From assembly GCA_027624855.1 (NCBI GenBank), contig JAQBTQ010000012.1, positions 1,724 through 65,723 of the forward strand: a stretch of 64,000 nt of DNA, in the 5' to 3' direction. The DNA comes from Bacteroidota bacterium. Its GTDB lineage: Bacteria > Bacteroidota > Bacteroidia > Flavobacteriales_D > Sanyastnellaceae. Positions 1-64,000 of the stretch are shown here, piece after piece; positions within the stretch are counted from its first letter, which is position 1; each line of letters opens with the position of its first letter. The translations under genes were made by a program, and so were the position numbers. The notes under the pieces were generated by a model. The model was not told the origin of the DNA. It worked only from the letters and a program-made list of their open reading frames with translations, and did no database searches.

Positions 1-420
1 AATCGCTTCGGCTTGAGAGCGACTGATTCTTCCATATGGAGGGCGAAATAATGGCTCATTCACCAGTTGTTGGCACTTCAAATAACTCCTGAAGTATTCC
101 GCATTTGAAGCACTCCAGCCGGATTCATGAGCGAATGTATGATTGCCGATTAAGTGACCCATTGACTTCAGTTCAGCAACGACGTCAGGGTACTTTAGGA
201 CATTCGACCCCACACAAAAAAACGTTGCCTTAACCTCGTACTCTTCCAACATCCGGAGCACCTGACGTGTGATGACTGGATGAGGGCCATCGTCAAAAGT
301 CAAATAAACGGCCGGCTCTCCATTGACATACGCTGGTCCGCTCCAGGTCAATTGAGAAGCCAGGGCTTTAATTAATGGAGGGGTCTGCCGCAAATACACC
401 GCGCAAAGATACCGCGCCAA
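1..420 (-). CDS. Polysaccharide deacetylase (NodB/CE4 family); C-terminal part runs off the window edge
   Basis: Reverse-strand translation reads ...PAVYLTFDDGPHPVITRQVLRMLEEYEVKATFFCVGSNVLKYPDVVAELKSMGHLIGNHTFAHES... This contains NodB motif 1 (TFDDG) and motif 2 (H-T-x-x-H). There is no in-frame ATG after the upstream stop, so the start is probably TTG at 420 or GTG at 399. It is absent from the ORF track because it is truncated. Confidence 0.6.
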   Translation of the reverse strand, partial: MARYLCAVYLRQTPPLIKALASQLTWSGPAYVNGEPAVYLTFDDGPHPVITRQVLRMLEEYEVKATFFCVGSNVLKYPDVVAELKSMGHLIGNHTFAHESGWSASNAEYFRSYLKCQQLVNEPLFRPPYGRISRSQAEAI

Positions 421-425
421 CCCAC

Positions 426-433
426 TACCTTTG
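426..433 (+). promoter_or_regulatory. Bacteroidota -7 promoter box (TAnnTTTG) upstream of leuS
   Basis: TACCTTTG lies 20 nt upstream of the leuS ATG at 454 and matches the sigma-A -7 consensus TAnnTTTG. Confidence 0.4.
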
Positions 434-453
434 CGGCGAATTCGGCTAGAGAA

Positions 454-3264
454 ATGGAATACGATTTTAAATCAATCGAACGTCGTTGGCAATCCGCCTG
501 GAGTCGCACCAATGCTTATCAAGTAAAGGAAGACCCCAATCGATCCAAGTACTATGTGCTGGACATGTTTCCTTATCCTTCTGGCGCCGGCTTGCACGTT
601 GGACACCCCCTGGGATACATCGCCAGTGACGTTTTTTCCCGATACAAACGCCACAAAGGTTTCAATGTCTTGCACCCAATGGGATATGATAGCTTCGGTC
701 TTCCGGCAGAACAATATGCCATACAAACAGGCCAACATCCTGCAGTAACGACCGAAGCCAATATCTCTCGATACCGGGAACAGCTCGAACAACTGGGGTT
801 TTGTTTTGACTGGTCAAGAGAAGTTCGGACAAGCAATCCCGAATATTACAAGTGGACCCAATGGATCTTTGCCGAATTGTTTGAGTCATGGTATGACGTC
901 AATGAGCAGCAGGCGAAGCCCATCGGGCTATTGATCGAAAGACTTGAAAATGAAGGATTGGCGCATGCCCAACCTCATTCTGATGCCAAATGGTGGGAAA
1001 ATCTATCAGATGGCGTGACATATCCTTGGGGGGCAACGTTTGACGGAAACCTGACGGCAGCTCACTGGAACGCATGCAACGAAAAGGCTCAATCTGAGAT
1101 TTTGATGCAGTTCCGCCTTGCTTACCTGGCCGATAGTGAGGTGAATTGGTGCCCCAACTTGGGAACGGTCTTAGCGAACGACGAAGTTAAAGACGGACTG
1201 AGCGAGCGTGGCGGACATCCGGTCGTTCGAAAAACCATGCGTCAGTGGATCATGAGGATTTCGGCCTTTGCCGAGCGGTTATTGGAAGACCTGAACGAAC
1301 TGAACTGGACTGACAGCATCAAAGAGGCGCAACGAAATTGGATTGGCAGAAGCGAGGGTGCATTGGTGCATTTTCCAATTGAAGGGATTCCGTACCAAAA
1401 CATCGACGTTTTTACCACACGCCCAGACACCATTTATGGGGTCAGCTTCATGGTACTTGCTCCTGAACATCCGTTGGTCCATGTCGTAACCAGCGATGCT
1501 TGTCGACCTGCGGTGGAGGCCTATCAAAAAGCGGCATCACTCAAGTCAGAGAGAGAGCGACAAGGAGCGGGGGAGACAAAAGTGACAGGATGTGAAACTG
1601 GAGGATTTGCCGTCCATCCTTTCACAGGAGCGAAAATTCCAATCTGGATTGCCGATTATGTATTAGCGGGGTACGGCACCGGTGCCATCATGGCAGTGCC
1701 CGCTGGTGACGAACGCGATTGGAATTTCGCAAAACAGTTCAATCTCCCGATTCCAGCTATTTTCAATGGAGTGGACACCGATTCTGCTGTTTACGCTGAA
1801 AAAGAAGCGACCTTGAAATCCAGCGAATTGCTCAACGGATTAACACCCCACGAAGCCATCCCTCAAGCGATTGAAATACTCGAGTCCAAAGGGCTGGGGT
1901 CGGGTCGGGTCAATTATCGATTGCGCGACGCAGTATTCAGTCGACAGCGCTATTGGGGTGAACCATTCCCGATTTACTATGAAGATGACCTGCCCAAGCT
2001 GATCCGCGATGAACAAGTCACTTTACCCGCGGTCGACGCTTACTTGCCCACTGAAGAAGGTGACCCTCCTCTAGCCAGAGCCAACAAAGATGCTTGGAGC
2101 GTAATGCGAGGAGACCGAATGGAATACAATACCATGCCCGGTTGGGCCGGTTCAAGTTGGTATTTCTTGCGCTACATGGACCCCAAAAATCCCGATGAAT
2201 TTTGCAGTCGAGAGAAATCCGATTACTGGGGTCAAGTTGACTTGTACATCGGAGGAGCTGAGCACACCACCGGGCATCTCCTGTATGCCCGATTTTGGAC
2301 CAAGTTCCTTTTCGATCGAGGGTGGATAGGATTTCATGAGCCGTTTAAACAAATGATCAACCAAGGGATGATTTTGGGGCGATCGAATTTTGTTTATCGC
2401 ATCCAAGGAACCAATCAGTTCGTGACTTACGAAAAAAGAAAAGCATACACGACTCAACGGCTACATGTCGATATCAATTTGGTGCAATCGGATAAATTGG
2501 ATTTAGAGGGGTTCCGCAATTGGCGACCAGAATATGCCAATGCCACGTTTATCCTGAATGATTCAGAGGAATATACCTGTGGGCATGAAGTAGAAAAAAT
2601 GTCCAAATCCAAATTCAACGTTCAAACACCAGATGAATTGGTTGAGCGTTACGGAGCGGACACCCTTCGTTGCTATGAAATGTTCTTGGGCCCGCTTACA
2701 CAGCACAAGCCATGGGATACCCAAGGCATCAGTGGCGTGCACAATTTCCTCCGCAAAACGCACCGCTTGTTCCGAGAAGCGAATGGCCAAACTGCCAACG
2801 AAGATGGGTTGCGAATTCTCCATAAAACCATCAAGAAAGTCACTGATGACCTGGAACGTCATGCGTTTAATACGGTCATCAGTGCGTTGATGATTGGTGT
2901 CAATGAATTACTAGAAATTGGTGGTAACCAGCACGAAATTCTTCGACCATTGGCCATCTTGGTGAGTCCTGTCGCACCGCACCTCGCTGAGGAATTGTGG
3001 AATATGACTGGACAAAACGATTCCATTTTGGATCAACCATGGCCAGAGGCAGAGGAGAAATGGTTGATATCCGATCAAGTGACGTATCCCATTTCTTTCA
3101 ACGGAAAGGTTCGATTCAAGATAGAAGTTGCCGCTGAATGCGATGCTCCAACCATAGAAAAAATGGTCTTGGCGCATGAAAAAACACAACAACAACTCGA
3201 AGGCAAAACAATTCGAAAAGTCATCGTGGTTCCAGGCCGCATCGTGAACATCGTTGCGAATTGA
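454..3264 (+). CDS. leuS: Leucine--tRNA ligase
   Basis: 936-aa ORF with the class I HIGH motif (PYPSGAGLHVGHPLGY) and KMSKS motif (VEKMSKSKFN). The N-terminal YYVLDMFPYPSG and the overall length are typical of LeuRS. Confidence 0.97.
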   Translation: MEYDFKSIERRWQSAWSRTNAYQVKEDPNRSKYYVLDMFPYPSGAGLHVGHPLGYIASDVFSRYKRHKGFNVLHPMGYDSFGLPAEQYAIQTGQHPAVTTEANISRYREQLEQLGFCFDWSREVRTSNPEYYKWTQWIFAELFESWYDVNEQQAKPIGLLIERLENEGLAHAQPHSDAKWWENLSDGVTYPWGATFDGNLTAAHWNACNEKAQSEILMQFRLAYLADSEVNWCPNLGTVLANDEVKDGLSERGGHPVVRKTMRQWIMRISAFAERLLEDLNELNWTDSIKEAQRNWIGRSEGALVHFPIEGIPYQNIDVFTTRPDTIYGVSFMVLAPEHPLVHVVTSDACRPAVEAYQKAASLKSERERQGAGETKVTGCETGGFAVHPFTGAKIPIWIADYVLAGYGTGAIMAVPAGDERDWNFAKQFNLPIPAIFNGVDTDSAVYAEKEATLKSSELLNGLTPHEAIPQAIEILESKGLGSGRVNYRLRDAVFSRQRYWGEPFPIYYEDDLPKLIRDEQVTLPAVDAYLPTEEGDPPLARANKDAWSVMRGDRMEYNTMPGWAGSSWYFLRYMDPKNPDEFCSREKSDYWGQVDLYIGGAEHTTGHLLYARFWTKFLFDRGWIGFHEPFKQMINQGMILGRSNFVYRIQGTNQFVTYEKRKAYTTQRLHVDINLVQSDKLDLEGFRNWRPEYANATFILNDSEEYTCGHEVEKMSKSKFNVQTPDELVERYGADTLRCYEMFLGPLTQHKPWDTQGISGVHNFLRKTHRLFREANGQTANEDGLRILHKTIKKVTDDLERHAFNTVISALMIGVNELLEIGGNQHEILRPLAILVSPVAPHLAEELWNMTGQNDSILDQPWPEAEEKWLISDQVTYPISFNGKVRFKIEVAAECDAPTIEKMVLAHEKTQQQLEGKTIRKVIVVPGRIVNIVAN

Positions 3265-3385
3265 CCGTTTATTTGTTAAAAGACGGTGTTTATCCTTTGT
3301 TTTGGGTGATTTATCTTGATTATTCAGGAAAAATTTAAGACCTTGTTAAGTCAAACCGAGCGGTTTGTGTTAACCAAATCTGTCC

Positions 3386-5293
3386 ATGGCACCGTCCATA
3401 CGCTTGAACCTTCAATTGATTGCTCACGTACTCGTGATCACTTGCTCAATTGGAATCATCCACGCACAGACAGACATCCCAGGCTGTACCGATGTTTGGG
3501 CTTGCAACTACAACCCTCAGGCAACGGAATCTGATGGCTCTTGTGATTACCAATCATGCATTGGATGCACGAATGCCTATGCATGCAACTTCGACCCCAA
3601 TGCCATTTACTATGACAATTCATGCGAGTATGTGAGTTGCGTCGGCTGCATGTCGATCGAAGCCTGCAACTTTGACCCAAACGCCTTGATTCCCAATCAG
3701 GCAAGTTGTGACTTCGAAAGTTGCGTTGGCTGCACTGATTTCACAGCATGCACTTTCGATCCAGAAGCGACCTTATCAGATCCCAACCTGTGCGTCTACC
3801 CGTTACCGAATGAAGATTGCGATGGAAATCCCACAGGATGTGGAGGTTGCGAACCTCAATTCATTTCCGATTTTCCGACACTAAGTTTTGGGTGTGCGGA
3901 TGAAATGCCACTCACAACTCAGGACACCGTCATTGCCGTCTCCGGGTGTTCAGGAGATACGTTGGATGTCGGTTCTTTTGTTGTAGATGCCACTCAAGAT
4001 TATGTGATCAATGTCGGAACGACTGCGGATGGGATTGGCCCTGATGGCGCCATTCGGGTGTTTGGTCTGACAGCCCTGGGTCTTGCAAATTCAGACTATT
4101 TCGTTGAGAGCTATCCACTCATTGTTTCGCGATATGCCAATGGCATCGCCGTCATCACGGGTCAGGTGCAAAACGTACTCAATCCCAATTTGAAATGGAC
4201 GGTTCATATGGTATTGGAAGACGAAACCAACGCTTTTGACTGGGTCGCCGAAAGCCCATTAAACGGTTTCGTAGCGGCATATGGATGTCAAATCGACACC
4301 TCCAGTACAACGACGTATCGGCTGGTTTCAGAAAACTCATACCTCATCGGAGACGGAGGATACGAAGGGTCATTTCTGCAACTTTCTCACATGCCGCTCA
4401 ATGAAAGCAAACGTTTTCAGCTGGGAATGGGAGGCAATAGCGTCAATTGTAATTATGGATTGGGAGGTTGGTTTTCTTGGAATGGACAGGTCCTGGGCCA
4501 GCCCGTGAATGGAATGACTGGGGACTTGGTAATCGATCTCGAATCCGACATTCAAGTTGCCGTACAATGCGGCAACGAGATGGTCATTCATTTTCACCAT
4601 GCAATGAATACGGAATGCGGTCAATTTACTGAGGCCCTTCAAATCTTCATGCTCAACGATACAACAGCTCCCGTATGGAACGACTCGGCTTGCGAGAATG
4701 AGCTCATCCTCTGTTTTGATGCTGCTGGTGGGGTCGATTTGCCACCCCCATGCGAGTTTGCGTTTGAGGACGAATGCGGTGAATTGGTCAGCACCTCCAT
4801 TTCAGAAGTCATTCTAGAGGGAGACCCCAACTTGTCGCCAGAAACACCGTTTACAATTGAGCGCGTCTACACGGGGACAGATTGCTCAGGCAATGTTTCT
4901 AGCTTCACTCAAATCGTAGTCTACGAAGGAGCGCCGTGTGCTTCGGGCATTCAATTAAATGATCTTCATTTCGAAGCTGTTAAGGGTTCACAGAATGGGA
5001 TGGAGAAACCTGTGAAAGCGTGGATGCCAGCGGCACCACTTATCAAATTGTATCCAAACCCTACCAACAATCATTCTATCCTCGAATTAGCGCTTCCAGA
5101 TCCCAAGCAAAACGTACGCGTTGAAGTGTTCAATTTAGCCGGCCAAAAAGTATTCGAACTGGAAGACTCCGGTAAGGAAAATCAGATTATCAGGCGAATC
5201 CAATTGAATGGTAACTCCCTTTCTCCAGGATGTTATGTCATTCACGTTAATTCGAATTCCGTTCAGTCCATTGAACGTTGGATCATCGAATAA
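3386..5293 (+). CDS. Secreted multidomain protein: signal peptide, four tandem Cys-rich modules, a large unassigned domain and a T9SS C-terminal sorting domain
   Basis: The N-terminus is hydrophobic and ends ...IIHAQ. There are four repeats of the G-C-T-D-x2-A-C-N-Y/F-D-P-x-A...C-x-Y/F-x-S-C type. The C-terminus (LYPNPTNNHSILEL...VEVFNLAGQKVFE...GCYVIHVNS) resembles a Por/T9SS type A tail. Confidence 0.8.
   Translation: MAPSIRLNLQLIAHVLVITCSIGIIHAQTDIPGCTDVWACNYNPQATESDGSCDYQSCIGCTNAYACNFDPNAIYYDNSCEYVSCVGCMSIEACNFDPNALIPNQASCDFESCVGCTDFTACTFDPEATLSDPNLCVYPLPNEDCDGNPTGCGGCEPQFISDFPTLSFGCADEMPLTTQDTVIAVSGCSGDTLDVGSFVVDATQDYVINVGTTADGIGPDGAIRVFGLTALGLANSDYFVESYPLIVSRYANGIAVITGQVQNVLNPNLKWTVHMVLEDETNAFDWVAESPLNGFVAAYGCQIDTSSTTTYRLVSENSYLIGDGGYEGSFLQLSHMPLNESKRFQLGMGGNSVNCNYGLGGWFSWNGQVLGQPVNGMTGDLVIDLESDIQVAVQCGNEMVIHFHHAMNTECGQFTEALQIFMLNDTTAPVWNDSACENELILCFDAAGGVDLPPPCEFAFEDECGELVSTSISEVILEGDPNLSPETPFTIERVYTGTDCSGNVSSFTQIVVYEGAPCASGIQLNDLHFEAVKGSQNGMEKPVKAWMPAAPLIKLYPNPTNNHSILELALPDPKQNVRVEVFNLAGQKVFELEDSGKENQIIRRIQLNGNSLSPGCYVIHVNSNSVQSIERWIIE
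3482..3799 (+). repeat. Four tandem ~27-aa Cys-rich modules (coding repeat)
   Basis: The four copies are GCTDVWACNYNPQATESDGSCDYQSC, GCTNAYACNFDPNAIYYDNSCEYVSC, GCMSIEACNFDPNALIPNQASCDFESC and GCTDFTACTFDPEATLSDPNLCVY. The same module recurs in the M43 protease at 46808-47710. Confidence 0.85.
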
Positions 5294-5379
5294 CCCGACC
5301 CTTTGAATCCAAGACTTGTGGACGAGTCAATTCTGTGTTGACCGTTGGTTTGTAAATTGGTAGTATCAAAATCTCAATT

Positions 5380-6573
5380 ATGTTGAAGCCCATTGTTTCC
5401 CTGTTGTTCACCATCTCCCTGTTTTTGTTTAGCAATATCCTGCGAGCCCAATCCACTGAAACTGGAGGGCTTCCGTACAATCCGGATAGCGACTCCAATG
5501 GAATCATTGATGTCAATGATCTCCTCGTTTTCCTCCCATATTATGGCGCCAACTTTAATCCGGAAGGAGCCATCCCCATTGCGCTTGGAGGCACCAGTGC
5601 TACAACGGCCGCTGCAGCTCGGGATTCCCTTCAACTTTCATCCATACAAGACTCTACCATCGGCGCTGAGCAATACGCTTGGGTTTCACAATCCTTGCGA
5701 GTTCAACAAGAATTTGCCCAAGGGTATGGAGTGACTGCAACAGGCACCTACGCTCATGCCTCTGGAACGAATACCACAGCAAGTGGTGCATACAGCCATG
5801 CACAAAATCGCCTTTCTGTCGCCAGCGCCACTTGCGCGAGTGCAGAAGGTGAAGGAACCACCGCAAGCGGAACAGCGAGTCACGCGGAAGGGATGTTAAG
5901 TCAAGCTACAGCACTCACTGCCCATGCCGAAGGGTACAATACCGATGCGACTTCCAGCTATGCACATTCGGAGGGCTACGGAACGTTAGCAGGAAGTACA
6001 GCGGCTCACGCAGAAGGCTATCTATCAGATGCCTTGGGTTTGTATTCACATGCAGAAGGCCGGCAAACTGAGGCAGGAGGCTCCGCCTCTCACGCGGAAG
6101 GACAAGATGCCATTTCATCTGGTGACGTCTCCCATGCAGAAGGATTTCAAACCATTGCAGATGGTTATGCCAGTCATGCAGGAGGTTATGGAAGCATTGC
6201 TGCTGGACTCTACAGCCGGTCGGTTGGAAGAAACTGCACCTCCACAGGCACAGCTTCATTCTCTTCAGGATTTGGAGTGGTAGCCGACCAAGAAAACAGC
6301 TTGGCACTAGGCCAATTCAATCAATTAGGAGTGACGGGGACCCTGTTCGCCATTGGAAATGGGCAATCGGATGATATGCGTTCCAACGCATTCGAAGTTC
6401 ACTCTTCAGGCGATGCTGTAGTGCATGGGGACGCCATCATCGACGGCACCGTCTTATCCAATGGTGTTGATCTCAATGAACAAATCACCATGCTCGCTGC
6501 GACCATTGATTCCCTCCAAACCATCATCGCTGCGATGCAAGCCCAAATCGATGGGTTAACGGGAGGCGAATAA
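5380..6573 (+). CDS. Secreted YadA-head-like (Hep_Hag-type) repeat protein with an N-terminal dockerin-like loop and a C-terminal coiled coil
   Basis: Signal peptide ends ...NILRAQ, followed by DSDSNGIIDVNDLLVFLPYYG. At least 13 units with a strict 14-residue period follow (xxSHAEGxxTxAxG). The C-terminus has LFAIGNGQSDDMRSNAFEVHSSGD and the heptad-like tail NEQITMLAATIDSLQTIIAAMQAQIDGL. There is no beta-barrel anchor and no T9SS tail. Confidence 0.8.
   Translation: MLKPIVSLLFTISLFLFSNILRAQSTETGGLPYNPDSDSNGIIDVNDLLVFLPYYGANFNPEGAIPIALGGTSATTAAAARDSLQLSSIQDSTIGAEQYAWVSQSLRVQQEFAQGYGVTATGTYAHASGTNTTASGAYSHAQNRLSVASATCASAEGEGTTASGTASHAEGMLSQATALTAHAEGYNTDATSSYAHSEGYGTLAGSTAAHAEGYLSDALGLYSHAEGRQTEAGGSASHAEGQDAISSGDVSHAEGFQTIADGYASHAGGYGSIAAGLYSRSVGRNCTSTGTASFSSGFGVVADQENSLALGQFNQLGVTGTLFAIGNGQSDDMRSNAFEVHSSGDAVVHGDAIIDGTVLSNGVDLNEQITMLAATIDSLQTIIAAMQAQIDGLTGGE
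5722..6279 (+). repeat. 42-nt (14-aa) periodic coding repeat, SHAEG-type
   Basis: His or an equivalent residue falls at protein positions 126, 140, (154), 168, 182, 196, 210, 224, 238, 252 and 266, exactly 14 apart. The repeat degenerates at 280 and 294. Confidence 0.85.
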
Positions 6574-6590
6574 CCCTCGATATTAGTGTC

Positions 6591-6624
6591 AATAAAAAAA
6601 TCCCCAGCAATCGCTGAGGATTTT
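6591..6624 (-). terminator. Putative rho-independent terminator after tRNA-Gln, possibly also serving the convergent + strand gene
   Basis: Hairpin AAAATCC-C-CAGC-AATC-GCTG-A-GGATTTT at 6597-6624. On the minus strand it is followed by a T-run (the A-run at 6594-6600 on the + strand). It begins 3 nt after the tRNA 3' end. Confidence 0.45.
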
Positions 6625-6626
6625 CG

Positions 6627-6697
6627 TTCCCCGACCAGGACTCGAACCTGGAAAAACGGCACCAAAAACCGGTGTGTTACCATTACACCATCGGGGA
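6627..6697 (-). tRNA. tRNA-Gln (anticodon TTG)
   Basis: The reverse complement TCCCCGA-TG-GTGT-AATGGTA-ACAC-A-CCGGT-TTTTGGT-GCCGT-TTTT-CCAGG-TTCGAGT-CCTGG-TCGGGGA-A folds as a 71-nt cloverleaf. The acceptor stem has 7 bp, the T-loop is TTCGAGT, and the anticodon loop has U33 and TTG at positions 34-36. The anticodon stem has one C-U mismatch. CCA is not encoded. Confidence 0.85.
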
Positions 6698-6729
6698 GTG
6701 CCTAGAGGTTTTTAACCAGAAAGCGAGCG

Positions 6730-6737
6730 CAAAGATA
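6730..6737 (-). promoter_or_regulatory. -7 promoter box (TATCTTTG) for tRNA-Gln
   Basis: TATCTTTG on the minus strand lies about 32 nt upstream of the tRNA 5' end. Confidence 0.4.
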
Positions 6738-6790
6738 AAAAGGATTTCTTGAAATAGAAGCAATCATCTTCGTTCAATTATCTTGGGAAC

Positions 6791-8242
6791 ATGATTCAAA
6801 TCAGCAACTTGATTGGTGGGCAATTTGAAGATCCAATTGACGGAATGTGGATGCCCAATGTGGAACCTGCCACGGGAACTGCCTATGGAAGAATCCCTCG
6901 CTCCAATGCCAAGGATGTAGAAAGAGCGGTTCAGTGCGCAGAATCCGCTTGGCCCATCTGGTCAAGCACACCCGTGGAGGAACGAAGCGCATGCCTTCGT
7001 CGATGGGCACAGTGCATTGCTGAAAATGCCGAAGAATTGATTCATCTTGAATCTCGGGACAACGGAAAGCCGATATCACTTGCGCAGTCTGTTGACATTC
7101 CGCGAGCTCAAAAGAACCTCGAGTTCTTCGCTGGAGCGATAGAACACTTTGCATCTGAAGCGCACATTCCAGCCGGGGCCACACACATCCATTATACCCA
7201 TAGAAAATCCATTGGTATCGTTGGGTGCATTTCTCCGTGGAATCTTCCTCTGTATCTGTTTACTTGGAAAATCGCGCCGGCCCTTGCTGCTGGAAATTGC
7301 GTCATTGCAAAGCCCTCTGAAATTACGCCCATGACCGCGTGGATGTTGTCAAAATGGGCGAAAGAAGCCGGGTTTCCCGATGGGGTATTCAATGTGCTTC
7401 ATGGATTGGGAAACGAGGTAGGACAAGCCATTGTCGAGCATCCAAAAATCAAAGCCATCTCTTTTACTGGAGGAACTCAAACCGGGGCACATATTGCACG
7501 CACTACAGCTGGACAGTTTAAGAAGTTGAGCTTGGAATTAGGGGGTAAAAACCCGGCAATTGTTTTTGCAGATTGTGATTTTGAATCTGCAGTTTCTACA
7601 ACCGTTCGGTCATCTTTTGCGAATCAGGGTCAAATTTGTCTGTGTTCCTCGAGAATTTTAATTGAAGAGAGCATCTATGACGCTTTCCGCGATGCATTGG
7701 TTGAAAAAGCCAGCCGAATCATTCCCAGCGACCCAATGGAACCCACGACCAAAATGGGTGCCGTGGTTTCCGAGGACCACCGGAACAAAATCCTCAGTTA
7801 CATCCAATCCGCCAAAGAGCAAGGTGGTTCCATACTATGCGGCGGGGAAGTGGCTCCAAGCCCGAACGACCGCTGTAAGAATGGTTTTTTCGTGCAACCA
7901 ACCATTATTGAAGGACTTGGGGCTGATTGCTCAATCAATCAAGAAGAAATTTTTGGCCCAGTCATCACCTTGCAACGGTTTTCGAGCGAAACTGAAGCAG
8001 TGGATTTAGCAAACAACAGTGATTACGGATTGGCATGTACGATTTGGACCCGTGACGTAAGTCGTGCACACCGTGTCGCTTCTCAAGTGGAAAGCGGTAT
8101 CGCTTGGATCAATTGTTGGTTGGTACGGGACTTAAGGACCCCATTTGGCGGGGTGAAATCGAGTGGAGTCGGAAGAGAAGGGGGATTTGAAGCGTTGCGC
8201 TTTTTTACTGAAGCACAAAACGTCTGCATTCCGACGAATTAG
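6791..8242 (+). CDS. NAD(P)-dependent aldehyde dehydrogenase family protein
   Basis: 483-aa ORF with the catalytic Glu motif LELGGKNP, the catalytic Cys motif FANQGQICLCSSR, and FTGGTQTG. The specific substrate cannot be assigned from the sequence. Confidence 0.92.
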   Translation: MIQISNLIGGQFEDPIDGMWMPNVEPATGTAYGRIPRSNAKDVERAVQCAESAWPIWSSTPVEERSACLRRWAQCIAENAEELIHLESRDNGKPISLAQSVDIPRAQKNLEFFAGAIEHFASEAHIPAGATHIHYTHRKSIGIVGCISPWNLPLYLFTWKIAPALAAGNCVIAKPSEITPMTAWMLSKWAKEAGFPDGVFNVLHGLGNEVGQAIVEHPKIKAISFTGGTQTGAHIARTTAGQFKKLSLELGGKNPAIVFADCDFESAVSTTVRSSFANQGQICLCSSRILIEESIYDAFRDALVEKASRIIPSDPMEPTTKMGAVVSEDHRNKILSYIQSAKEQGGSILCGGEVAPSPNDRCKNGFFVQPTIIEGLGADCSINQEEIFGPVITLQRFSSETEAVDLANNSDYGLACTIWTRDVSRAHRVASQVESGIAWINCWLVRDLRTPFGGVKSSGVGREGGFEALRFFTEAQNVCIPTN

Positions 8243-8519
8243 AAAATCGAGTCTTGATAACCCCCGTCGAAGAACTGTTCTGAACGTTCTAAATGCACCT
8301 TGTTTCCGTTTGTGAAGAACCAACCGAAGTAGCGGTCAAACCACATTGTCATATCACGGAGTCTAGATTGCATTTTGTCGTGTTTCGAGGGACAAATTAG
8401 TATAGCGCGAACACTTTTTCAACGCTTCAATCTTGAAAAATGTTTTGTCCCATCATGGATTTTTATCGGAAACCTAGCACCTTCGGAGGCTAGGCGTGAA
8501 CACACGGCATCAAAATTTT

Positions 8520-9494
8520 ATGAAAAAAATATTTTACCTCTCTGTTCTTCTGTATCCCTTGCTATTGCTGCAAAGCGGATGCGTTACCATGAAACAATTC
8601 GACGAACTTCAAATGGACCTCGACCAAATAGCAGAAGAAAATCGACGACTGACATTATTGAATCAAGATGGTGAAATTGAACGCCGAGAATTGACTGGAA
8701 CGGTCGAAGTACTCGAAAAAACCAATTCTGAATTGATTTCGGATACGACGCGACTGAATCGAGCTCTTTTTGAAGCTCAAGAAGAAGTAAATCGACTGGA
8801 AAATTTGAATGACGTCCTCACTTCTGAAAGTTCGTCACGCATGGCGGCCATCAACGATGAAAACCGGGCCCTTTTGGAAGAGTTAAGCCGAAATAGAGCT
8901 GCACTTCAAGTCCAAGAAGATGATTTGCATCAATTGAATTCAGATCTGCAGACGCGTGAGGCGGAGTTGGCAAACCGATCGGCCAGAATCGAAGAATTGG
9001 AAGGGCTATTGTCCGCTAGAGATGCTGCGGCACAAGCATTGCAGACTCAGCTTTCAGAGGCATTGTTGGGATTCGCAGACAAAGGTCTCACAGTCGAGCA
9101 ACGCAATGGAAAAGTGTATGTAAGCTTAGAGGCTCAATTGCTTTTCCCTTCGGGAAGCACTGCAATCAATAGCGACGGTGAAAAAGCATTGCAAGATTTA
9201 GCTCAAGTCGTGAGCAATCAAGAAAACCTCGAGATCATCGTTGAAGGGCATACCGACTCGGATCAATTGCGATCGAGTATCATCCCTCGCAATAATTGGG
9301 AATTGAGTGTGCTGCGATCAACCGCAGTTGTGGAGATATTGACCGCAGCTGGCGTACAACCGGAAGCACTTTCCGCGTCTGGAAGGAGTGAATTCCATCC
9401 GATTGACGCCAATGACAAAGCGAAAAATCGACGGATTGAAATCGTGCTGGCACCGAACTTAGATGCCCTGTTTGATCTCATTCGATCAAACTAA
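8520..9494 (+). CDS. OmpA-family lipoprotein with a long coiled-coil region (MotB/Pal-like C-terminal domain)
   Basis: The ATG at 8520 gives MKKIFYLSVLLYPLLLLQSGC (lipobox). The central region is heptad-rich. The C-terminus has an OmpA-like peptidoglycan-binding motif (IIVEGHTDSD...NWELSVLRSTAV...GRSEFHPI...NRRIEIVL). The GTG at 8496 in the ORF track is less likely to be the start. Confidence 0.85.
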   Translation: MKKIFYLSVLLYPLLLLQSGCVTMKQFDELQMDLDQIAEENRRLTLLNQDGEIERRELTGTVEVLEKTNSELISDTTRLNRALFEAQEEVNRLENLNDVLTSESSSRMAAINDENRALLEELSRNRAALQVQEDDLHQLNSDLQTREAELANRSARIEELEGLLSARDAAAQALQTQLSEALLGFADKGLTVEQRNGKVYVSLEAQLLFPSGSTAINSDGEKALQDLAQVVSNQENLEIIVEGHTDSDQLRSSIIPRNNWELSVLRSTAVVEILTAAGVQPEALSASGRSEFHPIDANDKAKNRRIEIVLAPNLDALFDLIRSN

Positions 9495-9535
9495 ATTCCT
9501 TAAAAAATTCCTGAAGTACTCAGCTCAATGGCTGT

Positions 9536-10552
9536 TTACTGAATCTCCATTTGGAACGTTCCTTGAGACAGGTTCATGCTTTGGCCTGTCATACCAATCA
9601 CGGTTCCCATGAATGTCCCTACAACAAATCCCCCTGGCTGGGCATCCACATATGTAATGTCCACTGTAACCCCACCACCAAAGTTGGTGCTGTATCCATT
9701 TGCGGAGGGGTCAGCATAAGAACACGATGACCCTGTGGCCACAGAGCACTGCACTTGCGCTCCAGCAATCCAACCCGTAATCGGCTGCTCCAACACCAAG
9801 GCGATACCAGCTCCCGTCGCTGTCAATCCAGTGATTTCGATGGTCGATCCATTCATCTCCGCCATCACACCCACTTCCCCTACCAGCGTGGTTCCGTTTG
9901 CTTTCCAAGTCAAAATAGACTCGCATTCTGGACAAAATTCTCCTCCACAATCAATGTAAAGCTCATCTCCATCCATTATGCCATTGGCACAATTCACCCC
10001 GTTTGGACAAGGACCACAAGTGACGTTGGGGTTGTCGCATGGCAAGTAAATATTCAATTCATAATTACCCCCGCAATCCACGCCAATCTCATCACCATTC
10101 ATTAAATCATCGCAACAAGTTGGACAAGGCTCGCAATCAGGACCTCCGCAATCTACCCCTTGCTCTAAGCCATTGAGCAACCCGTCACCACAGAGTTCCC
10201 CGCAAGCAACACCCGTATCGCCACCACAATCGATTCCGGTCTCGCCAGGATCCTGAACCCCATTGAAACTTGGGTCACAAGGATCGCATTCACCCCCACA
10301 ATCCACCCAGGTTTCACCTAAAAGGGCGTCATACTGACCGTTTTCGCAAGGATCACATGCTGGGCAAATCGGCCCTCCACAATCGATCAACTCTTCACCA
10401 TTATTCAATATTCCATCAAAGCAATTTTCTGGAATTAAGTTGTCATCATTGAGGCATCCCGTGCCCAATGCTAGCACCATCACGAGTGCAGATAAAAATG
10501 AAAAAGAAGTCGATTTCGTCATCGGGATTGAATTAAAGCGCTTCATCAGCAA
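9536..10552 (-). CDS. Cys-rich lipoprotein with six DCGG repeats and a C-terminal beta-rich domain
   Basis: Signal and lipobox read ...VLALGTGC. There are six repeats of the G-(D/E)-E-x-x-(I/V)-D-C-G-G-x2-C-x2-C type. The C-terminal ~125 aa contain only one Cys. I do not recognise a family. Confidence 0.78.
   Translation of the reverse strand: MLMKRFNSIPMTKSTSFSFLSALVMVLALGTGCLNDDNLIPENCFDGILNNGEELIDCGGPICPACDPCENGQYDALLGETWVDCGGECDPCDPSFNGVQDPGETGIDCGGDTGVACGELCGDGLLNGLEQGVDCGGPDCEPCPTCCDDLMNGDEIGVDCGGNYELNIYLPCDNPNVTCGPCPNGVNCANGIMDGDELYIDCGGEFCPECESILTWKANGTTLVGEVGVMAEMNGSTIEITGLTATGAGIALVLEQPITGWIAGAQVQCSVATGSSCSYADPSANGYSTNFGGGVTVDITYVDAQPGGFVVGTFMGTVIGMTGQSMNLSQGTFQMEIQ
9923..10423 (-). 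repeat. Six tandem DCGG Cys-knot-like modules (coding repeat)
   Basis: The six copies are IDCGGPICPAC, VDCGGECDPC, IDCGGDTGVACGELC, VDCGGPDCEPC, VDCGGNYELNIYLPC and IDCGGEFCPEC, spaced about 25-40 aa apart. Confidence 0.8.
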
Positions 10553-10641
10553 AACAATTGTCCTAAATTAGGCAGTGCAAGATAAGTTGAACGCAGTTGA
10601 TTGCCACAGTTTAATACAAATCCATTCATCATCAACAAAAA

Positions 10642-12411
10642 ATGACTTCCCCTCTACAATGGACAAACAGTTCTTGGATCGTAAAAGAACAACCCAATAG
10701 CAAAGCAGTCGCGACTCTGATGAAGAACGCGGGACTGACCCCATTGGTTGCTTCATTATTGATCCAACGGGGATTTCAAAAACAAGAAGACGTGGTAGGT
10801 TTTCTGAATCCCGCACTTTCCGATATGCATCATTCGCTGCTCATGAAGGACATGAAAGAAGCAGTGGAACGATTGCATCAAGCCATCGATGACGAAGAGC
10901 GAATTCTTGTTTATGGAGACTATGATGTAGACGGTACCACTGCCGTTGCAATGGTGGCGAGTTATCTGGAAGGGGTTGGGGGCCAGGTAGAAACCTACAT
11001 CCCTCACCGCTATGACGAAGGGTATGGAGTGAGTTTTGAGGGTGTGAAATACGCCTCAGAAAATCGATTCTCGCTCATGATCACATTGGATTGTGGAACG
11101 AAAGATTTTGATCAATTAGAGGATGCTGCAGAACGAGGAATCGATGTAATCATCTGTGATCACCATTTACCCGAGGAATCGTTGCCGCGTGCCTTTGCTG
11201 TTTTGAATCCAAAACGCTCTGACTGCATGTATCCTTTTAAAGAGCTATCGGGTTGCGGCGTCGCTTTCAAATTGCTGCAATCCCTGGCATACAAAATGGA
11301 GCTGCCTGAGAGCGGCGTGTATGAAGAACTTGATTTGGTGGCCATCAGCATCGGAGCTGACCTAGTCGACTTGAATGATGAGAATCGGATCATGGCTTCG
11401 CAAGGACTCCGGCAGCTACGCAAAAGGCAACGACCAGGAATTCTTGCCTTGATGAGGGCCGCCGATATTCAACAGGCTCCTCAAACCATCCGAGATATCA
11501 GCTTTACGCTCGGGCCGCGAATCAATGCGGCGGGTAGAATGGATCATGCCCAACGTGTTGTGGACTTGCTCATGGAAAAGAGCGACACGAAAGCCACGGA
11601 AATGGCTCGTCAAATTGAGGAGCTCAATCACAAAAGGCGGGAAGTGGACGAAGAAACCACTGCAAAAGCCTTAAAACAACTTGAAGCAGCTCCTGATCTG
11701 GAATATTGCAACATTGTCCACGGAACCGAATGGCATCGTGGTGTTGTAGGTATTGTGGCGAGCCGGCTCATTGAACACCGTCATCGGCCATCGGTAGTTT
11801 TATCCGAAGAAAATGGCATGCTGATTGGAAGCGCCCGTTCGGTTGACGGTGTCGACATTCATGAAGCCCTTGAAAACTGCGAAGACCTGCTTACTCAATT
11901 TGGTGGGCATACCATGGCAGCTGGCCTCAGTTTGGATTTATCCAACTTGGAGAAATTCAAGAATCGATTCAATGCGGCCATTGAAAAGCAGCTCCAAGGA
12001 ATCACACCGACACCCATCATTCATTGCGATCGCGAAGTACACATTTCTGAGCTTTCTTTTGAAGCCTTAAAGGAGTTGGAGCAGCTCGAGCCTTTTGGAC
12101 CCGGAAATCCAACGCCTGTCTTTATCCTTCGAAAGGTTATCCCCGTCCGGCCCCCTCGCACAATTGGGAACCAAGGCCGACACCTGAAAATGTCAATCAA
12201 AGATCCTGATTACGATTCTCCGACCATTGATGCAATCGGCTGGAATATGGGCGAGCTCGCGCCAAAAATCAAACAAGGCGTTCCCATTGACTTGGCCTTT
12301 ACACTCGTGAAAAACACTTGGAAACCCCGTCACGGCTGGAATGGCCGCACCGAGTTAAACCTTCATTTGCGAGCGATTCAGCCGGCAGATGCCGCTCGAA
12401 TTCAAGACTGA
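10642..12411 (+). CDS. recJ: Single-stranded-DNA-specific exonuclease RecJ
   Basis: 589-aa ORF with DHH-family motifs: ILVYGDYDVDGTT, ITLDCG, and IICDHH. The length is typical of RecJ. Confidence 0.94.
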   Translation: MTSPLQWTNSSWIVKEQPNSKAVATLMKNAGLTPLVASLLIQRGFQKQEDVVGFLNPALSDMHHSLLMKDMKEAVERLHQAIDDEERILVYGDYDVDGTTAVAMVASYLEGVGGQVETYIPHRYDEGYGVSFEGVKYASENRFSLMITLDCGTKDFDQLEDAAERGIDVIICDHHLPEESLPRAFAVLNPKRSDCMYPFKELSGCGVAFKLLQSLAYKMELPESGVYEELDLVAISIGADLVDLNDENRIMASQGLRQLRKRQRPGILALMRAADIQQAPQTIRDISFTLGPRINAAGRMDHAQRVVDLLMEKSDTKATEMARQIEELNHKRREVDEETTAKALKQLEAAPDLEYCNIVHGTEWHRGVVGIVASRLIEHRHRPSVVLSEENGMLIGSARSVDGVDIHEALENCEDLLTQFGGHTMAAGLSLDLSNLEKFKNRFNAAIEKQLQGITPTPIIHCDREVHISELSFEALKELEQLEPFGPGNPTPVFILRKVIPVRPPRTIGNQGRHLKMSIKDPDYDSPTIDAIGWNMGELAPKIKQGVPIDLAFTLVKNTWKPRHGWNGRTELNLHLRAIQPADAARIQD

Positions 12412-13220
12412 ATCACATGAATATCGCGCTGAGGGAAAGGGATTTTGATTCCGTTCTTCCTGAATTCGTCATCGATTCGAAAGCGTATTGAACTTGCGAT
12501 GACTTTTCTCTGGAACGGCTTCTCAATCCAGAAATACACGGAAAAAAGGAGGGACGAATCCATAAAATCATTAAACAATACGGCGGTCTCTGATTTTCGG
12601 ATGACTTCGGGTTCGGCATTTGCCGCCTCCAATAAAATCTCCTTCACCTTTGCAACGTCAGACCCATAAGCGACCCCGACATCAACCTGAATCATTGTCG
12701 CGTTCTCTCCTTGAGTGAAGTTTCGCACCGTCTGTCCCGAGATGAGCCCATTGGGCAACACAATCAAGTTTCCAAAGCGGGTCACGACTCGAGTTGATCG
12801 CAAGTCGATTCGCTCCACCCTTACCATCATTCCATCAATTTCCAATTCATCTCCTACACGCACTCCACCTTCAAACAGGAGAACAAATCCTGAAACCACA
12901 TCATTGAAAAAATTCTGAAGGCCAATTCCAACGCCTACCAAGAGTGCCGCAGAACTCGCCCAGAAAACCGTTAAGTCGATTCCAGCGGTATCCAAAGCAA
13001 TAAGCACGATGAACACGTACACCACCGTCCGAACCAAACGCATGACCATAAAACGCGTGCCTTCCGCAAAATTGGTGTTTTTCAAAAATTTTCGGAGAAG
13101 CAATCGCAAGAGCCATATCACCAACTGAGCAACAGCGATAACACTGAAAAACAACAGAACAGACTCCACAGATAGTTTCATCGAGCCCAGTTCAACGCTC
13201 TTATTCAAAAATTCATTCAT
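12402..13220 (-). CDS. Mechanosensitive ion channel, MscS family
   Basis: 272-aa ORF with three N-terminal transmembrane segments followed by an MscS beta-domain pattern (FEGGVRVGDELEIDGMMVRVERIDLRSTRV...PNGLISGQTVRNF). Confidence 0.88.
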   Translation of the reverse strand: MNEFLNKSVELGSMKLSVESVLLFFSVIAVAQLVIWLLRLLLRKFLKNTNFAEGTRFMVMRLVRTVVYVFIVLIALDTAGIDLTVFWASSAALLVGVGIGLQNFFNDVVSGFVLLFEGGVRVGDELEIDGMMVRVERIDLRSTRVVTRFGNLIVLPNGLISGQTVRNFTQGENATMIQVDVGVAYGSDVAKVKEILLEAANAEPEVIRKSETAVLFNDFMDSSLLFSVYFWIEKPFQRKVIASSIRFRIDDEFRKNGIKIPFPQRDIHVIQS

Positions 13221-13227
13221 GATTCAA

Positions 13228-15270
13228 TCAAGGCAGAATGGCTGCGCCAAAATACGTCGTGATTTTCCTTTTTTGTTGATCCAAAATTTTCCGGCGTTCT
13301 AGCAGTTCCCTCATCTCCTTTATAGCCTTTTCTTCCCCTTTTTCTATCGCTGCATTCAAAGCCTCGAGCTGGTTCTGAACCTCCGAAATCTCACGCCTAT
13401 TTTCGTTCAATTTCAATAAATGAAGCGAATCCATCAATGCTTTATTCAGTAAATCTTGTTCCCGAGCCGAATAAATCTGATGAACCTCTTCCCAACGCCG
13501 ACTCACTTCATGCTTATCCACGAGTGCCCCAACGACATAAGACTGAATTTCCGTGTCATCGTTCTTCAAAAAATCATCCAAGCTTGGAATTTTATTTTCG
13601 GCAGAGAAAGCCTCGAAAACACCATAGATTTTTCGCAGTAGCGGATCCTTAATTTCGAATCCCAACTCCGCCATGAAATCAATCACAAAATAGGCGAATG
13701 GGATTTTGCCTTCATACTCTACCCCAGGCATGTCCGGCTGGACTTCTATGGAACTGAAACGGAGCATCCGGCGAATCAAATCCGATTCAATGATCGTTCG
13801 ATGTGATTCAACTTCATTCGGAGCAATGTTCTCTGCGCCTCCATCAATGGGAGCGACCCGGGAATTCCAATCCGCTGGAATTTGAAGCCCACTGGGTTCT
13901 TTTTCTACAACTTGATCGCGCCGCTGACGAAATTCTTCTCGTTTTTGAGCTTTTTGCTCTTCGAGGAGTCGATTCCGAATGATTTTATTGATTTCCGATT
14001 GCAAGACATCCTCCGACATCTTTAGCTCACCAGCTGCAAGTTTGAGATAGACCCCTTGTTGAATTGCGTCAGGTATCACAGCGATAGAACCCAAGATGCT
14101 ATGAATCATCTCGCTACGTTTGACTGGGTCCGTCGCAGCATCGCCCGTCAATAAGCTCAGTTTAAAAGCTACAAAGTCCTTGGCCTCACTGGTTAGATGA
14201 TTAGAAAAAGCGCTGGGAGAAACCTTTTTGCTATAGCTATCCGGGTCATCTCCATCTGGAAACAAAACAACTTGAACGTTGAGCCCCTCAGCCAAGAGCA
14301 AATCAATTCCTCGAATGGAGGCCCTTATTCCAGCAGCGTCCCCATCAAACAGCACCGTCACATTTTTGGTGTACCGACGGATGAGTTTAATCTGATTCAA
14401 CGTGAGCGCTGTTCCGCTTGATGACACAACGTTTTCAATTCCAGCCTGATGAAGCGCCATCACATCAGTGTACCCCTCCACCAAGTATACCAAATCTGTC
14501 TTCGTGATGGTCGGCTTGGCCAGATGCATTCCAAAAAGAACGTCGCCCTTCTGGTACAGCAAACTTTCGGGACTATTGAAGTACTTGGCAACTTTCTTGT
14601 CGTTGCTCAAGGTTCGACCGCCAAATGCTATGGTTCGTCCTGTGACGTCGCGAATGGGAAACATAACGCGGCCCTTGAAAAAATCCCATAGCTTTCCCTC
14701 CCGCTCCTTAGATAATCCCAAGGAAAGCAATCGTTCAGCATTGTATCCCCCTTCTACCGCTGCATTGCTCATGGCATCCCACGAATCAGGGCAATACCCG
14801 ATATTGAACCGGTCCAATATGTCTGCACGAAAGCCTCGCTCCTCAAAATAGCTTAATCCAATGGCTTGGCCTTCCTTTGATTCCGTCAATTGGGATGAAA
14901 ACCACCGCTGTGCCCAGGCATTTAATGCGAGCAAGCTTTCTCTTTCAGAGCGAATTTGTTGTTGCTCTGAAGACTCCTCAGTCTCTTGGATTTCTATCCC
15001 ATAACGATCGGCAAGTTGACGGATGGCTTGCGGAAAGCTCAGTTTTTCCAATTCCATGAGAAAAGTGACCACGCTTCCCCCTTTGTCACTTGAAAAACAC
15101 TTGAAAATCCCTTTCTCGGGCAGCACGTAAAATGAAGGCGTCTTTTCGTTAGTGAAAGGACTTAAACCGCGCAAGCTACTTCCTGATTTCTTGAGCTCTA
15201 CGTAATCTCCGACCACGTCCTCAATTACGGCCGTTCGAATAACGAGGTCAACAGTCTCAGCGGGAATCAT
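13228..15270 (-). CDS. dnaG: DNA primase DnaG
   Basis: 680-aa ORF. The N-terminus reads NEKTPSFYV...GGSVVTFLME, the TOPRIM region has LVEGYTDVMALHQAG and LFDGDAAG. The zinc-ribbon ligands are largely substituted (see findings). Confidence 0.94.
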   Translation of the reverse strand: MIPAETVDLVIRTAVIEDVVGDYVELKKSGSSLRGLSPFTNEKTPSFYVLPEKGIFKCFSSDKGGSVVTFLMELEKLSFPQAIRQLADRYGIEIQETEESSEQQQIRSERESLLALNAWAQRWFSSQLTESKEGQAIGLSYFEERGFRADILDRFNIGYCPDSWDAMSNAAVEGGYNAERLLSLGLSKEREGKLWDFFKGRVMFPIRDVTGRTIAFGGRTLSNDKKVAKYFNSPESLLYQKGDVLFGMHLAKPTITKTDLVYLVEGYTDVMALHQAGIENVVSSSGTALTLNQIKLIRRYTKNVTVLFDGDAAGIRASIRGIDLLLAEGLNVQVVLFPDGDDPDSYSKKVSPSAFSNHLTSEAKDFVAFKLSLLTGDAATDPVKRSEMIHSILGSIAVIPDAIQQGVYLKLAAGELKMSEDVLQSEINKIIRNRLLEEQKAQKREEFRQRRDQVVEKEPSGLQIPADWNSRVAPIDGGAENIAPNEVESHRTIIESDLIRRMLRFSSIEVQPDMPGVEYEGKIPFAYFVIDFMAELGFEIKDPLLRKIYGVFEAFSAENKIPSLDDFLKNDDTEIQSYVVGALVDKHEVSRRWEEVHQIYSAREQDLLNKALMDSLHLLKLNENRREISEVQNQLEALNAAIEKGEEKAIKEMRELLERRKILDQQKRKITTYFGAAILP

Positions 15271-15286
15271 CGGTCAAAGTGAATAC

Positions 15287-15294
15287 CAAATGTA
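15287..15294 (-). promoter_or_regulatory. -7 promoter box (TACATTTG) for dnaG
   Basis: TACATTTG on the minus strand lies 16 nt upstream of the dnaG ATG at 15270. Confidence 0.4.
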
Positions 15295-15548
15295 CGGAAG
15301 CCAAATCGAATCCTCTAAACTCTAAAAGAAGAACTCCAGGCCGTTGCCTAGAGTCCATTCAACGGCCGCTTTGACCGAACCTAAAACCTGGCTCCTTCGC
15401 TCATACAGATTTGAACAAAGGCCTGAGAAATCTTCCGACGAAACTAGTGCCATGACCAAGGCTCGACGTGACCAATTTGTTAATGCTTGTTGAAGATTCA
15501 TTCGCGCTGCGTTCGAGAAACGAATCATTTTACCTTCGCTTCTGAGAG

Positions 15549-16892
15549 ATGGAAAAGAAAAGAATCAGAATTCCTTGGTTCGTGATTGCCATGGTCCTTG
15601 CCTTGATTACCATGAGCACCATTCAAGTCATTTGGCTTCGCACTTCCGTGCAGATGAAGGAGCAAATATTCGACGATAACGTCCAACATTCCCTCAGTCA
15701 AGTGGCAGAGATGCTCACCAAATCGAGCACGGGCATGTTACAAATTGATTTGGAGGCATTACACGGCGAAAACTCGGGTGAATTCATTCAAAACAAATCG
15801 TCCATTGGCAGCGGTTTGGATGCCGAAGAAAAAAAAATGCTGAAGCGGGTTGAGGCCTTGAAAATCGACAGCGTAATTCCAACTATCCTCAAAGAACACG
15901 CCATCAATATCCCTGCTGTCATTGGAATCTTTGATCGCTACGGACAGCCCGTTCAATTGGAAGAGTCAGGCGATCAATACCGGAATGATCTCGAATCAAC
16001 GCAACACAAGATCTCCATCAATACCCTGAGCATTCATTTACACTTCCCTGGAAAAAACCGTTTGCTCCTCCGGAAATTATTGGGTCAGTTTGCATTGACC
16101 GGATTGATGCTCGCCTTGATCGCTTGGGGATTTTTTACCGCCGTAATCGGAGCCGCTAGAAACAAGCGAATCGATCGCATACGAAGGGATCTAATGAACA
16201 ACCTGACGCATGAATTAAAAACTCCAATTAGCACCATTGGATTAGCAGCAGAGGCATTGAAAGATCCCGATATGCAAAAGGACAATGAAAGCTTCAATTA
16301 TTACATCGGTTTGATAAATGAGGAGAACAAGCGATTGGGGATGTTGGTCGAAAATGTGCTTCAAGCAAGCTTGGCAGAGTCTGGTAAAATGCAACTGTTC
16401 AAGCAGTCTGTAAATATTCATGATTTGATTCGAGAAGTATTGAAAAATGTCGCTATCCAGGTTCGAAAGCACGGAGGAAAAACACAATTGGAACTCGAAG
16501 CTGAAAATCCGCTTGTATTTGGCGATCGTGTTCATTTAACCAATGTGGTATTCAACCTCATAGACAATGCCATCAAGTATGCAAAAGGGGAATTAATTCT
16601 TACCATTTCGAGCCGCCAAACAACAGATGGCGTCGAATTGCGTTTTCAGGATAATGGCATTGGAATTTCAAAAGAACATTTAGGCAAGGTATTTGATAGA
16701 CTCTATCGTGTCCCAACCGGAAACGTTCATGATGTGAAAGGTTTTGGCCTCGGGCTTAGCTACGTCAAAACCGTTGTTGACCGCCACGATGGCACCATTC
16801 GCATCGAAAGCCAACCGGGGAAAGGCAGTACTTTTATATTGGAATTACCTCACAAGGAAAAAGAAACAACGAAACAGAAGAAAAATGAGTGA
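15549..16892 (+). CDS. Sensor histidine kinase
   Basis: 447-aa ORF with two transmembrane segments, an H-box (NLTHELKTPIS), an N-box (NLIDNAIKY), G-boxes (QDNGIGI and GFGLGLSYV), and the stop overlapping the regulator's start. Confidence 0.92.
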   Translation: MEKKRIRIPWFVIAMVLALITMSTIQVIWLRTSVQMKEQIFDDNVQHSLSQVAEMLTKSSTGMLQIDLEALHGENSGEFIQNKSSIGSGLDAEEKKMLKRVEALKIDSVIPTILKEHAINIPAVIGIFDRYGQPVQLEESGDQYRNDLESTQHKISINTLSIHLHFPGKNRLLLRKLLGQFALTGLMLALIAWGFFTAVIGAARNKRIDRIRRDLMNNLTHELKTPISTIGLAAEALKDPDMQKDNESFNYYIGLINEENKRLGMLVENVLQASLAESGKMQLFKQSVNIHDLIREVLKNVAIQVRKHGGKTQLELEAENPLVFGDRVHLTNVVFNLIDNAIKYAKGELILTISSRQTTDGVELRFQDNGIGISKEHLGKVFDRLYRVPTGNVHDVKGFGLGLSYVKTVVDRHDGTIRIESQPGKGSTFILELPHKEKETTKQKKNE

Positions 16893-17589
16893 CGCTTCAA
16901 AACCCGCAATCCTTCTCTGTGAAGATGACCCGAATCTCGGCCGTCTACTCTCCGATTATCTGAAAGCCAAAGGATTTGATACCACTTGGGCCAAAGACGG
17001 TGTGGAAGGACTCAAGGAATTTCATCGAGGTGCCTTTGATTTTGTAATACTGGATGTCATGATGCCTCGAAAAGACGGCTTTCAAGTTGCGGAGGAAATC
17101 CGACAAGAAACTCGGCATCTTCCCATTTTATTCTTGACGGCACGATCAACCAATGAGGACACATTGGAAGGATTCAAGGTTGGTGCTGATGATTACATGA
17201 CGAAGCCGTTTAGCATGGAAGAATTGCTGGTGAGGATTCAAGCCATTCTTCGTAGAAGTGCTGCCTTACCTGACGAAGATGAAACAGTTGGCGAAATCAC
17301 CCTTGGTGAATTCCAATTTGATTATAACACGCAAATGTTGCGGAAAGGAGGTGTAGAAAACCGCCTGACAACAAAGGAGAATGAACTGTTGTTCCTATTA
17401 TGCAAACACCGGAATACCCTACTGGAGCGAACCCATGCTCTGAAATCCATTTGGGGTGACCCCAATTATTTCAATGGCCGTTCGATGGATGTTTACATTG
17501 CAAAACTCCGAAGGCATTTAAAGCCCGATGAACGAATTCAAATTCTCAATGTGCACGGGAAGGGGTTCAAAATGATCACACCGGACTAG
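16885..17589 (+). CDS. OmpR/PhoB-type response regulator
   Basis: The ATG at 16885 gives MSDASKPAILLCEDDPNLG. The receiver domain has ILDVMMP and a TAR.. motif. A winged-helix output follows (LTTKENELLFLL...VHGKGFKM). It overlaps the kinase stop by 8 nt. The longer track ORF from 16744 is read-through of the kinase 3' end in another frame. Confidence 0.93.
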   Translation: MSDASKPAILLCEDDPNLGRLLSDYLKAKGFDTTWAKDGVEGLKEFHRGAFDFVILDVMMPRKDGFQVAEEIRQETRHLPILFLTARSTNEDTLEGFKVGADDYMTKPFSMEELLVRIQAILRRSAALPDEDETVGEITLGEFQFDYNTQMLRKGGVENRLTTKENELLFLLCKHRNTLLERTHALKSIWGDPNYFNGRSMDVYIAKLRRHLKPDERIQILNVHGKGFKMITPD

Positions 17590-17633
17590 TCATTTTGGCA
17601 TGATGTTGGCGGTTCATCTTAAAATCTTCCGCC

Positions 17634-18332
17634 ATGAAAAAACAACAAAGCTTCCGACATTTTGAATTGGGCCTCATCGCGGCTTTGGCTTTTGCTTTGG
17701 CCGCGTTTGAATGGACGGGATATGAATTCAATGAGGACACTCATAGGGAATACCTTGGCTCCAATCTCATAGAGCCCGAAATCATTCCGCATCACATCCC
17801 TTCAAAGCCCCTGCCTCCAAAGCAGGTATTGGATGTCGCTCCAGAAATTGTACCCAAACCTGATCCGATTGATCCCATCCCTAAACCGGATGTGAAATCA
17901 CAGATAGACCCACTCGCTGGTAAATTGCAAGGATTTGATTTTACTGATTTTGGTGATTGGGAAGAGGAATGGGAGATTGAGACCGTTCTCATCGCAGAAC
18001 ATATGCCCCATTTTGAGGATTGCACCAATGTTTTGGATCGAAAGGAAGAGCGCCAATGCACCGAAGAAAAGATGATTCGAATCATTCAATCCTGTGCAAA
18101 ATTCCCTCCAATCTTGAGAGAAACAGGAATTGGTGGTGTTGTGTTTCTCCAATTCAATGTCAACGAATTTGGTGAAATCCAGGACCAGTCCGTTCTAAAG
18201 TCGGCTCATCCAAAATTGGATAAAGCAGCGCTGAATGCCTTGTCGTGTATCCCTAAAATGCTACCGGGAACGCAACAAGGAAAGCCCGTTCGCGTCACCT
18301 ACACCATCCCCGTGCGGTTCACCGTTCGCTAA
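17634..18332 (+). CDS. TonB-family energy transducer (C-terminal domain protein)
   Basis: One N-terminal transmembrane segment, a Pro-rich spacer (PKPDPIDPIPKPD), and a TonB C-terminal fold pattern (GIGGVVFLQFNVNEFGEI...GKPVRVTYTIPVRF). Confidence 0.82.
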   Translation: MKKQQSFRHFELGLIAALAFALAAFEWTGYEFNEDTHREYLGSNLIEPEIIPHHIPSKPLPPKQVLDVAPEIVPKPDPIDPIPKPDVKSQIDPLAGKLQGFDFTDFGDWEEEWEIETVLIAEHMPHFEDCTNVLDRKEERQCTEEKMIRIIQSCAKFPPILRETGIGGVVFLQFNVNEFGEIQDQSVLKSAHPKLDKAALNALSCIPKMLPGTQQGKPVRVTYTIPVRFTVR

Positions 18333-18381
18333 TTTCAACTGAACAGCCGTGAATTCCGTTGGGAATAAGGGAATGAAACAC

Positions 18382-18389
18382 TACCTTTG
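18382..18389 (+). promoter_or_regulatory. -7 promoter box (TACCTTTG) for the prs-rplY(-pth) unit
   Basis: TACCTTTG lies 32 nt upstream of the ATG at 18422. Confidence 0.4.
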
Positions 18390-18421
18390 CACGCCCGTAA
18401 CACATTGCATTCGTGTCTCAT

Positions 18422-19354
18422 ATGCTCAAAATTCTCGCAGGTTCTGCATCTCAAAGCTTCGGCCAAAAAGTCGCTCAAACCTTTGGTGGTGAATTGGTCC
18501 CCGTGAAAACCACTCGGTTCAGTGACGGAGAGTTCACGGTAAGCATTGAAGAAACGATAAGAGGAAAGGAAGTAGCAATTGTTCAATCAACTTTTCCTCC
18601 GACGGACAACTTGATGGAATTGTTGCTTCTTATTGACGCTGCAAAACGGGCAAGTGCGAAACGCATTATCGCCGTAATTCCATATTTCGGATTTGCTCGC
18701 CAGGATCGAAAAGACAAACCTCGTGTGGCCATTGGAGCGAAACTGGTCGCTAACCTGCTCATTGCAGCTGGTATCGATCGCTTGATCACAATGGATCTGC
18801 ATGCCGACCAAATTCAAGGGTTTTTTGAAATTCCTGTTGACCACTTGTACGCAAGCACCGTGTTTGTTCCTTACCTCGAATCGTTGGACCGCAAGAACTT
18901 GTGCATCGCTACGCCAGATACCGGGGGAACCAAACGGGCAAACTCTTATGCGAAGCTTCTAGGAGTGGACATGGCCATTTGTTACAAGCAACGAAAAGTT
19001 GCCAACGAAATTGAAAGCATGACCGTCATCGGTGATGTGGACGGGAAGGATGTTGTTTTGGTTGATGACATGTGCGACACCGCCGGCACACTCACAAAAG
19101 CAGCTGCGCTCATGCTAGAGCATGGGGCAAGAACTGTTCGTGCCATTTGTACCCACCCCGTATTGAGCGGCCCTGCGTATGAGCGCATCGCCAATTCTGT
19201 GCTCACAGAGTTGGTCGTAACCGATAGCATTCCGTTGAAACAGGATCAAAACACTGGAAAAATCAAAGTGTTGCCTGTGCACGAATTATTTGCTGAAACT
19301 TTAACCTGTCTGGTGGAAAACCGTTCCATCAGCGATACCCTTTTAATTCATTAA
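18422..19354 (+). CDS. prs: Ribose-phosphate pyrophosphokinase
   Basis: The sequence has MLKILAGSAS..., DLHADQIQGFF, and the PRPP-binding loop VVLVDDMCDTAGT. I prefer the ATG at 18422 over the GTG at 18413 given in the track. Confidence 0.94.
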   Translation: MLKILAGSASQSFGQKVAQTFGGELVPVKTTRFSDGEFTVSIEETIRGKEVAIVQSTFPPTDNLMELLLLIDAAKRASAKRIIAVIPYFGFARQDRKDKPRVAIGAKLVANLLIAAGIDRLITMDLHADQIQGFFEIPVDHLYASTVFVPYLESLDRKNLCIATPDTGGTKRANSYAKLLGVDMAICYKQRKVANEIESMTVIGDVDGKDVVLVDDMCDTAGTLTKAAALMLEHGARTVRAICTHPVLSGPAYERIANSVLTELVVTDSIPLKQDQNTGKIKVLPVHELFAETLTCLVENRSISDTLLIH

Positions 19355-19356
19355 TC

Positions 19357-20007
19357 ATGAAAACTGCATCATTGAGCGGCTCTCTGCGTGAGGGCGTAGG
19401 AAAGAAAGATGCGAACCACCTCCGAAAAGAAAACCGGGTACCCGGAGTACTCTACGGCAGTGGTGAGCAAAAGCACTTTTCAATCAGCGAATTGGATATT
19501 TCCAAGCTCGTAATTAACCCGGACGTATTTCGAATCCAATTTGATTTGAATGGGCAGACCACCGACTGCATCATTCAAGATGTACAATTCCATCCTGTAA
19601 CGGACCGAATTGTTCATGTCGATTTACTTCAAATCATTCCTGGCAAATCGGTGCGCGTCGAATTGCCCCTCCGCACGAAAGGAACTGCGGTAGGTGTGAT
19701 CAGCGGTGGCCGACTCCAAATGCTTTTCCGAAGAGTCCCTGTTCGCGGTTTGGCTGATGACCTCCCCGAGGAAATCGTTATCGACGTAACCGCACTTGAA
19801 ATTGGCGACAATGTTCGTGTTCGAGACATTTCTGTTCCAAACTGCACCGTTCTTTTGAATGATTCAACCTTGCTCGCTGCTGTGAAGCGTACTCGTGCTG
19901 CTATGTCCGCTGCTAGTGAAGCTGATGAAGAAGACGGTGGTGGAGATGAAAGCCCAGCTGAAGGTGGAGATGCACCAGCTGACGGCGGAGATCAAGCAAG
20001 CGAATAA
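19357..20007 (+). CDS. rplY: 50S ribosomal protein L25 / general stress protein Ctc
   Basis: The sequence has RKENRVPGVLYG and HPVTDRIVHVDL, with an acidic Ala/Asp/Gly-rich C-terminal tail. It starts 3 nt after prs. Confidence 0.92.
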   Translation: MKTASLSGSLREGVGKKDANHLRKENRVPGVLYGSGEQKHFSISELDISKLVINPDVFRIQFDLNGQTTDCIIQDVQFHPVTDRIVHVDLLQIIPGKSVRVELPLRTKGTAVGVISGGRLQMLFRRVPVRGLADDLPEEIVIDVTALEIGDNVRVRDISVPNCTVLLNDSTLLAAVKRTRAAMSAASEADEEDGGGDESPAEGGDAPADGGDQASE

Positions 20008-20043
20008 CATTAAATTGTCTCTGCAAATCGCAAAGATGAATCA

Positions 20044-20607
20044 ATGAAATACCTCATCGTCGGGCTCGGAAATCCGGGATTAGATTATGAGGAAACCCGA
20101 CACAACATTGGGTTTAAGGTGGTGGACACCATCGCTCGAGAAGCTGAAGTTTCTTTTGAAACGGGCCGATTGGGGGAGGTGTCCACCGTCCGTTTTAAGG
20201 GCAGGACCCTCATCCTTTTGAAACCCTCGACCTTCATGAATCTTAGCGGTAAGTCATTTCGCTATTGGATGGAGGCCGAAAAAGTTCCCATTGAAAGGAC
20301 AATGGTGGTAACGGATGATCTAGCCTTGCCCTTTGGAACCATCCGTATCCGCACAAAAGGCAGTGGAGGTGGACACAACGGTTTGGGAAATATCGAACAG
20401 ACCATTGGCTCTTCAGTCTACCCGCGACTTCGGTTTGGTATTGGGGACGCTTTTCAAAAAGGACACCAAATAAATTACGTCCTTGGTAAGTGGAGTTCCG
20501 AGGAAGAATCCGCACTTGGTGAACGACTTGAGCGATGCCGCAAGGCGATTGAATCCTTTGCGACAATTGGGCTCGAGCGCACCATGAATCACTTTAACAA
20601 TACCTGA
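20044..20607 (+). CDS. pth: Peptidyl-tRNA hydrolase
   Basis: The sequence has YLIVGLGNPG..Y..TRHNIGF, FMNLSG and GGHNGL. Confidence 0.95.
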   Translation: MKYLIVGLGNPGLDYEETRHNIGFKVVDTIAREAEVSFETGRLGEVSTVRFKGRTLILLKPSTFMNLSGKSFRYWMEAEKVPIERTMVVTDDLALPFGTIRIRTKGSGGGHNGLGNIEQTIGSSVYPRLRFGIGDAFQKGHQINYVLGKWSSEEESALGERLERCRKAIESFATIGLERTMNHFNNT

Positions 20608-20609
20608 CC

Positions 20610-21230
20610 TCACTCATACAGGTGATTGTTGCTGATGTAATTCAATACTTTGTCGTGCAACAAGTAGCGAATGTCCTTTTGATTCATAATCGCATCACGC
20701 AGGTACGTGGAAGAGATGCTAATCATGGGAGCATCGCACCACTCTACATTTGGATGGCTGCGTGAGACTTTCACTTCGGACGATTCACTCATATCGTCTG
20801 ACTGATTTGACGTGCGCCTGGGATAAACCAAAATCCTGTATTGGTCCACCAATTCCAAATGATCCTTCCATGTATGAAGCCGATCGAAGTTGTCTTCGCC
20901 TAGAATAATGCTGAATAACGTATCTGGGTACAACTCGCTCAAATGCCTCATTGTTGCGGCTGTATAATTTGGTTGAGGCAAATTAAACTCGACGTCAGAG
21001 CCCCGGAGTTTTTCATTTTCAGAAACAGCCAAATTTACCATCTGCATCCGATGGGCCTGACCAATCATTTCGTTGGGATTCTTCTGTGGATTCCTGGGAG
21101 TGACCACCAACCAAACCTCATCCAAATTGGTGTAATGCGCCATATGATTGGCAATGACCAAATGCCCCAAGTGAATCGGGTTGAATGAGCCGAAATACAG
21201 CCCGACATGACCAGGAATTGTTTGATTCAT
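20610..21230 (-). CDS. nadD: Nicotinate-nucleotide adenylyltransferase
   Basis: The sequence has GLYFGSFNPIHLGHL (an HxGH-type nucleotidyltransferase motif) and ISSTYLR. Its start overlaps the gmk stop by 4 nt. Confidence 0.9.
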   Translation of the reverse strand: MNQTIPGHVGLYFGSFNPIHLGHLVIANHMAHYTNLDEVWLVVTPRNPQKNPNEMIGQAHRMQMVNLAVSENEKLRGSDVEFNLPQPNYTAATMRHLSELYPDTLFSIILGEDNFDRLHTWKDHLELVDQYRILVYPRRTSNQSDDMSESSEVKVSRSHPNVEWCDAPMISISSTYLRDAIMNQKDIRYLLHDKVLNYISNNHLYE

Positions 21231-21820
21231 TTATCCCCTGAAGATTCAATGAAAGAATGGACCCATTGGCAGGCTGTATCGCAGGCTTTTTGAAGGTCAT
21301 CATTGATTAAAATTCGATCAAAACCATCGCTTTGTTTCATTTCCCAAGTTGCCTTTTTCATGCGTTCTGAAATTCGCTCTGCATCATCCGTGCCTCGCGA
21401 TTCAAGTCGCAATCTCAACTCTTCCAATGAAGGCGGTTGAATAAATACGGCCAACGCCGCCCCTCCCAATTTTTTCTTCAGTGTTGCGCCACCAACCACA
21501 TCTACGTCAAACAAAACCGTTTTTCCCTCCTTCCAAATGCGCTCAAGCTCCGCTTTCAATGTTCCATATTTCTTGCCAGGGTATACTTCTTCCCATTCTA
21601 CAAACTCATCAGCGGCAATTCTTCGATCGAATTCTTCGAGAGAAAGGAAGTGATAATCATGATGATCTACTTCATTCCCTCTCGGCTCACGCGTTGTCGC
21701 GCTAACTGAAAAAGCTAATTTCAATCCCTTTTGACTGAGCAAATTCCTCACAATGGTCGTTTTGCCTGCACCTGATGGAGCAGAAAAAATCACCGCCTTT
21801 CCAATTGAATCAAAGGGCAT
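21227..21820 (-). CDS. gmk: Guanylate kinase
   Basis: P-loop SAPSGAGKTT, TTREPRGNEVDHHDYHF and GKTVLFDVDVVG. Confidence 0.95.
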   Translation of the reverse strand: MPFDSIGKAVIFSAPSGAGKTTIVRNLLSQKGLKLAFSVSATTREPRGNEVDHHDYHFLSLEEFDRRIAADEFVEWEEVYPGKKYGTLKAELERIWKEGKTVLFDVDVVGGATLKKKLGGAALAVFIQPPSLEELRLRLESRGTDDAERISERMKKATWEMKQSDGFDRILINDDLQKACDTACQWVHSFIESSGDK

Positions 21821-22685
21821 TCAGAACCTGTTCTTTGATTTTCTCCAATTCGTCCTTCATCTGAACCACGACACGTTGCATCTCCGCGTCGTTGGCCTTA
21901 CTCCCCAGCGTATTAATTTCTCGACCCATCTCCTGCGCAATGAATCCCAACTTTTTGCCCTGTCCCTCCGGCTGAACCATCACTTCAAGAAAGTGATCAC
22001 AATGCGCTTTCAATCGCACAAGTTCTTCTGATACATCTAATTTCTCAATGTAGAAAAGCACTTCTTGCTCGAAGCGATTTTCATCCAATCGGCCACGATC
22101 TTGAATCTCTTCAAAATTGGATTGAATGCGCTCGCGAATCCTTTCGATTCGAGATTCAAGCAATGGTAAGATCGCTGACTCAAGCTTCCGGATGTTCGAT
22201 ACACGCAGTTCAAAGTCCTCGCCGAGGGCCTTCCCTTCATTTTTTCGGAAGTCCTGAAAATGATCTAGGGCCTCATGGGTTAAGCTCACAATGGATTCCC
22301 ATTCTGATTCATCCACTTCTTCACGAGGCTGTTGCACAACATCTGGCAATCGCAACGCCATGCCTAAAATCGATTCATCTTGGGCATGCATTCCATTGGC
22401 TTCGGCAATCCCCCCCAAGTCTTTTATGTAAGCCCCAATCAATGGAACATTCAACTCCCTTCTTTCAACTCCCTCAACGGCAAATTGAAGAGAAACATCG
22501 CATTTGCCACGTCCTACTGATTCACCAACAATTTTGCGCAGTTCCATTTCTTTGGCACGAAAGGCTGACGGAATCCGCACACTTAGATCCAGTTGTTTTC
22601 CATTCAACGAACGGACTTCGATGGTGTAGCGACGTGTTCCAATCAATCCCGTCGCTTTCCCATAACCGGTCATGGAGTATATCAT
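21810..22685 (-). CDS. yicC: YicC-family stress-induced protein
   Basis: The ATG at 22685 gives MIYSMTGYGKA, the canonical YicC N-terminus. The C-terminus has EMGREINTLGSKAND. The track start at 22715 lies upstream of the predicted -7 box. Confidence 0.9.
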   Translation of the reverse strand: MIYSMTGYGKATGLIGTRRYTIEVRSLNGKQLDLSVRIPSAFRAKEMELRKIVGESVGRGKCDVSLQFAVEGVERRELNVPLIGAYIKDLGGIAEANGMHAQDESILGMALRLPDVVQQPREEVDESEWESIVSLTHEALDHFQDFRKNEGKALGEDFELRVSNIRKLESAILPLLESRIERIRERIQSNFEEIQDRGRLDENRFEQEVLFYIEKLDVSEELVRLKAHCDHFLEVMVQPEGQGKKLGFIAQEMGREINTLGSKANDAEMQRVVVQMKDELEKIKEQVLNAL

Positions 22686-22700
22686 CAGAGGGATTTTAGG

Positions 22701-22708
22701 CAAAGATA
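22701..22708 (-). promoter_or_regulatory. -7 promoter box (TATCTTTG) for yicC-gmk-nadD
   Basis: TATCTTTG on the minus strand lies 15 nt upstream of the ATG at 22685. Confidence 0.45.
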
Positions 22709-22737
22709 GGTACATGCGACAAGCTGCAGAGCGACCT

Positions 22738-22745
22738 ACCTTTGC
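22738..22745 (+). promoter_or_regulatory. -7 promoter box (TACCTTTG) for the polyprenyl synthase gene
   Basis: TACCTTTG lies 3 nt upstream of the ATG at 22749 and 12 nt upstream of the ATG at 22758. This implies a leaderless or very short-leader mRNA. Confidence 0.45.
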
Positions 22746-22748
22746 ATC

Positions 22749-23735
22749 ATGTCAAGTATGACGAGGATTCAAGCGCCGGTATCAGAAGAATTGGAGCATT
22801 TCAAGGCCCATTTCAAAACTGCAATGAAGACAGATGTCGTGCTATTGGATCGAATCACGCGCTACATCATCAAGCGCAAAGGGAAACAGATGCGGCCATT
22901 GTTCGTGTTTCTCACTGCAAAAGCTTTATCCGGAGAAAACAACGCACTGGGTGAAAAAAGCCATGTCGCCGCTTCCTTGATAGAATTGCTTCATACAGCG
23001 ACTCTGGTGCATGATGATGTAGTCGATGAGAGCCCTTTGAGACGTGGTTTTTTCTCTATTCAGGCACTTTGGAAGAAAAAAATTGCGGTGCTTGTTGGAG
23101 ACTATTTGCTTTCGCGTGGATTATTAACTGCGGTAGATAATGAGGCTTATGACTTACTGAAAATAACATCTGAAGCAGTTCGACTCATGAGTGAAGGCGA
23201 ATTGTTGCAGATTGAGAAAGCCCGCAGACTCGACATTACAGAAGAGGTTTATTTTGAAATCATACGACGCAAAACGGCAAGCCTCATTGCATCCTGTTGC
23301 GCATGCGGTGCTGCTTCTGTCAATGCCGATGACGAGACGGTGGAGCGCATGCGAGAATTTGGAGAATTGGTCGGCCTGGCATTTCAAATTAAAGATGACC
23401 TCTTGGATCTAGGAGATGGGGATCGAATCGGAAAGCCAACGGGTGGTGATATAAGGGAACGCAAAATGACCCTCCCGCTCATTCACACCCTGCAAACCGC
23501 AGATCGGTCGAAACGAAAGCGATTGATTCGGTTGGTAAAGTATCGTCATCACGACAATGCAGCCGTTCAAGAAGTCATGAATGAAATTCTTCAAGGGCCC
23601 GGAATGGCCTACGCGCGGGAGCGGATGAATGAGCTGAAGGCAAAATCCTTAAAATTATTGGACCCTGTTCCAGATTCGCCGGCGAAAATGGCTCTTCAAG
23701 AATTGGTAGAATTCACCATCGAACGCAAGCGATGA
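22749..23735 (+). CDS. Polyprenyl diphosphate synthase (IspB-like, long chain)
   Basis: First and second Asp-rich motifs are present (LVHDDVVDES and FQIKDDLLD), along with GKQMRP. The start may instead be the ATG at 22758 (MTRIQAP...). Confidence 0.92.
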   Translation: MSSMTRIQAPVSEELEHFKAHFKTAMKTDVVLLDRITRYIIKRKGKQMRPLFVFLTAKALSGENNALGEKSHVAASLIELLHTATLVHDDVVDESPLRRGFFSIQALWKKKIAVLVGDYLLSRGLLTAVDNEAYDLLKITSEAVRLMSEGELLQIEKARRLDITEEVYFEIIRRKTASLIASCCACGAASVNADDETVERMREFGELVGLAFQIKDDLLDLGDGDRIGKPTGGDIRERKMTLPLIHTLQTADRSKRKRLIRLVKYRHHDNAAVQEVMNEILQGPGMAYARERMNELKAKSLKLLDPVPDSPAKMALQELVEFTIERKR

Positions 23736-24160
23736 GTCAGTTTACAAAACTGCTAAGCCTATTGTGCCTGCTGCTCAGCGCCTGCAATGATTCGGTGGTT
23801 ACGACGGAATATTGGCCTGACGGAACTTCAAAAAGGCAAGCGACAGTCCAATCTGGAGATACCGTAAGGATCGAAGTTTTTGATGAAAAAGGGCGCATTA
23901 CAAAAGTGTCCAATTGGAAACTCGGCATGCGCCATGGCACATGGGAAGCCTTCTATCCAGATGGAAAACAGTGGTCCATTCACCATTATGAAGAGGGCGT
24001 TCAAGTTGGGCAATACCAGACGTGGCATCCGAATGGTAAACCATTCATTTTGGGTCAATACGATTCACTCGGAGCACCAGCGGGCACCTGGCAATTTTTT
24101 GATGAAAAAGGACAGTTAATCGAAGAAAAAGCTGGGGTCTCCATTCACAATTCAAAGTGA
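23732..24160 (+). CDS. MORN-variant repeat lipoprotein (YwqK-like)
   Basis: The lipobox reads LLSAC. Repeated G-x-W-x-x-(F/Y)-x-x-(N/D)-G-K units are present (HGTWEAFYPDGKQ, GQYQTWHPNGKP, AGTWQFFDEKGQ). The start overlaps the upstream stop as ATGA. Confidence 0.72.
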   Translation: MSQFTKLLSLLCLLLSACNDSVVTTEYWPDGTSKRQATVQSGDTVRIEVFDEKGRITKVSNWKLGMRHGTWEAFYPDGKQWSIHHYEEGVQVGQYQTWHPNGKPFILGQYDSLGAPAGTWQFFDEKGQLIEEKAGVSIHNSK

Positions 24161-24224
24161 ACATTCCGATTGTTTCCCGTTAATATTCAAGCAATAAGAG
24201 GGTTAACATTGCCATTCATTCATT

Positions 24225-25322
24225 ATGAAGATGCGCATCCGACCCTTTTCCTTGTCTCAATCCTTTTCGCTCCTCATCTGTTGGATGTTGATTTGGATGT
24301 TCTTGGGCTGGACCTCTGTGATGGTCGCCCAGCCTCATTCTTTAACCCCACCCGAGCAATACATCTCAAAATGGAGTGATGAGGCGGTTTATCAAATGGC
24401 GGTGCACGGAATTCCAGCGAGCATCACATTGGCGCAGGGCATTCTAGAAAGCGGCAGCGGACGAAGTGAATTGGCTGCCCAGTCCAATAATCATTTCGGA
24501 ATTAAGTGCCATAGCAATTGGCCTGGAGAACGGGTGTATTTTGATGATGACGAAAAGGGTGAATGCTTTCGCTCGTACAACAGTGCTTCCGAGAGTTTCC
24601 AGGACCATAGTGATTTCTTGAAAAGAAAGCGATACGCTTCGTTGTTTGAATTGGATATTGAGGATTACAAAGGATGGGCCAAGGGGCTGAAACAATGCGG
24701 ATACGCCACCAATCCCAAATATGCTTACTTGCTAATTGATCTCATTGAAGAATACGATCTAACCCGTTATGATCAGGAGGGGCTGACTCTGAAGGCCGAA
24801 CGAGAAGCTTTCGCCCAACTCGAAGCCGATGCCGTTCCTGCAATTCCTCCTGTCGCATCTGTTGAAGTTCAAAACACCGTTCTCAATCCAGCAAAAACAG
24901 CGCTGCTCATCGGCAAACGATCCGTACAATTGAGTGAAAACTACATCCAATACACCCTGGCACAAGAAAAGGACACGTATGAAAGTTTGGCAAAGGAGTT
25001 GGATATGATGCTTTGGCAGCTCTATCGGTACAATGATGTTGAGCGTACCCAGCACGAATACACACCAATGCAAGGAGAGGTCATCTACCTTCAACCCAAG
25101 CGAAAAAAGGGAACGGACTTATGGCTTGAACTCAAGCCCGGAGAAAGCATTTGGGCAGCTTCTCAGCGATGCGGTGTTCAAATGAATTCCCTAATTTCCA
25201 AAAATCGATTGACCCAAGAAAATCCCTTGCCCCGCAATGGAAAGTTGTCTCTTCGCTGGAAAATAACCAAAGCGGGAAAGCTCCCTGATTGGGTGCGAAT
25301 GATTCATGGACCCAATGCTTAA
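24225..25322 (+). CDS. Glucosaminidase (GH73, FlgJ-like) with C-terminal LysM-like repeats
   Basis: The sequence has ITLAQGILESGSGRSELA..NNHFGIKC and GYATNPKYA, a GH73 signature with the catalytic Glu. Two LysM-like segments follow (YTLAQEKDTYESLAKEL... and LKPGESIWAASQRCGVQMNSL). Confidence 0.86.
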   Translation: MKMRIRPFSLSQSFSLLICWMLIWMFLGWTSVMVAQPHSLTPPEQYISKWSDEAVYQMAVHGIPASITLAQGILESGSGRSELAAQSNNHFGIKCHSNWPGERVYFDDDEKGECFRSYNSASESFQDHSDFLKRKRYASLFELDIEDYKGWAKGLKQCGYATNPKYAYLLIDLIEEYDLTRYDQEGLTLKAEREAFAQLEADAVPAIPPVASVEVQNTVLNPAKTALLIGKRSVQLSENYIQYTLAQEKDTYESLAKELDMMLWQLYRYNDVERTQHEYTPMQGEVIYLQPKRKKGTDLWLELKPGESIWAASQRCGVQMNSLISKNRLTQENPLPRNGKLSLRWKITKAGKLPDWVRMIHGPNA

Positions 25323-25402
25323 CGCAGGCTGGGAATTTTTGCGCACTGTCGTTTTCTAAGCCATCCTGATGGAACTAACTTAGCGGGTAAAGTTAAGACC
25401 GC

Positions 25403-26572
25403 ATGCCGTTCTATCACAAGCTCGGGACCATTCCCGCCAAGCGACACACGCAATTTCGAAAAGCGGACGGAAGTCTGCATCATGAGCAGCTTTTTGGAAC
25501 GATTGGATTCGTCGGAATGAGCTCATTGCTATACCATCTCCGCCGCCCAACCATGGTGAAACGGGTGGGGAAATCGACGGATGTCAGTCCCAAAGCAGCC
25601 ATTGAAAACAACTTGCTCAGTCGCAAACTGGAAGGGTTCAAAATCAAGCCTCAGCAAGACTATCTCCTTAGCCGAGTTCCGGTCTTGTTCAATTCAGACG
25701 TGACGATTCACTTGGCGGCTCCCTCAGCAAGCATGGGCAAAGAGGAATTTTTCAAAAATGCTGATTGCGATGAAGTGGTCTTTGTCCATGACGGGGCAGG
25801 AGTTCTGCATACGATGCTCGGCACCATCCCATTCAAAAGTGGCGATTATTTGGTCATTCCGCGTGGCATCATCCATCGATTCGAATTTGAAACCGCTCAA
25901 AATCGCCTGTTCATCACAGAATCGGCACACCCGGTGTATACCCCTAAGCGGTATCGAAATCACTTTGGCCAACTCCTCGAGCACAGTCCGTATTGCGAGC
26001 GGGATATGCGGCCTCCAAGCGAATTGATCACCATCGATCAAGTGGGTGAATTCACCATTCAAATCAAAAAGCAAGGATCGCTCCACGAGTACATTTATGC
26101 ATCACATCCGTTTGACATTGTAGGTTGGGATGGATACCATTTCCCTTATGCGATGTCCATTCACGATTTCGAACCCATCACCGGTCGAGTCCACCAACCC
26201 CCACCGGTTCATCAAACATTTGAAACGGACGCATTCGTCATTTGCAGCTTTGTGCCTCGATTGTACGATTACCATCCGCTCTCTATACCAGCACCTTACA
26301 ATCATTCGAACATCGATTCAGATGAAGTTTTGTACTACGCAGAAGGAGACTTCATGAGTCGCACGGGCATCGATCGGGGTTACATATCACTTCATCCTGC
26401 TGGAATTCCCCATGGACCACATCCAGGAACCTATGAGGGAAGTATTGGTAAAGAAAAAACCGAAGAGTTGGCCGTCATGGTCGATACCTTCCGACCGCTT
26501 CAAGTCACTTCAGCAGCGCTCGAAATCGAACACGATGATTACCATCAATCCTGGTTAGATCCCGAAAAATAA
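25403..26572 (+). CDS. hmgA: Homogentisate 1,2-dioxygenase
   Basis: 389-aa ORF with MPFYHKLG.IPAKRHTQF, the HPAGIPHGPHPG motif, and a length typical of Bacteroidota HmgA. It sits beside hppD. Confidence 0.93.
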   Translation: MPFYHKLGTIPAKRHTQFRKADGSLHHEQLFGTIGFVGMSSLLYHLRRPTMVKRVGKSTDVSPKAAIENNLLSRKLEGFKIKPQQDYLLSRVPVLFNSDVTIHLAAPSASMGKEEFFKNADCDEVVFVHDGAGVLHTMLGTIPFKSGDYLVIPRGIIHRFEFETAQNRLFITESAHPVYTPKRYRNHFGQLLEHSPYCERDMRPPSELITIDQVGEFTIQIKKQGSLHEYIYASHPFDIVGWDGYHFPYAMSIHDFEPITGRVHQPPPVHQTFETDAFVICSFVPRLYDYHPLSIPAPYNHSNIDSDEVLYYAEGDFMSRTGIDRGYISLHPAGIPHGPHPGTYEGSIGKEKTEELAVMVDTFRPLQVTSAALEIEHDDYHQSWLDPEK

Positions 26573-26602
26573 ACCGCAGGTCCCACTCTACGCACGAGAA
26601 CC

Positions 26603-27739
26603 ATGAATCAAAAAGCAACCCCCACACTTGAAAAAGTTGTTCCAGAGGCCGAAGATTTTCTTCCCTTGCTGGGGACTGATCACATCGAGTTGTATTGCGG
26701 AAATGCGAAACAAAGCGCTTACTACTACATCACAGCTTGGGGGTTTAAGCCCGTTGCATATGCCGGCCTTGAAACGGGAAACAAGGAAACCGTTTCTTAT
26801 GTCTTAAAACAAGACAAGATTACCTTGGTATTGACCTCTCCGTTGAACGCAGGAGGTCCGATAAACGACCACATCAATCGACACGGTGATGGCGTCAAAG
26901 CCGTGGCCCTTTGGGTTGATAACGCAGAAAAAAGTTGGAACGAAACGACGAAACGGGGGGCCGTTTCGGTGTTTGAACCCGAAACACGAACCGATGCACA
27001 TGGCAGCGTTGTTCTAAGTGCAATTGAAACCTACGGCGATACCATCCATGTCTTTGTGGAGCGGAAAAACTACGAGGGGGTATTCCTTCCTGGTTATGAA
27101 GCCTGGAATCCAAGCATTCCAACTCAAAATGTCGGATTGAAATATGTGGATCACATGGTTGGAAATGTGGGCTGGGGTGAAATGAATACTTGGGTGGATT
27201 TTTATACCCGGGTCATGGGATTCGCTCAATTAATCTCCTTCGATGACAAGGACATTTCAACCGAATACACGGCCTTGATGTCAAAGGTGATGTCCAACGG
27301 GAATGGCCGCATCAAGTTTCCCATTAATGAACCGGCCGAAGGACGCAAAAAGTCGCAAATCGAGGAATACATTGATTTCTACCAAGGCGCTGGCGTTCAA
27401 CACATCGCCGTAGCGACTTCCAACATCATCGAAACCGTTACTGAATTGCAAGCAAGAGGCATCGAATTCCTGCGGGTTCCAAACACCTACTACGACACGG
27501 TACTCGATCGTGTAGGGGAAATTGACGAAGACTTAGATCCGCTTAGAAAGTTGGGCATTCTGATTGACCGCGATGACGAAGGGTATCTATTGCAAATCTT
27601 TACCAAGCCTGTGGTCGATCGGCCAACCATGTTTTTCGAAATCATCCAAAGAAAGGGGGCGAAATCCTTTGGTAAAGGAAACTTCAAGGCCTTGTTCGAA
27701 GCAATTGAACGAGAGCAGGAAAGCAGAGGTACACTCTAA
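26603..27739 (+). CDS. hppD: 4-hydroxyphenylpyruvate dioxygenase
   Basis: Two VOC/glyoxalase-like halves are present. Motifs include GAGVQHIAVAT, LLQIFTKPV.DRPT.FFEIIQR and GFGKGNFKALFE.IE.EQ..RG. Confidence 0.95.
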   Translation: MNQKATPTLEKVVPEAEDFLPLLGTDHIELYCGNAKQSAYYYITAWGFKPVAYAGLETGNKETVSYVLKQDKITLVLTSPLNAGGPINDHINRHGDGVKAVALWVDNAEKSWNETTKRGAVSVFEPETRTDAHGSVVLSAIETYGDTIHVFVERKNYEGVFLPGYEAWNPSIPTQNVGLKYVDHMVGNVGWGEMNTWVDFYTRVMGFAQLISFDDKDISTEYTALMSKVMSNGNGRIKFPINEPAEGRKKSQIEEYIDFYQGAGVQHIAVATSNIIETVTELQARGIEFLRVPNTYYDTVLDRVGEIDEDLDPLRKLGILIDRDDEGYLLQIFTKPVVDRPTMFFEIIQRKGAKSFGKGNFKALFEAIEREQESRGTL

Positions 27740-27760
27740 CCTCTGATCTTCTCTTCCTGC

Positions 27761-29359
27761 ATGAAAGCGCCGCTGCTCAAAGTCGAAAATTTAACCGTTG
27801 CGTTCGGAGAACAACCTGTCGTTCATAACGTCACATTCAATCTAAACAAGGGAGAACTACTTGCGCTCGTAGGCGAAAGCGGTTCTGGCAAAACCATTAC
27901 CTCCGCAGCCATCATGGGATTGTTACCTCGTGGAGGACGCATGACCAACGGCTGTGTTTTTCATCATCCGAGTTCATCGATCTGGGCTGCGCCTGGCATC
28001 AAAGATCAGCCCCAAGGACAAGGACTGAGTATGGTATTCCAAGATCCGATGTCTTCATTGAACCCCTCCATGCGAGTGGGTTGGCAAGTAGCCGAAGGTC
28101 CCATCTTTCACAAACAATTAACCAAGAAAGACGCCAAAGCATCCGTCTTGAAATTGTTTGAAGAAGTCGAACTCCCCGACCCCAGCAACACCTTCGAAAA
28201 ATATCCTCACGAATTGAGTGGGGGACAAAAGCAACGGATTATGATTGCTTTGGCGCTCGCAGCCAATCCCGAAGTATTAATCGCTGATGAGCCCACCACT
28301 GCGCTCGACACCACGGTCCAAAAATCCATCCTTGAGCTCTTGAAAAAACTCCAGCTTGAACGGGAAATTGGAATCTTATTCATCACGCACGACCTCGGAG
28401 TAGTGCAAGCCATCGCTGACCGTGTTTTGGTCATGCGCGCCGGCGAAATTGTGGAACAAGGCGATGTAACTTCTGTCTTAAATCAACCTCAACACGCCTA
28501 TACCAAGGCATTGATTGAAGCTCGTAAATACACTTCAATTGAGGAACCACCCCCTGCCTCTCCCCCTTTAGTCATTGCCAAAAACCTCGGAAAATCCTAC
28601 ACCGTTCAATCAGACCTTTTCGGTCGGCCGACTCAAACATTTCAAGCAGTGGATTCAGTCAATTTGAGCATTTCGAGAGGGGAACGCGTCGGGTTAATCG
28701 GCGAAAGCGGTAGTGGAAAATCCACTCTAGGACGGCTATTGATTGGGATGCTCCCGTCAACCCAGGGCAGCATCGAATTCAATGGAATGAAGGTCAATCC
28801 TGAGGATAAATCCAACATGAGGAGCATTCGCCACCAAGCTCAACTCGTTTTTCAAGATCCATACGGGGCCTTGAATCCCAAGCTTGCCGTAGGATTTGCA
28901 TTGACTGAGGTCATGGAGCATCGCGGAGTTCCCGCCAAACAAGCCAAGCAAGAAGCAATTCAACTTTTGCATGAAGTCGGGCTCAATTCAGAAGACGCCC
29001 AAAAGAAACCCCACGAATTCAGCGGAGGACAACGTCAGCGATTGGTCATAGCACGAGCGCTTGCCATGCAACCGATGTTTTTGGTGCTAGATGAAAGTGT
29101 CGCAGCATTGGATATTCAGATACAAAAAGAGATTTTGGCCTTGTTGAAGCGAATCGGAGATGAACGCCGATTGACATTCCTGTTCATAAGCCACGACTTG
29201 GACGTTGTTTCATCGTTTTGCAATCGATTGTTGATTATGAAAAATGGCCGCATCGTTGAATCGGGTGAAACCCATGAAATCATAACAAATCCGAAAACCG
29301 CCTACACAACAGAATTACTCGACAGCCGACCCGGGAATCTGTCGCTCCTCCTTTCGTAA
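27761..29359 (+). CDS. ABC transporter ATP-binding protein with two fused ATPase cassettes (Dpp/Opp-type)
   Basis: Two Walker A motifs (GESGSGKT and GESGSGKS), two signature motifs (LSGGQKQR and FSGGQRQR) and two Walker B motifs (LIADEPT and LVLDESV). No permease or binding-protein gene is adjacent. Confidence 0.92.
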   Translation: MKAPLLKVENLTVAFGEQPVVHNVTFNLNKGELLALVGESGSGKTITSAAIMGLLPRGGRMTNGCVFHHPSSSIWAAPGIKDQPQGQGLSMVFQDPMSSLNPSMRVGWQVAEGPIFHKQLTKKDAKASVLKLFEEVELPDPSNTFEKYPHELSGGQKQRIMIALALAANPEVLIADEPTTALDTTVQKSILELLKKLQLEREIGILFITHDLGVVQAIADRVLVMRAGEIVEQGDVTSVLNQPQHAYTKALIEARKYTSIEEPPPASPPLVIAKNLGKSYTVQSDLFGRPTQTFQAVDSVNLSISRGERVGLIGESGSGKSTLGRLLIGMLPSTQGSIEFNGMKVNPEDKSNMRSIRHQAQLVFQDPYGALNPKLAVGFALTEVMEHRGVPAKQAKQEAIQLLHEVGLNSEDAQKKPHEFSGGQRQRLVIARALAMQPMFLVLDESVAALDIQIQKEILALLKRIGDERRLTFLFISHDLDVVSSFCNRLLIMKNGRIVESGETHEIITNPKTAYTTELLDSRPGNLSLLLS

Positions 29360-29391
29360 TTTGTGCTTTCAAAAACAGGATTCCCAGTTCC

Positions 29392-30174
29392 ATGTCTCAA
29401 ACACTGATTGAAGCCGAATCAAATGAAGGGGTGCTTACCCTGACGATTTGTCGCCCTGAAGCTCTCAATGCACTGAATCAAACGGTCATTGCTCAACTCG
29501 CGGAAGCCATTGAAAATGCACAATCTGATTCCAACATACGAGTCATACTATTGACTGGAAGCGGCCCAAAAGCATTTGTAGCAGGAGCCGACATCAAAGA
29601 ATTCGCTGATTTCAATGCACGTCAAGGGAAAGAGCTTGCGCGCAAAGGCCAAGAATTGCTCTTCAATCGCATTGAGCGATCTGCTAAACCAGTCATTGCA
29701 GCGATCAATGGTTTCGCATTGGGAGGAGGGCTCGAGTTGGCGCTTGCTTGCCATGTTCGAATCGCCGCATCGGGAGCGCGAATGGGGCTTCCAGAGGTGT
29801 CACTTGGTGTCATCCCAGGTTATGGCGGAACGCAACGACTGCCGCAACTCGTGGGCAAGGGGAAGGCATTGGAAATGATATTAACGGCCCAAATGGTCAC
29901 GGCTGATGAGGCTCATCAATGGGGCCTCGTTAACGCGGTGGTGTCCCCAGAAGAATTGATGTCTGCTGCGAATCAAATGGCGAAAGCCATGATGAAAAAC
30001 TCTCCAAAAGCCATTCAAACCGCCATACAAGCCGTGCTCGCAGGCTACGAAGACGGACTGAACGGGTATGATGCTGAAATCTCTTGCTTTGGCGCAAGCT
30101 TTGAAACGGAGGACTTCAAGGAGGGCACCCAAGCATTCATTGAAAAACGTAAACCCGAATTCACAGGAAAATGA
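29392..30174 (+). CDS. Enoyl-CoA hydratase/isomerase family protein
   Basis: Crotonase fold motifs: [32 protein letters not shown] and [17 protein letters not shown]. Confidence 0.92.
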
Positions 30175-30611
30175 CGGCATCCGTGTTTATCAAAAATCTC
30201 AGCGGTCATGCCCTTCCTGATTACGCCACGCTTGCTAGCGCAGGAATGGATGTACGAGCGCATATAGCCGAGCCCATCATGCTCGAGCCCGGAGAGCACC
30301 GGCTGATTCCAACGGGATTGTACGTTGCCCTGCCTCATGGAACAGAGCTGCAAGTTCGACCACGATCCGGCCTAGCATTTAAGCATGGCGTGACCGTACT
30401 CAATGCACCAGGGACCATTGATGCAGATTATCGAGGAGAAATTGGTGTTTTGTTAATCAATCACGGAAAGTCCATTTTTACGGTAGAAAACGGTGAACGC
30501 ATCGCCCAATTGGTGCTTGCACGGTACGAGCGAATTGCATGGAAAGAGACCGAAAATTTACCTGAATCTGACCGAGGAACGGGCGGATTTGGGAGCACAG
30601 GCACACGTTAA
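30171..30611 (+). CDS. dut: dUTP diphosphatase
   Basis: The sequence has [28 protein letters not shown] and a C-terminal [10 protein letters not shown]. The start overlaps the upstream stop as ATGA. Confidence 0.95.
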
Positions 30612-30626
30612 ATTGAACACACAATC

Positions 30627-31628
30627 ATGAACATCATCATTCCAATGGCCGGGCGAGGCAGTCGGTTAAGGCCCCACACCCTGACCGTACCAAAACCATT
30701 GGTTTCGGTCGCTGGGAAACCCATTGTGGAACGCCTTGCCGAGGATATCGTTGCGATGAGCGAAGAAAAAGTGGAAGAAATTGCCTTCGTCATTGGCGAT
30801 TTTGGGGAGGAAGTGGAAGCCAAACTTTTGGCAATCGCCGAACGTCTTGGAGCGAAAGGTCACATCTGTTACCAAGAAAAGCCGCTTGGAACAGCTCATG
30901 CGATTTTGTGCGGTCAACAATGCCTCAATGGGCCTGTCGTGGTGGCATTTGCTGACACACTCTTTCGAGCCGACTTCACCATCAACCCCGAGGCTGATGG
31001 GGTTCTATTTGTCAAACAAGTCGAAAACCCAAGTGCCTTTGGCGTGGTGGTCACCAATGAAGCTGGAGGCATCGAAGATTATGTCGAAAAGCCCACGCAA
31101 TTCGTGAGTGATTTAGCCATGATTGGCATCTATGCCTTTCGCGATGGGAACCGCTTAAAAAGTGAATTGCAGCGGTTAATTGACGACGACGTCATCAAAG
31201 GAGGCGAATATCAATTGCCCGATGCCCTCAGAAATATGACCCAAGCGGGATTGCATTTTGAACCCGGCGCGGTCAGTGAATGGATGGACTGCGGTAACAA
31301 ATCGGCGACGGTAGAAACCAACCAGCTTATCCTAGAGCTTACGCAACAAGAATTGTTCATTCCCGATGACGCGGTCATCGAGGAAAGCGTGATCATTCCT
31401 CCTTGCTTCATTGGGAAAGGGGTGAAAATTCACAGATCAGTCGTTGGGCCACATGTAAGTTTGGGTCACCAGGCTTCCGTAACCGACAGTCGAGTTGAGA
31501 ACTGTTTAATCCAAGACAACACACGGCTTAGCAATACCATCGTCAAAGACTCCATGATTGGATCCCATGCATCCGTGACGGGTCAACCTTTCAACCTCAG
31601 CATCGGGGACTATTCTGAAATTCAGTAA
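30627..31628 (+). CDS. Sugar-phosphate nucleotidyltransferase with a C-terminal left-handed beta-helix-like region
   Basis: The N-terminus reads MNIIIPMAGRGSRLRP.T...PKPLV.VAGKPI. The central region reads KPLGTAHA. Confidence 0.82.
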   Translation: MNIIIPMAGRGSRLRPHTLTVPKPLVSVAGKPIVERLAEDIVAMSEEKVEEIAFVIGDFGEEVEAKLLAIAERLGAKGHICYQEKPLGTAHAILCGQQCLNGPVVVAFADTLFRADFTINPEADGVLFVKQVENPSAFGVVVTNEAGGIEDYVEKPTQFVSDLAMIGIYAFRDGNRLKSELQRLIDDDVIKGGEYQLPDALRNMTQAGLHFEPGAVSEWMDCGNKSATVETNQLILELTQQELFIPDDAVIEESVIIPPCFIGKGVKIHRSVVGPHVSLGHQASVTDSRVENCLIQDNTRLSNTIVKDSMIGSHASVTGQPFNLSIGDYSEIQ

Positions 31629-31634
31629 CCGCTT

Positions 31635-33353
31635 ATGAACGCTTTGCGACCAGCCAGCCCTTGGACATTTCTTCTCTTATTGGGAATGATTGGTGCGTTC
31701 ATTGGATGCGGGAATCGCACGGTCCTGAGCGATTTGCCGGTTTATGACGAAGCTTTTCAAAGAACCTATTTCGAAGGTCAAAATCACCTCGCCAAAGGTG
31801 ACCTGGATCTGGCGTATTCCTCCTTCAATGCCTGCCTTGAGATGGAGCCTGCCGAAATAGCGCTGCATTTTGATTTAGCTAAAATTGACCTTCAACGGAG
31901 TGATTTCGAATCTGCATTGCTCCACTTAAATGAAGTCATCGAAAACAATGAAAGCCATCGATGGGCGCATGAATTTCGAGCAGAAGCAGCGCTCAACCTT
32001 GGCTACTCAAAAATGTGCCACGAAGATTTGGTTTGGATTCTCAATCATCGTCCAGGTGACATTGAATGGACTTTTGATTGGACCATGAAATTGGCAGACT
32101 TCGAAGACTATGAAGGCGCTTTGGTGTTGTGCGATACCTTCGACAAATTAACCCCTGGTGATCCAGACATCCTGCTTCAACGCCTTTATTTGTTTGAATT
32201 GCTTGGCGAATATGAAGCTATCTATTACGCCCTTGAAAATGCCGTAGTGGAATTCCCAGATGTCGTGGAATTCAAACTTCAGTGGGCTCAAATGCTTCAA
32301 ATCACGGAGCAATCAGAGGCTGCGTTGGACATTTTGTCTCAAATCGTTCGAGAGGACCCTACCAATGGCAGGGCCCAACTCGATTTGGCACATCTCTACA
32401 CTGGATTGAATCAAATTGGAAAAGCTCAAAACGCCCTCATCATGGCGTTCGAATCTGAGGATGTTTTGCTCGAAGAGAAGCACGAAATTCTGGTTCAATA
32501 CCTTCAAATTGCGCAAGTTGACACATCGCTTGATTCGATGATCATTCGACTTCTTGATGCGGCCATTGGGCAGCATCCTCGTTCAGCCATATTGCAGCTT
32601 TTGGCGGCAGATTTCGAGCAGACGCGGGGCAATCCCGAGGCAGCAATAGACCATGCCCTCATTGCTGTCGACCTCGCTCCAGGCAACCCAATGGGATGGA
32701 TCAACCTCATCGCATTGGATGCCGAATTGGTCCGATTCGAAGAAATGCAAGTCCATGCTTTGCAAGCATTTGAATTGTTTCCATTGGATGCTGAATTTGG
32801 GTATTACGCAGGATTGGCCGCATTGAATGTTGGTGACCATAATGCAGCCACGGAAACATTGCAGCGAGGGCTTGCCGTCGTGTTTGACAACCCCGATTTA
32901 GAAGCAGGAATACAGGGATTACTCGGTGATGCCTTGCATGCTAAAAACCAACTTCAAGAAGCTTTTCAAGCGTATGAAAAGAGCCTGGAATTGGTGCCTG
33001 ATAACCCCGTGATTTTAAATAACTACGCGTACTACCTCGCTGAATCAAACCAACATCTAGAACGTGCATTGGAATGCAGTGAGAGGCTTATGCAACTGGT
33101 TCCAAACGATGCAAATTTCATGGACACCCATGCATGGGTATTGTTCAAAAATGACCGATTTCCTGAAGCGCTCGATTTCATTACACAAGCCCTTTTCGCA
33201 TCAGAAGCGCAAGGGCCCACTTTTTGGGAGCACGACGGTGACATAAGATGGGCAATGGGTGATCAAACAGGGGCGCTTAAGTCGTGGAAAAAAGCGTTGG
33301 AATCAGGAGGCGATTCAGAACGAATTCAAGCCAAGATTGACGAGCATTCATGA
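31635..33353 (+). CDS. TPR-repeat lipoprotein
   Basis: The lipobox reads GAFIGCGN. Many 34-aa TPR-like units are present (for example ...AFQAYEKSLELVPDNPVILNNYAYYLA). Confidence 0.82.
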   Translation: MNALRPASPWTFLLLLGMIGAFIGCGNRTVLSDLPVYDEAFQRTYFEGQNHLAKGDLDLAYSSFNACLEMEPAEIALHFDLAKIDLQRSDFESALLHLNEVIENNESHRWAHEFRAEAALNLGYSKMCHEDLVWILNHRPGDIEWTFDWTMKLADFEDYEGALVLCDTFDKLTPGDPDILLQRLYLFELLGEYEAIYYALENAVVEFPDVVEFKLQWAQMLQITEQSEAALDILSQIVREDPTNGRAQLDLAHLYTGLNQIGKAQNALIMAFESEDVLLEEKHEILVQYLQIAQVDTSLDSMIIRLLDAAIGQHPRSAILQLLAADFEQTRGNPEAAIDHALIAVDLAPGNPMGWINLIALDAELVRFEEMQVHALQAFELFPLDAEFGYYAGLAALNVGDHNAATETLQRGLAVVFDNPDLEAGIQGLLGDALHAKNQLQEAFQAYEKSLELVPDNPVILNNYAYYLAESNQHLERALECSERLMQLVPNDANFMDTHAWVLFKNDRFPEALDFITQALFASEAQGPTFWEHDGDIRWAMGDQTGALKSWKKALESGGDSERIQAKIDEHS

Positions 33354-34264
33354 ATCGACAATGCACATATTTCATCTTGCTGTTGAGTGCAGTCCTGGCA
33401 GGCACCGCTGGCTGCTCCAACACGGCGCGTATGGCTCGTGGGAAACCGCTCAAGAATCTCAATGTCAATCAAATCATTGAAGGCTATGAGACCCATGCTC
33501 CAGATTGGGAATGGATGGGAATGAAACTCGACGTGAAATTGGATGCGAATGGAGACAACGAGTCTTTCAAAGCTTCTGTTCGAATGGCAAAAGACAGCGT
33601 CATTTGGATGAGTATTTCCCCTGCTTTAGGTGTAGAGGTTGCGCGCGTATTGATGACCCCTGATTCGGTCCTATTCATCAGCAAAATACCAGGCAACAAA
33701 TTCTACTTCTCAGGAAATTATGACGCCTTAGGAGATTGGATTGACACCCCACTAAGTTTTCAGGACGTCCAATCGGTTTTGGCTGGTCAACCCATGGGCC
33801 TCGATCCCGAAAACGACAAATTTATCTCCAAGATTGATGGTGAGCATTATGCGCTCATTGGTAAGTACAAGGGCAAAGTCAAGCGCCTGGTGGGTGTCAA
33901 TGACAATTCCTTATCTCCGGAGGACTCATTGGACATCCAACTCCCGGTTAGACGTTATGAAAGGCTCAGAAATCGAACCGAGGATGAAGATTTGTTAATC
34001 AAGCGCCATTGGTTTGGCGGTATCACCTTTGAGCCGGTTCGCGATCAGTTCGACGACCTCTATTACCAGCGCTCGCTAATCTTGGAGCGTCTTGATTACG
34101 AAGAAACGGAAATCGGAATGTTTCCAAGGTCATTTTCTTTGTTGGTCACAACGGTCAATAGCGAATTGATGATGAACTGGGAGACCCTCAGAATCCGATT
34201 TGATCGAGCTTATGACTTCCCGTTTGAAGTTCCTGAAGGATATGAACGCAGACTGGGCATCTAA
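33350..34264 (+). CDS. DUF4292-like lipoprotein (possible LolB-like fold)
   Basis: The lipobox reads LAGTAGCSN. Its position between the TPR lipoprotein and the M23 protein matches the conserved Bacteroidota arrangement as I recall it. The family call was not verified by search. Confidence 0.65.
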   Translation: MNRQCTYFILLLSAVLAGTAGCSNTARMARGKPLKNLNVNQIIEGYETHAPDWEWMGMKLDVKLDANGDNESFKASVRMAKDSVIWMSISPALGVEVARVLMTPDSVLFISKIPGNKFYFSGNYDALGDWIDTPLSFQDVQSVLAGQPMGLDPENDKFISKIDGEHYALIGKYKGKVKRLVGVNDNSLSPEDSLDIQLPVRRYERLRNRTEDEDLLIKRHWFGGITFEPVRDQFDDLYYQRSLILERLDYEETEIGMFPRSFSLLVTTVNSELMMNWETLRIRFDRAYDFPFEVPEGYERRLGI

Positions 34265-35471
34265 ATCCATCGTAAAGCTCTGCCTTTGCATGTTGTGCTT
34301 CATGGGTGGAAGCGCTGAGCTCGCATGGAGTCAAGATAAAGCTTCGTTGCAACGCAAGCGGGATGCCATTCAATCTCGCATCGCCACAGCTGAAAAATTG
34401 CTCAGTCAAACCGCCTCGAATAAACAAGATGCGTTGCTTCAACTTCAATTGATTAACGAGCGTATGTATCTCCGTGAGCAGCTGATTCGGCATCATGAGA
34501 CGGAAATACAACTACTCGAACAATCCATCTACAGCGCAGATTCTGAAATAAGGTCAATGGAAGGCCACATTGCTGCATTGAAAGACGAATATGCTCGAAT
34601 GATCCAGGCAGCATACAAGCAATCCCTCAATCAAAACACCTGGATGTATTTGTTTGCTGCCGAAGACTTCTCTCAAGCGGTCATCCGATTCCAACTTCTT
34701 CAATCTTACAGTACAATCCGCAAAGAGCACGTTGCACAAATCGAACAATCGCAGGTTGAGCTTGCTGGAAACCGACAGTCCCTGGAGTTGAAGCGAAAAG
34801 ATTTGGAGTCCATGCTGAATGAAGTTCGTGCAGAACGTGACCTATTGATGGATGATCAAAAGTCCCGAGGTGTGCTCATCGAAACATTGAAAGGAGAAGA
34901 ATCACGGCTAAAGTCTGAGGTGGCAAAAGCTGAGGAAGAAAAAAAGCGACTCAATGAAGCGATAAGAAAAATCATCGAAGAAGAACTCCGAGCTGAGCGG
35001 GAGAGTTCCAAAGGTGAATATGCTCTGACTCCTGAAGGGCGAATTGTTTCTGAAGCTTTTGAAAAAAACAAGTCGACCCTTCCCTGGCCTGTTGTTCGTG
35101 GAATTGTCACCAGTGGCTTTGGTCGCCAAGCTCACCCCACCTTACCCGGAATCACCATTGATAACAACGGAATTGACATTTCAACAGAACCAGGTAGCGC
35201 CGTTTTGTCCATTTTTAAGGGCACCGTCTCCAGTGTGTTTGCTATTCCAGGAGCAGGTCAAACCGTCATCCTTTCTCACGGGGCTTTTCGCTCCGTGTAT
35301 AGCAATTTAGAAAGCGCCTCCATTGCCAAAGGTGACATCATTGAAGCCGGTGAAATCATTGGAACCGTCCGAGTCGAAGACAATCGATCTACTTTGCATT
35401 TTGAAGTCTGGAGCGTTCAAGGAAACACGCAAGCTCCCCAAAACCCAACGCACTGGTTGATTCGAAAATGA
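34242..35471 (+). CDS. EnvC-like coiled-coil protein with a degenerate LytM (M23) domain
   Basis: A signal-like N-terminus begins at the ATG at 34242 (MNADWASKSIVKLCLCMLCFMGG). About 250 aa of coiled coil follow. The C-terminal LytM fold has substituted metal ligands (see finding). The track start at 34200 is a TTG and overlaps the upstream gene further. Confidence 0.85.
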   Translation: MNADWASKSIVKLCLCMLCFMGGSAELAWSQDKASLQRKRDAIQSRIATAEKLLSQTASNKQDALLQLQLINERMYLREQLIRHHETEIQLLEQSIYSADSEIRSMEGHIAALKDEYARMIQAAYKQSLNQNTWMYLFAAEDFSQAVIRFQLLQSYSTIRKEHVAQIEQSQVELAGNRQSLELKRKDLESMLNEVRAERDLLMDDQKSRGVLIETLKGEESRLKSEVAKAEEEKKRLNEAIRKIIEEELRAERESSKGEYALTPEGRIVSEAFEKNKSTLPWPVVRGIVTSGFGRQAHPTLPGITIDNNGIDISTEPGSAVLSIFKGTVSSVFAIPGAGQTVILSHGAFRSVYSNLESASIAKGDIIEAGEIIGTVRVEDNRSTLHFEVWSVQGNTQAPQNPTHWLIRK

Positions 35472-35532
35472 GCCGGTTGAATCCCGTTTTTGAGGGATAG
35501 GAGAGCGGTCATTAAACCCCGAAATTCGTGCT

Positions 35533-37611
35533 GTGAAAATTGCGCTTGTCGGAAATCCAAACTGTGGAAAAACCACCCTTTTCAATCGACTAACGGGTCG
35601 GAGGGCCAAGGTGGGCAACATGCCAGGCGTTACTGTTGAACGAAGCGAAGCCCCTTTTAAATTCAATCCTGAGTTTCTCTTGATTGACCTCCCTGGGACG
35701 TATAGTTTGTTCGCTCAATCTGGAGATGAACAAGTCACTCAGGAAGCCATATTAAATGACAAAATTGCTCCCGACGCTGTATGGATTATCCTCGATAGCG
35801 CGCATGTTCGCAGTAGCTTATTCTTGGCATTGCAGGTTCTTGAAATGGGGATTCCCACCGTTTTGATCATCAATCAAACGGATCAATCAACAATTCATTT
35901 AAACCTGCTTTCGGACTGGCTTGGGGTCCCTGCCATTGCCCTCAACTTTGAAAAAGATCGTGCAGACCAGATGCACAAAGCTTTGTCTATTCTGCAGCCG
36001 GAGGTCAGTTCGTACCGCGTTCCGCAAAATACACCGATTGAATGGGAGGGAGCATTTGAAATTTTGAAAGCATCGATTCCGGGCGAAACACCCGCCAAAT
36101 ATTCCTGGTATTTGCGTTCCAAAGGTGTTCCAAAATGGTTGTCACCAAACCAAAAAGCAGCGCTTGATCTCGCTCGAGACGAGGTCCCTTATTCTCCGGC
36201 AAAAATGCAATTGGAAGAAGCCGGGTGGCGCATGCAGCACATTCGTGAACAAGCCCCAAAAATCATCCCTGGCGGCCCCGAATACCCTTGGGAAGAATCG
36301 GCCAAGCAGACCACTCGATTGGATGAAGTGCTCACCCATCCAATTTGGGGTCATGTCATTCTAGCGGTGGTCTTTTTTACCATATTCCAGGCGGTGTATG
36401 CATGGGCTGAATGGCCCATGGATTGGATTGATGGTTTATTTGGTAAAATCCATGCTTTCGCAGACCAACAGCTCCCAAGCACTTGGTGGAAACGCTTATT
36501 GCTTGATGGGATATTGAACGGCATTGCTGGGATTGTGGTCTTTGTCCCACAAATCATGATCCTGTTTGGCTTAACCAGTGCCCTAGAAGCCACTGGCTAT
36601 ATGGCCCGCGTCGGATTTCTCGGAGACCGATTACTCCAAAGACTGGGGTTGAGCGGAAGATCTGTCGTGCCGCTAGTTGGCGGCATGGCCTGTGCCGTTC
36701 CAGCGGTCATGGCTGCTCGAACCATCCAAGGAAAGAGGGAGCGATTGATTACCATATTGATCACTCCATTGATGACCTGCTCAGCCCGCCTGCCCGTTTA
36801 TGCCTTCTTGATTGGGTTCGTCGTTGCTGATGAAAAAGTGCTCGGAGGCATGTTTAATCTGCAAGGGCTGTTTTTATTTGGTCTTTATGTGTTTAGCACC
36901 CTCTCTGCACTTGCGCTAGCATGGCTGCTACATCGCGGGCTTCCGACCAAATCCGAAGGCCAATTTACCCTTGAATGGCCCACTTACCGTTGGCCCCGAC
37001 CCGTTGAAGTTGGGCGTGAAATGATTACAAAAGGCTGGAGTTTCGTCTCCAATGCCGGACAAGTGATTCTCGTCATTTCGATGGTGTTGTGGGCGCTTGG
37101 GGAATTTGGGCCAGCAGACTCCATGCAAGCCCTTGATGAACAGTTTTCGGAAGAACGAACGCCGGAAGAACAAGTTGAGTGGGAAGCCGCGAAACTGGAA
37201 GCCTCCTGGCTTGGGCATTTTGGGAGATGGATTGAGCCCGCCTTCAAACCATTGGGTTATGATGGTCGAATGGGCATTGCCATCATCAGTTCATTTGCTG
37301 CAAGGGAGGTTTTTGTTGGAACCATGTCTGCACTATTCCCATCTGCAGATCAGGCAGAATCAGACGAAGGGCGGATCCGCCAATTGCAACGACGGTTAAC
37401 ACAAGAAATTCATCCTTCAACAGGCAAACCGCTGCTAAATACTGCATCCGCCGTTTCGCTCATTCTTTTTTACATGTACGCCATGCAATGCATGAGCACC
37501 GTTGTGATTGTGAGAAAAGAATTGGATAGTTGGCCCTGGGCAATCAGTCAAGCAATCGGATTTTCACTGTTCGCTTATGGTCTTGCTTTGCTCACCTATC
37601 AGCTTTTCTGA
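35533..37611 (+). CDS. feoB: Ferrous iron transporter FeoB
   Basis: A GTG start gives MKIALVGNPNCGKTTLFN (G1), then DLPGTYS (G3), NQTD (G4), and a polytopic membrane domain of about 450 aa. Confidence 0.94.
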   Translation: MKIALVGNPNCGKTTLFNRLTGRRAKVGNMPGVTVERSEAPFKFNPEFLLIDLPGTYSLFAQSGDEQVTQEAILNDKIAPDAVWIILDSAHVRSSLFLALQVLEMGIPTVLIINQTDQSTIHLNLLSDWLGVPAIALNFEKDRADQMHKALSILQPEVSSYRVPQNTPIEWEGAFEILKASIPGETPAKYSWYLRSKGVPKWLSPNQKAALDLARDEVPYSPAKMQLEEAGWRMQHIREQAPKIIPGGPEYPWEESAKQTTRLDEVLTHPIWGHVILAVVFFTIFQAVYAWAEWPMDWIDGLFGKIHAFADQQLPSTWWKRLLLDGILNGIAGIVVFVPQIMILFGLTSALEATGYMARVGFLGDRLLQRLGLSGRSVVPLVGGMACAVPAVMAARTIQGKRERLITILITPLMTCSARLPVYAFLIGFVVADEKVLGGMFNLQGLFLFGLYVFSTLSALALAWLLHRGLPTKSEGQFTLEWPTYRWPRPVEVGREMITKGWSFVSNAGQVILVISMVLWALGEFGPADSMQALDEQFSEERTPEEQVEWEAAKLEASWLGHFGRWIEPAFKPLGYDGRMGIAIISSFAAREVFVGTMSALFPSADQAESDEGRIRQLQRRLTQEIHPSTGKPLLNTASAVSLILFYMYAMQCMSTVVIVRKELDSWPWAISQAIGFSLFAYGLALLTYQLF

Positions 37612-37617
37612 TTAGGA

Positions 37618-37905
37618 TCATCCAGCAATCAGCTGTGATGCTTCTTGAGCAATGCCTTCATTCACCGAACCGGCCACCATTGGAAGCATCCAAAGCAATC
37701 GCGCCGCCTCCCTTCGAAGCGCCACCTTCCTTCCTCCAGAAAATATCGCCATGGGTCCGTTCCCTGGAGCCACATGCGCCACCGTCACTTCTTCGCCCGG
37801 GCAGCATCCCATTTCAACCAGAGCCATTGCGGCTTCCGGACATTCGATATGACCGATGACTCCGCGCTCTTGGGGCTTCATTTCCGAAAGGCGTTTTGCT
37901 TTCAT
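37618..37905 (-). CDS. feoA: FeoA-family protein
   Basis: The ATG at 37905 gives MKAKRLSEMKPQERGVIGHIE..., LVEMGCCPGEEVTVAHVAPGNGPMAIFSGGRKVALRREAARLL. This follows the FeoA SH3-like pattern (LS.L.PGE.G.I......L...G..PG..V.V....P...P). Confidence 0.78.
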   Translation of the reverse strand: MKAKRLSEMKPQERGVIGHIECPEAAMALVEMGCCPGEEVTVAHVAPGNGPMAIFSGGRKVALRREAARLLWMLPMVAGSVNEGIAQEASQLIAG

Positions 37906-37951
37906 GGCAGTAAATTTACTTCCTCGTACCTTGTGCACATATCCCTCGAAC

Positions 37952-39478
37952 ATGGTATTTAGAACGAATTTAAATTATAACGTGGTTTGGATTTGCATGA
38001 TCTTTCAATGCATCATGCACTCTACCAATGGACAAAACCTTGTTTTTGTTCCCTCAGGTGACCCGATTGAAATCGCCCCCAACTCCTTCGGCAACAAAGC
38101 CCTTCGCATGGTTTTGAATGCTGAAGAGGAGCCTGTCATTGCCTTTGGCACCAACGGCCACCTCTACGTCACCCGATGGGAAAGCGGAAGCGGACAGTTT
38201 TCTGATCCCATTGAAATCGATCCAAACGAGAATGTATTCATGTCCGATTCAGAAGGCCCTCGCATGGCTAGTCAAGGAGATTACATCATTTTGACCTACC
38301 AATTGTCAGGTCAATGGGCAGATGGGGCGCGAAGTGTTCATTCCACCGATGGCGGACTCACTTGGTCTGAACCTGTTCCAATGGTAACCAATCCTTCCGA
38401 AGATCACTTCATGCCATGCGTAGCCATCGATGATGATGGCAATCCATTCGCGGGCGTCAAGGTGGGAAACAATCCTGCGACCATCTACGAAGGGATTCTG
38501 CATTCCCCAGATGGAGGCATGACGTGGCTCGATGCCGTCAATGCAAGTGATGCCGCAGATGGAAATGCCATGTGCGAATGCTGCCCTTCACTGCCATTTT
38601 GGGCTGAAGGGAGGTACTATGATTTGGTTCGAAATAATAACAGCAACATGCGTGATTTTTGGTTGATGAGTTCGGCGGATGGGGCGAACTGGTCAGACGC
38701 CATTGACATTGATCCCACCGATTGGATGATCAGTAGTTGTCCTGCTAGCGGGCCTACTCTTGCAGGCCCAGTCAATGATTCAGAATATTTGGTTGCCTTC
38801 ATGTCGGCTGGGGGGGCTTCGGGCCAATCCCGCGTATACGTTTCTCAAGTTGACCTGGCTGCAAATGATGGCGCAGGTGCATGGTTGCTCACTGAACCTG
38901 TAACCCTCAATCAATTCGAAAACGCCACACAAAATGTCCCCGTTTTTGCCCAATGGAACGGTGGGGATTCGCCGCTCGTCGCCCTTGCTTGGGAGCAAAA
39001 TACGTCAGGATATGACATTCAGTTGGCCATATCCAATGGCAGCGACCTTGTGCTGACTGATATCGCACAAAATATCACAGAAGAATGGTCTGGACAGCAC
39101 AGGCGACCGGCCATTGCCTTTTCAACTGATGATGATGGTCAGGCAAAATTGCATTTGGCCTGGCAGCACAGTGCCAGCGGAACGATTCATTACATGAGTG
39201 GAAGCGTGACCACTCCATCCATCGTCATTTGCTTCGCGGAACCCGAACCGCAAATCATGCAAGAATCTTCAGGGGTTCGGATTCAATTGACTGAAGGGTG
39301 GATGCCCGCACGTTGGAACGTTTGGGACATCACGGGACGACTGGTGGAAACCGGCTCCTATGATCCATTCGAAGGAGCATGGATACCAAATGATCGACTG
39401 CCTTCCCACGCCATTATCGGGGTTGAAACCGAAAATGGTGCACGTTGGGCGCAAAGCATACAGCGGATGGGTCAATAA
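37952..39478 (+). CDS. Secreted BNR/Asp-box repeat protein (sialidase-like beta-propeller) with a divergent T9SS-type C-terminus
   Basis: The ATG at 37952 gives a signal-like N-terminus. Asp-boxes are present (STDGGLTWSEP, SPDGGMTWLD and SSADGANWSDA). The tail (WNVWDITGRLVETGSY...) resembles a T9SS C-terminal domain. Confidence 0.75.
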   Translation: MVFRTNLNYNVVWICMIFQCIMHSTNGQNLVFVPSGDPIEIAPNSFGNKALRMVLNAEEEPVIAFGTNGHLYVTRWESGSGQFSDPIEIDPNENVFMSDSEGPRMASQGDYIILTYQLSGQWADGARSVHSTDGGLTWSEPVPMVTNPSEDHFMPCVAIDDDGNPFAGVKVGNNPATIYEGILHSPDGGMTWLDAVNASDAADGNAMCECCPSLPFWAEGRYYDLVRNNNSNMRDFWLMSSADGANWSDAIDIDPTDWMISSCPASGPTLAGPVNDSEYLVAFMSAGGASGQSRVYVSQVDLAANDGAGAWLLTEPVTLNQFENATQNVPVFAQWNGGDSPLVALAWEQNTSGYDIQLAISNGSDLVLTDIAQNITEEWSGQHRRPAIAFSTDDDGQAKLHLAWQHSASGTIHYMSGSVTTPSIVICFAEPEPQIMQESSGVRIQLTEGWMPARWNVWDITGRLVETGSYDPFEGAWIPNDRLPSHAIIGVETENGARWAQSIQRMGQ

Positions 39479-39482
39479 AGGC

Positions 39483-41135
39483 CTAGCTCCAAAACATCCC
39501 GTAAAGCGCTGCCAAAATCACCATTACTGCAAATGCCCCAGCATTGAAGAGCGGGCTCGTCTTGAAAGTAGAGCTTGAAATGGCGATTCCTTTGGCATCG
39601 TCGCTTCCTTGGTTTTCTCGCCAACTCACAATGGCAATCACTGCCATTGTCAACAAGGTCGTATAGCCCATTTGATCCAAGAAGGGCAGGTCTAAAAACA
39701 GAGCCGCCTCAGACCACCCTTTGGGCGCTACCTTGAAATACATAGCAATTGGAATGGAGGATAGCGCCCCCACAATCGCCCCGCGGTTGGTTGTCTTTTT
39801 CCAGAATAAACCCAATAGAAATACGGCCAAAATTCCCGGACTCACCACGCCTGTATATTCTTGTATGAACTGGAAAGCTTGATCTATTCCGCCTAATAAT
39901 GGCGCCATCACACAGGCGACCAATAGCGCCACAACCGCAGCAATCCGACCTGTTTTCACCATGCTACGATCATTCGCTGTCGGATTGATGTATTGTTTGT
40001 AGATGTCCATGGTAAAAATCGTTGACGTTGAATTCAACATCGAGGCAAGCGAGGAGACGATTGCGGCAGCAAGCGCTGCAAATGCCAGTCCTTTGAGTCC
40101 TGCTGGCAAGAACTGAAGCAACCAGGGGTATGCCTTATCCGCTTGATCCAATGTAGGAAGTCCGTTCGTCGCATCTGCACCCAGGGTTCCCATGATTTCC
40201 GGGTCCTTGATGATCACAAAAGCCGCAATGCCAGGAATCACGACAATCAAAGGCAAAATCAACTTCAATCCAGCTGCAAACAAAATGCCGTGCTGTGCCT
40301 CCTTGAGGGATTTTGCCGCCAACGTCCGCTGAATGATGTACTGATTGAATCCCCAGTAATAGATGTTCGCCACCCACATGCCCCCGACGAGCACCCCAAT
40401 GCCTGGTAAATTCTTGTATTCCGGGTGGCCTTGGTCTAAAATCATGGCAAATTTATCCGGAGCTTTCTCGTAGATCACCTGAAATCCTGCCCACATTCCT
40501 TGTCCATTTGAAACCAAATCCAATGCTAAACACGTGGTCACCAAACCGCCTAGGATCAGGAAAAATACCTGGATCACATCTGTCCAAGACACTGCAGATA
40601 ACCCCCCATACAAGGAATACGCTGCTGCAAACAATGCCAATCCTAGGACCCCATAAACCATAGGAATGTCCATGATGGTTTCGAGGGCCAGTGATCCCAA
40701 ATAGAGCACTGATGCCAAATTGACGAACACATACAAAGCGATCCAGAATACTGCCAAGATGGTTTTGAGTTGAGCCGAGAATCGTTTTTCAACGAATTCC
40801 GGGATTGTGTAGAGTCCTTTCTCTATGAAAATGGGCAAAAAGAACTTCCCTACAATAATGAGCGTCAAAGCAGCCATCCATTCATAGGATGCTATGGCAA
40901 GTCCCAAACTGAATCCCGAACCCGACATGCCAATGAATTGCTCCGCAGAAATATTCGCAGCAATCAATGAAGCACCAATGGCCCACCATGGCAACGATTT
41001 ACTGGCTAAAAAATAATCTTCAGCACTTTTTTCTTTTCCATCCTTGTTTCTCGACACCCATAATCCCACTCCGAGAATCAAGACTGCATAACCAATGAAG
41101 ATGATGTAATCCGTGATAGAAAATTGAGCCGTCAT
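39483..41135 (-). CDS. Sodium:solute symporter (SSS family, sugar-type)
   Basis: About 14 transmembrane segments. The sequence has DYFLASKSLPWWAIGASLIAANISAEQFIGMSG, the typical SSS N-terminal signature. I prefer the start at 41135 (MTAQFSITDY); the track start is 41171. Confidence 0.9.
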   Translation of the reverse strand: MTAQFSITDYIIFIGYAVLILGVGLWVSRNKDGKEKSAEDYFLASKSLPWWAIGASLIAANISAEQFIGMSGSGFSLGLAIASYEWMAALTLIIVGKFFLPIFIEKGLYTIPEFVEKRFSAQLKTILAVFWIALYVFVNLASVLYLGSLALETIMDIPMVYGVLGLALFAAAYSLYGGLSAVSWTDVIQVFFLILGGLVTTCLALDLVSNGQGMWAGFQVIYEKAPDKFAMILDQGHPEYKNLPGIGVLVGGMWVANIYYWGFNQYIIQRTLAAKSLKEAQHGILFAAGLKLILPLIVVIPGIAAFVIIKDPEIMGTLGADATNGLPTLDQADKAYPWLLQFLPAGLKGLAFAALAAAIVSSLASMLNSTSTIFTMDIYKQYINPTANDRSMVKTGRIAAVVALLVACVMAPLLGGIDQAFQFIQEYTGVVSPGILAVFLLGLFWKKTTNRGAIVGALSSIPIAMYFKVAPKGWSEAALFLDLPFLDQMGYTTLLTMAVIAIVSWRENQGSDDAKGIAISSSTFKTSPLFNAGAFAVMVILAALYGMFWS

Positions 41136-41184
41136 GAAAGAAAGGAATTGAATGAGAAGGATCGAGCACATTTCACGATCTTGA

Positions 41185-44409
<3,225 letters not shown>

Positions 44410-44473
44410 AGCACTGCTCCTAAAAGTTAATCCCCCGCCTGCCCGAAAGCTGACGAGGGATTTCCAAGGGTTG

Positions 44474-44547
<74 letters not shown>

Positions 44548-44659
44548 TCCTCCAATGAAATGGACGGCGAAGATACGAAAATCTTTTCGTGCAAAGCTTG
44601 CAAAACCATGATCATAAGCGATTGCCTCAGTGCTTAATTTTACCCTTTACGTTATACTT

Positions 44660-45757
44660 ATGCATTTACCCATCATCCGATTCAATCGAACGCCATCAGA
44701 ATTCAGTAAGATTCTCAAAGAGCGAATCGATGCTTACTTCAAGGAAAACAACAAAAGCCGCCATGGCGACTGGCGCATGTACCTCAAAACGGCATGCATG
44801 ATGGCCCTGTTTTTCGTTCCTTGGGGCTTCATCACATTTGGTGCAGTTGGCAATGGCTGGGCCTTTTGGACGTTGGAGGTCATCATGGGGGTTGGTTTGG
44901 CAGGCATTGGATTGAATGTCATGCACGATGCAAATCACGGAGCGTTTAGCTCCAATAAACGCGTGAATCAATTCATTGGGTATGTCCTAGACTTGGTCGG
45001 TGGCAACTCGACCATGTGGAAAATCCAACACAACGTATTGCACCATTCGTTCACCAACATTGAAGGATTGGATGAAGACATTGATACCCCCGGAATTCTG
45101 CGTTTCAGCCCAAATCGTCCGCTGAAAAAAATCCACAAGTTTCAATTCATCTACGCCTGGTTTTTCTACGGCTTAATGACCCTGCATTGGATGACCGCAA
45201 AGGATTGGATGGCGCTGGCGCGATATCGAAAAAAAGGCCTTCTCAAGTCAACAGGTACCCATGCTGGCAAAGCCGCCTGGAAGATGGCTGTGACCAAATT
45301 GATGTATTTCAGCTACATCTTGGTTCTTCCTTGGTTTTTTAGCGGTGTGGCCTTATGGCAACTCCTCCTAGGTTGGGTTGTGATGCACGCCGTGACTGGA
45401 ATCATATTAGCCAGCATTTTCCAACCCGCACACGTTTTGGAAGATTTGCAATTCGCCCATGCCGAAAAGGGATCAAAAATGGAGGATGATGCACTTTCAC
45501 ACCAACTGAAATCCACGGCAAATTTTGGAACCCGCTCACGGTTTTTCACTTGGGTCTGTGGCGGGCTGAATCACCAAATCGAACACCATCTCTTCCCAAA
45601 TATTTGCCATATTCATTTTCGCAAAATCGCCCCCATCGTAAAGCGAACAGCGGAAGAATTTGGTTTGCCCTATCGATCATCTACAACTTTTGCCGGTGCC
45701 TTGATGCTTCATACCCGGATGCTCTGGAAACTCGGACGTCAGAAACAATGGGCCTGA
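44660..45757 (+). CDS. Membrane fatty acid desaturase (three His boxes, Q-type third box)
   Basis: The His boxes are HDANH, HNVLHH and NHQIEHHLFP. There are four hydrophobic spans and no fused cytochrome b5 domain. I prefer the ATG at 44660 over the GTG at 44630. Confidence 0.88.
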   Translation: MHLPIIRFNRTPSEFSKILKERIDAYFKENNKSRHGDWRMYLKTACMMALFFVPWGFITFGAVGNGWAFWTLEVIMGVGLAGIGLNVMHDANHGAFSSNKRVNQFIGYVLDLVGGNSTMWKIQHNVLHHSFTNIEGLDEDIDTPGILRFSPNRPLKKIHKFQFIYAWFFYGLMTLHWMTAKDWMALARYRKKGLLKSTGTHAGKAAWKMAVTKLMYFSYILVLPWFFSGVALWQLLLGWVVMHAVTGIILASIFQPAHVLEDLQFAHAEKGSKMEDDALSHQLKSTANFGTRSRFFTWVCGGLNHQIEHHLFPNICHIHFRKIAPIVKRTAEEFGLPYRSSTTFAGALMLHTRMLWKLGRQKQWA

Positions 45758-45859
45758 ACTTGCTATTTGCACATTTCCATTGAGGTAGCATTGGGAATCT
45801 CACGCGCTTTTTATTAAATTGAGAGAATCTCTTGATTGTCAATTTATTAAGATAAAGCC

Positions 45860-47878
45860 ATGCGCCTTGTTTCAATTTCTTTCTTGCTGACGTTTTTGAT
45901 GGTCTGCAATCCCCAAAGTTGGGGACAACGCTCTTGTGCCACTGACTCCGTCCATGCCCAGATGATGGGACTGGCCGGTTATGCTGAGGTATTCCAAAAC
46001 AAGGTGAACCTCGTAAATCAGGCTGCTGAAAGTGGAGCCATGGATTGTGCCACGCCACTCATCATACCCGTTGCTGTGCATTTCCAAAACACAGGGATTC
46101 CAGAAGCCTGCGCGATTGACATGGCGCTTGATCAAATTGAAATTTTGAACCAGGACTTTGCAGCTATCAATCCCGACATTTCCCAATGGTATGCGCAACA
46201 ACCGTCGATTTGGCCGGACATCAGTAACGCAGAATCGTGCATTCAATTTTGCTTGGCCACCTCGGATCATCCAGCTGGGTTTGGCTTAGCTGAAGGAGAT
46301 TATGCGGTGACCATTGACCAAACCACAGGTGACTTCAATTCTTCGTGGTCAGGTTATCTCAATTTTTGGGTTCGTGATATCGGACCTTTGGGTTATTCGC
46401 CATTGGGAGGAAACGGAAATGGCGATGGCGTGACCTGCCATCCACAGGCTTTCTCAAGCATATCATGCGGTGGGAACTCCTTGTACGGAGCCTACAACTT
46501 AGGGCGAACCATTACCCACGAAGTAGGGCATTACTTGCTCCTGAACCATCCATGGGGCAACGGTGGTTGTTCTTCAACGGATAACGTTGCCGACACTCCG
46601 GTCACGAGTGAACCCATCTTCGGCTGCCCATCCGGACAGAGTATTGTCAACTGCACTGAGCCAGTGCTTTGGCCTTCTTACATGGATTACTGCAATGACG
46701 CATGCCTGTTTATGTTTTCGGCAGGTCAAGTCACACGCATGGAAAATTACGTGACGTCATCGCTGCAAAATTTGCTGAATAATTCTGTGACAGCCTGCCA
46801 AGATCCCTGTGATACCGCTTGTGGGTGTACGGACCCCGATGCCTGCAATTATGATGCTGCAGCCGCGAATGACGACGGTTCTTGTGATTACAGTTGTCAG
46901 GGCTGTACCGACAGCACTGCCTGCAATTATGATCCTGATGCTACGGATGATGATGGGTCTTGCGTGTTTCCCACCGAAGGCTTTCCGTGCGACTGCAATT
47001 TGGACCTTGATTTCAACCTAACCAACGCCGGAACTGGGGTAGGTGATGCGGAAATCGTCGCAGCTACAGCCACATCAAATGTCACTTCATTTTCGATTGA
47101 GTTGACCTACTCCGATGTTTCGGGAGGAAGCTGGGCTGGAGACTTGTTGCTGGGCATTTGCGATCCCAATGGAACCTGCATTGAAATCGGAGGCTACAAC
47201 ATGTCATACGGCTACACCGACGCCGGCGGATGGCCTGCAGGTTGGAACTCCGAGGCTGCCGGCACATACACAGCGACAATTAACGTGTCGAGCTACGGTT
47301 TAACAGGAGCGGGGGACTGGTCGTTCGAGTGGATTAACGGCTGGAGTAGCACCACTGCTTCTGCCACTTGGGTTGGGTCAATGACGATTGAGGACCTTTG
47401 CCCAGGAGTAGTCGGGGAAGATGTGGAAGGATGCACGGATTCAACTGCCTGTAATTATAATGCTGCCGCAACCCTCGATGATGCGTCATGCGCTTACGCC
47501 AGCGGCTGTGATTACTGTTCTGGTGAAGTTGATGGCACCGGAACCATTGTGGATGGCGATGCCGATGATGACTCGGTTTGCGATGAAAACGAAATCGAAG
47601 GGTGTCAAGATCCAGAGGCGTGCAATTACGACGACTCCGCTACTGATCCTGCAACCTGTGAATATGCAGCTGAAGGCTTTGATTGCGACGGAAACCCCTC
47701 AGGCGGTTGCCCTGAGGACATCAACGGAAACGGTACCGTTGAAGTGGCTGATGTTTTGTTGTTGCTTGCCGAATTCGGATGCACCTCCAATTGTTCAGCT
47801 GCTGACATCGACGGAGACGGCGCAGTCAGCGTTTCAGACATCTTGATGTTGTTGGCTGCGTTTGGAGAGGAGTGCTAA
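45860..47878 (+). CDS. Secreted M43 (pappalysin/cytophagalysin-type) zinc metalloprotease with Cys-rich modules and a C-terminal double dockerin-like segment
   Basis: Signal peptide; zinc site HEVGHYLLLNH; DNVADTP; a Met-turn region SYMDYCND...FSAGQVTRM; CTD..ACNYD modules; a C-terminal DINGNGTVEVADVLLLLAEFG...DIDGDGAVSVSDILMLLAAFGEEC. Confidence 0.85.
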   Translation: MRLVSISFLLTFLMVCNPQSWGQRSCATDSVHAQMMGLAGYAEVFQNKVNLVNQAAESGAMDCATPLIIPVAVHFQNTGIPEACAIDMALDQIEILNQDFAAINPDISQWYAQQPSIWPDISNAESCIQFCLATSDHPAGFGLAEGDYAVTIDQTTGDFNSSWSGYLNFWVRDIGPLGYSPLGGNGNGDGVTCHPQAFSSISCGGNSLYGAYNLGRTITHEVGHYLLLNHPWGNGGCSSTDNVADTPVTSEPIFGCPSGQSIVNCTEPVLWPSYMDYCNDACLFMFSAGQVTRMENYVTSSLQNLLNNSVTACQDPCDTACGCTDPDACNYDAAAANDDGSCDYSCQGCTDSTACNYDPDATDDDGSCVFPTEGFPCDCNLDLDFNLTNAGTGVGDAEIVAATATSNVTSFSIELTYSDVSGGSWAGDLLLGICDPNGTCIEIGGYNMSYGYTDAGGWPAGWNSEAAGTYTATINVSSYGLTGAGDWSFEWINGWSSTTASATWVGSMTIEDLCPGVVGEDVEGCTDSTACNYNAAATLDDASCAYASGCDYCSGEVDGTGTIVDGDADDDSVCDENEIEGCQDPEACNYDDSATDPATCEYAAEGFDCDGNPSGGCPEDINGNGTVEVADVLLLLAEFGCTSNCSAADIDGDGAVSVSDILMLLAAFGEEC

Positions 47879-48171
47879 CGGTCAGGTCGGTTTGGATCAC
47901 GGTTTTGCCCTGAAGCAATCCGTTATTCATTGTTCTTGAGGGATAACTCAGAAGTTTAAAGCATCGGACGAAGGCATCGTAAAGCTTGTGCCAATCAGCA
48001 GCAGATTGAATGCAGCATGAGCATTTACTCGATTCCTTTTTGGGATAATTGATCATAGTGCAAAAATTCACCCATTGCTCACAAGCACCATGAAATGCGC
48101 ATTGAATCCCTTTGTAAAAACGACTAGAACTTTGAATCAATAATGACTCATTGATTCTTTTCTCAAAAGAA

Positions 48172-48197
48172 AAAGGCCCGACTGTTCGTGGGCCTTT
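48172..48197. terminator. Bidirectional rho-independent terminator hairpin in a convergent gap
   Basis: AAAGGCCC-gactgttcgt-GGGCCTTT forms an 8-bp GC-rich stem. It has an A-run upstream and a T-rich run downstream. It begins 31 nt past the stop of the minus-strand 114-aa gene. Confidence 0.55.
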
Positions 48198-48227
48198 CTC
48201 ATTCAATATCATTAAATACTTTACTTC

Positions 48228-48572
48228 CTATTCTGTTCTTTCCGATTGGAGGACCAAATCCTCTTTCCTTCGACGCACAATCATCAATCCTCCGAATGCA
48301 GCGCCACCGAGCAACAAGAACAGCACACCTGAATCAATGGGGGTACACGACATGTCGCATCCAGCAGAGACCGTACTTGGACAACCCGTATCAGAGAAAC
48401 AAAATGTTTGGGAATAATTGCAAGCGTTCCATATCTGACAGCAAGGCTGTCCTTCTCCGCAAGGAATGCAATCGGTACACGATGATTGAGCGCTAACTGA
48501 AACTATGCACAATGAATAAACTCCAATGGAGACTAACAGCAATCTAATTTTATTCTTCATTTCTATTTTCAT
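48228..48572 (-). CDS. Small Cys-rich secreted or anchored protein with a tripartite C-terminal sorting-like signal
   Basis: 114-aa ORF with a signal peptide (...CIVSVSAQ), 10 Cys in about 47 aa including a CTD...ACNY signature, then PID-SGVLFLLLGGAAFGGLMIV-RRRK. Its ATG overlaps the stop of the upstream gene as ATGA. Confidence 0.65.
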   Translation of the reverse strand: MKIEMKNKIRLLLVSIGVYSLCIVSVSAQSSCTDCIPCGEGQPCCQIWNACNYSQTFCFSDTGCPSTVSAGCDMSCTPIDSGVLFLLLGGAAFGGLMIVRRRKEDLVLQSERTE

Positions 48573-51277
48573 TCACAGGTTGAACCAAAATATGGCAAGA
48601 ACATCAACAAATCCGATGTAGTGATGATTCCATCACAATCACAATCTGTTTGCAAAATTGGTTGTTCAAGATTTGAAACTGGTTGCAACTCAATCAAAAG
48701 CATTAATAAGTCAGGAATATCACGTCCACCATTGAAATTGAAATCCCCAAGACAAACATCCGGTATTTCAAGCATATCCGAGGTCGTACATCCATTCAAA
48801 GTATTCACGGCATTAAGTTCATATGTTCCTGGATCAAGGTTCGTTGCGCACCCTTCTCCTGACATTTCACCACTATCCCAAGTAATATTCCAATTTTGGG
48901 CATTTCCACCATTGAAATGAATGGTTCCTCCTTCACAATGTGATACGGTTTGTTCGAAGACCGGAGTTGACAGGAATTCCAAATAAAATCTGTTTTCATA
49001 CGTCTCCATAGGCTCCAATTCCAATGACATCGTTTCAGACGCAACGTCTATTGCTTCCTCGGTTACAGTATCAATTAATCGTGCACATAAACCAGCAGGT
49101 AATTCTGTCGATTCATCTATGGATATTGAGACTTGGCCATCCACTCCTGTCTGGATAGTCAAGGCTATCATTTCGTTTGAATTCTCCAACATAAATGGAA
49201 CATTCACCGCAAGTTTTGTCCCATCTTCCAGTTGGCTAAAAATTCGAGGATTCGCAGATGCCCCCGCCTTATATGGTGCATCAAGGCCTGGCTGGAAATC
49301 CGCTTCACCCTCTAAATGAAACTTGATGGTTGTCCCGCCATACCGTTCCGATTCATCCTCTATGTTCAGTGCGAAAGCACCTTGGAGACTCGTATCTTCA
49401 GAACGTGTAAAAGTATTTCCTCCATAGCACGCTAAATTTGGAGTAAAGGATGCTGTGCCTCCATTACCTGAAGCAACATAAGCATAAAATCCTTGACCAA
49501 TGTCAATAGCATCCGGCGCTTCGAGAGATCCCACCTGGCTGCTACTCAACCAATTGCCGGAGGAGTTTTGAAGAATGTAATACTCACTTACACTCCCATT
49601 GTTTGAAACAAACGCATCCCCATCGATTGGAGTGGGATAAGGATTGACAAGCAAATTCCAACCCGCAGGATCATAGAATTGGTTGTAGGGGCCAGCGGTA
49701 TGAGAAACTCCAGGCGAGACAGTGGCGGTGGTATAAGTGCCTGAATTAGAAAGGGTGTGTCCCGATGTTCCAAGGCTAGAGGGTACAATACTAAAATACC
49801 CAATTCCGTCAGTTGAAAGTGTTGAAGTGGAATTCATGTACGTCCAACCATTCGTGCCATTTGCATTCGCGTTCACCGTTTCATCGTGACTGTAGACATA
49901 GATACTCCCACCAAAATCATCCATCCAATCTTGAACATCCATAGCTGGAGATGTGGTTACGTAGTTTCCCATTACCAACCACGTCGTCGTAGCTGTACTA
50001 GGCACATACCGCTCAAAAGTGATGTTGCCGACGACGTTTGACGTGGCTCCAGAGTTTTCGAGTGTCGCTATGCGCGCCGTACCCGAAGCGTTGGAATTCA
50101 TCGTGAACGTTCCCGAAATGTTGGTCGTGCCATCAACGGGATTGAACACTCCGCCAGGTGTGATATCCACATTCGCGTTGAGGTCGACGTCTTGATCATT
50201 TGTAGCCGTGTTATTGGTGTTTGCAACAACCAAAGAATCCACGGTAATGACATTTCCTGTTAAGTCCTGATCTGCACCAGCTCCATTAAACTTCACCATT
50301 CCAAAGGCAGAGCTTGTCGCGTTGTGAGTGAAATCTCCTGCGAGAATTAGGTTTCCTTCGTCACCTGAAACTGTTGCACTGGCACCAAGTGTGAGGTCTC
50401 CCAAAACGACTAAATTACCCTTCCCTTCGGTTGTGGGCATGGTAATGGTTGCAGTATTGGCTGTTCCGGCTGAGAAGTCTAGGGTCACTTTCAGGTCACC
50501 CAAGAAATCGGATAGATCAATTGATGAGGTTGGGCCAACGATGTCAAAATTTCCAAGGCATGTGTACACCCCAGTTGAGTCGGCAAAATCCAATGACGAA
50601 CTGCCCTCAACAGAAACATGATGAGGCACACCACCACCAGAGGTAGCATCCATGGTCCACTCCGTTCCAATGACGTAAGCATTGTTGTAACGCAAGGTTG
50701 AGGATCCTCCGTAGATGGGTGGATTTTTAACAACCCCACCGCCATCCAACAATAGTTCATTGGTAATTGTCGATTCAACGGTGGGAGTTACACCATCATA
50801 AGACGGGCCGAAATCTACAACAGCGCTCGATGGAATTTCAACATTGTAAAAAGTCACCCCCGATGTACACGTTCCATCGATTGTCCGCTGAGAACCACCA
50901 GACGCAACGGTAGAATTAAAAATGAACGTCCCAGTTTGGGCATTCAATCCCGTGCAAGTGTTCGCGTAAAACTGATCCGTTATGGTAACTGTGTAAGAAC
51001 CACAATTCAACACTCCAGTCCCTGAGAGCGTCAGCGTCGAAATGCTCACATCTGAGTCCAAATTGATTTTCGCATTGGGACCAATTTGAACGTTATCGCC
51101 TGAACTTGGGGCAGATCCCCCCGACCAAGCGGTTCCGTCAGACCAGTTCTTAGTTCCCGTAAAGGAAGTGGTCACGACAGTCGTAGGTTGGGCATAGGCC
51201 ACGACAGCCATCAAAAACATGAGTGGAGTAAGCACGGATTTGGTCCATGCGGAGATTGTAGGTTTTGTCTTGAACAT
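48569..51277 (-). CDS. Large secreted beta-helix/adhesin-like protein with a C-terminal double dockerin-like segment
   Basis: The ATG at 51277 gives MFKTKPTISAWTKSVLTPLMFLMAVVAYAQ. The sequence is Gly/Thr/Ser/Asn-rich and repetitive beta-strand-like. The C-terminus reads DFNFNGGRDIPDLLMLLIEL...DCDCDGIITTSDLLMFLPYFGSTCE. There is no T9SS tail. Confidence 0.82.
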   Translation of the reverse strand: MFKTKPTISAWTKSVLTPLMFLMAVVAYAQPTTVVTTSFTGTKNWSDGTAWSGGSAPSSGDNVQIGPNAKINLDSDVSISTLTLSGTGVLNCGSYTVTITDQFYANTCTGLNAQTGTFIFNSTVASGGSQRTIDGTCTSGVTFYNVEIPSSAVVDFGPSYDGVTPTVESTITNELLLDGGGVVKNPPIYGGSSTLRYNNAYVIGTEWTMDATSGGGVPHHVSVEGSSSLDFADSTGVYTCLGNFDIVGPTSSIDLSDFLGDLKVTLDFSAGTANTATITMPTTEGKGNLVVLGDLTLGASATVSGDEGNLILAGDFTHNATSSAFGMVKFNGAGADQDLTGNVITVDSLVVANTNNTATNDQDVDLNANVDITPGGVFNPVDGTTNISGTFTMNSNASGTARIATLENSGATSNVVGNITFERYVPSTATTTWLVMGNYVTTSPAMDVQDWMDDFGGSIYVYSHDETVNANANGTNGWTYMNSTSTLSTDGIGYFSIVPSSLGTSGHTLSNSGTYTTATVSPGVSHTAGPYNQFYDPAGWNLLVNPYPTPIDGDAFVSNNGSVSEYYILQNSSGNWLSSSQVGSLEAPDAIDIGQGFYAYVASGNGGTASFTPNLACYGGNTFTRSEDTSLQGAFALNIEDESERYGGTTIKFHLEGEADFQPGLDAPYKAGASANPRIFSQLEDGTKLAVNVPFMLENSNEMIALTIQTGVDGQVSISIDESTELPAGLCARLIDTVTEEAIDVASETMSLELEPMETYENRFYLEFLSTPVFEQTVSHCEGGTIHFNGGNAQNWNITWDSGEMSGEGCATNLDPGTYELNAVNTLNGCTTSDMLEIPDVCLGDFNFNGGRDIPDLLMLLIELQPVSNLEQPILQTDCDCDGIITTSDLLMFLPYFGSTCE

Positions 51278-51565
51278 AATCAAGTGACTCTGGCTCGGCT
51301 GGTTAGACCGAAGGTTAAGCACTCAAAAATACTACAAACCACTGAATTTTAAAAATGAAAATGATTTATTCCTAGACAAAACACCATTTCACTGCCGTGA
51401 ATGGCTCGAAAATTCCGATGACCGATTTGTCTTTTCTACAGCTATTGCTATCGTTTCCGAGTGTCCATAACCGAACAGCAGCGCAATTAATACTAAGAAA
51501 AATACAAGCGAAAAAAGCAAGATTTTAACTAAAAAGAAACGATTTCAGTGCGATATGCGGTTGTA

Positions 51566-52516
51566 TTATTCATTTTTCAATAGTCGAAAAATCACTTTTT
51601 CTGACGATGATTCAACCGATGTAATTTGAACGAAATAAACACCTCGAGCTAAGGAGCTCAAATCCATCATGCGACGTTCACCTGATACAAAATGGTCTGA
51701 TAAACAGGTAGTCCCTGTAGCATCCACGACTTCAACATGTGCGACCTCCAGCTGATTCCATTCCCCCTCGACATAAATCAATCCATTCGTTGGGTTCGGA
51801 TAGATGAACATGCTCGAAACCATAATATCCTCTACCCCTAAGCTGACAACGTCAATATCCCCGACGTGCACCACATATTCACTACCGTTTTGGTGTGATG
51901 CGCCAAAGACTTGGTAAACATCACCCGGTGTTGGGCCGTCCGGATCTTCATTTCCGCTTGGATCATAAGTGTCAATCCCCCAGCATGTCACGACACCGTC
52001 TTCCAGTTGAACGGTCCAATATCCATCCGCATCAGGCGCAGTCAAAACCGTTGCATTGTCAAGGCGGACACGCGTACCCTCATATTGTTCATTTTGTAAC
52101 TCAACCGCCGTAACCCAGACACCCATTGGGGTGGCATTCCAAAAATCAACAAACTCGATCAGCTCAACATTTACCAGCTGGGTGTTGCCGTTGAGCTCTT
52201 CCACAGTACCCGAAATCTCCAGCACGTCTCCAACCTCAGGTTGCCGATCAGAATTCCAATAGGGTGTATTGGCCGGAATCACCACATCAGGACCTACGAT
52301 ATAAATCCCATTCCATGCCCCAAAAGCATCTTGCATGTACCAATGGTCACCAAAATACTCGGTGACTTTTCCCGTAATGGTCACTACTTGACCCTCAAAA
52401 GGACTCGTGTCTGTTTGTCCTTGTATTTCAATGATTGGCACACTTTGAGCGTGAATATTTGTCATCCATGCAGCTGAGGCAAAGAGTGAACAAAGCGTAA
52501 TGATTTGCAGATTCAT
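51566..52516 (-). CDS. T9SS-sorted secreted protein with two OB-like modules resembling the N-terminus of ExeM/NucH nucleases
   Basis: The ATG at 52516 gives the signal MNLQIITLCSLFASAAWMTNIHAQ. The sequence has IIEIQGQTDTSPFEGQVVTITGKVTEYF...WYMQD...GIYIV. The C-terminus (IYPNPTNGLIYVEG...GVYFVQITS) is a T9SS type A tail. No nuclease domain is present. Confidence 0.75.
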   Translation of the reverse strand: MNLQIITLCSLFASAAWMTNIHAQSVPIIEIQGQTDTSPFEGQVVTITGKVTEYFGDHWYMQDAFGAWNGIYIVGPDVVIPANTPYWNSDRQPEVGDVLEISGTVEELNGNTQLVNVELIEFVDFWNATPMGVWVTAVELQNEQYEGTRVRLDNATVLTAPDADGYWTVQLEDGVVTCWGIDTYDPSGNEDPDGPTPGDVYQVFGASHQNGSEYVVHVGDIDVVSLGVEDIMVSSMFIYPNPTNGLIYVEGEWNQLEVAHVEVVDATGTTCLSDHFVSGERRMMDLSSLARGVYFVQITSVESSSEKVIFRLLKNE

Positions 52517-52559
52517 GAAGGGAAGGTAATAAATTGCCCCTACCAAATCTTTCACTTCC

Positions 52560-54542
52560 ATGTCTAGGTCAACTTTTGCTTTGTGGTTGTGCATCGTCGG
52601 TATTGGACTGACATCCTCGCACAGCCAATGTCCTACTTGTCAAGTGGATATCAATTGCAGCTCTGACAACGGTTTTCCAACCATTTGCCCAGAATCCCTA
52701 CCAAGTGCGACTGTATCGGAACCTTACTTAGAAACCATCACGTTCTATTTGCCCGCAGAAGTCGTTGACCCAGGATCCGGTGTTACAGCAGCGCTCAATA
52801 GCGTGACCATTACTTCAATCATTGGCGTCCCGATTGGTTTGTCTGTCGAATTAGACGACGCTGACGGCATCTACTACCCGGCAAGTGGCCAGACTTCGGG
52901 TTGCGCCAATGTTTGTGGGACTCCGCTCATCGACGGAACCTTTGAAATGGTCATCAGCATTTCTGCCGTAGCATCCGCATTCGGAATAGAACAAGTTGTT
53001 ACCGATTCGTTTCCATACTTGCTCGTCGTGAATGCAGGCGAGGGAGGAAGCAGTACATTCTCGTTTACTCCGTCCACCGGGTGTGGAGCTTTGCTTGCTG
53101 ATTTTCAGGCCTCTCTGTCCGGAAATCCAAATCAAATAACTACCTACAATTGGGATTTTGGAAATGGCCAATCGGGATCTGATGCGCTAGTAAACGAAGT
53201 GAATTACGAGGATCCAGGTGTGTTCAATGTCACCCTCGAAACAACCATTTCAGATCAGCTCTTGACTCAAGTCACTTTGAATTCTACCGCTGGCGGAGGC
53301 TGGGATGATGGATGGTCACCAGCGCCAGACCCGTATTTTGTGCTGAGTGATGCTGCGGGAGGCAATGTCTTTGTTTCCAGCGTGGCAGATGAAACGTATT
53401 CTGCCACTTGGAACGGGCTGAACGTGGTATTGGCAAATCCTCCTTACACCATCACCTTTTATGACGAGGACCTTTTTCCGGACGATGACTACCTCGGCTC
53501 CATGAGTTTCACGCCAAATGGCTCAGGAACGCTCGACTTAAATGCAGATCCGAGCTATGGCCAATTGACCATAGGATTGCAGACGGCATTGAATACCATT
53601 GACACTGCAGAAGTCATTGTTAGTCCCCTACCAGTAATCGACATTGCATGGAATTCAACGATGGATACCCTGGTTTGTAGCGGTGAATCATTGATACAAT
53701 ACGATTGGCATTGGGGTGACTCACTTCAGTTTTCCGGGAGCGATTCAACCTTCGCGCCCCTAATCAATGGATGGTACCGCGCGATAGGGACAGATTCGAA
53801 TGGCTGTTCTGGGGTAAGCGACAGCCTTTTGTTTTGCGCACCCGATGCTTCATTCGCTCTCAATCTCAGTTTGGGTGAACTTCCGGAAGTCGTTGTGGCA
53901 GATGGCAATTTCGAAGCCTTCGTTTGGACCTTTAACGGACAATCCTCTGAAACCATACCAGATGGATACTGGCCGACAGATTTCAGTGGCTGGTACTCAG
54001 CGATGGCTTGGGACACATACGGATGCCCATGGAACAGTGATTCTGTGTTGGTCTGTTGGCCGCTTAACCAACCCATCATCACCGAAACCGCCGAAGGGTT
54101 ATTGAGCGTAACTCCTGAATTCCCCTTTTACCAATGGTGGTTTAACGGCGAACCCATTCCTGGTGCAACCGATGCGACCTTCGAAAACACCGGACCAGGA
54201 TTGTATGCGGTTTCTGTGACTGACTTCGAAGATTGCAACGGGGTGATCAGCGAGGACTGGGTGGTGGTCGGAATCCCTATCGAAGGGGACTCAAAAGCAA
54301 CACCCTCTTGGTTGGTTTATCCCAATCCAGCGAGCGAGGCATTAACGGTGTCGTTTGCTGAATCCAATGGCGCTTTCGAAGTGCAAGCGTTGGATGTTCA
54401 TGGCAGGGTGATTGAACAGATTCAACTGGTCGATGGGATGCAATGGAACATCAGCACATGGCCTTCTGGGGTTTACTTCGTGTCGGCGCGTTCAATCGGA
54501 TCGAACACGACTTTGCCATCATTACGTGTCATCAAGAAATAA
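52560..54542 (+). CDS. T9SS-sorted secreted protein with a PKD-like domain
   Basis: Signal peptide; the PKD signature YNWDFGNGQSGSD...VNYEDPGVFNVTL; the C-terminus VYPNPASEALTVSF...GVYFVSARS is a T9SS tail. Confidence 0.82.
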   Translation: MSRSTFALWLCIVGIGLTSSHSQCPTCQVDINCSSDNGFPTICPESLPSATVSEPYLETITFYLPAEVVDPGSGVTAALNSVTITSIIGVPIGLSVELDDADGIYYPASGQTSGCANVCGTPLIDGTFEMVISISAVASAFGIEQVVTDSFPYLLVVNAGEGGSSTFSFTPSTGCGALLADFQASLSGNPNQITTYNWDFGNGQSGSDALVNEVNYEDPGVFNVTLETTISDQLLTQVTLNSTAGGGWDDGWSPAPDPYFVLSDAAGGNVFVSSVADETYSATWNGLNVVLANPPYTITFYDEDLFPDDDYLGSMSFTPNGSGTLDLNADPSYGQLTIGLQTALNTIDTAEVIVSPLPVIDIAWNSTMDTLVCSGESLIQYDWHWGDSLQFSGSDSTFAPLINGWYRAIGTDSNGCSGVSDSLLFCAPDASFALNLSLGELPEVVVADGNFEAFVWTFNGQSSETIPDGYWPTDFSGWYSAMAWDTYGCPWNSDSVLVCWPLNQPIITETAEGLLSVTPEFPFYQWWFNGEPIPGATDATFENTGPGLYAVSVTDFEDCNGVISEDWVVVGIPIEGDSKATPSWLVYPNPASEALTVSFAESNGAFEVQALDVHGRVIEQIQLVDGMQWNISTWPSGVYFVSARSIGSNTTLPSLRVIKK

Positions 54543-54554
54543 TCCGCCGAGGAA

Positions 54555-54938
54555 TTACTTTCGGTTGAATCCCCAACTGCCTGGTCCAATCAGTGCAATC
54601 ACAAGCGCCGGGAAAAAAAAGAGCAATGCATGTTCTTTTTCAGAAAGTGGATCTTCCCAGTGAACCATAAAAGCTGCAACGCCCATGGTGATTGCCATGA
54701 GCGCAGCACCCCAGCGAGAATACCATCCCAGCAAAACCAATACAGGAGCAATCAATTCACCAATCACCGTCAAGATCAATGACGGCGTCTCACCTATCCC
54801 GAGCCAATTATAGAATTCCACCCCATCTCCCGTTAGCCCATTTACGAGCTTGTTCATTTTCGCCCAACCATGCGGCAACATGAGCCCAGCAGTCCCGATT
54901 CTCAAGATGAGCAGGCCCCAGTCATTCAGTGTCTTCAT
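54555..54938 (-). CDS. DoxX-family membrane protein
   Basis: The ATG at 54938 gives MKTLNDWGLLILRIGTAGLMLPHGWAKM, the DoxX N-terminal signature. Four transmembrane segments are present. Confidence 0.86.
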   Translation of the reverse strand: MKTLNDWGLLILRIGTAGLMLPHGWAKMNKLVNGLTGDGVEFYNWLGIGETPSLILTVIGELIAPVLVLLGWYSRWGAALMAITMGVAAFMVHWEDPLSEKEHALLFFFPALVIALIGPGSWGFNRK

Positions 54939-55040
54939 GATGGAAATGTACCGATGATTCGCTCCGGCCCTTTTTCCATTTAGCAACGATTTCCCTCAAT
55001 GAATTGTTGATTAGCCCGCATTTCTTCCGTATCTTAAAGT

Positions 55041-55757
55041 ATGTCTCGCGATAAACTCCCAAAAGATTGGATCACCAGCGGATTGCTCGATGCTGAGTAC
55101 AAGCAATACCTTCTTCTTGCTTGGTTGAAGCATTGGGAGCGAGAATTTCGCGATGTCAAAATTTATCCGGCATTGGGACATCTGACTGAAGCGCATCGGG
55201 ATTTAAAGTCCTTCCAAAAGGAACAGAAAAACTGGAGAAAAGCGTTGCAAGGCCCGCTGCAAGGATTGGACTTTGCCAGTCGCAGGCTCATCTACCGGCA
55301 TTTCAATACGCACCCCGAGCTTCAGAAGTATTTGGATGAATTGTTGGCCTTTTCGTTACCGCAAATTGAAAAGTCCATTGCTACAGGCCGCAATCTGTAT
55401 GAAATCGTCGAAGAGCATTTGGAATTGGAACCCATTGGGATTCAACCTCTTTACAGAGATGAGGGGTACTTGTTTGTTTTCGATGAGGATCAAAATCAGG
55501 TGAACAACTACCGGTACACGAAATCCAGAATCATCCTCAATGGCGAGCGGCATGTTCAACTTTCTTTGAATCCCATTGAACAGCTTAAAAAGTCTTGGAC
55601 GGAGACCTTTGAACAAATGAAACTTCGATTGGCCCGTCAATTCCCAGAGTGGCCGAATCCCGCGGTATTTCTCGCCCGCGTCAGTTACAGTTTTCCTTTA
55701 CAGCAGACGACGTTACCGGTTGCAAAACGAAGGTTGGTCAGGTTCCTTATGAGCTAA
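55041..55757 (+). CDS. Hypothetical cytoplasmic protein
   Basis: 238-aa ORF with no competing overlapping ORF. I see no signal peptide and no motif I can assign. Confidence 0.65.
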   Translation: MSRDKLPKDWITSGLLDAEYKQYLLLAWLKHWEREFRDVKIYPALGHLTEAHRDLKSFQKEQKNWRKALQGPLQGLDFASRRLIYRHFNTHPELQKYLDELLAFSLPQIEKSIATGRNLYEIVEEHLELEPIGIQPLYRDEGYLFVFDEDQNQVNNYRYTKSRIILNGERHVQLSLNPIEQLKKSWTETFEQMKLRLARQFPEWPNPAVFLARVSYSFPLQQTTLPVAKRRLVRFLMS

Positions 55758-55758
55758 T

Positions 55759-56277
55759 TCAATTCTCTTCCAAGTACGCATATCCTGCAAGCAGATTTCC
55801 ATAAACCTGCGTGTAAATGACCTGACCCTCAGGGTTGAAATCAAACGACTCATACACCTTCACACGCACCGACTTCGCTTCTGTAGAATCCGTTGCAGCC
55901 TTGCTGATGTTCCACTCGAAGTAGCCGCGAACTGAACCGTCCATGGCTTTGGTTTCTGGATTTACACCCGGCAAGAAATTGACGGGCGAAACCAGCTCGT
56001 AATTGTACTTGGCCCATGCTCCTTTGTATTTGGCAGTGACCTGCTCTAACGTCACCGTATCGGGGGCATTCAATCCCGTTCCACGCCACACCGCGTCAGG
56101 AGCAAAATGCGTGAAAAATTCATCGCTCTCCGCCTCAAAATCCGCAAAGACCTCCGCAATGGTTGCCGAATTGGCTTCAAATGTTGCTGTGGCATCCACT
56201 GCAGGCTGGCTGCATGAATAAAAGACAAGGGCCACTGCCGTTGCAGTGACGAAAGAAAAAGTAAGGGGGTGTTTCAT
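55759..56277 (-). CDS. Lipoprotein, possibly with an NTF2/SnoaL-like fold
   Basis: The ATG at 56277 gives MKHPLTFSFVTATAVALVFYSC (lipobox). The size of about 150 aa and the alpha+beta pattern suggest an NTF2-like fold, but this is tentative. It lies 19 nt downstream of trxA. Confidence 0.6.
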   Translation of the reverse strand: MKHPLTFSFVTATAVALVFYSCSQPAVDATATFEANSATIAEVFADFEAESDEFFTHFAPDAVWRGTGLNAPDTVTLEQVTAKYKGAWAKYNYELVSPVNFLPGVNPETKAMDGSVRGYFEWNISKAATDSTEAKSVRVKVYESFDFNPEGQVIYTQVYGNLLAGYAYLEEN

Positions 56278-56296
56278 GCCCCCAAAGTAACCAACA

Positions 56297-56593
56297 TTAA
56301 ATGAAAGGTTTAAGCGCCACTTCCATTTGAGTTGCGGTTTGAAATCCACTTTGCTTCCAAACCAATTTTCCGGCTTTGAAAATCATCAGCGTCGGGACGC
56401 TACGAATACCGTACGCCTCGGCCAACGGTTGGTTGCGGTCGAGATTGACCTTGAGCACTTTCGCCTGGCCATCAACGCTCGCCGTCAACTTTTCGAGCTC
56501 AGGTCCCATGGCCTGGCACGGCCCACACCAATCGGCATATACATCCACAAGAACGGGTATTTCACCGTGGATTAATTCTTTAAAGCTGGACAT
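56297..56593 (-). CDS. trxA: Thioredoxin
   Basis: The ATG at 56593 gives a 98-aa protein with the active site WCGPC (VDVYADWCGPCQ), plus YGIRSVPTLMIFK. Confidence 0.93.
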   Translation of the reverse strand: MSSFKELIHGEIPVLVDVYADWCGPCQAMGPELEKLTASVDGQAKVLKVNLDRNQPLAEAYGIRSVPTLMIFKAGKLVWKQSGFQTATQMEVALKPFI

Positions 56594-56792
56594 GATATTT
56601 GGGGAATTTCTGTGCAAAGGTCGGCTTTGAAGAAGCAATCAATTAGGATGCATTTCACAAACGTTGATAAAGGCTTTTCCTATTCTGTTTTCCTTCTCTG
56701 ATTTGGTGATGTAAATCAGAAGTCAATGTTAAAAGTGCGGGTGGCGACCACGTATTTCTTGTTGAGGTCGATGGTTTTCATGGCGGAGAGGA

Positions 56793-57650
56793 TTAAGCGC
56801 GGCCCAGGATTTCTTCCACGTTGCCTTGAATGGTTTCGCACAAGGCATCCAACGGCAAATCGTTCTCGTCCACTCCGAACGGATCCTCAATTTCCTCAGC
56901 GATAAGCTCAACGCTAACCAAGATGTAGAATACCAACATGACCACCGGCACGCTCCACCACGCAAACGTCGCCACAAACCCGATGGGCAACGTAACCACA
57001 TAAAGGAAAATGAATTTCTTCAAGAACATGCTATAGCTGTACGGCACCGGCGTTTTGAGGATGCGCTCGCAAGCGCCTAGGATATCGACCATACGCTCGA
57101 GGTTTTGGGCAATGAGCCAATGTTGTTGGTCCGTGAGGTCACCGGTATTGCGCATGGCATTTGCCTGGCGTTCCATGCCCTGCGCCCAAGCATTGGGCAC
57201 GTGGGTAGCAGCAGCGAATTCAGCGGAAGCTGGCGCTACGGGATCGCCTGGCTGACCGGGTCGCAGGTGATCGCGGAGAGCCTTGACGAAACCGGGAATG
57301 GCCTCTGCGAAATGAGCATGCGCCGTGTGGTCATCCGAAAACTCACGGACACGAATGGCTAGGGTCCTTGAAACGTTGACCAAACCGCCCCATTGCTTGC
57401 GGCCTTCCCACCATCGGTCGTAGGCCGTATTGGTTCGGAAAACGAGGAACAGCGACAACACGAAGCCGAGGAGGGAGTGCACCACATTGCTCACTTCCAT
57501 CGGCTCTTCCAAGACCTCAAGTTCAATGTAACAAATTCCCGTTGTGAACACCCCCATCGCCGCCATCGCAGGCAACAACTTGCGGATAACCTGGCGGTTA
57601 TAGGCGTGAAAAATGAGGCTGAACCAACTTTTGGGATTGTAGTGAATCAT
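56793..57650 (-). CDS. Bestrophin-family (UPF0187/YneE) ion channel
   Basis: 285-aa ORF with LSLFLVFRTNTAYDRWWEGRKQWG (the family signature), four transmembrane segments, and a C-terminal EEIEDPFG.DENDLP. Confidence 0.88.
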   Translation of the reverse strand: MIHYNPKSWFSLIFHAYNRQVIRKLLPAMAAMGVFTTGICYIELEVLEEPMEVSNVVHSLLGFVLSLFLVFRTNTAYDRWWEGRKQWGGLVNVSRTLAIRVREFSDDHTAHAHFAEAIPGFVKALRDHLRPGQPGDPVAPASAEFAAATHVPNAWAQGMERQANAMRNTGDLTDQQHWLIAQNLERMVDILGACERILKTPVPYSYSMFLKKFIFLYVVTLPIGFVATFAWWSVPVVMLVFYILVSVELIAEEIEDPFGVDENDLPLDALCETIQGNVEEILGRA

Positions 57651-57657
57651 CGAAATT

Positions 57658-57665
57658 CAAAGATA
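57658..57665 (-). promoter_or_regulatory. -7 promoter box (TATCTTTG) immediately upstream of the bestrophin gene
   Basis: TATCTTTG on the minus strand ends 7 nt before the ATG at 57650. This implies a leaderless or near-leaderless transcript that is separate from the upstream operon. Confidence 0.4.
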
Positions 57666-57710
57666 CGAGCAAGGATTAAGACCGCTGGTTCAGACAGAAC
57701 AACCATGAAA

Positions 57711-59555
57711 TCAATGGATGACCACCGCCTGCAAGTCTTCTGATAGAGAAATCGGACTATCCTTTTTTGGATTCAGTTTCAGCTCTCCATTTTGAATGAA
57801 GCCAACGCAAGTATGATCCAGATTGAGGCAGGCCACAACCAACTGCCAATACGTATTGATTTGATCAAATGATTTTTGGTGGTCTTGATAAACCTTGAAA
57901 GGAACCACATTGATTTTTGCGCCTTCTTTGCTGAAAAGTTCATCGAACACCTGACTCAATGGTGGGTTTTCTGCCAATTGTGTCATCAACAAAGACGATA
58001 GCTCATCGCTGACAATGAACTCGCTGCGGTCTTGCTCCGCAACAAGGGATTTTTTTGACCCATCATTCAGTTGCAAAATCACACGCATAGCCTCATTATG
58101 CTCACTTTCACGAGCAGCATTCTTTAGATGGAGCGTCTGCATCAAAGAGAGTGTATCAGCATCCGCATCATCCAATCGATCATTGTAACCCAAGATCAAA
58201 GATGCACTCACTTCATTCTGTTGGATGTGATCGACAAACCCCTCAGTGCTATTACTTTCCAACCTCTGGATTTCAGTTCTCATCGAGGAAGGTGCATTCG
58301 AAAAATCAGGTGCATCACTCACCAATGAATCCCGGTAGAATACCTTTATGGAAGAATCTTCCTGCAAAAAAGGCAAGAGGTTATCCATGATTTGCTGGCC
58401 AACATTCGACCAGCCCAGCACCAACAAATCCGATCGTTCCTTCAGCTGCAATTGGACCTCTGAATCCTCAACCTTGTTCAGCGCTTTTTCCATTGCATCA
58501 TGGTCAAAAGCCTCGAAATTGAAGTCATCATCGGTGGCAATCACAATCAGTTCATCGTCCGCTTGAATCAACCGATTCTTATCCGGATTGATGCAAACCC
58601 CACCCGACCCTTCTCGAATCCCAATCAATGAGACATTACCCAATTCAACCATAGCTTGCTTGTAGGACTTGCCTTGAACTCGGGTGCTGGGGAAGAAATA
58701 AATCTCGTCGCCATCAAAATCCAAAAAGTCCATGACAACCTCAGTTACGAATTGATTGCGAATTGCCTGAGAAGTGATGGTCGCGATGATCCCATCCTTG
58801 TTGACCGGTAAAATGGGGCTGCCCGACAATGACGATAGCACCTTGATGTTTTCGGTTGAACTGAATTGGGCTACAATTGGAATGTCCTTACCCTCCGTCA
58901 GCTTCCGCAATGACAAGATGGTGGTTTCCGTATTAAATTTTGAATCGACGACATCGTCCAACACGATGATGCTTCGCGCTTGATTTGGATTTACAATGGA
59001 AAGTTCAGATTCCAATCCAATGTTTCCCGAACGGGTCAAAATTCGAATGCCTCGTTGATTAGGATATTCCAGGTCAATTTTACTTCGAATCTCTGAGTTT
59101 TTCATCCCATTGATGCAAACAATGGTCGGTTTTGCTTGATTTTCATTGGCCAAGGTAATCTCAGAGAAAATCTTAAAAATCGTGGTGTTCCAGCCCACAA
59201 TCACATAATGATCTTCGTCAATGATGAAGGATCTTCCTGTATTCAATTTGGCCACGACGCCCGCTACTTTCGCAGTGAGGAAGGCAATGATGCTTCCTGA
59301 GATTGCAACACCCAAGGCCCAATACAGAACGTCTAAAATTCGCTCTTGGTAATTGTCTCCGGAACCGATGTCGATGATTTCGGATAAGCTCGTCCACCAA
59401 TGATCGCCAAAACGGTCTTGACTTGAAACGCCCAATGCGATTTCAAATAAAACCATCAAAGCAGCCGTTAATGCTGCTAGGAGCAACATGAAGAGCACAA
59501 AATTTGAGCTCTTCGTTATGCCATTCTCAAAGTGATACTGGAGCTTCTTCAGCAT
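57711..59555 (-). CDS. CASTOR/POLLUX-like putative ion channel with tandem RCK-like domains
   Basis: Two N-terminal transmembrane helices flank a short re-entrant-like stretch (WWTSLSEIIDIGSGDNY). Two Rossmann-like starts follow, HYVIVGWNTTIF and LLVLGWSNVGQQI, matching the ILxLGWS pattern of CASTOR/POLLUX homologues. The call is from memory, not from a search. Confidence 0.7.
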   Translation of the reverse strand: MLKKLQYHFENGITKSSNFVLFMLLLAALTAALMVLFEIALGVSSQDRFGDHWWTSLSEIIDIGSGDNYQERILDVLYWALGVAISGSIIAFLTAKVAGVVAKLNTGRSFIIDEDHYVIVGWNTTIFKIFSEITLANENQAKPTIVCINGMKNSEIRSKIDLEYPNQRGIRILTRSGNIGLESELSIVNPNQARSIIVLDDVVDSKFNTETTILSLRKLTEGKDIPIVAQFSSTENIKVLSSLSGSPILPVNKDGIIATITSQAIRNQFVTEVVMDFLDFDGDEIYFFPSTRVQGKSYKQAMVELGNVSLIGIREGSGGVCINPDKNRLIQADDELIVIATDDDFNFEAFDHDAMEKALNKVEDSEVQLQLKERSDLLVLGWSNVGQQIMDNLLPFLQEDSSIKVFYRDSLVSDAPDFSNAPSSMRTEIQRLESNSTEGFVDHIQQNEVSASLILGYNDRLDDADADTLSLMQTLHLKNAARESEHNEAMRVILQLNDGSKKSLVAEQDRSEFIVSDELSSLLMTQLAENPPLSQVFDELFSKEGAKINVVPFKVYQDHQKSFDQINTYWQLVVACLNLDHTCVGFIQNGELKLNPKKDSPISLSEDLQAVVIH

Positions 59556-59566
59556 CGGACGGAAAC

Positions 59567-60343
59567 TTACAGGTGTTCTTTTCCTTCACGAACTCGCTTC
59601 AAGGCATCTTTCTTTGGTTGGTCCGATAAGTACCATGAATTCTCTCGCTTCTTAACAGCTATCTCCTTGTAGAGCAGCAGCAACTTTGGTATGGATTCCT
59701 CATCCTGAGCCAGAATTGCTTTATTGATGACCATATCCAAAAGGTTATTCCATTCTGAAACCTCGTCATTATACTTACTGTTGTTACTTGTCCATTCTGA
59801 TGATGGCTTAGCCTCGAAAGATTGGTTAAACGTCTTCGTGCTCAGTAGCGCAATGGCCTCATTGAATTTTCCGTCAGTGCATAGAACATCCAAAGCATTA
59901 GGTATCGCTTGATCATATATGAATCCACAGCCCATCTCATCACATGCCTTCTTTGCAAACCCATACTCCCCTCTTCCGACATAGTAGGTTACTTCAGAAC
60001 GCAAAATTTCAATCATTGCATCCAAATGCGGAGCCATTGGAGCTCGGCCCCAATCTTCTCCTGATTCGATCTTTTCTAGCTGCTCGTCTTTCGTTGTGCT
60101 ATACAAATCCCCATGTTGATAGTAAAAGTTATCCGGCAAGCAATTAGCAATCAAACGAGCCGATTCGAAGTCAAAGGCGAAAAGCGCATCCTTCACACTT
60201 TTGAACTTAATGACTTCATCATCGAATTTTTCTTCGATGCATTCATTGGCGATTTCCATAGCATCATCGTAATCACTGCTACAGCCGAATAAGCCTAAAA
60301 CTCCAGCCGTTATTAGAAAGAAAATATTCTTGGTTCTTTTCAT
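59567..60343 (-). CDS. Lipoprotein C of the triad, helical, unassigned
   Basis: 258-aa ORF with the lipobox VLGLFGCSS. It is predicted mostly alpha-helical and contains seven Cys after the lipobox Cys. It ends 11 nt upstream of the channel gene. Confidence 0.7.
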   Translation of the reverse strand: MKRTKNIFFLITAGVLGLFGCSSDYDDAMEIANECIEEKFDDEVIKFKSVKDALFAFDFESARLIANCLPDNFYYQHGDLYSTTKDEQLEKIESGEDWGRAPMAPHLDAMIEILRSEVTYYVGRGEYGFAKKACDEMGCGFIYDQAIPNALDVLCTDGKFNEAIALLSTKTFNQSFEAKPSSEWTSNNSKYNDEVSEWNNLLDMVINKAILAQDEESIPKLLLLYKEIAVKKRENSWYLSDQPKKDALKRVREGKEHL

Positions 60344-60354
60344 AATGGGTTCTT

Positions 60355-61536
60355 TTATTCTGATCCGTCAAATGGGTCGTGTTCTCCGAGGTGAAAAACG
60401 CGGCGAATCCAAGGTAATTGATCGTATTTGTATTTGTTGAGCAATTTGCGGTTTCCTTCAATGTCCGCTTTGGCTTTCATGTTGTCTTTGTTTTTCAGGT
60501 ACTCGAAATTGGCCATGACTGAATCCCTGCGGAGTTCCTGATTTGCCTCTATTTGAGACACTTTTAACTCAAACTCTCGCTCTTCACGCTCCCAGGCAAC
60601 TTTGGCTTTAGGATCCAATTTGGCCGTGTACTCGTTATAGATTTTTTGCGCTTCAGGGTAGCAAGTTGAGGCCCGGTCAATCATCGCATAGTAGCTCATC
60701 GCCTCGGGATTGAATCCTGAAGCACTTGGGTCGTTCATTTTACCCAACTCTGCCTGCATCTTAGAAAGCAATTCATTGCAATTTTCTGTAAGCGAAGCAT
60801 TGAAAAATCGAATCTTCGCTTCCTTCACTGAAGCGAAGCACTCCGCAGCTTCCATCGGTATTACGCTCACCAAGGCGTAAGCAGCGTCGTAATTGCGAAG
60901 GGCTGCTTCGGCTTCGGCTTCGGACAAAATCGCCGCGCAATTGGTGGTGTAGTATCCAATCGCCTTTTCTTCAGCATCGCGCAAAAATTGAAAAAAGCCT
61001 TCATCGTCAAATCGAACTTCACGAAAAGCATTGATGAACGATTTGGTCGGACTATCGCCCACGCCCTTCACTTCAAACGCGTATGAAGCCATGACCATCT
61101 CATTTTCTGCATCAACTGCGAGCAGATTTACTTCATAGGTATTCATGTATTTCGGAGGCGCCGTGGCGGTCACGTTTTCCGATAACAAGGTTACGCTAGG
61201 GCCAATGATGAATTTGGGGTTGGATTGCCCCGCTCCTCCATATGCGACCTTCGCAATGGCGGTATTTAATCGTGACTCCAACATTTGTTTGCCAGATGCA
61301 CCAAGGGATGGGTAATCTGGAACAAAAGGCGTAAGTTTAATGGCCAGCTCAAAATCTGGAGTATAGGATGCCGCTCCGGTAGCGCTCTCCGCGGATGCCC
61401 CAGAACCGTCTCCAAACGATTCCGTGGTCCCCGATGTTTTTGCAGTGGCCGAGGTGTTCGTGGCCTCTGTTGAAGATTCCCCCCCTGAACAGGCCAAGAG
61501 GAAAATCGAAAGGCTTGTGTAAATCAGGTACTTCAT
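60355..61536 (-). CDS. Lipoprotein B of the triad, unassigned
   Basis: 393-aa ORF with the lipobox IFLLACSGG. A ~45-aa Ser/Thr/Gly/Ala-rich tether is followed by an alpha/beta region and a charged C-terminal coiled-coil-like region. It ends 11 nt upstream of lipoprotein C. Confidence 0.7.
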   Translation of the reverse strand: MKYLIYTSLSIFLLACSGGESSTEATNTSATAKTSGTTESFGDGSGASAESATGAASYTPDFELAIKLTPFVPDYPSLGASGKQMLESRLNTAIAKVAYGGAGQSNPKFIIGPSVTLLSENVTATAPPKYMNTYEVNLLAVDAENEMVMASYAFEVKGVGDSPTKSFINAFREVRFDDEGFFQFLRDAEEKAIGYYTTNCAAILSEAEAEAALRNYDAAYALVSVIPMEAAECFASVKEAKIRFFNASLTENCNELLSKMQAELGKMNDPSASGFNPEAMSYYAMIDRASTCYPEAQKIYNEYTAKLDPKAKVAWEREEREFELKVSQIEANQELRRDSVMANFEYLKNKDNMKAKADIEGNRKLLNKYKYDQLPWIRRVFHLGEHDPFDGSE

Positions 61537-61544
61537 GAACTGTC

Positions 61545-62585
61545 TTACTTGATGATTACCAGCGCATCACCGATGCTTTGCGTACGGTTTGAAACAGAAT
61601 AACTGCAAGACTTTTTCAGTAATCTGCGTAAATCATCTGCAAAATCGTAAGCGGTAATCTTATTGCCATTTTCATCTTGACTGTAGATTCTCACGCTTGT
61701 GAAGGCCATCTCAGACGCAGTATTCTTCTGCATTTTAAACGATTGATTGATCGTATTGTCCCGCAACCAATCATTGACGTTCGCAGCAATTTCGTCTCCG
61801 CCACATTCAGATTCCATCGTCAGTTCTGATCCTTGATCAATGGCGACTCGGAACGTAATCTCCACACCGTTGGCAAGTAAGTTCGCATAATGGTTCACGA
61901 TCTGTCCTTGGAATTCAGGAATTGACTGAGCAAAATCCGATTTCAACAAAGAAACTGTTGTGCCTGAACCCTCTTCATTTTTCAAGCCCTCGCGAGCAAC
62001 AGAAGCGACGCTTTTGACGGTATAGGCATCGATGCACTTCACCGCGTAAGTCAATGATTCCGAAATGGACCGTGATTTTTCATCGCGAGCCATTTGGTAG
62101 TCCAATTCCATAATGTAATCCGGCCGGGCTGTGCTCAACAATTCTGAACGGGCATCACGCCATACCCCCGTTGCCTCATCCATGGCGTTGGCGTTTGTGA
62201 GGTTCTTGAGCTGCTGTTCCAAATCTTCGAGGGGGAACCCAACATTGGCAAACTCCTCTTGGATCGCTGCTACCGCAAACTTGAGGTCACCGTCATTGAT
62301 GAATGCTCCCTGATAATCACGAACGTACATCGTCACGCCATCGCTCTTTCGCTCCTCCAAGAACCCCAATCGCAGTAACAATGCATCGGAAGGCAATACC
62401 ATGATTGAAGGCATGGATTGTGAAATGGCATTGCTTGAAGTCTTGGCTGTTGCAATTTGGTTTTGTGTCGGCATCAATCCAGTGTTCATGGATTCCGATT
62501 CGTCAGAACCACCGCAAGAGATTAAGCCTGCAACCATGAATGTGATCATTCCAGTGATCCAGAGGGGTTTCAAGTTTGTTTTCAT
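61545..62585 (-). CDS. Lipoprotein A of the triad, unassigned
   Basis: 346-aa ORF with the lipobox AGLISCGGS and a polar tether. Two alpha/beta halves are apparent (...SIMVLPSDALLLRLGF... and ...GVEITFRVAIDQ...). It ends 8 nt upstream of lipoprotein B. Confidence 0.7.
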   Translation of the reverse strand: MKTNLKPLWITGMITFMVAGLISCGGSDESESMNTGLMPTQNQIATAKTSSNAISQSMPSIMVLPSDALLLRLGFLEERKSDGVTMYVRDYQGAFINDGDLKFAVAAIQEEFANVGFPLEDLEQQLKNLTNANAMDEATGVWRDARSELLSTARPDYIMELDYQMARDEKSRSISESLTYAVKCIDAYTVKSVASVAREGLKNEEGSGTTVSLLKSDFAQSIPEFQGQIVNHYANLLANGVEITFRVAIDQGSELTMESECGGDEIAANVNDWLRDNTINQSFKMQKNTASEMAFTSVRIYSQDENGNKITAYDFADDLRRLLKKSCSYSVSNRTQSIGDALVIIK

Positions 62586-62662
62586 TCTGTTCGATTAATT
62601 GAAGTGCAAGATACTCTCTTTTCTTACGAATGAATCAAGTGTTTCGGTCCGAACTCTTCGAT

Positions 62663-63835
62663 TCATTCACAATCCAAAAAAGCAAGCAGCTGATGGCGAT
62701 GCTGTAGTACATACCGAAGGTTGGTTTCGCAAATGCTCAACACCTGTCGCCACTTCATATTCGATGGGATTTTCTTCGATTGGTAGAGGAAAACGGGTCC
62801 GAATTGATTGAATGACTTTCTTTTTGGGTAGCGTTCTGAAGCATCAAGCGCTGGGGAAAAATCAAACCACATCTTCTTTTCTAACAAATTCTGTGCGAGC
62901 GCTCGAGTGCGCTTCCCGGTGTTATCCTCTACGACCATACGGTATGCATTTCCTTGGATTTGAATCCCAATGGATAAATCGGGTGCTATGACATATTTGA
63001 AATCAAGAAACCCTGTTGCACGCGTCATGCCAGAATTGACGAAAACCGTTGGAGAGCTCGCCTGCCAATCAATGGCTGTGCGAAACGGAGCAACTTCGAA
63101 TTCTTGATAATTCAGTTGGTTCCAGGCCTCAAACGCCAATCCGGCATACTTCTTTTTCAGATAAAAATCATCGAGTCGTAAGTCGTCCAGAGTACGAAGT
63201 AAAGGGTCGCTATGAACACTCCAAAAATCGAAAAGTTCCGATTGGTTGATTTGAGCCTGCTCATCGACCTTCAACAATACCTTGACCAAAATCACATAAT
63301 CCGCTAAAATTAACCGCGTATAATCGTCCGAGGTGATGGCAATGCACTGATTGATTAAAGCCAAAACCTCCTGAAACGTCATCTTTTGCCAATCGGGCAT
63401 GGGCTGTTCAAATTCGCTCAGGCTCAGAAGAATGCATGTGGAATTTTCCGGGCGTTTTTCTTGGTATTTCTCGAGTTGCTCCATTCTTGGCAAACTCTTC
63501 ACTTTGTTCTCAATCCAAACGTGCCACATTCCACTTTCTCGATCTGTTCCCTGAAGATTGGGGTCGTGAAACTTCAACCAGAGGTCGATGTTTTGTTTCT
63601 CCCGCTGAACCGCGTCCTTCATAACCGGATCAAAGACGAAGTGGCTTACTTCAGGGGGCAGTGAAGTGCGAAAAAATTCCGTGACCAACCCTTTTAATTC
63701 CTCCTGCTCGAAGAGCCATGCCAAAAAATTCGAGTGAAACAATTCTTTGGAGCTCAAAGAAAAATTGAACAGCGGACTCGATTTAAGTGACTTCAACTCT
63801 TGGATCAGTTCTTGAACATGCTTGTCTCGAATCAT
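62663..63835 (-). CDS. PD-(D/E)xK nuclease family protein (PDDEXK_4-like)
   Basis: The N-terminus LFNFSLSSKELFHSNFLAWLFEQ is the characteristic family motif. A candidate catalytic core follows (...NIDLWLKF...WHVWIENKVKS, i.e. D...E-x-K). Confidence 0.72.
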   Translation of the reverse strand: MIRDKHVQELIQELKSLKSSPLFNFSLSSKELFHSNFLAWLFEQEELKGLVTEFFRTSLPPEVSHFVFDPVMKDAVQREKQNIDLWLKFHDPNLQGTDRESGMWHVWIENKVKSLPRMEQLEKYQEKRPENSTCILLSLSEFEQPMPDWQKMTFQEVLALINQCIAITSDDYTRLILADYVILVKVLLKVDEQAQINQSELFDFWSVHSDPLLRTLDDLRLDDFYLKKKYAGLAFEAWNQLNYQEFEVAPFRTAIDWQASSPTVFVNSGMTRATGFLDFKYVIAPDLSIGIQIQGNAYRMVVEDNTGKRTRALAQNLLEKKMWFDFSPALDASERYPKRKSFNQFGPVFLYQSKKIPSNMKWRQVLSICETNLRYVLQHRHQLLAFLDCE

Positions 63836-63903
63836 TTACTGGTTTTTCTTGTGCGAATGTGAAGATAATTTTCGTTTGGTGGATAGCGAAAAGTAATCCC
63901 GGC

Positions 63904-63911
63904 CAAAGATA
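63904..63911 (-). promoter_or_regulatory. -7 promoter box (TATCTTTG) upstream of the PD-(D/E)xK gene
   Basis: TATCTTTG on the minus strand lies 68 nt upstream of the ATG at 63835. Confidence 0.35.
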
Positions 63912-63931
63912 TCTTGCCTTGTGAAACAGCC

Positions 63932-64000
63932 CATGCTCAGAGTCATCTCATTCCTAATCATAACGGCCTTTGGTGCTGTATTCATTCTCTCTCTGATTGA
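63932..64000 (+). CDS. Start of an unknown membrane or secreted protein, truncated by the window edge
   Basis: ATG followed by the hydrophobic MLRVISFLIITAFGAVFILSLI. Only 23 codons are visible. Confidence 0.3.
   Translation, partial: HAQSHLIPNHNGLWCCIHSLSD

Follow-up and report, generated by a model that had tools for sequence, protein, structure and literature searches.

What is the tail of a small protein encoded in a 64,000-nucleotide stretch of Bacteroidota DNA (hereafter the window) for: does it only hold the protein in the membrane, or is it read by a sorting enzyme? A sequence-only reading of the window had pointed out that the last 38 residues of this protein, TPIDSGVLFLLLGGAAFGGLMIVRRRKEDLVLQSERTE (48231-48344, minus strand), combine a P-I-D motif, a hydrophobic helix and an RRRK cluster, and this tripartite layout is indeed the exact translation of the DNA. 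We found the tail to be a true PID-CTERM sorting signal, of a kind already catalogued in databases. It is highly likely that the 114-residue protein carrying this domain, here termed the mini-protein, is the single substrate of the exosortase X (XrtX) of its genome.

The mini-protein gene (48228-48572, minus strand, with its stop codon at 48228-48230) was recognized as an open reading frame with a match to the NCBIfam model NF046080 and with homologues elsewhere. The gene is real, since homologues are present in 23 of the 29 species of the genus, which consists of uncultured marine “Flavobacteriales” represented by MAGs and occurs in Tara-type surface water, as well as in 107 protein clusters from public metagenomes. 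An alternative start at M5 (48560, minus strand) would yield a protein of 110 residues, the form in which it appears in public collections. Residues 1-28 (48489-48572, minus strand) have the features of a signal peptide, with a K/R-rich n-region, a hydrophobic core and V-S-A followed by Q. This call was made by inspection and the cleavage site was placed by the -3/-1 rule, which predicts that signal peptidase I cuts after VSA and leaves Gln29 as the new N-terminus. At least 90% of 59 homologues retain this glutamine, and Bacteroidota commonly cyclise an N-terminal Gln. In an AF2 model based on the alignment of these 59 homologues the signal peptide forms a helix spanning residues 5-26. The presence of a signal peptide at the N-terminus implies that the tail faces the periplasm.

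Between the signal peptide and the tail lies an ectodomain of 47 residues (residues 29-75; 48348-48488, minus strand), as delimited by the alignment of the 59 homologues. Together with Cys76 it contributes 10 Cys to the protein, and two motifs are conserved within it, CC-x-[VI]-[WY]-N-A-C-N and G-C-D-[LM]-S-C. AF2 with the 59 sequences gave no confident fold for the ectodomain (pLDDT 62 overall, below 50 for residues 42-78), and solely the two hydrophobic, membrane-type helices of the mini-protein were modelled with confidence. A 22-residue repeat of the form CTDxxACNYDxxATxDDGSCxY occurs in many secreted proteins of this genome. We found no support for the idea that the ectodomain is a copy of this repeat, as hhalign assigned the pair a probability of 4.6% and aligned C-x4-A-C-N alone.

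The sorting domain itself comprises residues 76-114 (48231-48347, minus strand), as defined by NF046080 and by hhalign against canonical proteins. It begins with C-T-P-I-D (residues 76-80, from C76 to D80, with PID at 48333-48341), continues through the helix SGVLFLLLGGAAFGGLMIV, made of 19 uncharged Gly/Ala/Leu residues (residues 81-99; 48276-48332), and the RRRK cluster (residues 100-103; 48264-48275), and closes with 11 final residues, EDLVLQSERTE (48231-48263), that bring the protein to its end at residue 114, all on the minus strand. The ‘PID-CTERM’ model that had been mentioned in the sequence-only reading exists as NF046080 (PID_CTERM, “PID-CTERM protein-sorting domain-containing protein”), a curated NCBIfam model with a cut-off of 26 bits. 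The tail exceeds this cut-off with 26.3 bits (E = 4.8e-6, residues 77-94), and with 28.5 bits in a six-frame search of the genome; the pass is marginal, with the alignment ending at profile position 18-19 of 25. That six-frame search, which covered the whole assembly (2.29 Mb in 40 contigs, 96.6% complete) at E <= 10, returned no second match, and none of 14 control genomes had a match above the cut-off. A regular-expression search of all stop-to-stop ORFs in the genome gave the same picture: no second protein combining P-[IVLM]-[DE] with a helix and a basic tail was found, and just 8 unrelated ORFs ended in a helix followed by basic residues. The tail is thus a non-random pattern. It had been described as the only one of its type in the window, and it is also the only one in the genome.

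Comparison of protein families placed the tail among known sorting domains. When 59 proteins of the genus type were compared with 39 canonical PID-CTERM proteins, several of which carry the NCBI name ‘PID-CTERM protein-sorting domain-containing protein’, hhalign reported a probability of 97.1% (E 6.4e-11) over 20 columns with the pattern C-x-PID...GG. The homology of the two sets lies in the tail alone, and the Pfam family PF28310.1 (precomputed) is common to the canonical proteins and the mini-protein's own cluster. In canonical and genus proteins alike, an invariant Cys stands 1-2 residues before P-I-D. Within the 59 homologues, the mean frequency of the commonest residue is 0.97 in the tail core (residues 76-95), compared to 0.61 in the ectodomain and 0.33 in the signal peptide. 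The difference between the two hydrophobic helices argues that the C-terminal one is read by an enzyme, more than that it acts as a membrane plug, and we rate this contrast as the best internal argument for the tail being read by an enzyme.

These conservation values bear directly on the simplest alternative, namely that the tail is a plain stop-transfer anchor of an unprocessed type I inner-membrane protein, with an incidental or structural PID and with the D80-S81 junction and RRRKEDLVLQSERTE retained in the mature protein. A hydrophobic helix followed by RRRK would be sufficient for membrane retention, and AF2 presents residues 82-112 as one continuous helix. However, 20 near-invariant residues are not needed for an anchor of this sort, and it would leave unexplained why the tail is homologous to those that other genera encode beside xrtX. 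We therefore consider a plain anchor improbable.

Other C-terminal sorting models did not recognize the tail. The PEP-CTERM model TIGR02595 gave 12.3 bits on it, below the cut-off of 16, and the LPXTG model TIGR01167 gave 12 bits against a cut-off of 15.9, with only the helix and the basic part aligned. Profile searches found no type A C-terminal domain (CTD) of the T9SS (TIGR04183 / PF18962) in the mini-protein. Such a CTD likewise directs the sorting of secreted Bacteroidota proteins from their C-terminus, but it is a beta-sandwich of ~70 residues that is recognized at the outer membrane and has no membrane-spanning helix. The expectation that the T9SS is the usual route in Bacteroidota holds for this organism, where ~66 ORFs carry type A CTDs over the cut-off and represent its chief sorting route.

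A scan of the genome for exosortases, which had been proposed together with the tail, revealed a single gene of this family, xrtX, located outside the window (contig C21, 83768-84262). Its 194-residue product scored 174.2 bits with the XrtX model NF046081, above the cut-off of 170. The sequence-only reading had named XrtF, yet the XrtF model TIGR04128 came second with 72.2 bits and failed its cut-off of 90, whereas true XrtF proteins of other genomes reach 205-228 bits. The ArtA model gave 20.5 bits against a cut-off of 75. An adenosylhomocysteinase gene precedes xrtX, and the product of the gene that follows xrtX weakly matches the model of the XrtX-associated membrane protein (NF046082; 25 bits vs a cut-off of 75). 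Aligned with 27 XrtX proteins from other genera (28 in total), the enzyme keeps every invariant polar residue, C100, N138, R141 and H161. In ArtA, the residues Cys173, Arg214 and Arg253 are conserved and essential for activity (PMC9263693).

We then asked how tail and enzyme are distributed. Among 101 related genomes, drawn from the same genus, family and order, 83 have an XrtX-type gene and 67 have a PID-CTERM match. All 67 PID-CTERM-positive genomes belong to the XrtX-type group, and the match was found in 0 of the 18 genomes without such a gene (Fisher p = 6e-11, a value that ignores shared ancestry). Four genera of the window's own family have neither the tail gene nor xrtX. The strict co-loss seen in the 18 genomes is again left unexplained by a plain anchor. 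In a phylum-wide sample of 251 genomes, XrtX over the cut-off was accompanied by a PID-CTERM match in 45 of 45 cases. The commonest genus with scores in the XrtF range in this sample (g67), for which two genomes were confirmed to have XrtF, showed no PID-CTERM match. The original suspicion of an exosortase-style signal is thus borne out by the NF046080 match, by the single exosortase gene and by this co-occurrence in relatives, with XrtX in the place of XrtF.

Gene order in other genera points in the same direction. The PID gene is directly upstream of xrtX in 28 of 30 loci, and a gene for a Wzc-like polysaccharide tyrosine autokinase is found just upstream of the PID gene in 24 of these 30. 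From these counts, the canonical cassette consists of the Wzc gene, the PID-CTERM mini-protein, XrtX and the partner membrane protein. Exosortases have long been associated with polysaccharide loci, an association which this cassette recalls. In the genus of the window, by contrast, the mini-protein gene is unlinked from xrtX, being on a different contig here and 465 kb away in another genome (G017), so that the connection of tail and XrtX rests on genome-level co-occurrence. The unlinked state could be taken in favor of a plain anchor. However, genomes from another class of the phylum have 1-23 PID-CTERM ORFs each, dispersed over the chromosome; adjacency to xrtX is thus not family-defining, and the unlinked state is not new for the family as a whole. 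A different genus of the family (G056) provides a bridging form, a Cys-rich, RRRK-type PID protein encoded adjacent to xrtX.

The sequence-only reading had proposed that a plain anchor would be suggested by a genome with neither an exosortase-family enzyme nor another protein ending in the same tail. An exosortase is present, while a second such protein is indeed absent from the genome. In this order the XrtX system normally has one substrate in each genome, and a single tail is therefore no argument for a plain anchor. A further point on the side of such an anchor comes from the literature: PID-CTERM and XrtX go unmentioned in what is searchable, and no cleavage of a member of the family is demonstrated there. 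To our knowledge, no Bacteroidota exosortase has a demonstrated substrate or cleavage product.

The tail could also be a sorting signal cut by a different enzyme, such as a rhomboid or a CPBP-type ‘myxosortase-like’ protease, with lipidation of the Cys before PID. This Cys, invariant as it is, resembles the invariant Cys described for MYXO-CTERM signals (bioRxiv 10.1101/2023.06.07.544157; PMC11980579). The genome has four generic rhomboid-like ORFs, and four genomes of the phylum sample (G117, G163, G175, G279) have PID matches without an XrtX-like gene at E <= 1e-20. Nonetheless, the search for rhombosortase (GlyGly-CTERM, TIGR03902), another of the enzymes suggested at the outset, found none in the genome: the best match gave 37.6 bits, far under the cut-off of 84, and rhomboids below the cut-off are likewise present in all 14 control genomes. 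The sub-cut-off scores of the PEP-CTERM and LPXTG models argue against another enzyme as well, and both the adjacency to xrtX and the complete co-occurrence in the phylum sample favor XrtX. With rhomboids as the alternative enzymes surveyed, cleavage by an enzyme other than XrtX is very unlikely.

The XrtX system of this genus is a variant of the canonical one (NF046080, NF046081 and NF046082). Common to both are C-(x)-P-I-D followed by a small residue and a Gly/Ala/Leu helix ending in G-G, a basic cluster with a short extra tail (~8-10 residues after the first basic pair in canonical proteins), a signal peptide ending in A-Q, one substrate per genome, and XrtX with a downstream membrane-protein homologue. 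In the order, a canonical PID-CTERM protein is a precursor of ~70 residues with ~20 Pro/Gly-rich residues and 2 Cys before a tail that reads C-(x)-P-I-D-G-G-V-S-L-L-I-A-A-G-L-A-L-G-G-K-K-A-Y-D. The proteins of the genus are longer, at 105-130 residues, with a Cys-rich ectodomain and an Arg-rich basic cluster. In the mini-protein, the cargo-less peptide is replaced by the 47-residue ectodomain with 10 Cys, RRRK stands in the place of KK, and the helix has 4 extra residues. Its gene is on another contig than xrtX, behind the gene of a 900-residue surface protein. Most species of the genus fall just below the curated cut-offs, with 158-169 bits for XrtX (cut-off 170) and 19-26 bits for the tail (cut-off 26), and of the 23 species with a homologue, 16 have a tail that is either below the cut-off or missed.

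Comparison with more distant systems shows which features are shared more widely. The PEP-CTERM/XrtA system of EPS-producing Proteobacteria also has a tripartite tail, an enzyme of the exosortase family and a link to polysaccharide loci. XrtA-type enzymes are larger, with 8 TM segments, and genomes with PEP-CTERM usually encode many substrates. The nearest relative of XrtX is XrtF (TIGR04128, Flavobacterium johnsoniae), likewise a short (~180 residues) exosortase of Bacteroidota with a small partner membrane protein encoded after it, from which the enzyme of this genome is set apart by its score below the TIGR04128 cut-off. From knockout phenotypes, both biofilm formation and the colonisation of surfaces require XrtF and its partner (PMC10936215). 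The substrates of XrtF had been described as poorly defined in the sequence-only reading, and they are stated to be unknown (bioRxiv 10.1101/2024.12.02.626408). The archaeosortase A system shares the tripartite arrangement of motif, helix and basic residues, and its enzyme belongs to the same superfamily and has the conserved Cys and Arg, but it is archaeal, uses a PGF motif and handles large glycoprotein cargo. In Haloferax volcanii, ArtA cleaves PGF-CTERM, after which a lipid is attached, and according to the same report it is the sole member of the superfamily with experimental C-terminal cleavage and lipid attachment (PMC9263693).

What lies next to the mini-protein gene raises the question of whether the protein acts on its own. 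Directly upstream is an ORF of 917 codons (48569-51322, minus strand) for a secreted protein of ~900 residues. Its likely true start is an ATG at 51277 (Met16, minus strand), as suggested by the position of a putative Bacteroidota-type -7 promoter box, TATTTTTG (51324-51331, minus strand), which was identified by pattern match alone. This gene's TGA stop and the ATG of the mini-protein gene overlap in the sequence ATGA. About 30 nt past the mini-protein stop, RNA folding revealed an intrinsic-terminator-like hairpin, GAGAAAGGCCCAC...GGGCCTTTTTCTTTT, followed by a T-run (48165-48200, minus strand), with a stability of -22.8 kcal/mol (z = -4.4) that was reached in 0 of 200 shuffles. This terminator-like hairpin may mark the end of the transcription unit, and from the sequence the two genes look like one operon. 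A scan for sigma-70 promoters and terminators missed the hairpin and is uninformative for Bacteroidota. In the 350-nt gap beyond the mini-protein gene (47879-48227) we looked for a decayed second mini-gene and found no support for one, with a best tblastn E of 0.3.

The AF2 model of the ~900-residue protein (pLDDT 79, pTM 0.67) shows an N-terminal region resembling a parallel beta-helix, beta-sandwich domains and a dockerin-like, Cys-capped C-terminus that is poorly modelled. Foldseek with this model against the PDB returned nothing at E <= 0.001, with weak similarity to generic FN3/Ig and tailspike-like folds, and sequence searches gave no NCBIfam or PDB match and only sub-threshold Pfam matches, such as G8. 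Of 22 loci examined in the genus, ~15 have the large gene in front of the PID gene, and 4 of these 15 copies are decayed. The pair has the same order in two metagenome contigs (L072 and L073), the second of which has two tandem mini-genes.

This arrangement suggests another reading of the tail, in which the mini-protein acts chiefly as a subunit or tether for the ~900-residue beta-helix protein and the tail serves that complex, rather than marking a free-standing XrtX substrate. The stop-start overlap, the single terminator behind the small gene, the preserved order of the pair and the abundance of Cys at the relevant ends of both proteins are all in accordance with it. Three genomes (G013, G009, G007), however, have the small gene but lack its large neighbor, and in four others (G008, G011, G021, G027) the small gene is intact while the large gene is fragmented or stop-bearing. 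The persistence of the mini-gene where its neighbor is absent or broken argues that the mini-protein is independent of it. Furthermore, the dockerin-like end is abundant in relatives that have neither XrtX nor PID-CTERM (G031, G033, G038, G059). We therefore view the role of a dedicated subunit as unlikely. The equal abundance of this C-terminal module in such relatives also led us to reject the mini-protein as its general receptor.

Returning to the mini-protein as a substrate of XrtX, the following pathway can be proposed. The precursor would be exported by Sec, and signal peptidase I would cut after VSA to give the Gln29 N-terminus. The Cys-rich ectodomain would be oxidised in the periplasm to form disulfides, while the C-terminal helix would keep the protein anchored in the inner membrane, RRRK facing the cytoplasm. 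These early steps follow from features of the sequence. XrtX would then recognize the near-invariant C-x-P-I-D-S-G-V-L-F-L-L-x-G-G-x-x-F-G-G face at the outer leaflet, cut at or just after PID by means of Cys100, with Asn138, Arg141 and His161 in supporting roles, and pass the ~50-residue product to an acceptor, which may be a lipid or a polysaccharide. We infer recognition, cleavage and transfer from the co-occurrence of tail and enzyme and from the parallel with how archaeosortase A acts on PGF-CTERM. Direct support exists for family membership, for an intact XrtX, for co-occurrence and co-loss, for adjacency in other genera and for conservation of the tail.

A more far-reaching possibility, which we regard as doubtful, is that the XrtX system has been re-purposed in this genus, with the Pro/Gly peptide replaced by a disulfide-rich module of ~50 residues that tethers the co-transcribed 900-residue beta-helix adhesin. 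The module, once cut and re-anchored, would be linked to the Cys-capped, dockerin-like C-terminus of the adhesin through a disulfide or a Ca-dependent contact. Were this true, the phylum would have a two-component adhesin anchored by an exosortase, a task otherwise ascribed there to the T9SS.

Our findings concern a system that is present in NCBIfam, yet undescribed in the searchable literature. The cargo-bearing, unlinked subfamily is an addition to this system, while the kind of system is unchanged and already catalogued. What the genus adds is a variant with a real ectodomain of ~50 residues and 10 Cys, compared to a peptide of ~20 residues in canonical proteins, and this larger ectodomain would yield tractable peptides for determining the mature C-terminus by mass spectrometry. 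Annotators should note that this subfamily lies at the very edge of the curated cut-offs, so that pipelines will leave the XrtX/tail pair unlabelled. For the family as a whole, the gene arrangement in this genus suggests that the tag and its enzyme can operate as separate genes, away from a polysaccharide locus.

The curated cut-offs for exosortase X (XrtX) and for the PID-CTERM tail fall right on the score range of the window's genus. On the XrtX model, all genomes of the genus with an unfragmented match score 158-171 bits (cut-off, 170 bits), and among the 23 gene-bearing species just 7 have a tail above 26 bits. Because the scores of the genus straddle the cut-offs, automatic annotation will leave the system unlabelled in most of its genomes.

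The large gene directly upstream of the PID-CTERM mini-gene has a GTG at 51322, and a Bacteroidota -7 box (TATTTTTG, 51324-51331, minus strand) lies just 2 nt 5' of that codon. The start of this 917-codon open reading frame is therefore probably the ATG at 51277, from which a 902-aa product with the N-terminus MFKTKPT... would be made. At locus L073, from a close relative whose large protein is 60% identical to that of the window, two tandem PID-CTERM mini-genes of the type found in the window's genus (7712-8062 and 8596-8955) separate the large gene from that of the M43 peptidase. No significant trace of a second mini-gene was found in the corresponding 350-nt gap of the window (47879-48227).

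A single substrate per genome, as in the window's order, is not the general rule, since in another class of the phylum (families f40, f41 and f59 of the phylum sample) XrtX-bearing genomes carry 1-23 PID-CTERM ORFs each. These ORFs are 60-170 aa long, are dispersed over the chromosome and align to the whole length of the profile. A further observation concerns XrtF, the sister enzyme of XrtX. In genome G155 a true XrtF (205.6 bits, TIGR04128) is all that matches the XrtX model, yet this genome encodes a conserved mini-protein above the PID-CTERM cut-off (L079, G155:C1:1069250-1069495). A similar mini-protein is encoded in genome G319 (L080, G319:C32:21788-22135), whose exosortase scores in the XrtF range, as measured on the XrtX model only. 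Both mini-proteins combine a signal peptide and a Pro-rich stretch with P-I-D-G-G, a helix and a Lys-rich basic cluster. Both genes are unlinked to the exosortase gene and are flanked by a riboflavin-synthase-like gene on one side and a polyprenyl-synthase-like gene on the other. We consider these two proteins candidate XrtF substrates. Among the genera of the phylum sample that score in the XrtF range, g67 is the largest, and it gave no such PID-CTERM match.

In 24 of 30 canonical PID-CTERM/XrtX cassettes, the PID-CTERM gene is immediately preceded by a gene for a Wzc-like polysaccharide tyrosine autokinase (the loci concerned are L003-L032 and L067-L071). The Wzc homologue of the window's genome is found at a contig edge (C35:6-1688), and close upstream of it are five genes whose products have dockerin-like ends.

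This dockerin/EF-hand-like module, with the consensus C-P-x-D-[LIF]-[ND]-x-D-G-x-[VI]-x3-D-L-L-x-[FL]-L-x2-F-G-x2-C-[EPN], closes ~28 ORFs of the window's genome, ending 0-2 residues short of the stop. Within the window it ends both the M43 peptidase (47714-47875, plus strand) and the 917-aa protein (48572-48760, minus strand). The Pfam Dockerin_1 cut-off is reached by only 2 of the ~28 ORFs, and none of the curated models searched covers the module as a class. Proteins with dockerin-like ends, as well as T9SS-ended ones, are also among the carriers of a disulfide-type 22-residue repeat, C-T-D-x-x-A-C-N-Y-D-x-x-A-T-x-D-D-G-S-C-x-Y, present in 129 copies in 33 ORFs genome-wide. The M43 peptidase (45860-47878) is one such carrier, and on this protein, the single one scanned, the repeat had no Pfam or NCBIfam match.

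In every species of the genus, and across most of the family's genera, the dockerin-like module gives 22-76 matches per genome. The four family genomes that lack XrtX are included, whereas the module is almost missing from the other families of the order. It looks like a second class of C-terminal domain, besides that of the T9SS, restricted to the window's family.

Follow-up and report, generated by a model that had tools for sequence, protein, structure and literature searches.

Organization of the locus

The window analysed here, a 64,000-nucleotide stretch of a Bacteroidota genome, contains a compact cluster of four minus-strand genes for three predicted lipoproteins (A, B and C) and a putative ion channel (D). 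Gaps between successive genes, re-measured from the open reading frames, are 8, 11 and 11 nt, which agrees with the tight packing reported in the initial annotation. Conserved homologues of each gene are abundant, so A–D are real genes. A PD-(D/E)xK nuclease-family gene (62663–63835, minus strand, 390 aa; PDDEXK_4 at E = 5.6e-10) is located upstream of A across a 77-nt gap and possibly opens the transcription unit. An exact match to the Bacteroidota −7 promoter consensus TAnnTTTG (TATCTTTG; 63904–63911, minus strand), a consensus match only, lies 76 nt upstream of the nuclease start. The minus strand between 56.7 and 64 kb has just one other exact match, at 57658–57665 and associated with a bestrophin gene; the exact-consensus scan found none preceding any of the four genes A–D, and no intergenic terminator was found inside the cluster. 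No consensus of either kind, therefore, divides the lipoproteins from the channel, a separation that had been named as evidence against a single unit.

Between the nuclease and A, an imperfect 20-nt inverted repeat (62628–62668, minus strand) overlaps the nuclease stop codon. It forms a stem without a U-run, with a 95-nt fold z-score of −1.0 that is not significant, and could be a weak terminator or attenuator. On the opposite side, a bacterial bestrophin-family channel gene (56793–57650, minus strand; Bestrophin_2 at E = 7.5e-78) lies 60 nt downstream of D, has its own TAnnTTTG and does not occur behind D in the related locus L028; it likely marks the 3′ boundary of the A–D unit. We infer that A–C and D are co-transcribed in this genome, perhaps under a promoter that precedes PDDEXK_4, because the intergenic gaps are short, the C-to-D gap is likewise 11 nt in L026 and L028, and neither an internal TAnnTTTG nor a terminator occurs.

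Architecture of the encoded proteins

Lipoboxes were defined as an N-terminal signal peptide ending in [LVI][ASTVI][GAS]C, and A, B and C, with LISC (Cys24), LLAC (Cys16) and LFGC (Cys21), respectively, were all counted as conforming, as initially annotated. The three are predicted lipoproteins (Lgt/LspA substrates), and their invariant cysteines suggest an oxidising compartment.

Lipoprotein A (61545–62585, minus strand, 346 aa) has its lipobox at residues 21–24, with Cys24 encoded at nt 62514–62516, followed by a polar tether (approximately residues 25–57) and two alpha/beta domains. It is a full-length member of Pfam DUF6175 (PF19672; E = 3.2e-64, 217 bits against a gathering cut-off of 23), with residues 58–346 matching profile positions 2–293 of 293. 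No literature on DUF6175 was found, and the family has no known function; the initial annotation, which could place none of the three lipoproteins in a characterised family by eye, is thereby amended for A to membership of an uncharacterised Pfam family, and stands for B and C. A search with A gave 163 homologues. A lipobox is present in 54 of 64 A homologues and in 55 of 67 B homologues; those lacking one are probably mis-started because open reading frames were called from ATG only. Gut Bacteroidales have Pfam-like DUF6175 members (L113, E = 2e-117) that, unlike A, lack a lipobox in the inspected locus, and the N-termini inspected in the distant relatives L104 and L106 are ordinary signal peptides. 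The operons of these gut and distant relatives are larger than the cluster described here and contain neither C nor a channel. In distant relatives, A and B alike start with an ordinary signal peptide instead of a lipobox, and no channel is encoded close by.

Lipoprotein B (60355–61536, minus strand, 393 aa) carries its lipobox at residues 13–16, a disordered tether (approximately residues 17–60), an alpha/beta domain (approximately residues 65–175), a helical TPR/PPR-like domain and a charged helical tail. The K/E/R-rich helices of the tail (residues 309–331 and 345–369), which fit the coiled-coil-like tail noted earlier, are followed by a nearly invariant C-terminal motif, Y..D..PW....F. B is 100% identical to the NCBI MAG protein O2818_06205 and has no Pfam or NCBIfam match. 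AlphaFold2 models of A and B have pLDDT values of 79 and 77, with values below 50 at residues 20–36 of A and 13–54 of B, as expected from the long polar tethers that had been described for both.

Lipoprotein C (59567–60343, minus strand, 258 aa; lipobox at residues 18–21) contains a conserved Cys35/Cys68 pair. From its sequence and an alignment of 18 homologues, we read its repeat-like sequence as helical hairpins, which would make it an all-helical lipoprotein. TPR profiles in Pfam remain sub-threshold (TPR_Slam at E = 0.12, TPR_8 at E = 0.3), and no PDB relative was found. C is present in nearly all loci with the trio, frequently as a duplicated gene.

AlphaFold models of A and B match, weakly but coherently, a class of outer-membrane lipoproteins represented by LptE, PelC, CsgG, GNA1162 and PqiC. 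The same set (PelC, CsgG, LptE, PqiC [DUF330], GNA1162 [DUF799], LpoB and FlgT) tops the Foldseek results for the alpha/beta domains of both: A matches GNA1162, DUF330/PqiC-like proteins, FlgT, CsgG and PelC at E of about 1e-3, and B matches CC_3750, HpaA, CsgG, DUF330, LptE and PelC. Probabilities reach 1.0, E-values are about 1e-3 and target-normalised TM-scores of top hits are 0.23–0.52. Profile searches gave no match to CsgG, PelC, LptE, GNA1162 (DUF799) or LpoB (Pfam and NCBIfam at E ≤ 1; PDB profiles at E ≤ 10), and none of the lipoproteins matches a well-characterised family in Pfam, NCBIfam or PDB; a match of that kind, to a family with an unrelated role, is what the initial annotation would have counted against its proposal. 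LpoB combines a lipid anchor with a long disordered linker, as in A and B, and a weak LpoB domain occurs in a distant B relative. Proteobacteria have a GNA1162/CsgG-like/DUF4810 lipoprotein operon, and A and B resemble this class further in being encoded with helical, TPR-like partners. They differ from the PelC/CsgG/LptE class in the two domains of A, in the large helical domain and conserved C-terminal tail of B, and in that polymer-export, LPS or curli genes are absent beside the trio.

Channel D (57711–59555, minus strand, 614 aa) has two hydrophobic segments, TM1 (residues 18–41, nt 59433–59504) and TM2 (residues 73–95, nt 59271–59339), on either side of a WW-containing, P-loop-like segment, HWWTSLSEIIDIGSGDN (residues 52–68, nt 59352–59402). 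Two RCK domains start at VGWNTT (residues 120–125, nt 59181–59198) and LGWSNVG (residues 380–386, nt 58398–58418), all on the minus strand. Matches to Castor_Poll_mid (E = 2.9e-21) and to the PDB profiles of CASTOR (6o6j, E = 5.6e-26) and DMI1 (7vm8, E = 2e-25) bear out the original assignment to a CASTOR/POLLUX-like architecture with two TM helices and two GW(N/S) RCK starts. Residues 106–345 and 490–558 align to the CASTOR gating ring and span both halves of the soluble region. D shares with CASTOR, POLLUX and DMI1 both Castor_Poll_mid and a tandem pair of RCK-like domains whose GW(N/S) starts are degenerate, and D homologues at 28% and 42% identity bear the NCBI name “CASTOR/POLLUX-related putative ion channel”. 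The plant channels, which reside in the nuclear envelope, have more TM helices than the two of D, and their long N-terminal region contrasts with its very short N-terminus.

The selectivity filter of D is degenerate (IDIGSGD, with IGSGD as its core) and varies among orthologues (IGQGA and IDGSSD); a canonical TVGYG-type K+ filter (T-V/I-G-Y/F-G) is absent from D, which is therefore probably not K+-selective. The pore segment alone gave no direct PDB match; BLAST (E = 1.5e-5) and jackhmmer link the pore region to MthK-like channels. The pore and first RCK of D are distantly homologous (~24–27% identity) to 342-aa channels resembling the MthK type of Ca2+-gated K+ channels, from which D differs by a further RCK on its single polypeptide and by the lack of a canonical K+ filter. 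These 342-aa channels occur downstream of the trio elsewhere and have a TVGYGD filter and one RCK (PDB 8djb at E = 2.5e-15).

Distribution of the trio and its channel partners

In essentially all related loci (about 100, from 42 lineages), A, B and C lie side by side. Their order is permuted (ABC, ACB, ACCB and ABCC), and the A-to-B pair is adjacent even in distant relatives (L104, L106, L111, L112 and L113). A–B–C is an autonomous, conserved and uncharacterised envelope lipoprotein module of aquatic Bacteroidota, which upholds its original description as an uncharacterised unit.

The association with a channel is looser. A P-loop channel is on the locus in 9/30 informative lineages, and in 8/30 the channel gene follows the trio on the same strand at a distance of less than 1 kb. 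The directly downstream channels are CASTOR-like (610 aa), MthK-like (342 aa) or Kv-like; the ninth lineage has a 399-aa, 2-TM channel ~2 kb upstream of the trio. When genes of the fetched trio loci were compared by distance, all channels found were within 2 kb of the trio (7/137 near genes against 0/90 far genes; Fisher one-sided p = 0.027). No channel adjoins the trio in about 70% of informative lineages. To the question raised initially, whether A–C always travel with a channel, the survey answers with an arrangement that is recurrent (8/30 lineages) and not obligatory. From the channel side, the trio lies upstream in two of four sampled D homologues and is absent within 6 kb in the other two. 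Channel identity follows trio identity inside each channel type. A sister population keeps an intact trio but either lacks D or carries it truncated after residue 263; an MscS-like gene lies behind the truncated D. In most other channel-bearing lineages, the trio-to-channel gap is 85–350 nt rather than 11 nt, long enough for the channel to have a promoter of its own.

Trio–channel adjacency is real but facultative. Its recurrence in about a quarter of related lineages makes a functional link plausible. Stoichiometric assembly, which had been deduced from the tight spacing, is unlikely because D shows the periplasm just a short turret, about 70% of lineages are channel-less, gaps are wider elsewhere, and D can be lost with the trio intact.

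Possible roles of the cluster

We favour, tentatively and with a little under an even chance of being right, an autonomous A–C envelope module with an optional channel partner that acts in the same physiological response. A–C would be lipid-anchored, most probably in the outer membrane and facing the periplasm, with A and B each presenting an alpha/beta domain of the LptE/PelC/CsgG/GNA1162/LpoB class on a 35–45-residue flexible tether, and with B and C supplying helical, TPR-like scaffolding. By analogy with PelC, CsgG and their relatives, which A and B match weakly, the three may build a hetero-oligomeric scaffold or ring under the outer membrane. D would sit in the inner membrane as a tetrameric CASTOR/POLLUX-type P-loop cation channel, gated by a cytoplasmic double-RCK ring, and would be an optional partner rather than a fixed subunit. 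Trio and channel would most likely serve one response, namely ionic, osmotic or mechanical envelope homeostasis, without forming one stoichiometric complex. A more far-reaching reading, which we consider improbable, makes the trio the outer-envelope arm of an undescribed trans-envelope module with an interchangeable inner-membrane or cytoplasmic partner (a CASTOR-, MthK- or Kv-like channel, or a nuclease): tethered lipoproteins would signal how intact the outer membrane or cell wall is (mechanical, osmotic or phage damage), and the effector would alter ion flux or cut DNA.

Trio and channel could instead be functionally uncoupled, that is, unrelated ancestral neighbours of aquatic Flavobacteriales-like lineages that were compacted here into one transcript. 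The channel-less state of the trio in most lineages and the loss or truncation of D in a sister population with an unaffected trio are consistent with this explanation, as is the co-divergence of channel and trio identities, which is expected from vertical co-inheritance. Recurrence of GIY-YIG, DUF2779 and DUF481 genes around trio and channel alike suggests a shared ancestral neighbourhood, and the adjacency could be inherited synteny of one broad clade. However, the same downstream slot is filled by channels of different architecture, L088 combines a CASTOR-type channel with a trio closer to the MthK-type clade, adjacency is kept at about 42–50% protein identity, and channels in the fetched loci occur beside the trio only; we regard the absence of coupling as rather unlikely, if a serious contender. 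Many Bacteroidota lipoproteins are flipped to the cell surface, and their export signal consists of acidic residues just behind the lipid Cys. A–C might likewise be surface-exposed and mediate adhesion, capture nutrients or form a surface coat, with no connection to ion flux. C begins C-SSDYDD and some homologues are acidic just behind the lipid Cys, which resembles the export signal; long tethers would also suit such a role, and collagen-like and T9SS-cargo genes occur near the trio in some loci. Surface display is nevertheless very unlikely: the acidic signal is not conserved (A homologues average 0.9 D/E at positions +2 to +7, just 17% have two or more, and post-Cys residues are mostly G/S), the matched fold class comprises periplasm-facing outer-membrane lipoproteins, and distant homologues are simply secreted, without a lipid anchor.

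A defence system, in which the lipoproteins detect attacking phage or mask the cell surface and the response is executed by a neighbouring effector of variable kind (channel or nuclease), would develop an idea of the initial annotation that is weakly supported at best. The nuclease matches the PADLOC candidate PDC-S26 in its N-terminal half (E = 1.2e-13), and nuclease- or defence-type flanking genes differ by lineage, including GIY-YIG genes matching PD-T4-3 (E = 5e-73), DUF2779 genes and KAP NTPases matching PifA/QatA elsewhere. Known defence systems show effector variability, which the swap between channel and nuclease neighbours resembles, and the TAnnTTTG upstream of the nuclease, with none before A–D, hints at a five-gene unit. 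Yet PDDEXK_4 is upstream of the trio in this clade only (this window, L026, L028 and L108–110), and A–D have no PADLOC-DB v2 match at E ≤ 1. Defence-type genes are common around the trio but also far off in the same loci: genes at least five positions away match PADLOC at least as often, so enrichment near the trio is not shown. Housekeeping genes lie upstream of the nuclease on the source contig, nucleases have no obvious signal route from periplasmic lipoproteins, distant A–B operons lack both nuclease and channel, and no phage or plasmid copies were found save one putative case on a fecal contig. Together these observations make a defence role decidedly improbable.

No precedent for a lipoprotein module of outer-membrane type that is directly followed by P-loop cation channels was found in the literature searched, nor any description of a lipoprotein trio with a channel, in line with the novelty first claimed for it. 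If the link is functional, the optional-partner arrangement that we favour offers a handle on what prokaryotic CASTOR/MthK-type channels are for and on how Bacteroidota couple envelope state to ion flux; if it is not, the trio nonetheless presents a well-defined object for characterisation. The B family, which has 1,704 representative clusters at 50% identity (E ≤ 1e-3) and no Pfam model, forms with the adjoining DUF6175 a widespread uncharacterised envelope gene pair of Bacteroidota.

Layout and transcription signals of the cluster

Four consecutive minus-strand genes encode the lipoproteins A (61545-62585, 346 aa), B (60355-61536, 393 aa), and C (59567-60343, 258 aa) and the CASTOR/POLLUX-like channel D (57711-59555, 614 aa). 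The gaps of 8, 11, and 11 nt between them that were given in the initial annotation are borne out by the ORF list, as are the signal peptide and lipobox of each lipoprotein, with lipid-anchor cysteines at Cys24 of A (LISC), Cys16 of B (LLAC), and Cys21 of C (LFGC). A PDDEXK_4 nuclease-family gene (Pfam; 62663-63835, minus strand) lies 77 nt upstream of A, and RNase R, MiaE, and other housekeeping genes follow beyond it on the source contig (L108). On the other side, 60 nt past the end of D, comes a bacterial bestrophin-family gene (56793-57650, minus strand; Bestrophin_2, E 7.5e-78), which puts two ion-channel genes in succession; the bestrophin gene is absent behind D in the homologous locus L028. 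A hypothetical protein from a ‘Bacteroidetes bacterium’ MAG matches B at 100% identity, and a composition scan found the GC content of the cluster free of any clear anomaly. Further along the window, a secreted 660-aa protein (52560-54542, plus strand) has a sorting domain of typical T9SS form at its C-terminus, in line with a Bacteroidota origin of the window; on the source contig this gene was called at 597 aa, with Por_Secre_tail.

Scans for sigma-70-type promoters and terminators returned counts at chance level, with none in the tiny intergenic gaps. The Bacteroidota -7 promoter consensus TAnnTTTG occurs in only two copies on the minus strand between 56.7 and 64 kb, both exact matches: one lies 76 nt upstream of the nuclease gene and the other lies at 57658-57665, 15 nt upstream of the bestrophin start. 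Neither approach placed a promoter or terminator between the lipoproteins and the channel, in keeping with the proposed operon, and, as far as consensus matching goes, nuclease-A-B-C-D may form one transcription unit. An imperfect 20-nt inverted repeat, or hairpin, spans the PDDEXK_4 stop codon (62628-62668); it has no U-run and is not statistically unusual, and it could attenuate read-through into A. Phase variation by an invertible promoter was also considered and rejected, with no convincing inverted repeats found flanking the upstream region.

A conserved lipoprotein trio

The trio had been described as unplaceable in any characterised family, which stands for B and C, both without an assignment in Pfam, NCBIfam, or PADLOC, and requires correction for A, which belongs, at full length, to Pfam DUF6175 (E 3.2e-64), a family for which no function was found in the literature searched (as DUF6175 or PF19672). 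Searches of A, B, and C against NCBIfam, PADLOC, and the PDB, with single sequences and profiles, gave no informative match. A profile of B recovered 1,704 clusters at E<=1e-3 among 1.84 billion representative proteins, or ~1,700 family clusters at 50% identity, and ten sampled members carry no Pfam domains except a fused F5/8-type-C domain and one weak LpoB match. B thus represents a large family unmodelled by Pfam or NCBIfam, and this family (alignment A2) is one for which a new definition could be proposed. The three proteins are not detectably paralogous, because hhalign comparisons of A with B and of C with B share signal-peptide similarity alone.

The genes were surveyed in 19 genome loci found with the A alignment, 77 metagenome loci found with the B alignment, and more contigs found by exact-protein look-up. 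A, B, and C are clustered in essentially every sufficiently long locus, in the orders ABC, ACB, ACCB, ABCC, and CACB, with frequent duplication of C. Distant relatives keep the A-to-B adjacency, with B directly after the DUF6175 gene in all five distant loci inspected; there, A and B have ordinary signal peptides and belong to larger operons of unknown secreted proteins, such as [WG-repeat 580 aa][410][155][192][160][A][B]. This clustering and the distant adjacency mark out the trio, most of all its A-B pair, as the conserved unit.

Phage and plasmid collections yielded a single match, MT836698.1 (L113; 9,077 nt), and zero plasmids. That record, from human faeces and labelled ‘UNVERIFIED: Bacteriophage sp.’ in GenBank, contains the seven-gene operon [WG_beta_rep][410][155][192][160][DUF6175][B-like] and an AAA_14/DUF4143 gene, and it resembles chromosomal DNA of Bacteroidales more than a phage genome. 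Three unrelated types of locus have genes for proteins with Pfam Collagen repeats a few genes away from the A-B pair or the trio (L020 401-2884; L022; L023; L062, a 1547-aa ORF; L104 12242-14374). Freshwater loci of the ACB/ACCB type have a conserved 164-179-aa protein about 212-308 nt past B (L015, L016, L057, L059, L071, L076, L078), with two hydrophobic segments and zinc-ribbon-like CxxC pairs, which might be an alternative membrane partner.

Predicted structures (pLDDT 79 for A and 77 for B) have a disordered N-terminal tether followed by alpha/beta domains, with an additional helical repeat domain and charged helical tail in B. Foldseek searches of both models against the PDB returned one coherent, shared set of outer-membrane lipoproteins, namely GNA1162, DUF330/PqiC-like, CsgG, PelC, LptE, FlgT, and HpaA, although these matches are weak (E about 1e-3; target-length-normalised TM-score 0.23-0.52 among top hits). 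Against viral structures, the A model gave solely a weak LptE-like match. The sequence of lipoprotein C is repeat-like and apparently helical and has a conserved pair of cysteines; PDB sequence and profile searches found no relative of known structure for it. In the literature searched, GNA1162 and DUF799 appear in vaccine or proteome lists, without a function. Best supported is the reading of A-B-C as a self-contained lipoprotein module of the envelope, in the LptE/PelC/CsgG/GNA1162 structural class, which probably has its anchor in the outer membrane and would face the periplasm. A rival reading takes A-C as surface-exposed lipoproteins; the Bacteroidota surface-export signal is not conserved on them.

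An optional channel neighbour

The description of D as a two-transmembrane, two-RCK protein of CASTOR/POLLUX type proved correct: it matches Castor_Poll_mid in Pfam (E 2.9e-21) and aligns through both RCK halves with the CASTOR and DMI1 gating-ring structures (E about 1e-25). Its membrane part has a WW-containing P-loop between the two helices and a degenerate selectivity filter, IGSGD (IGQGA or IDGSSD in orthologues), and the pore segment alone matched no solved channel in the PDB. Relatives already carry the NCBI name ‘CASTOR/POLLUX-related putative ion channel’, and nothing on Castor_Poll_mid in bacteria came up in the literature searched. Taken by itself, D adds a new member to a kind of protein that is known and already annotated.

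B sequences define 42 lineages, 30 of them informative, and a P-loop channel gene occurs on the locus in nine of these 30, within 1 kb downstream on the same strand in eight. The channels are CASTOR-like (about 610 aa; this clade and L088/89), MthK-like with a TVGYGD filter (342 aa; L007, L051/56, L052, L086), a Kv-like fragment (L079), a 2-TM channel of 399 aa two genes upstream (L080/84/85), and, in the L020 group, an Ion_trans + MscS-like gene behind a truncated D. Every channel in the fetched loci is <2 kb from the trio, and channels make up 7 of 137 non-redundant near genes vs 0 of 90 far genes (one-sided Fisher p = 0.027). In the reverse direction, the trio lies directly upstream of two of four D homologues (41-48% identity); the other two have GIY-YIG, DUF2779, and DUF481 genes upstream instead, and members of these families also occur beside the trio elsewhere. 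CASTOR-like channels repeatedly adjoin a DUF481 (putative outer-membrane) gene, and in two loci also a GIY-YIG (PD-T4-3-like) and DUF2779 pair (L116 2080-7839; L117 1197-7839; L115 6001-8680; L088/L089).

The four-gene synteny is present in relatives, with full D 11 nt past C in L026 and L028 of the closest sister clade. The adjacency of trio and channel, which recurs in eight lineages, is not obligatory: in about 70% of lineages the trio has no neighbouring channel. Within the same sister clade, L020, L021, L025, L029, and L030 keep the first 263 residues of D alone (94% identical), L022, L023, and L031 lack D, and the trio is intact in all three states. In L020, truncated D (7368-8204) is followed by a 454-aa Ion_trans + MscS-like gene (8267-9631); both are absent from other contigs with an identical B protein. 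Other channel-bearing lineages have an 85-350-nt gap before the channel, or a small gene between. Channel loss in close relatives and the minimal periplasmic exposure of D argue against the stoichiometric assembly of trio and channel that had been proposed. The sister-population loss and truncation of D provide natural variation with which to ask whether the channel is dispensable.

Shared physiology, inheritance, or defence

No description of a trio-channel association was found in the literature searched. Its recurrence with swaps of channel type argues for a shared physiological role: in this genome the trio would share a transcript with the gene of an optional inner-membrane CASTOR-like cation channel, and together they may serve envelope ionic, osmotic, or mechanical homeostasis. 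One rival explanation is an inherited neighbourhood, in which trio and channel travel without coupling. Channel identity tracks trio identity within each channel type; L088 has a CASTOR-type channel with a trio nearer the MthK-type clade, and channel-positive and channel-negative loci are interleaved in the B tree. Overall, the cluster is read as a variant of known outer-membrane lipoprotein assemblies, though it may, with modest probability, be of a categorically new kind.

A second rival is a defence-type module with a variable effector, as in the nuclease-plus-membrane-effector system suggested initially. The PDDEXK_4 gene does partly match the PADLOC candidate PDC-S26 (E 1.2e-13), and trio neighbours elsewhere include a GIY-YIG gene matching PD-T4-3 (E 5e-73), DUF2779, KAP NTPases, and TerB-like proteins. 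Against this, A, B, C, and D match no PADLOC model, and the PDDEXK_4 gene accompanies the trio in this clade only. Genes at least five positions away in the same loci match PADLOC at least as frequently (for example type I methyltransferase, SoFic, PDC-S04), so no specific defence enrichment is claimed. Directly after the trio, L007 (9570-10019), L053, L061, and L062 have a conserved 149-aa gene with no Pfam match, which in L007 separates the trio from the MthK-like channel; judged by eye from a D...Q-x-K motif, its product looks like a small PD-(D/E)xK protein.
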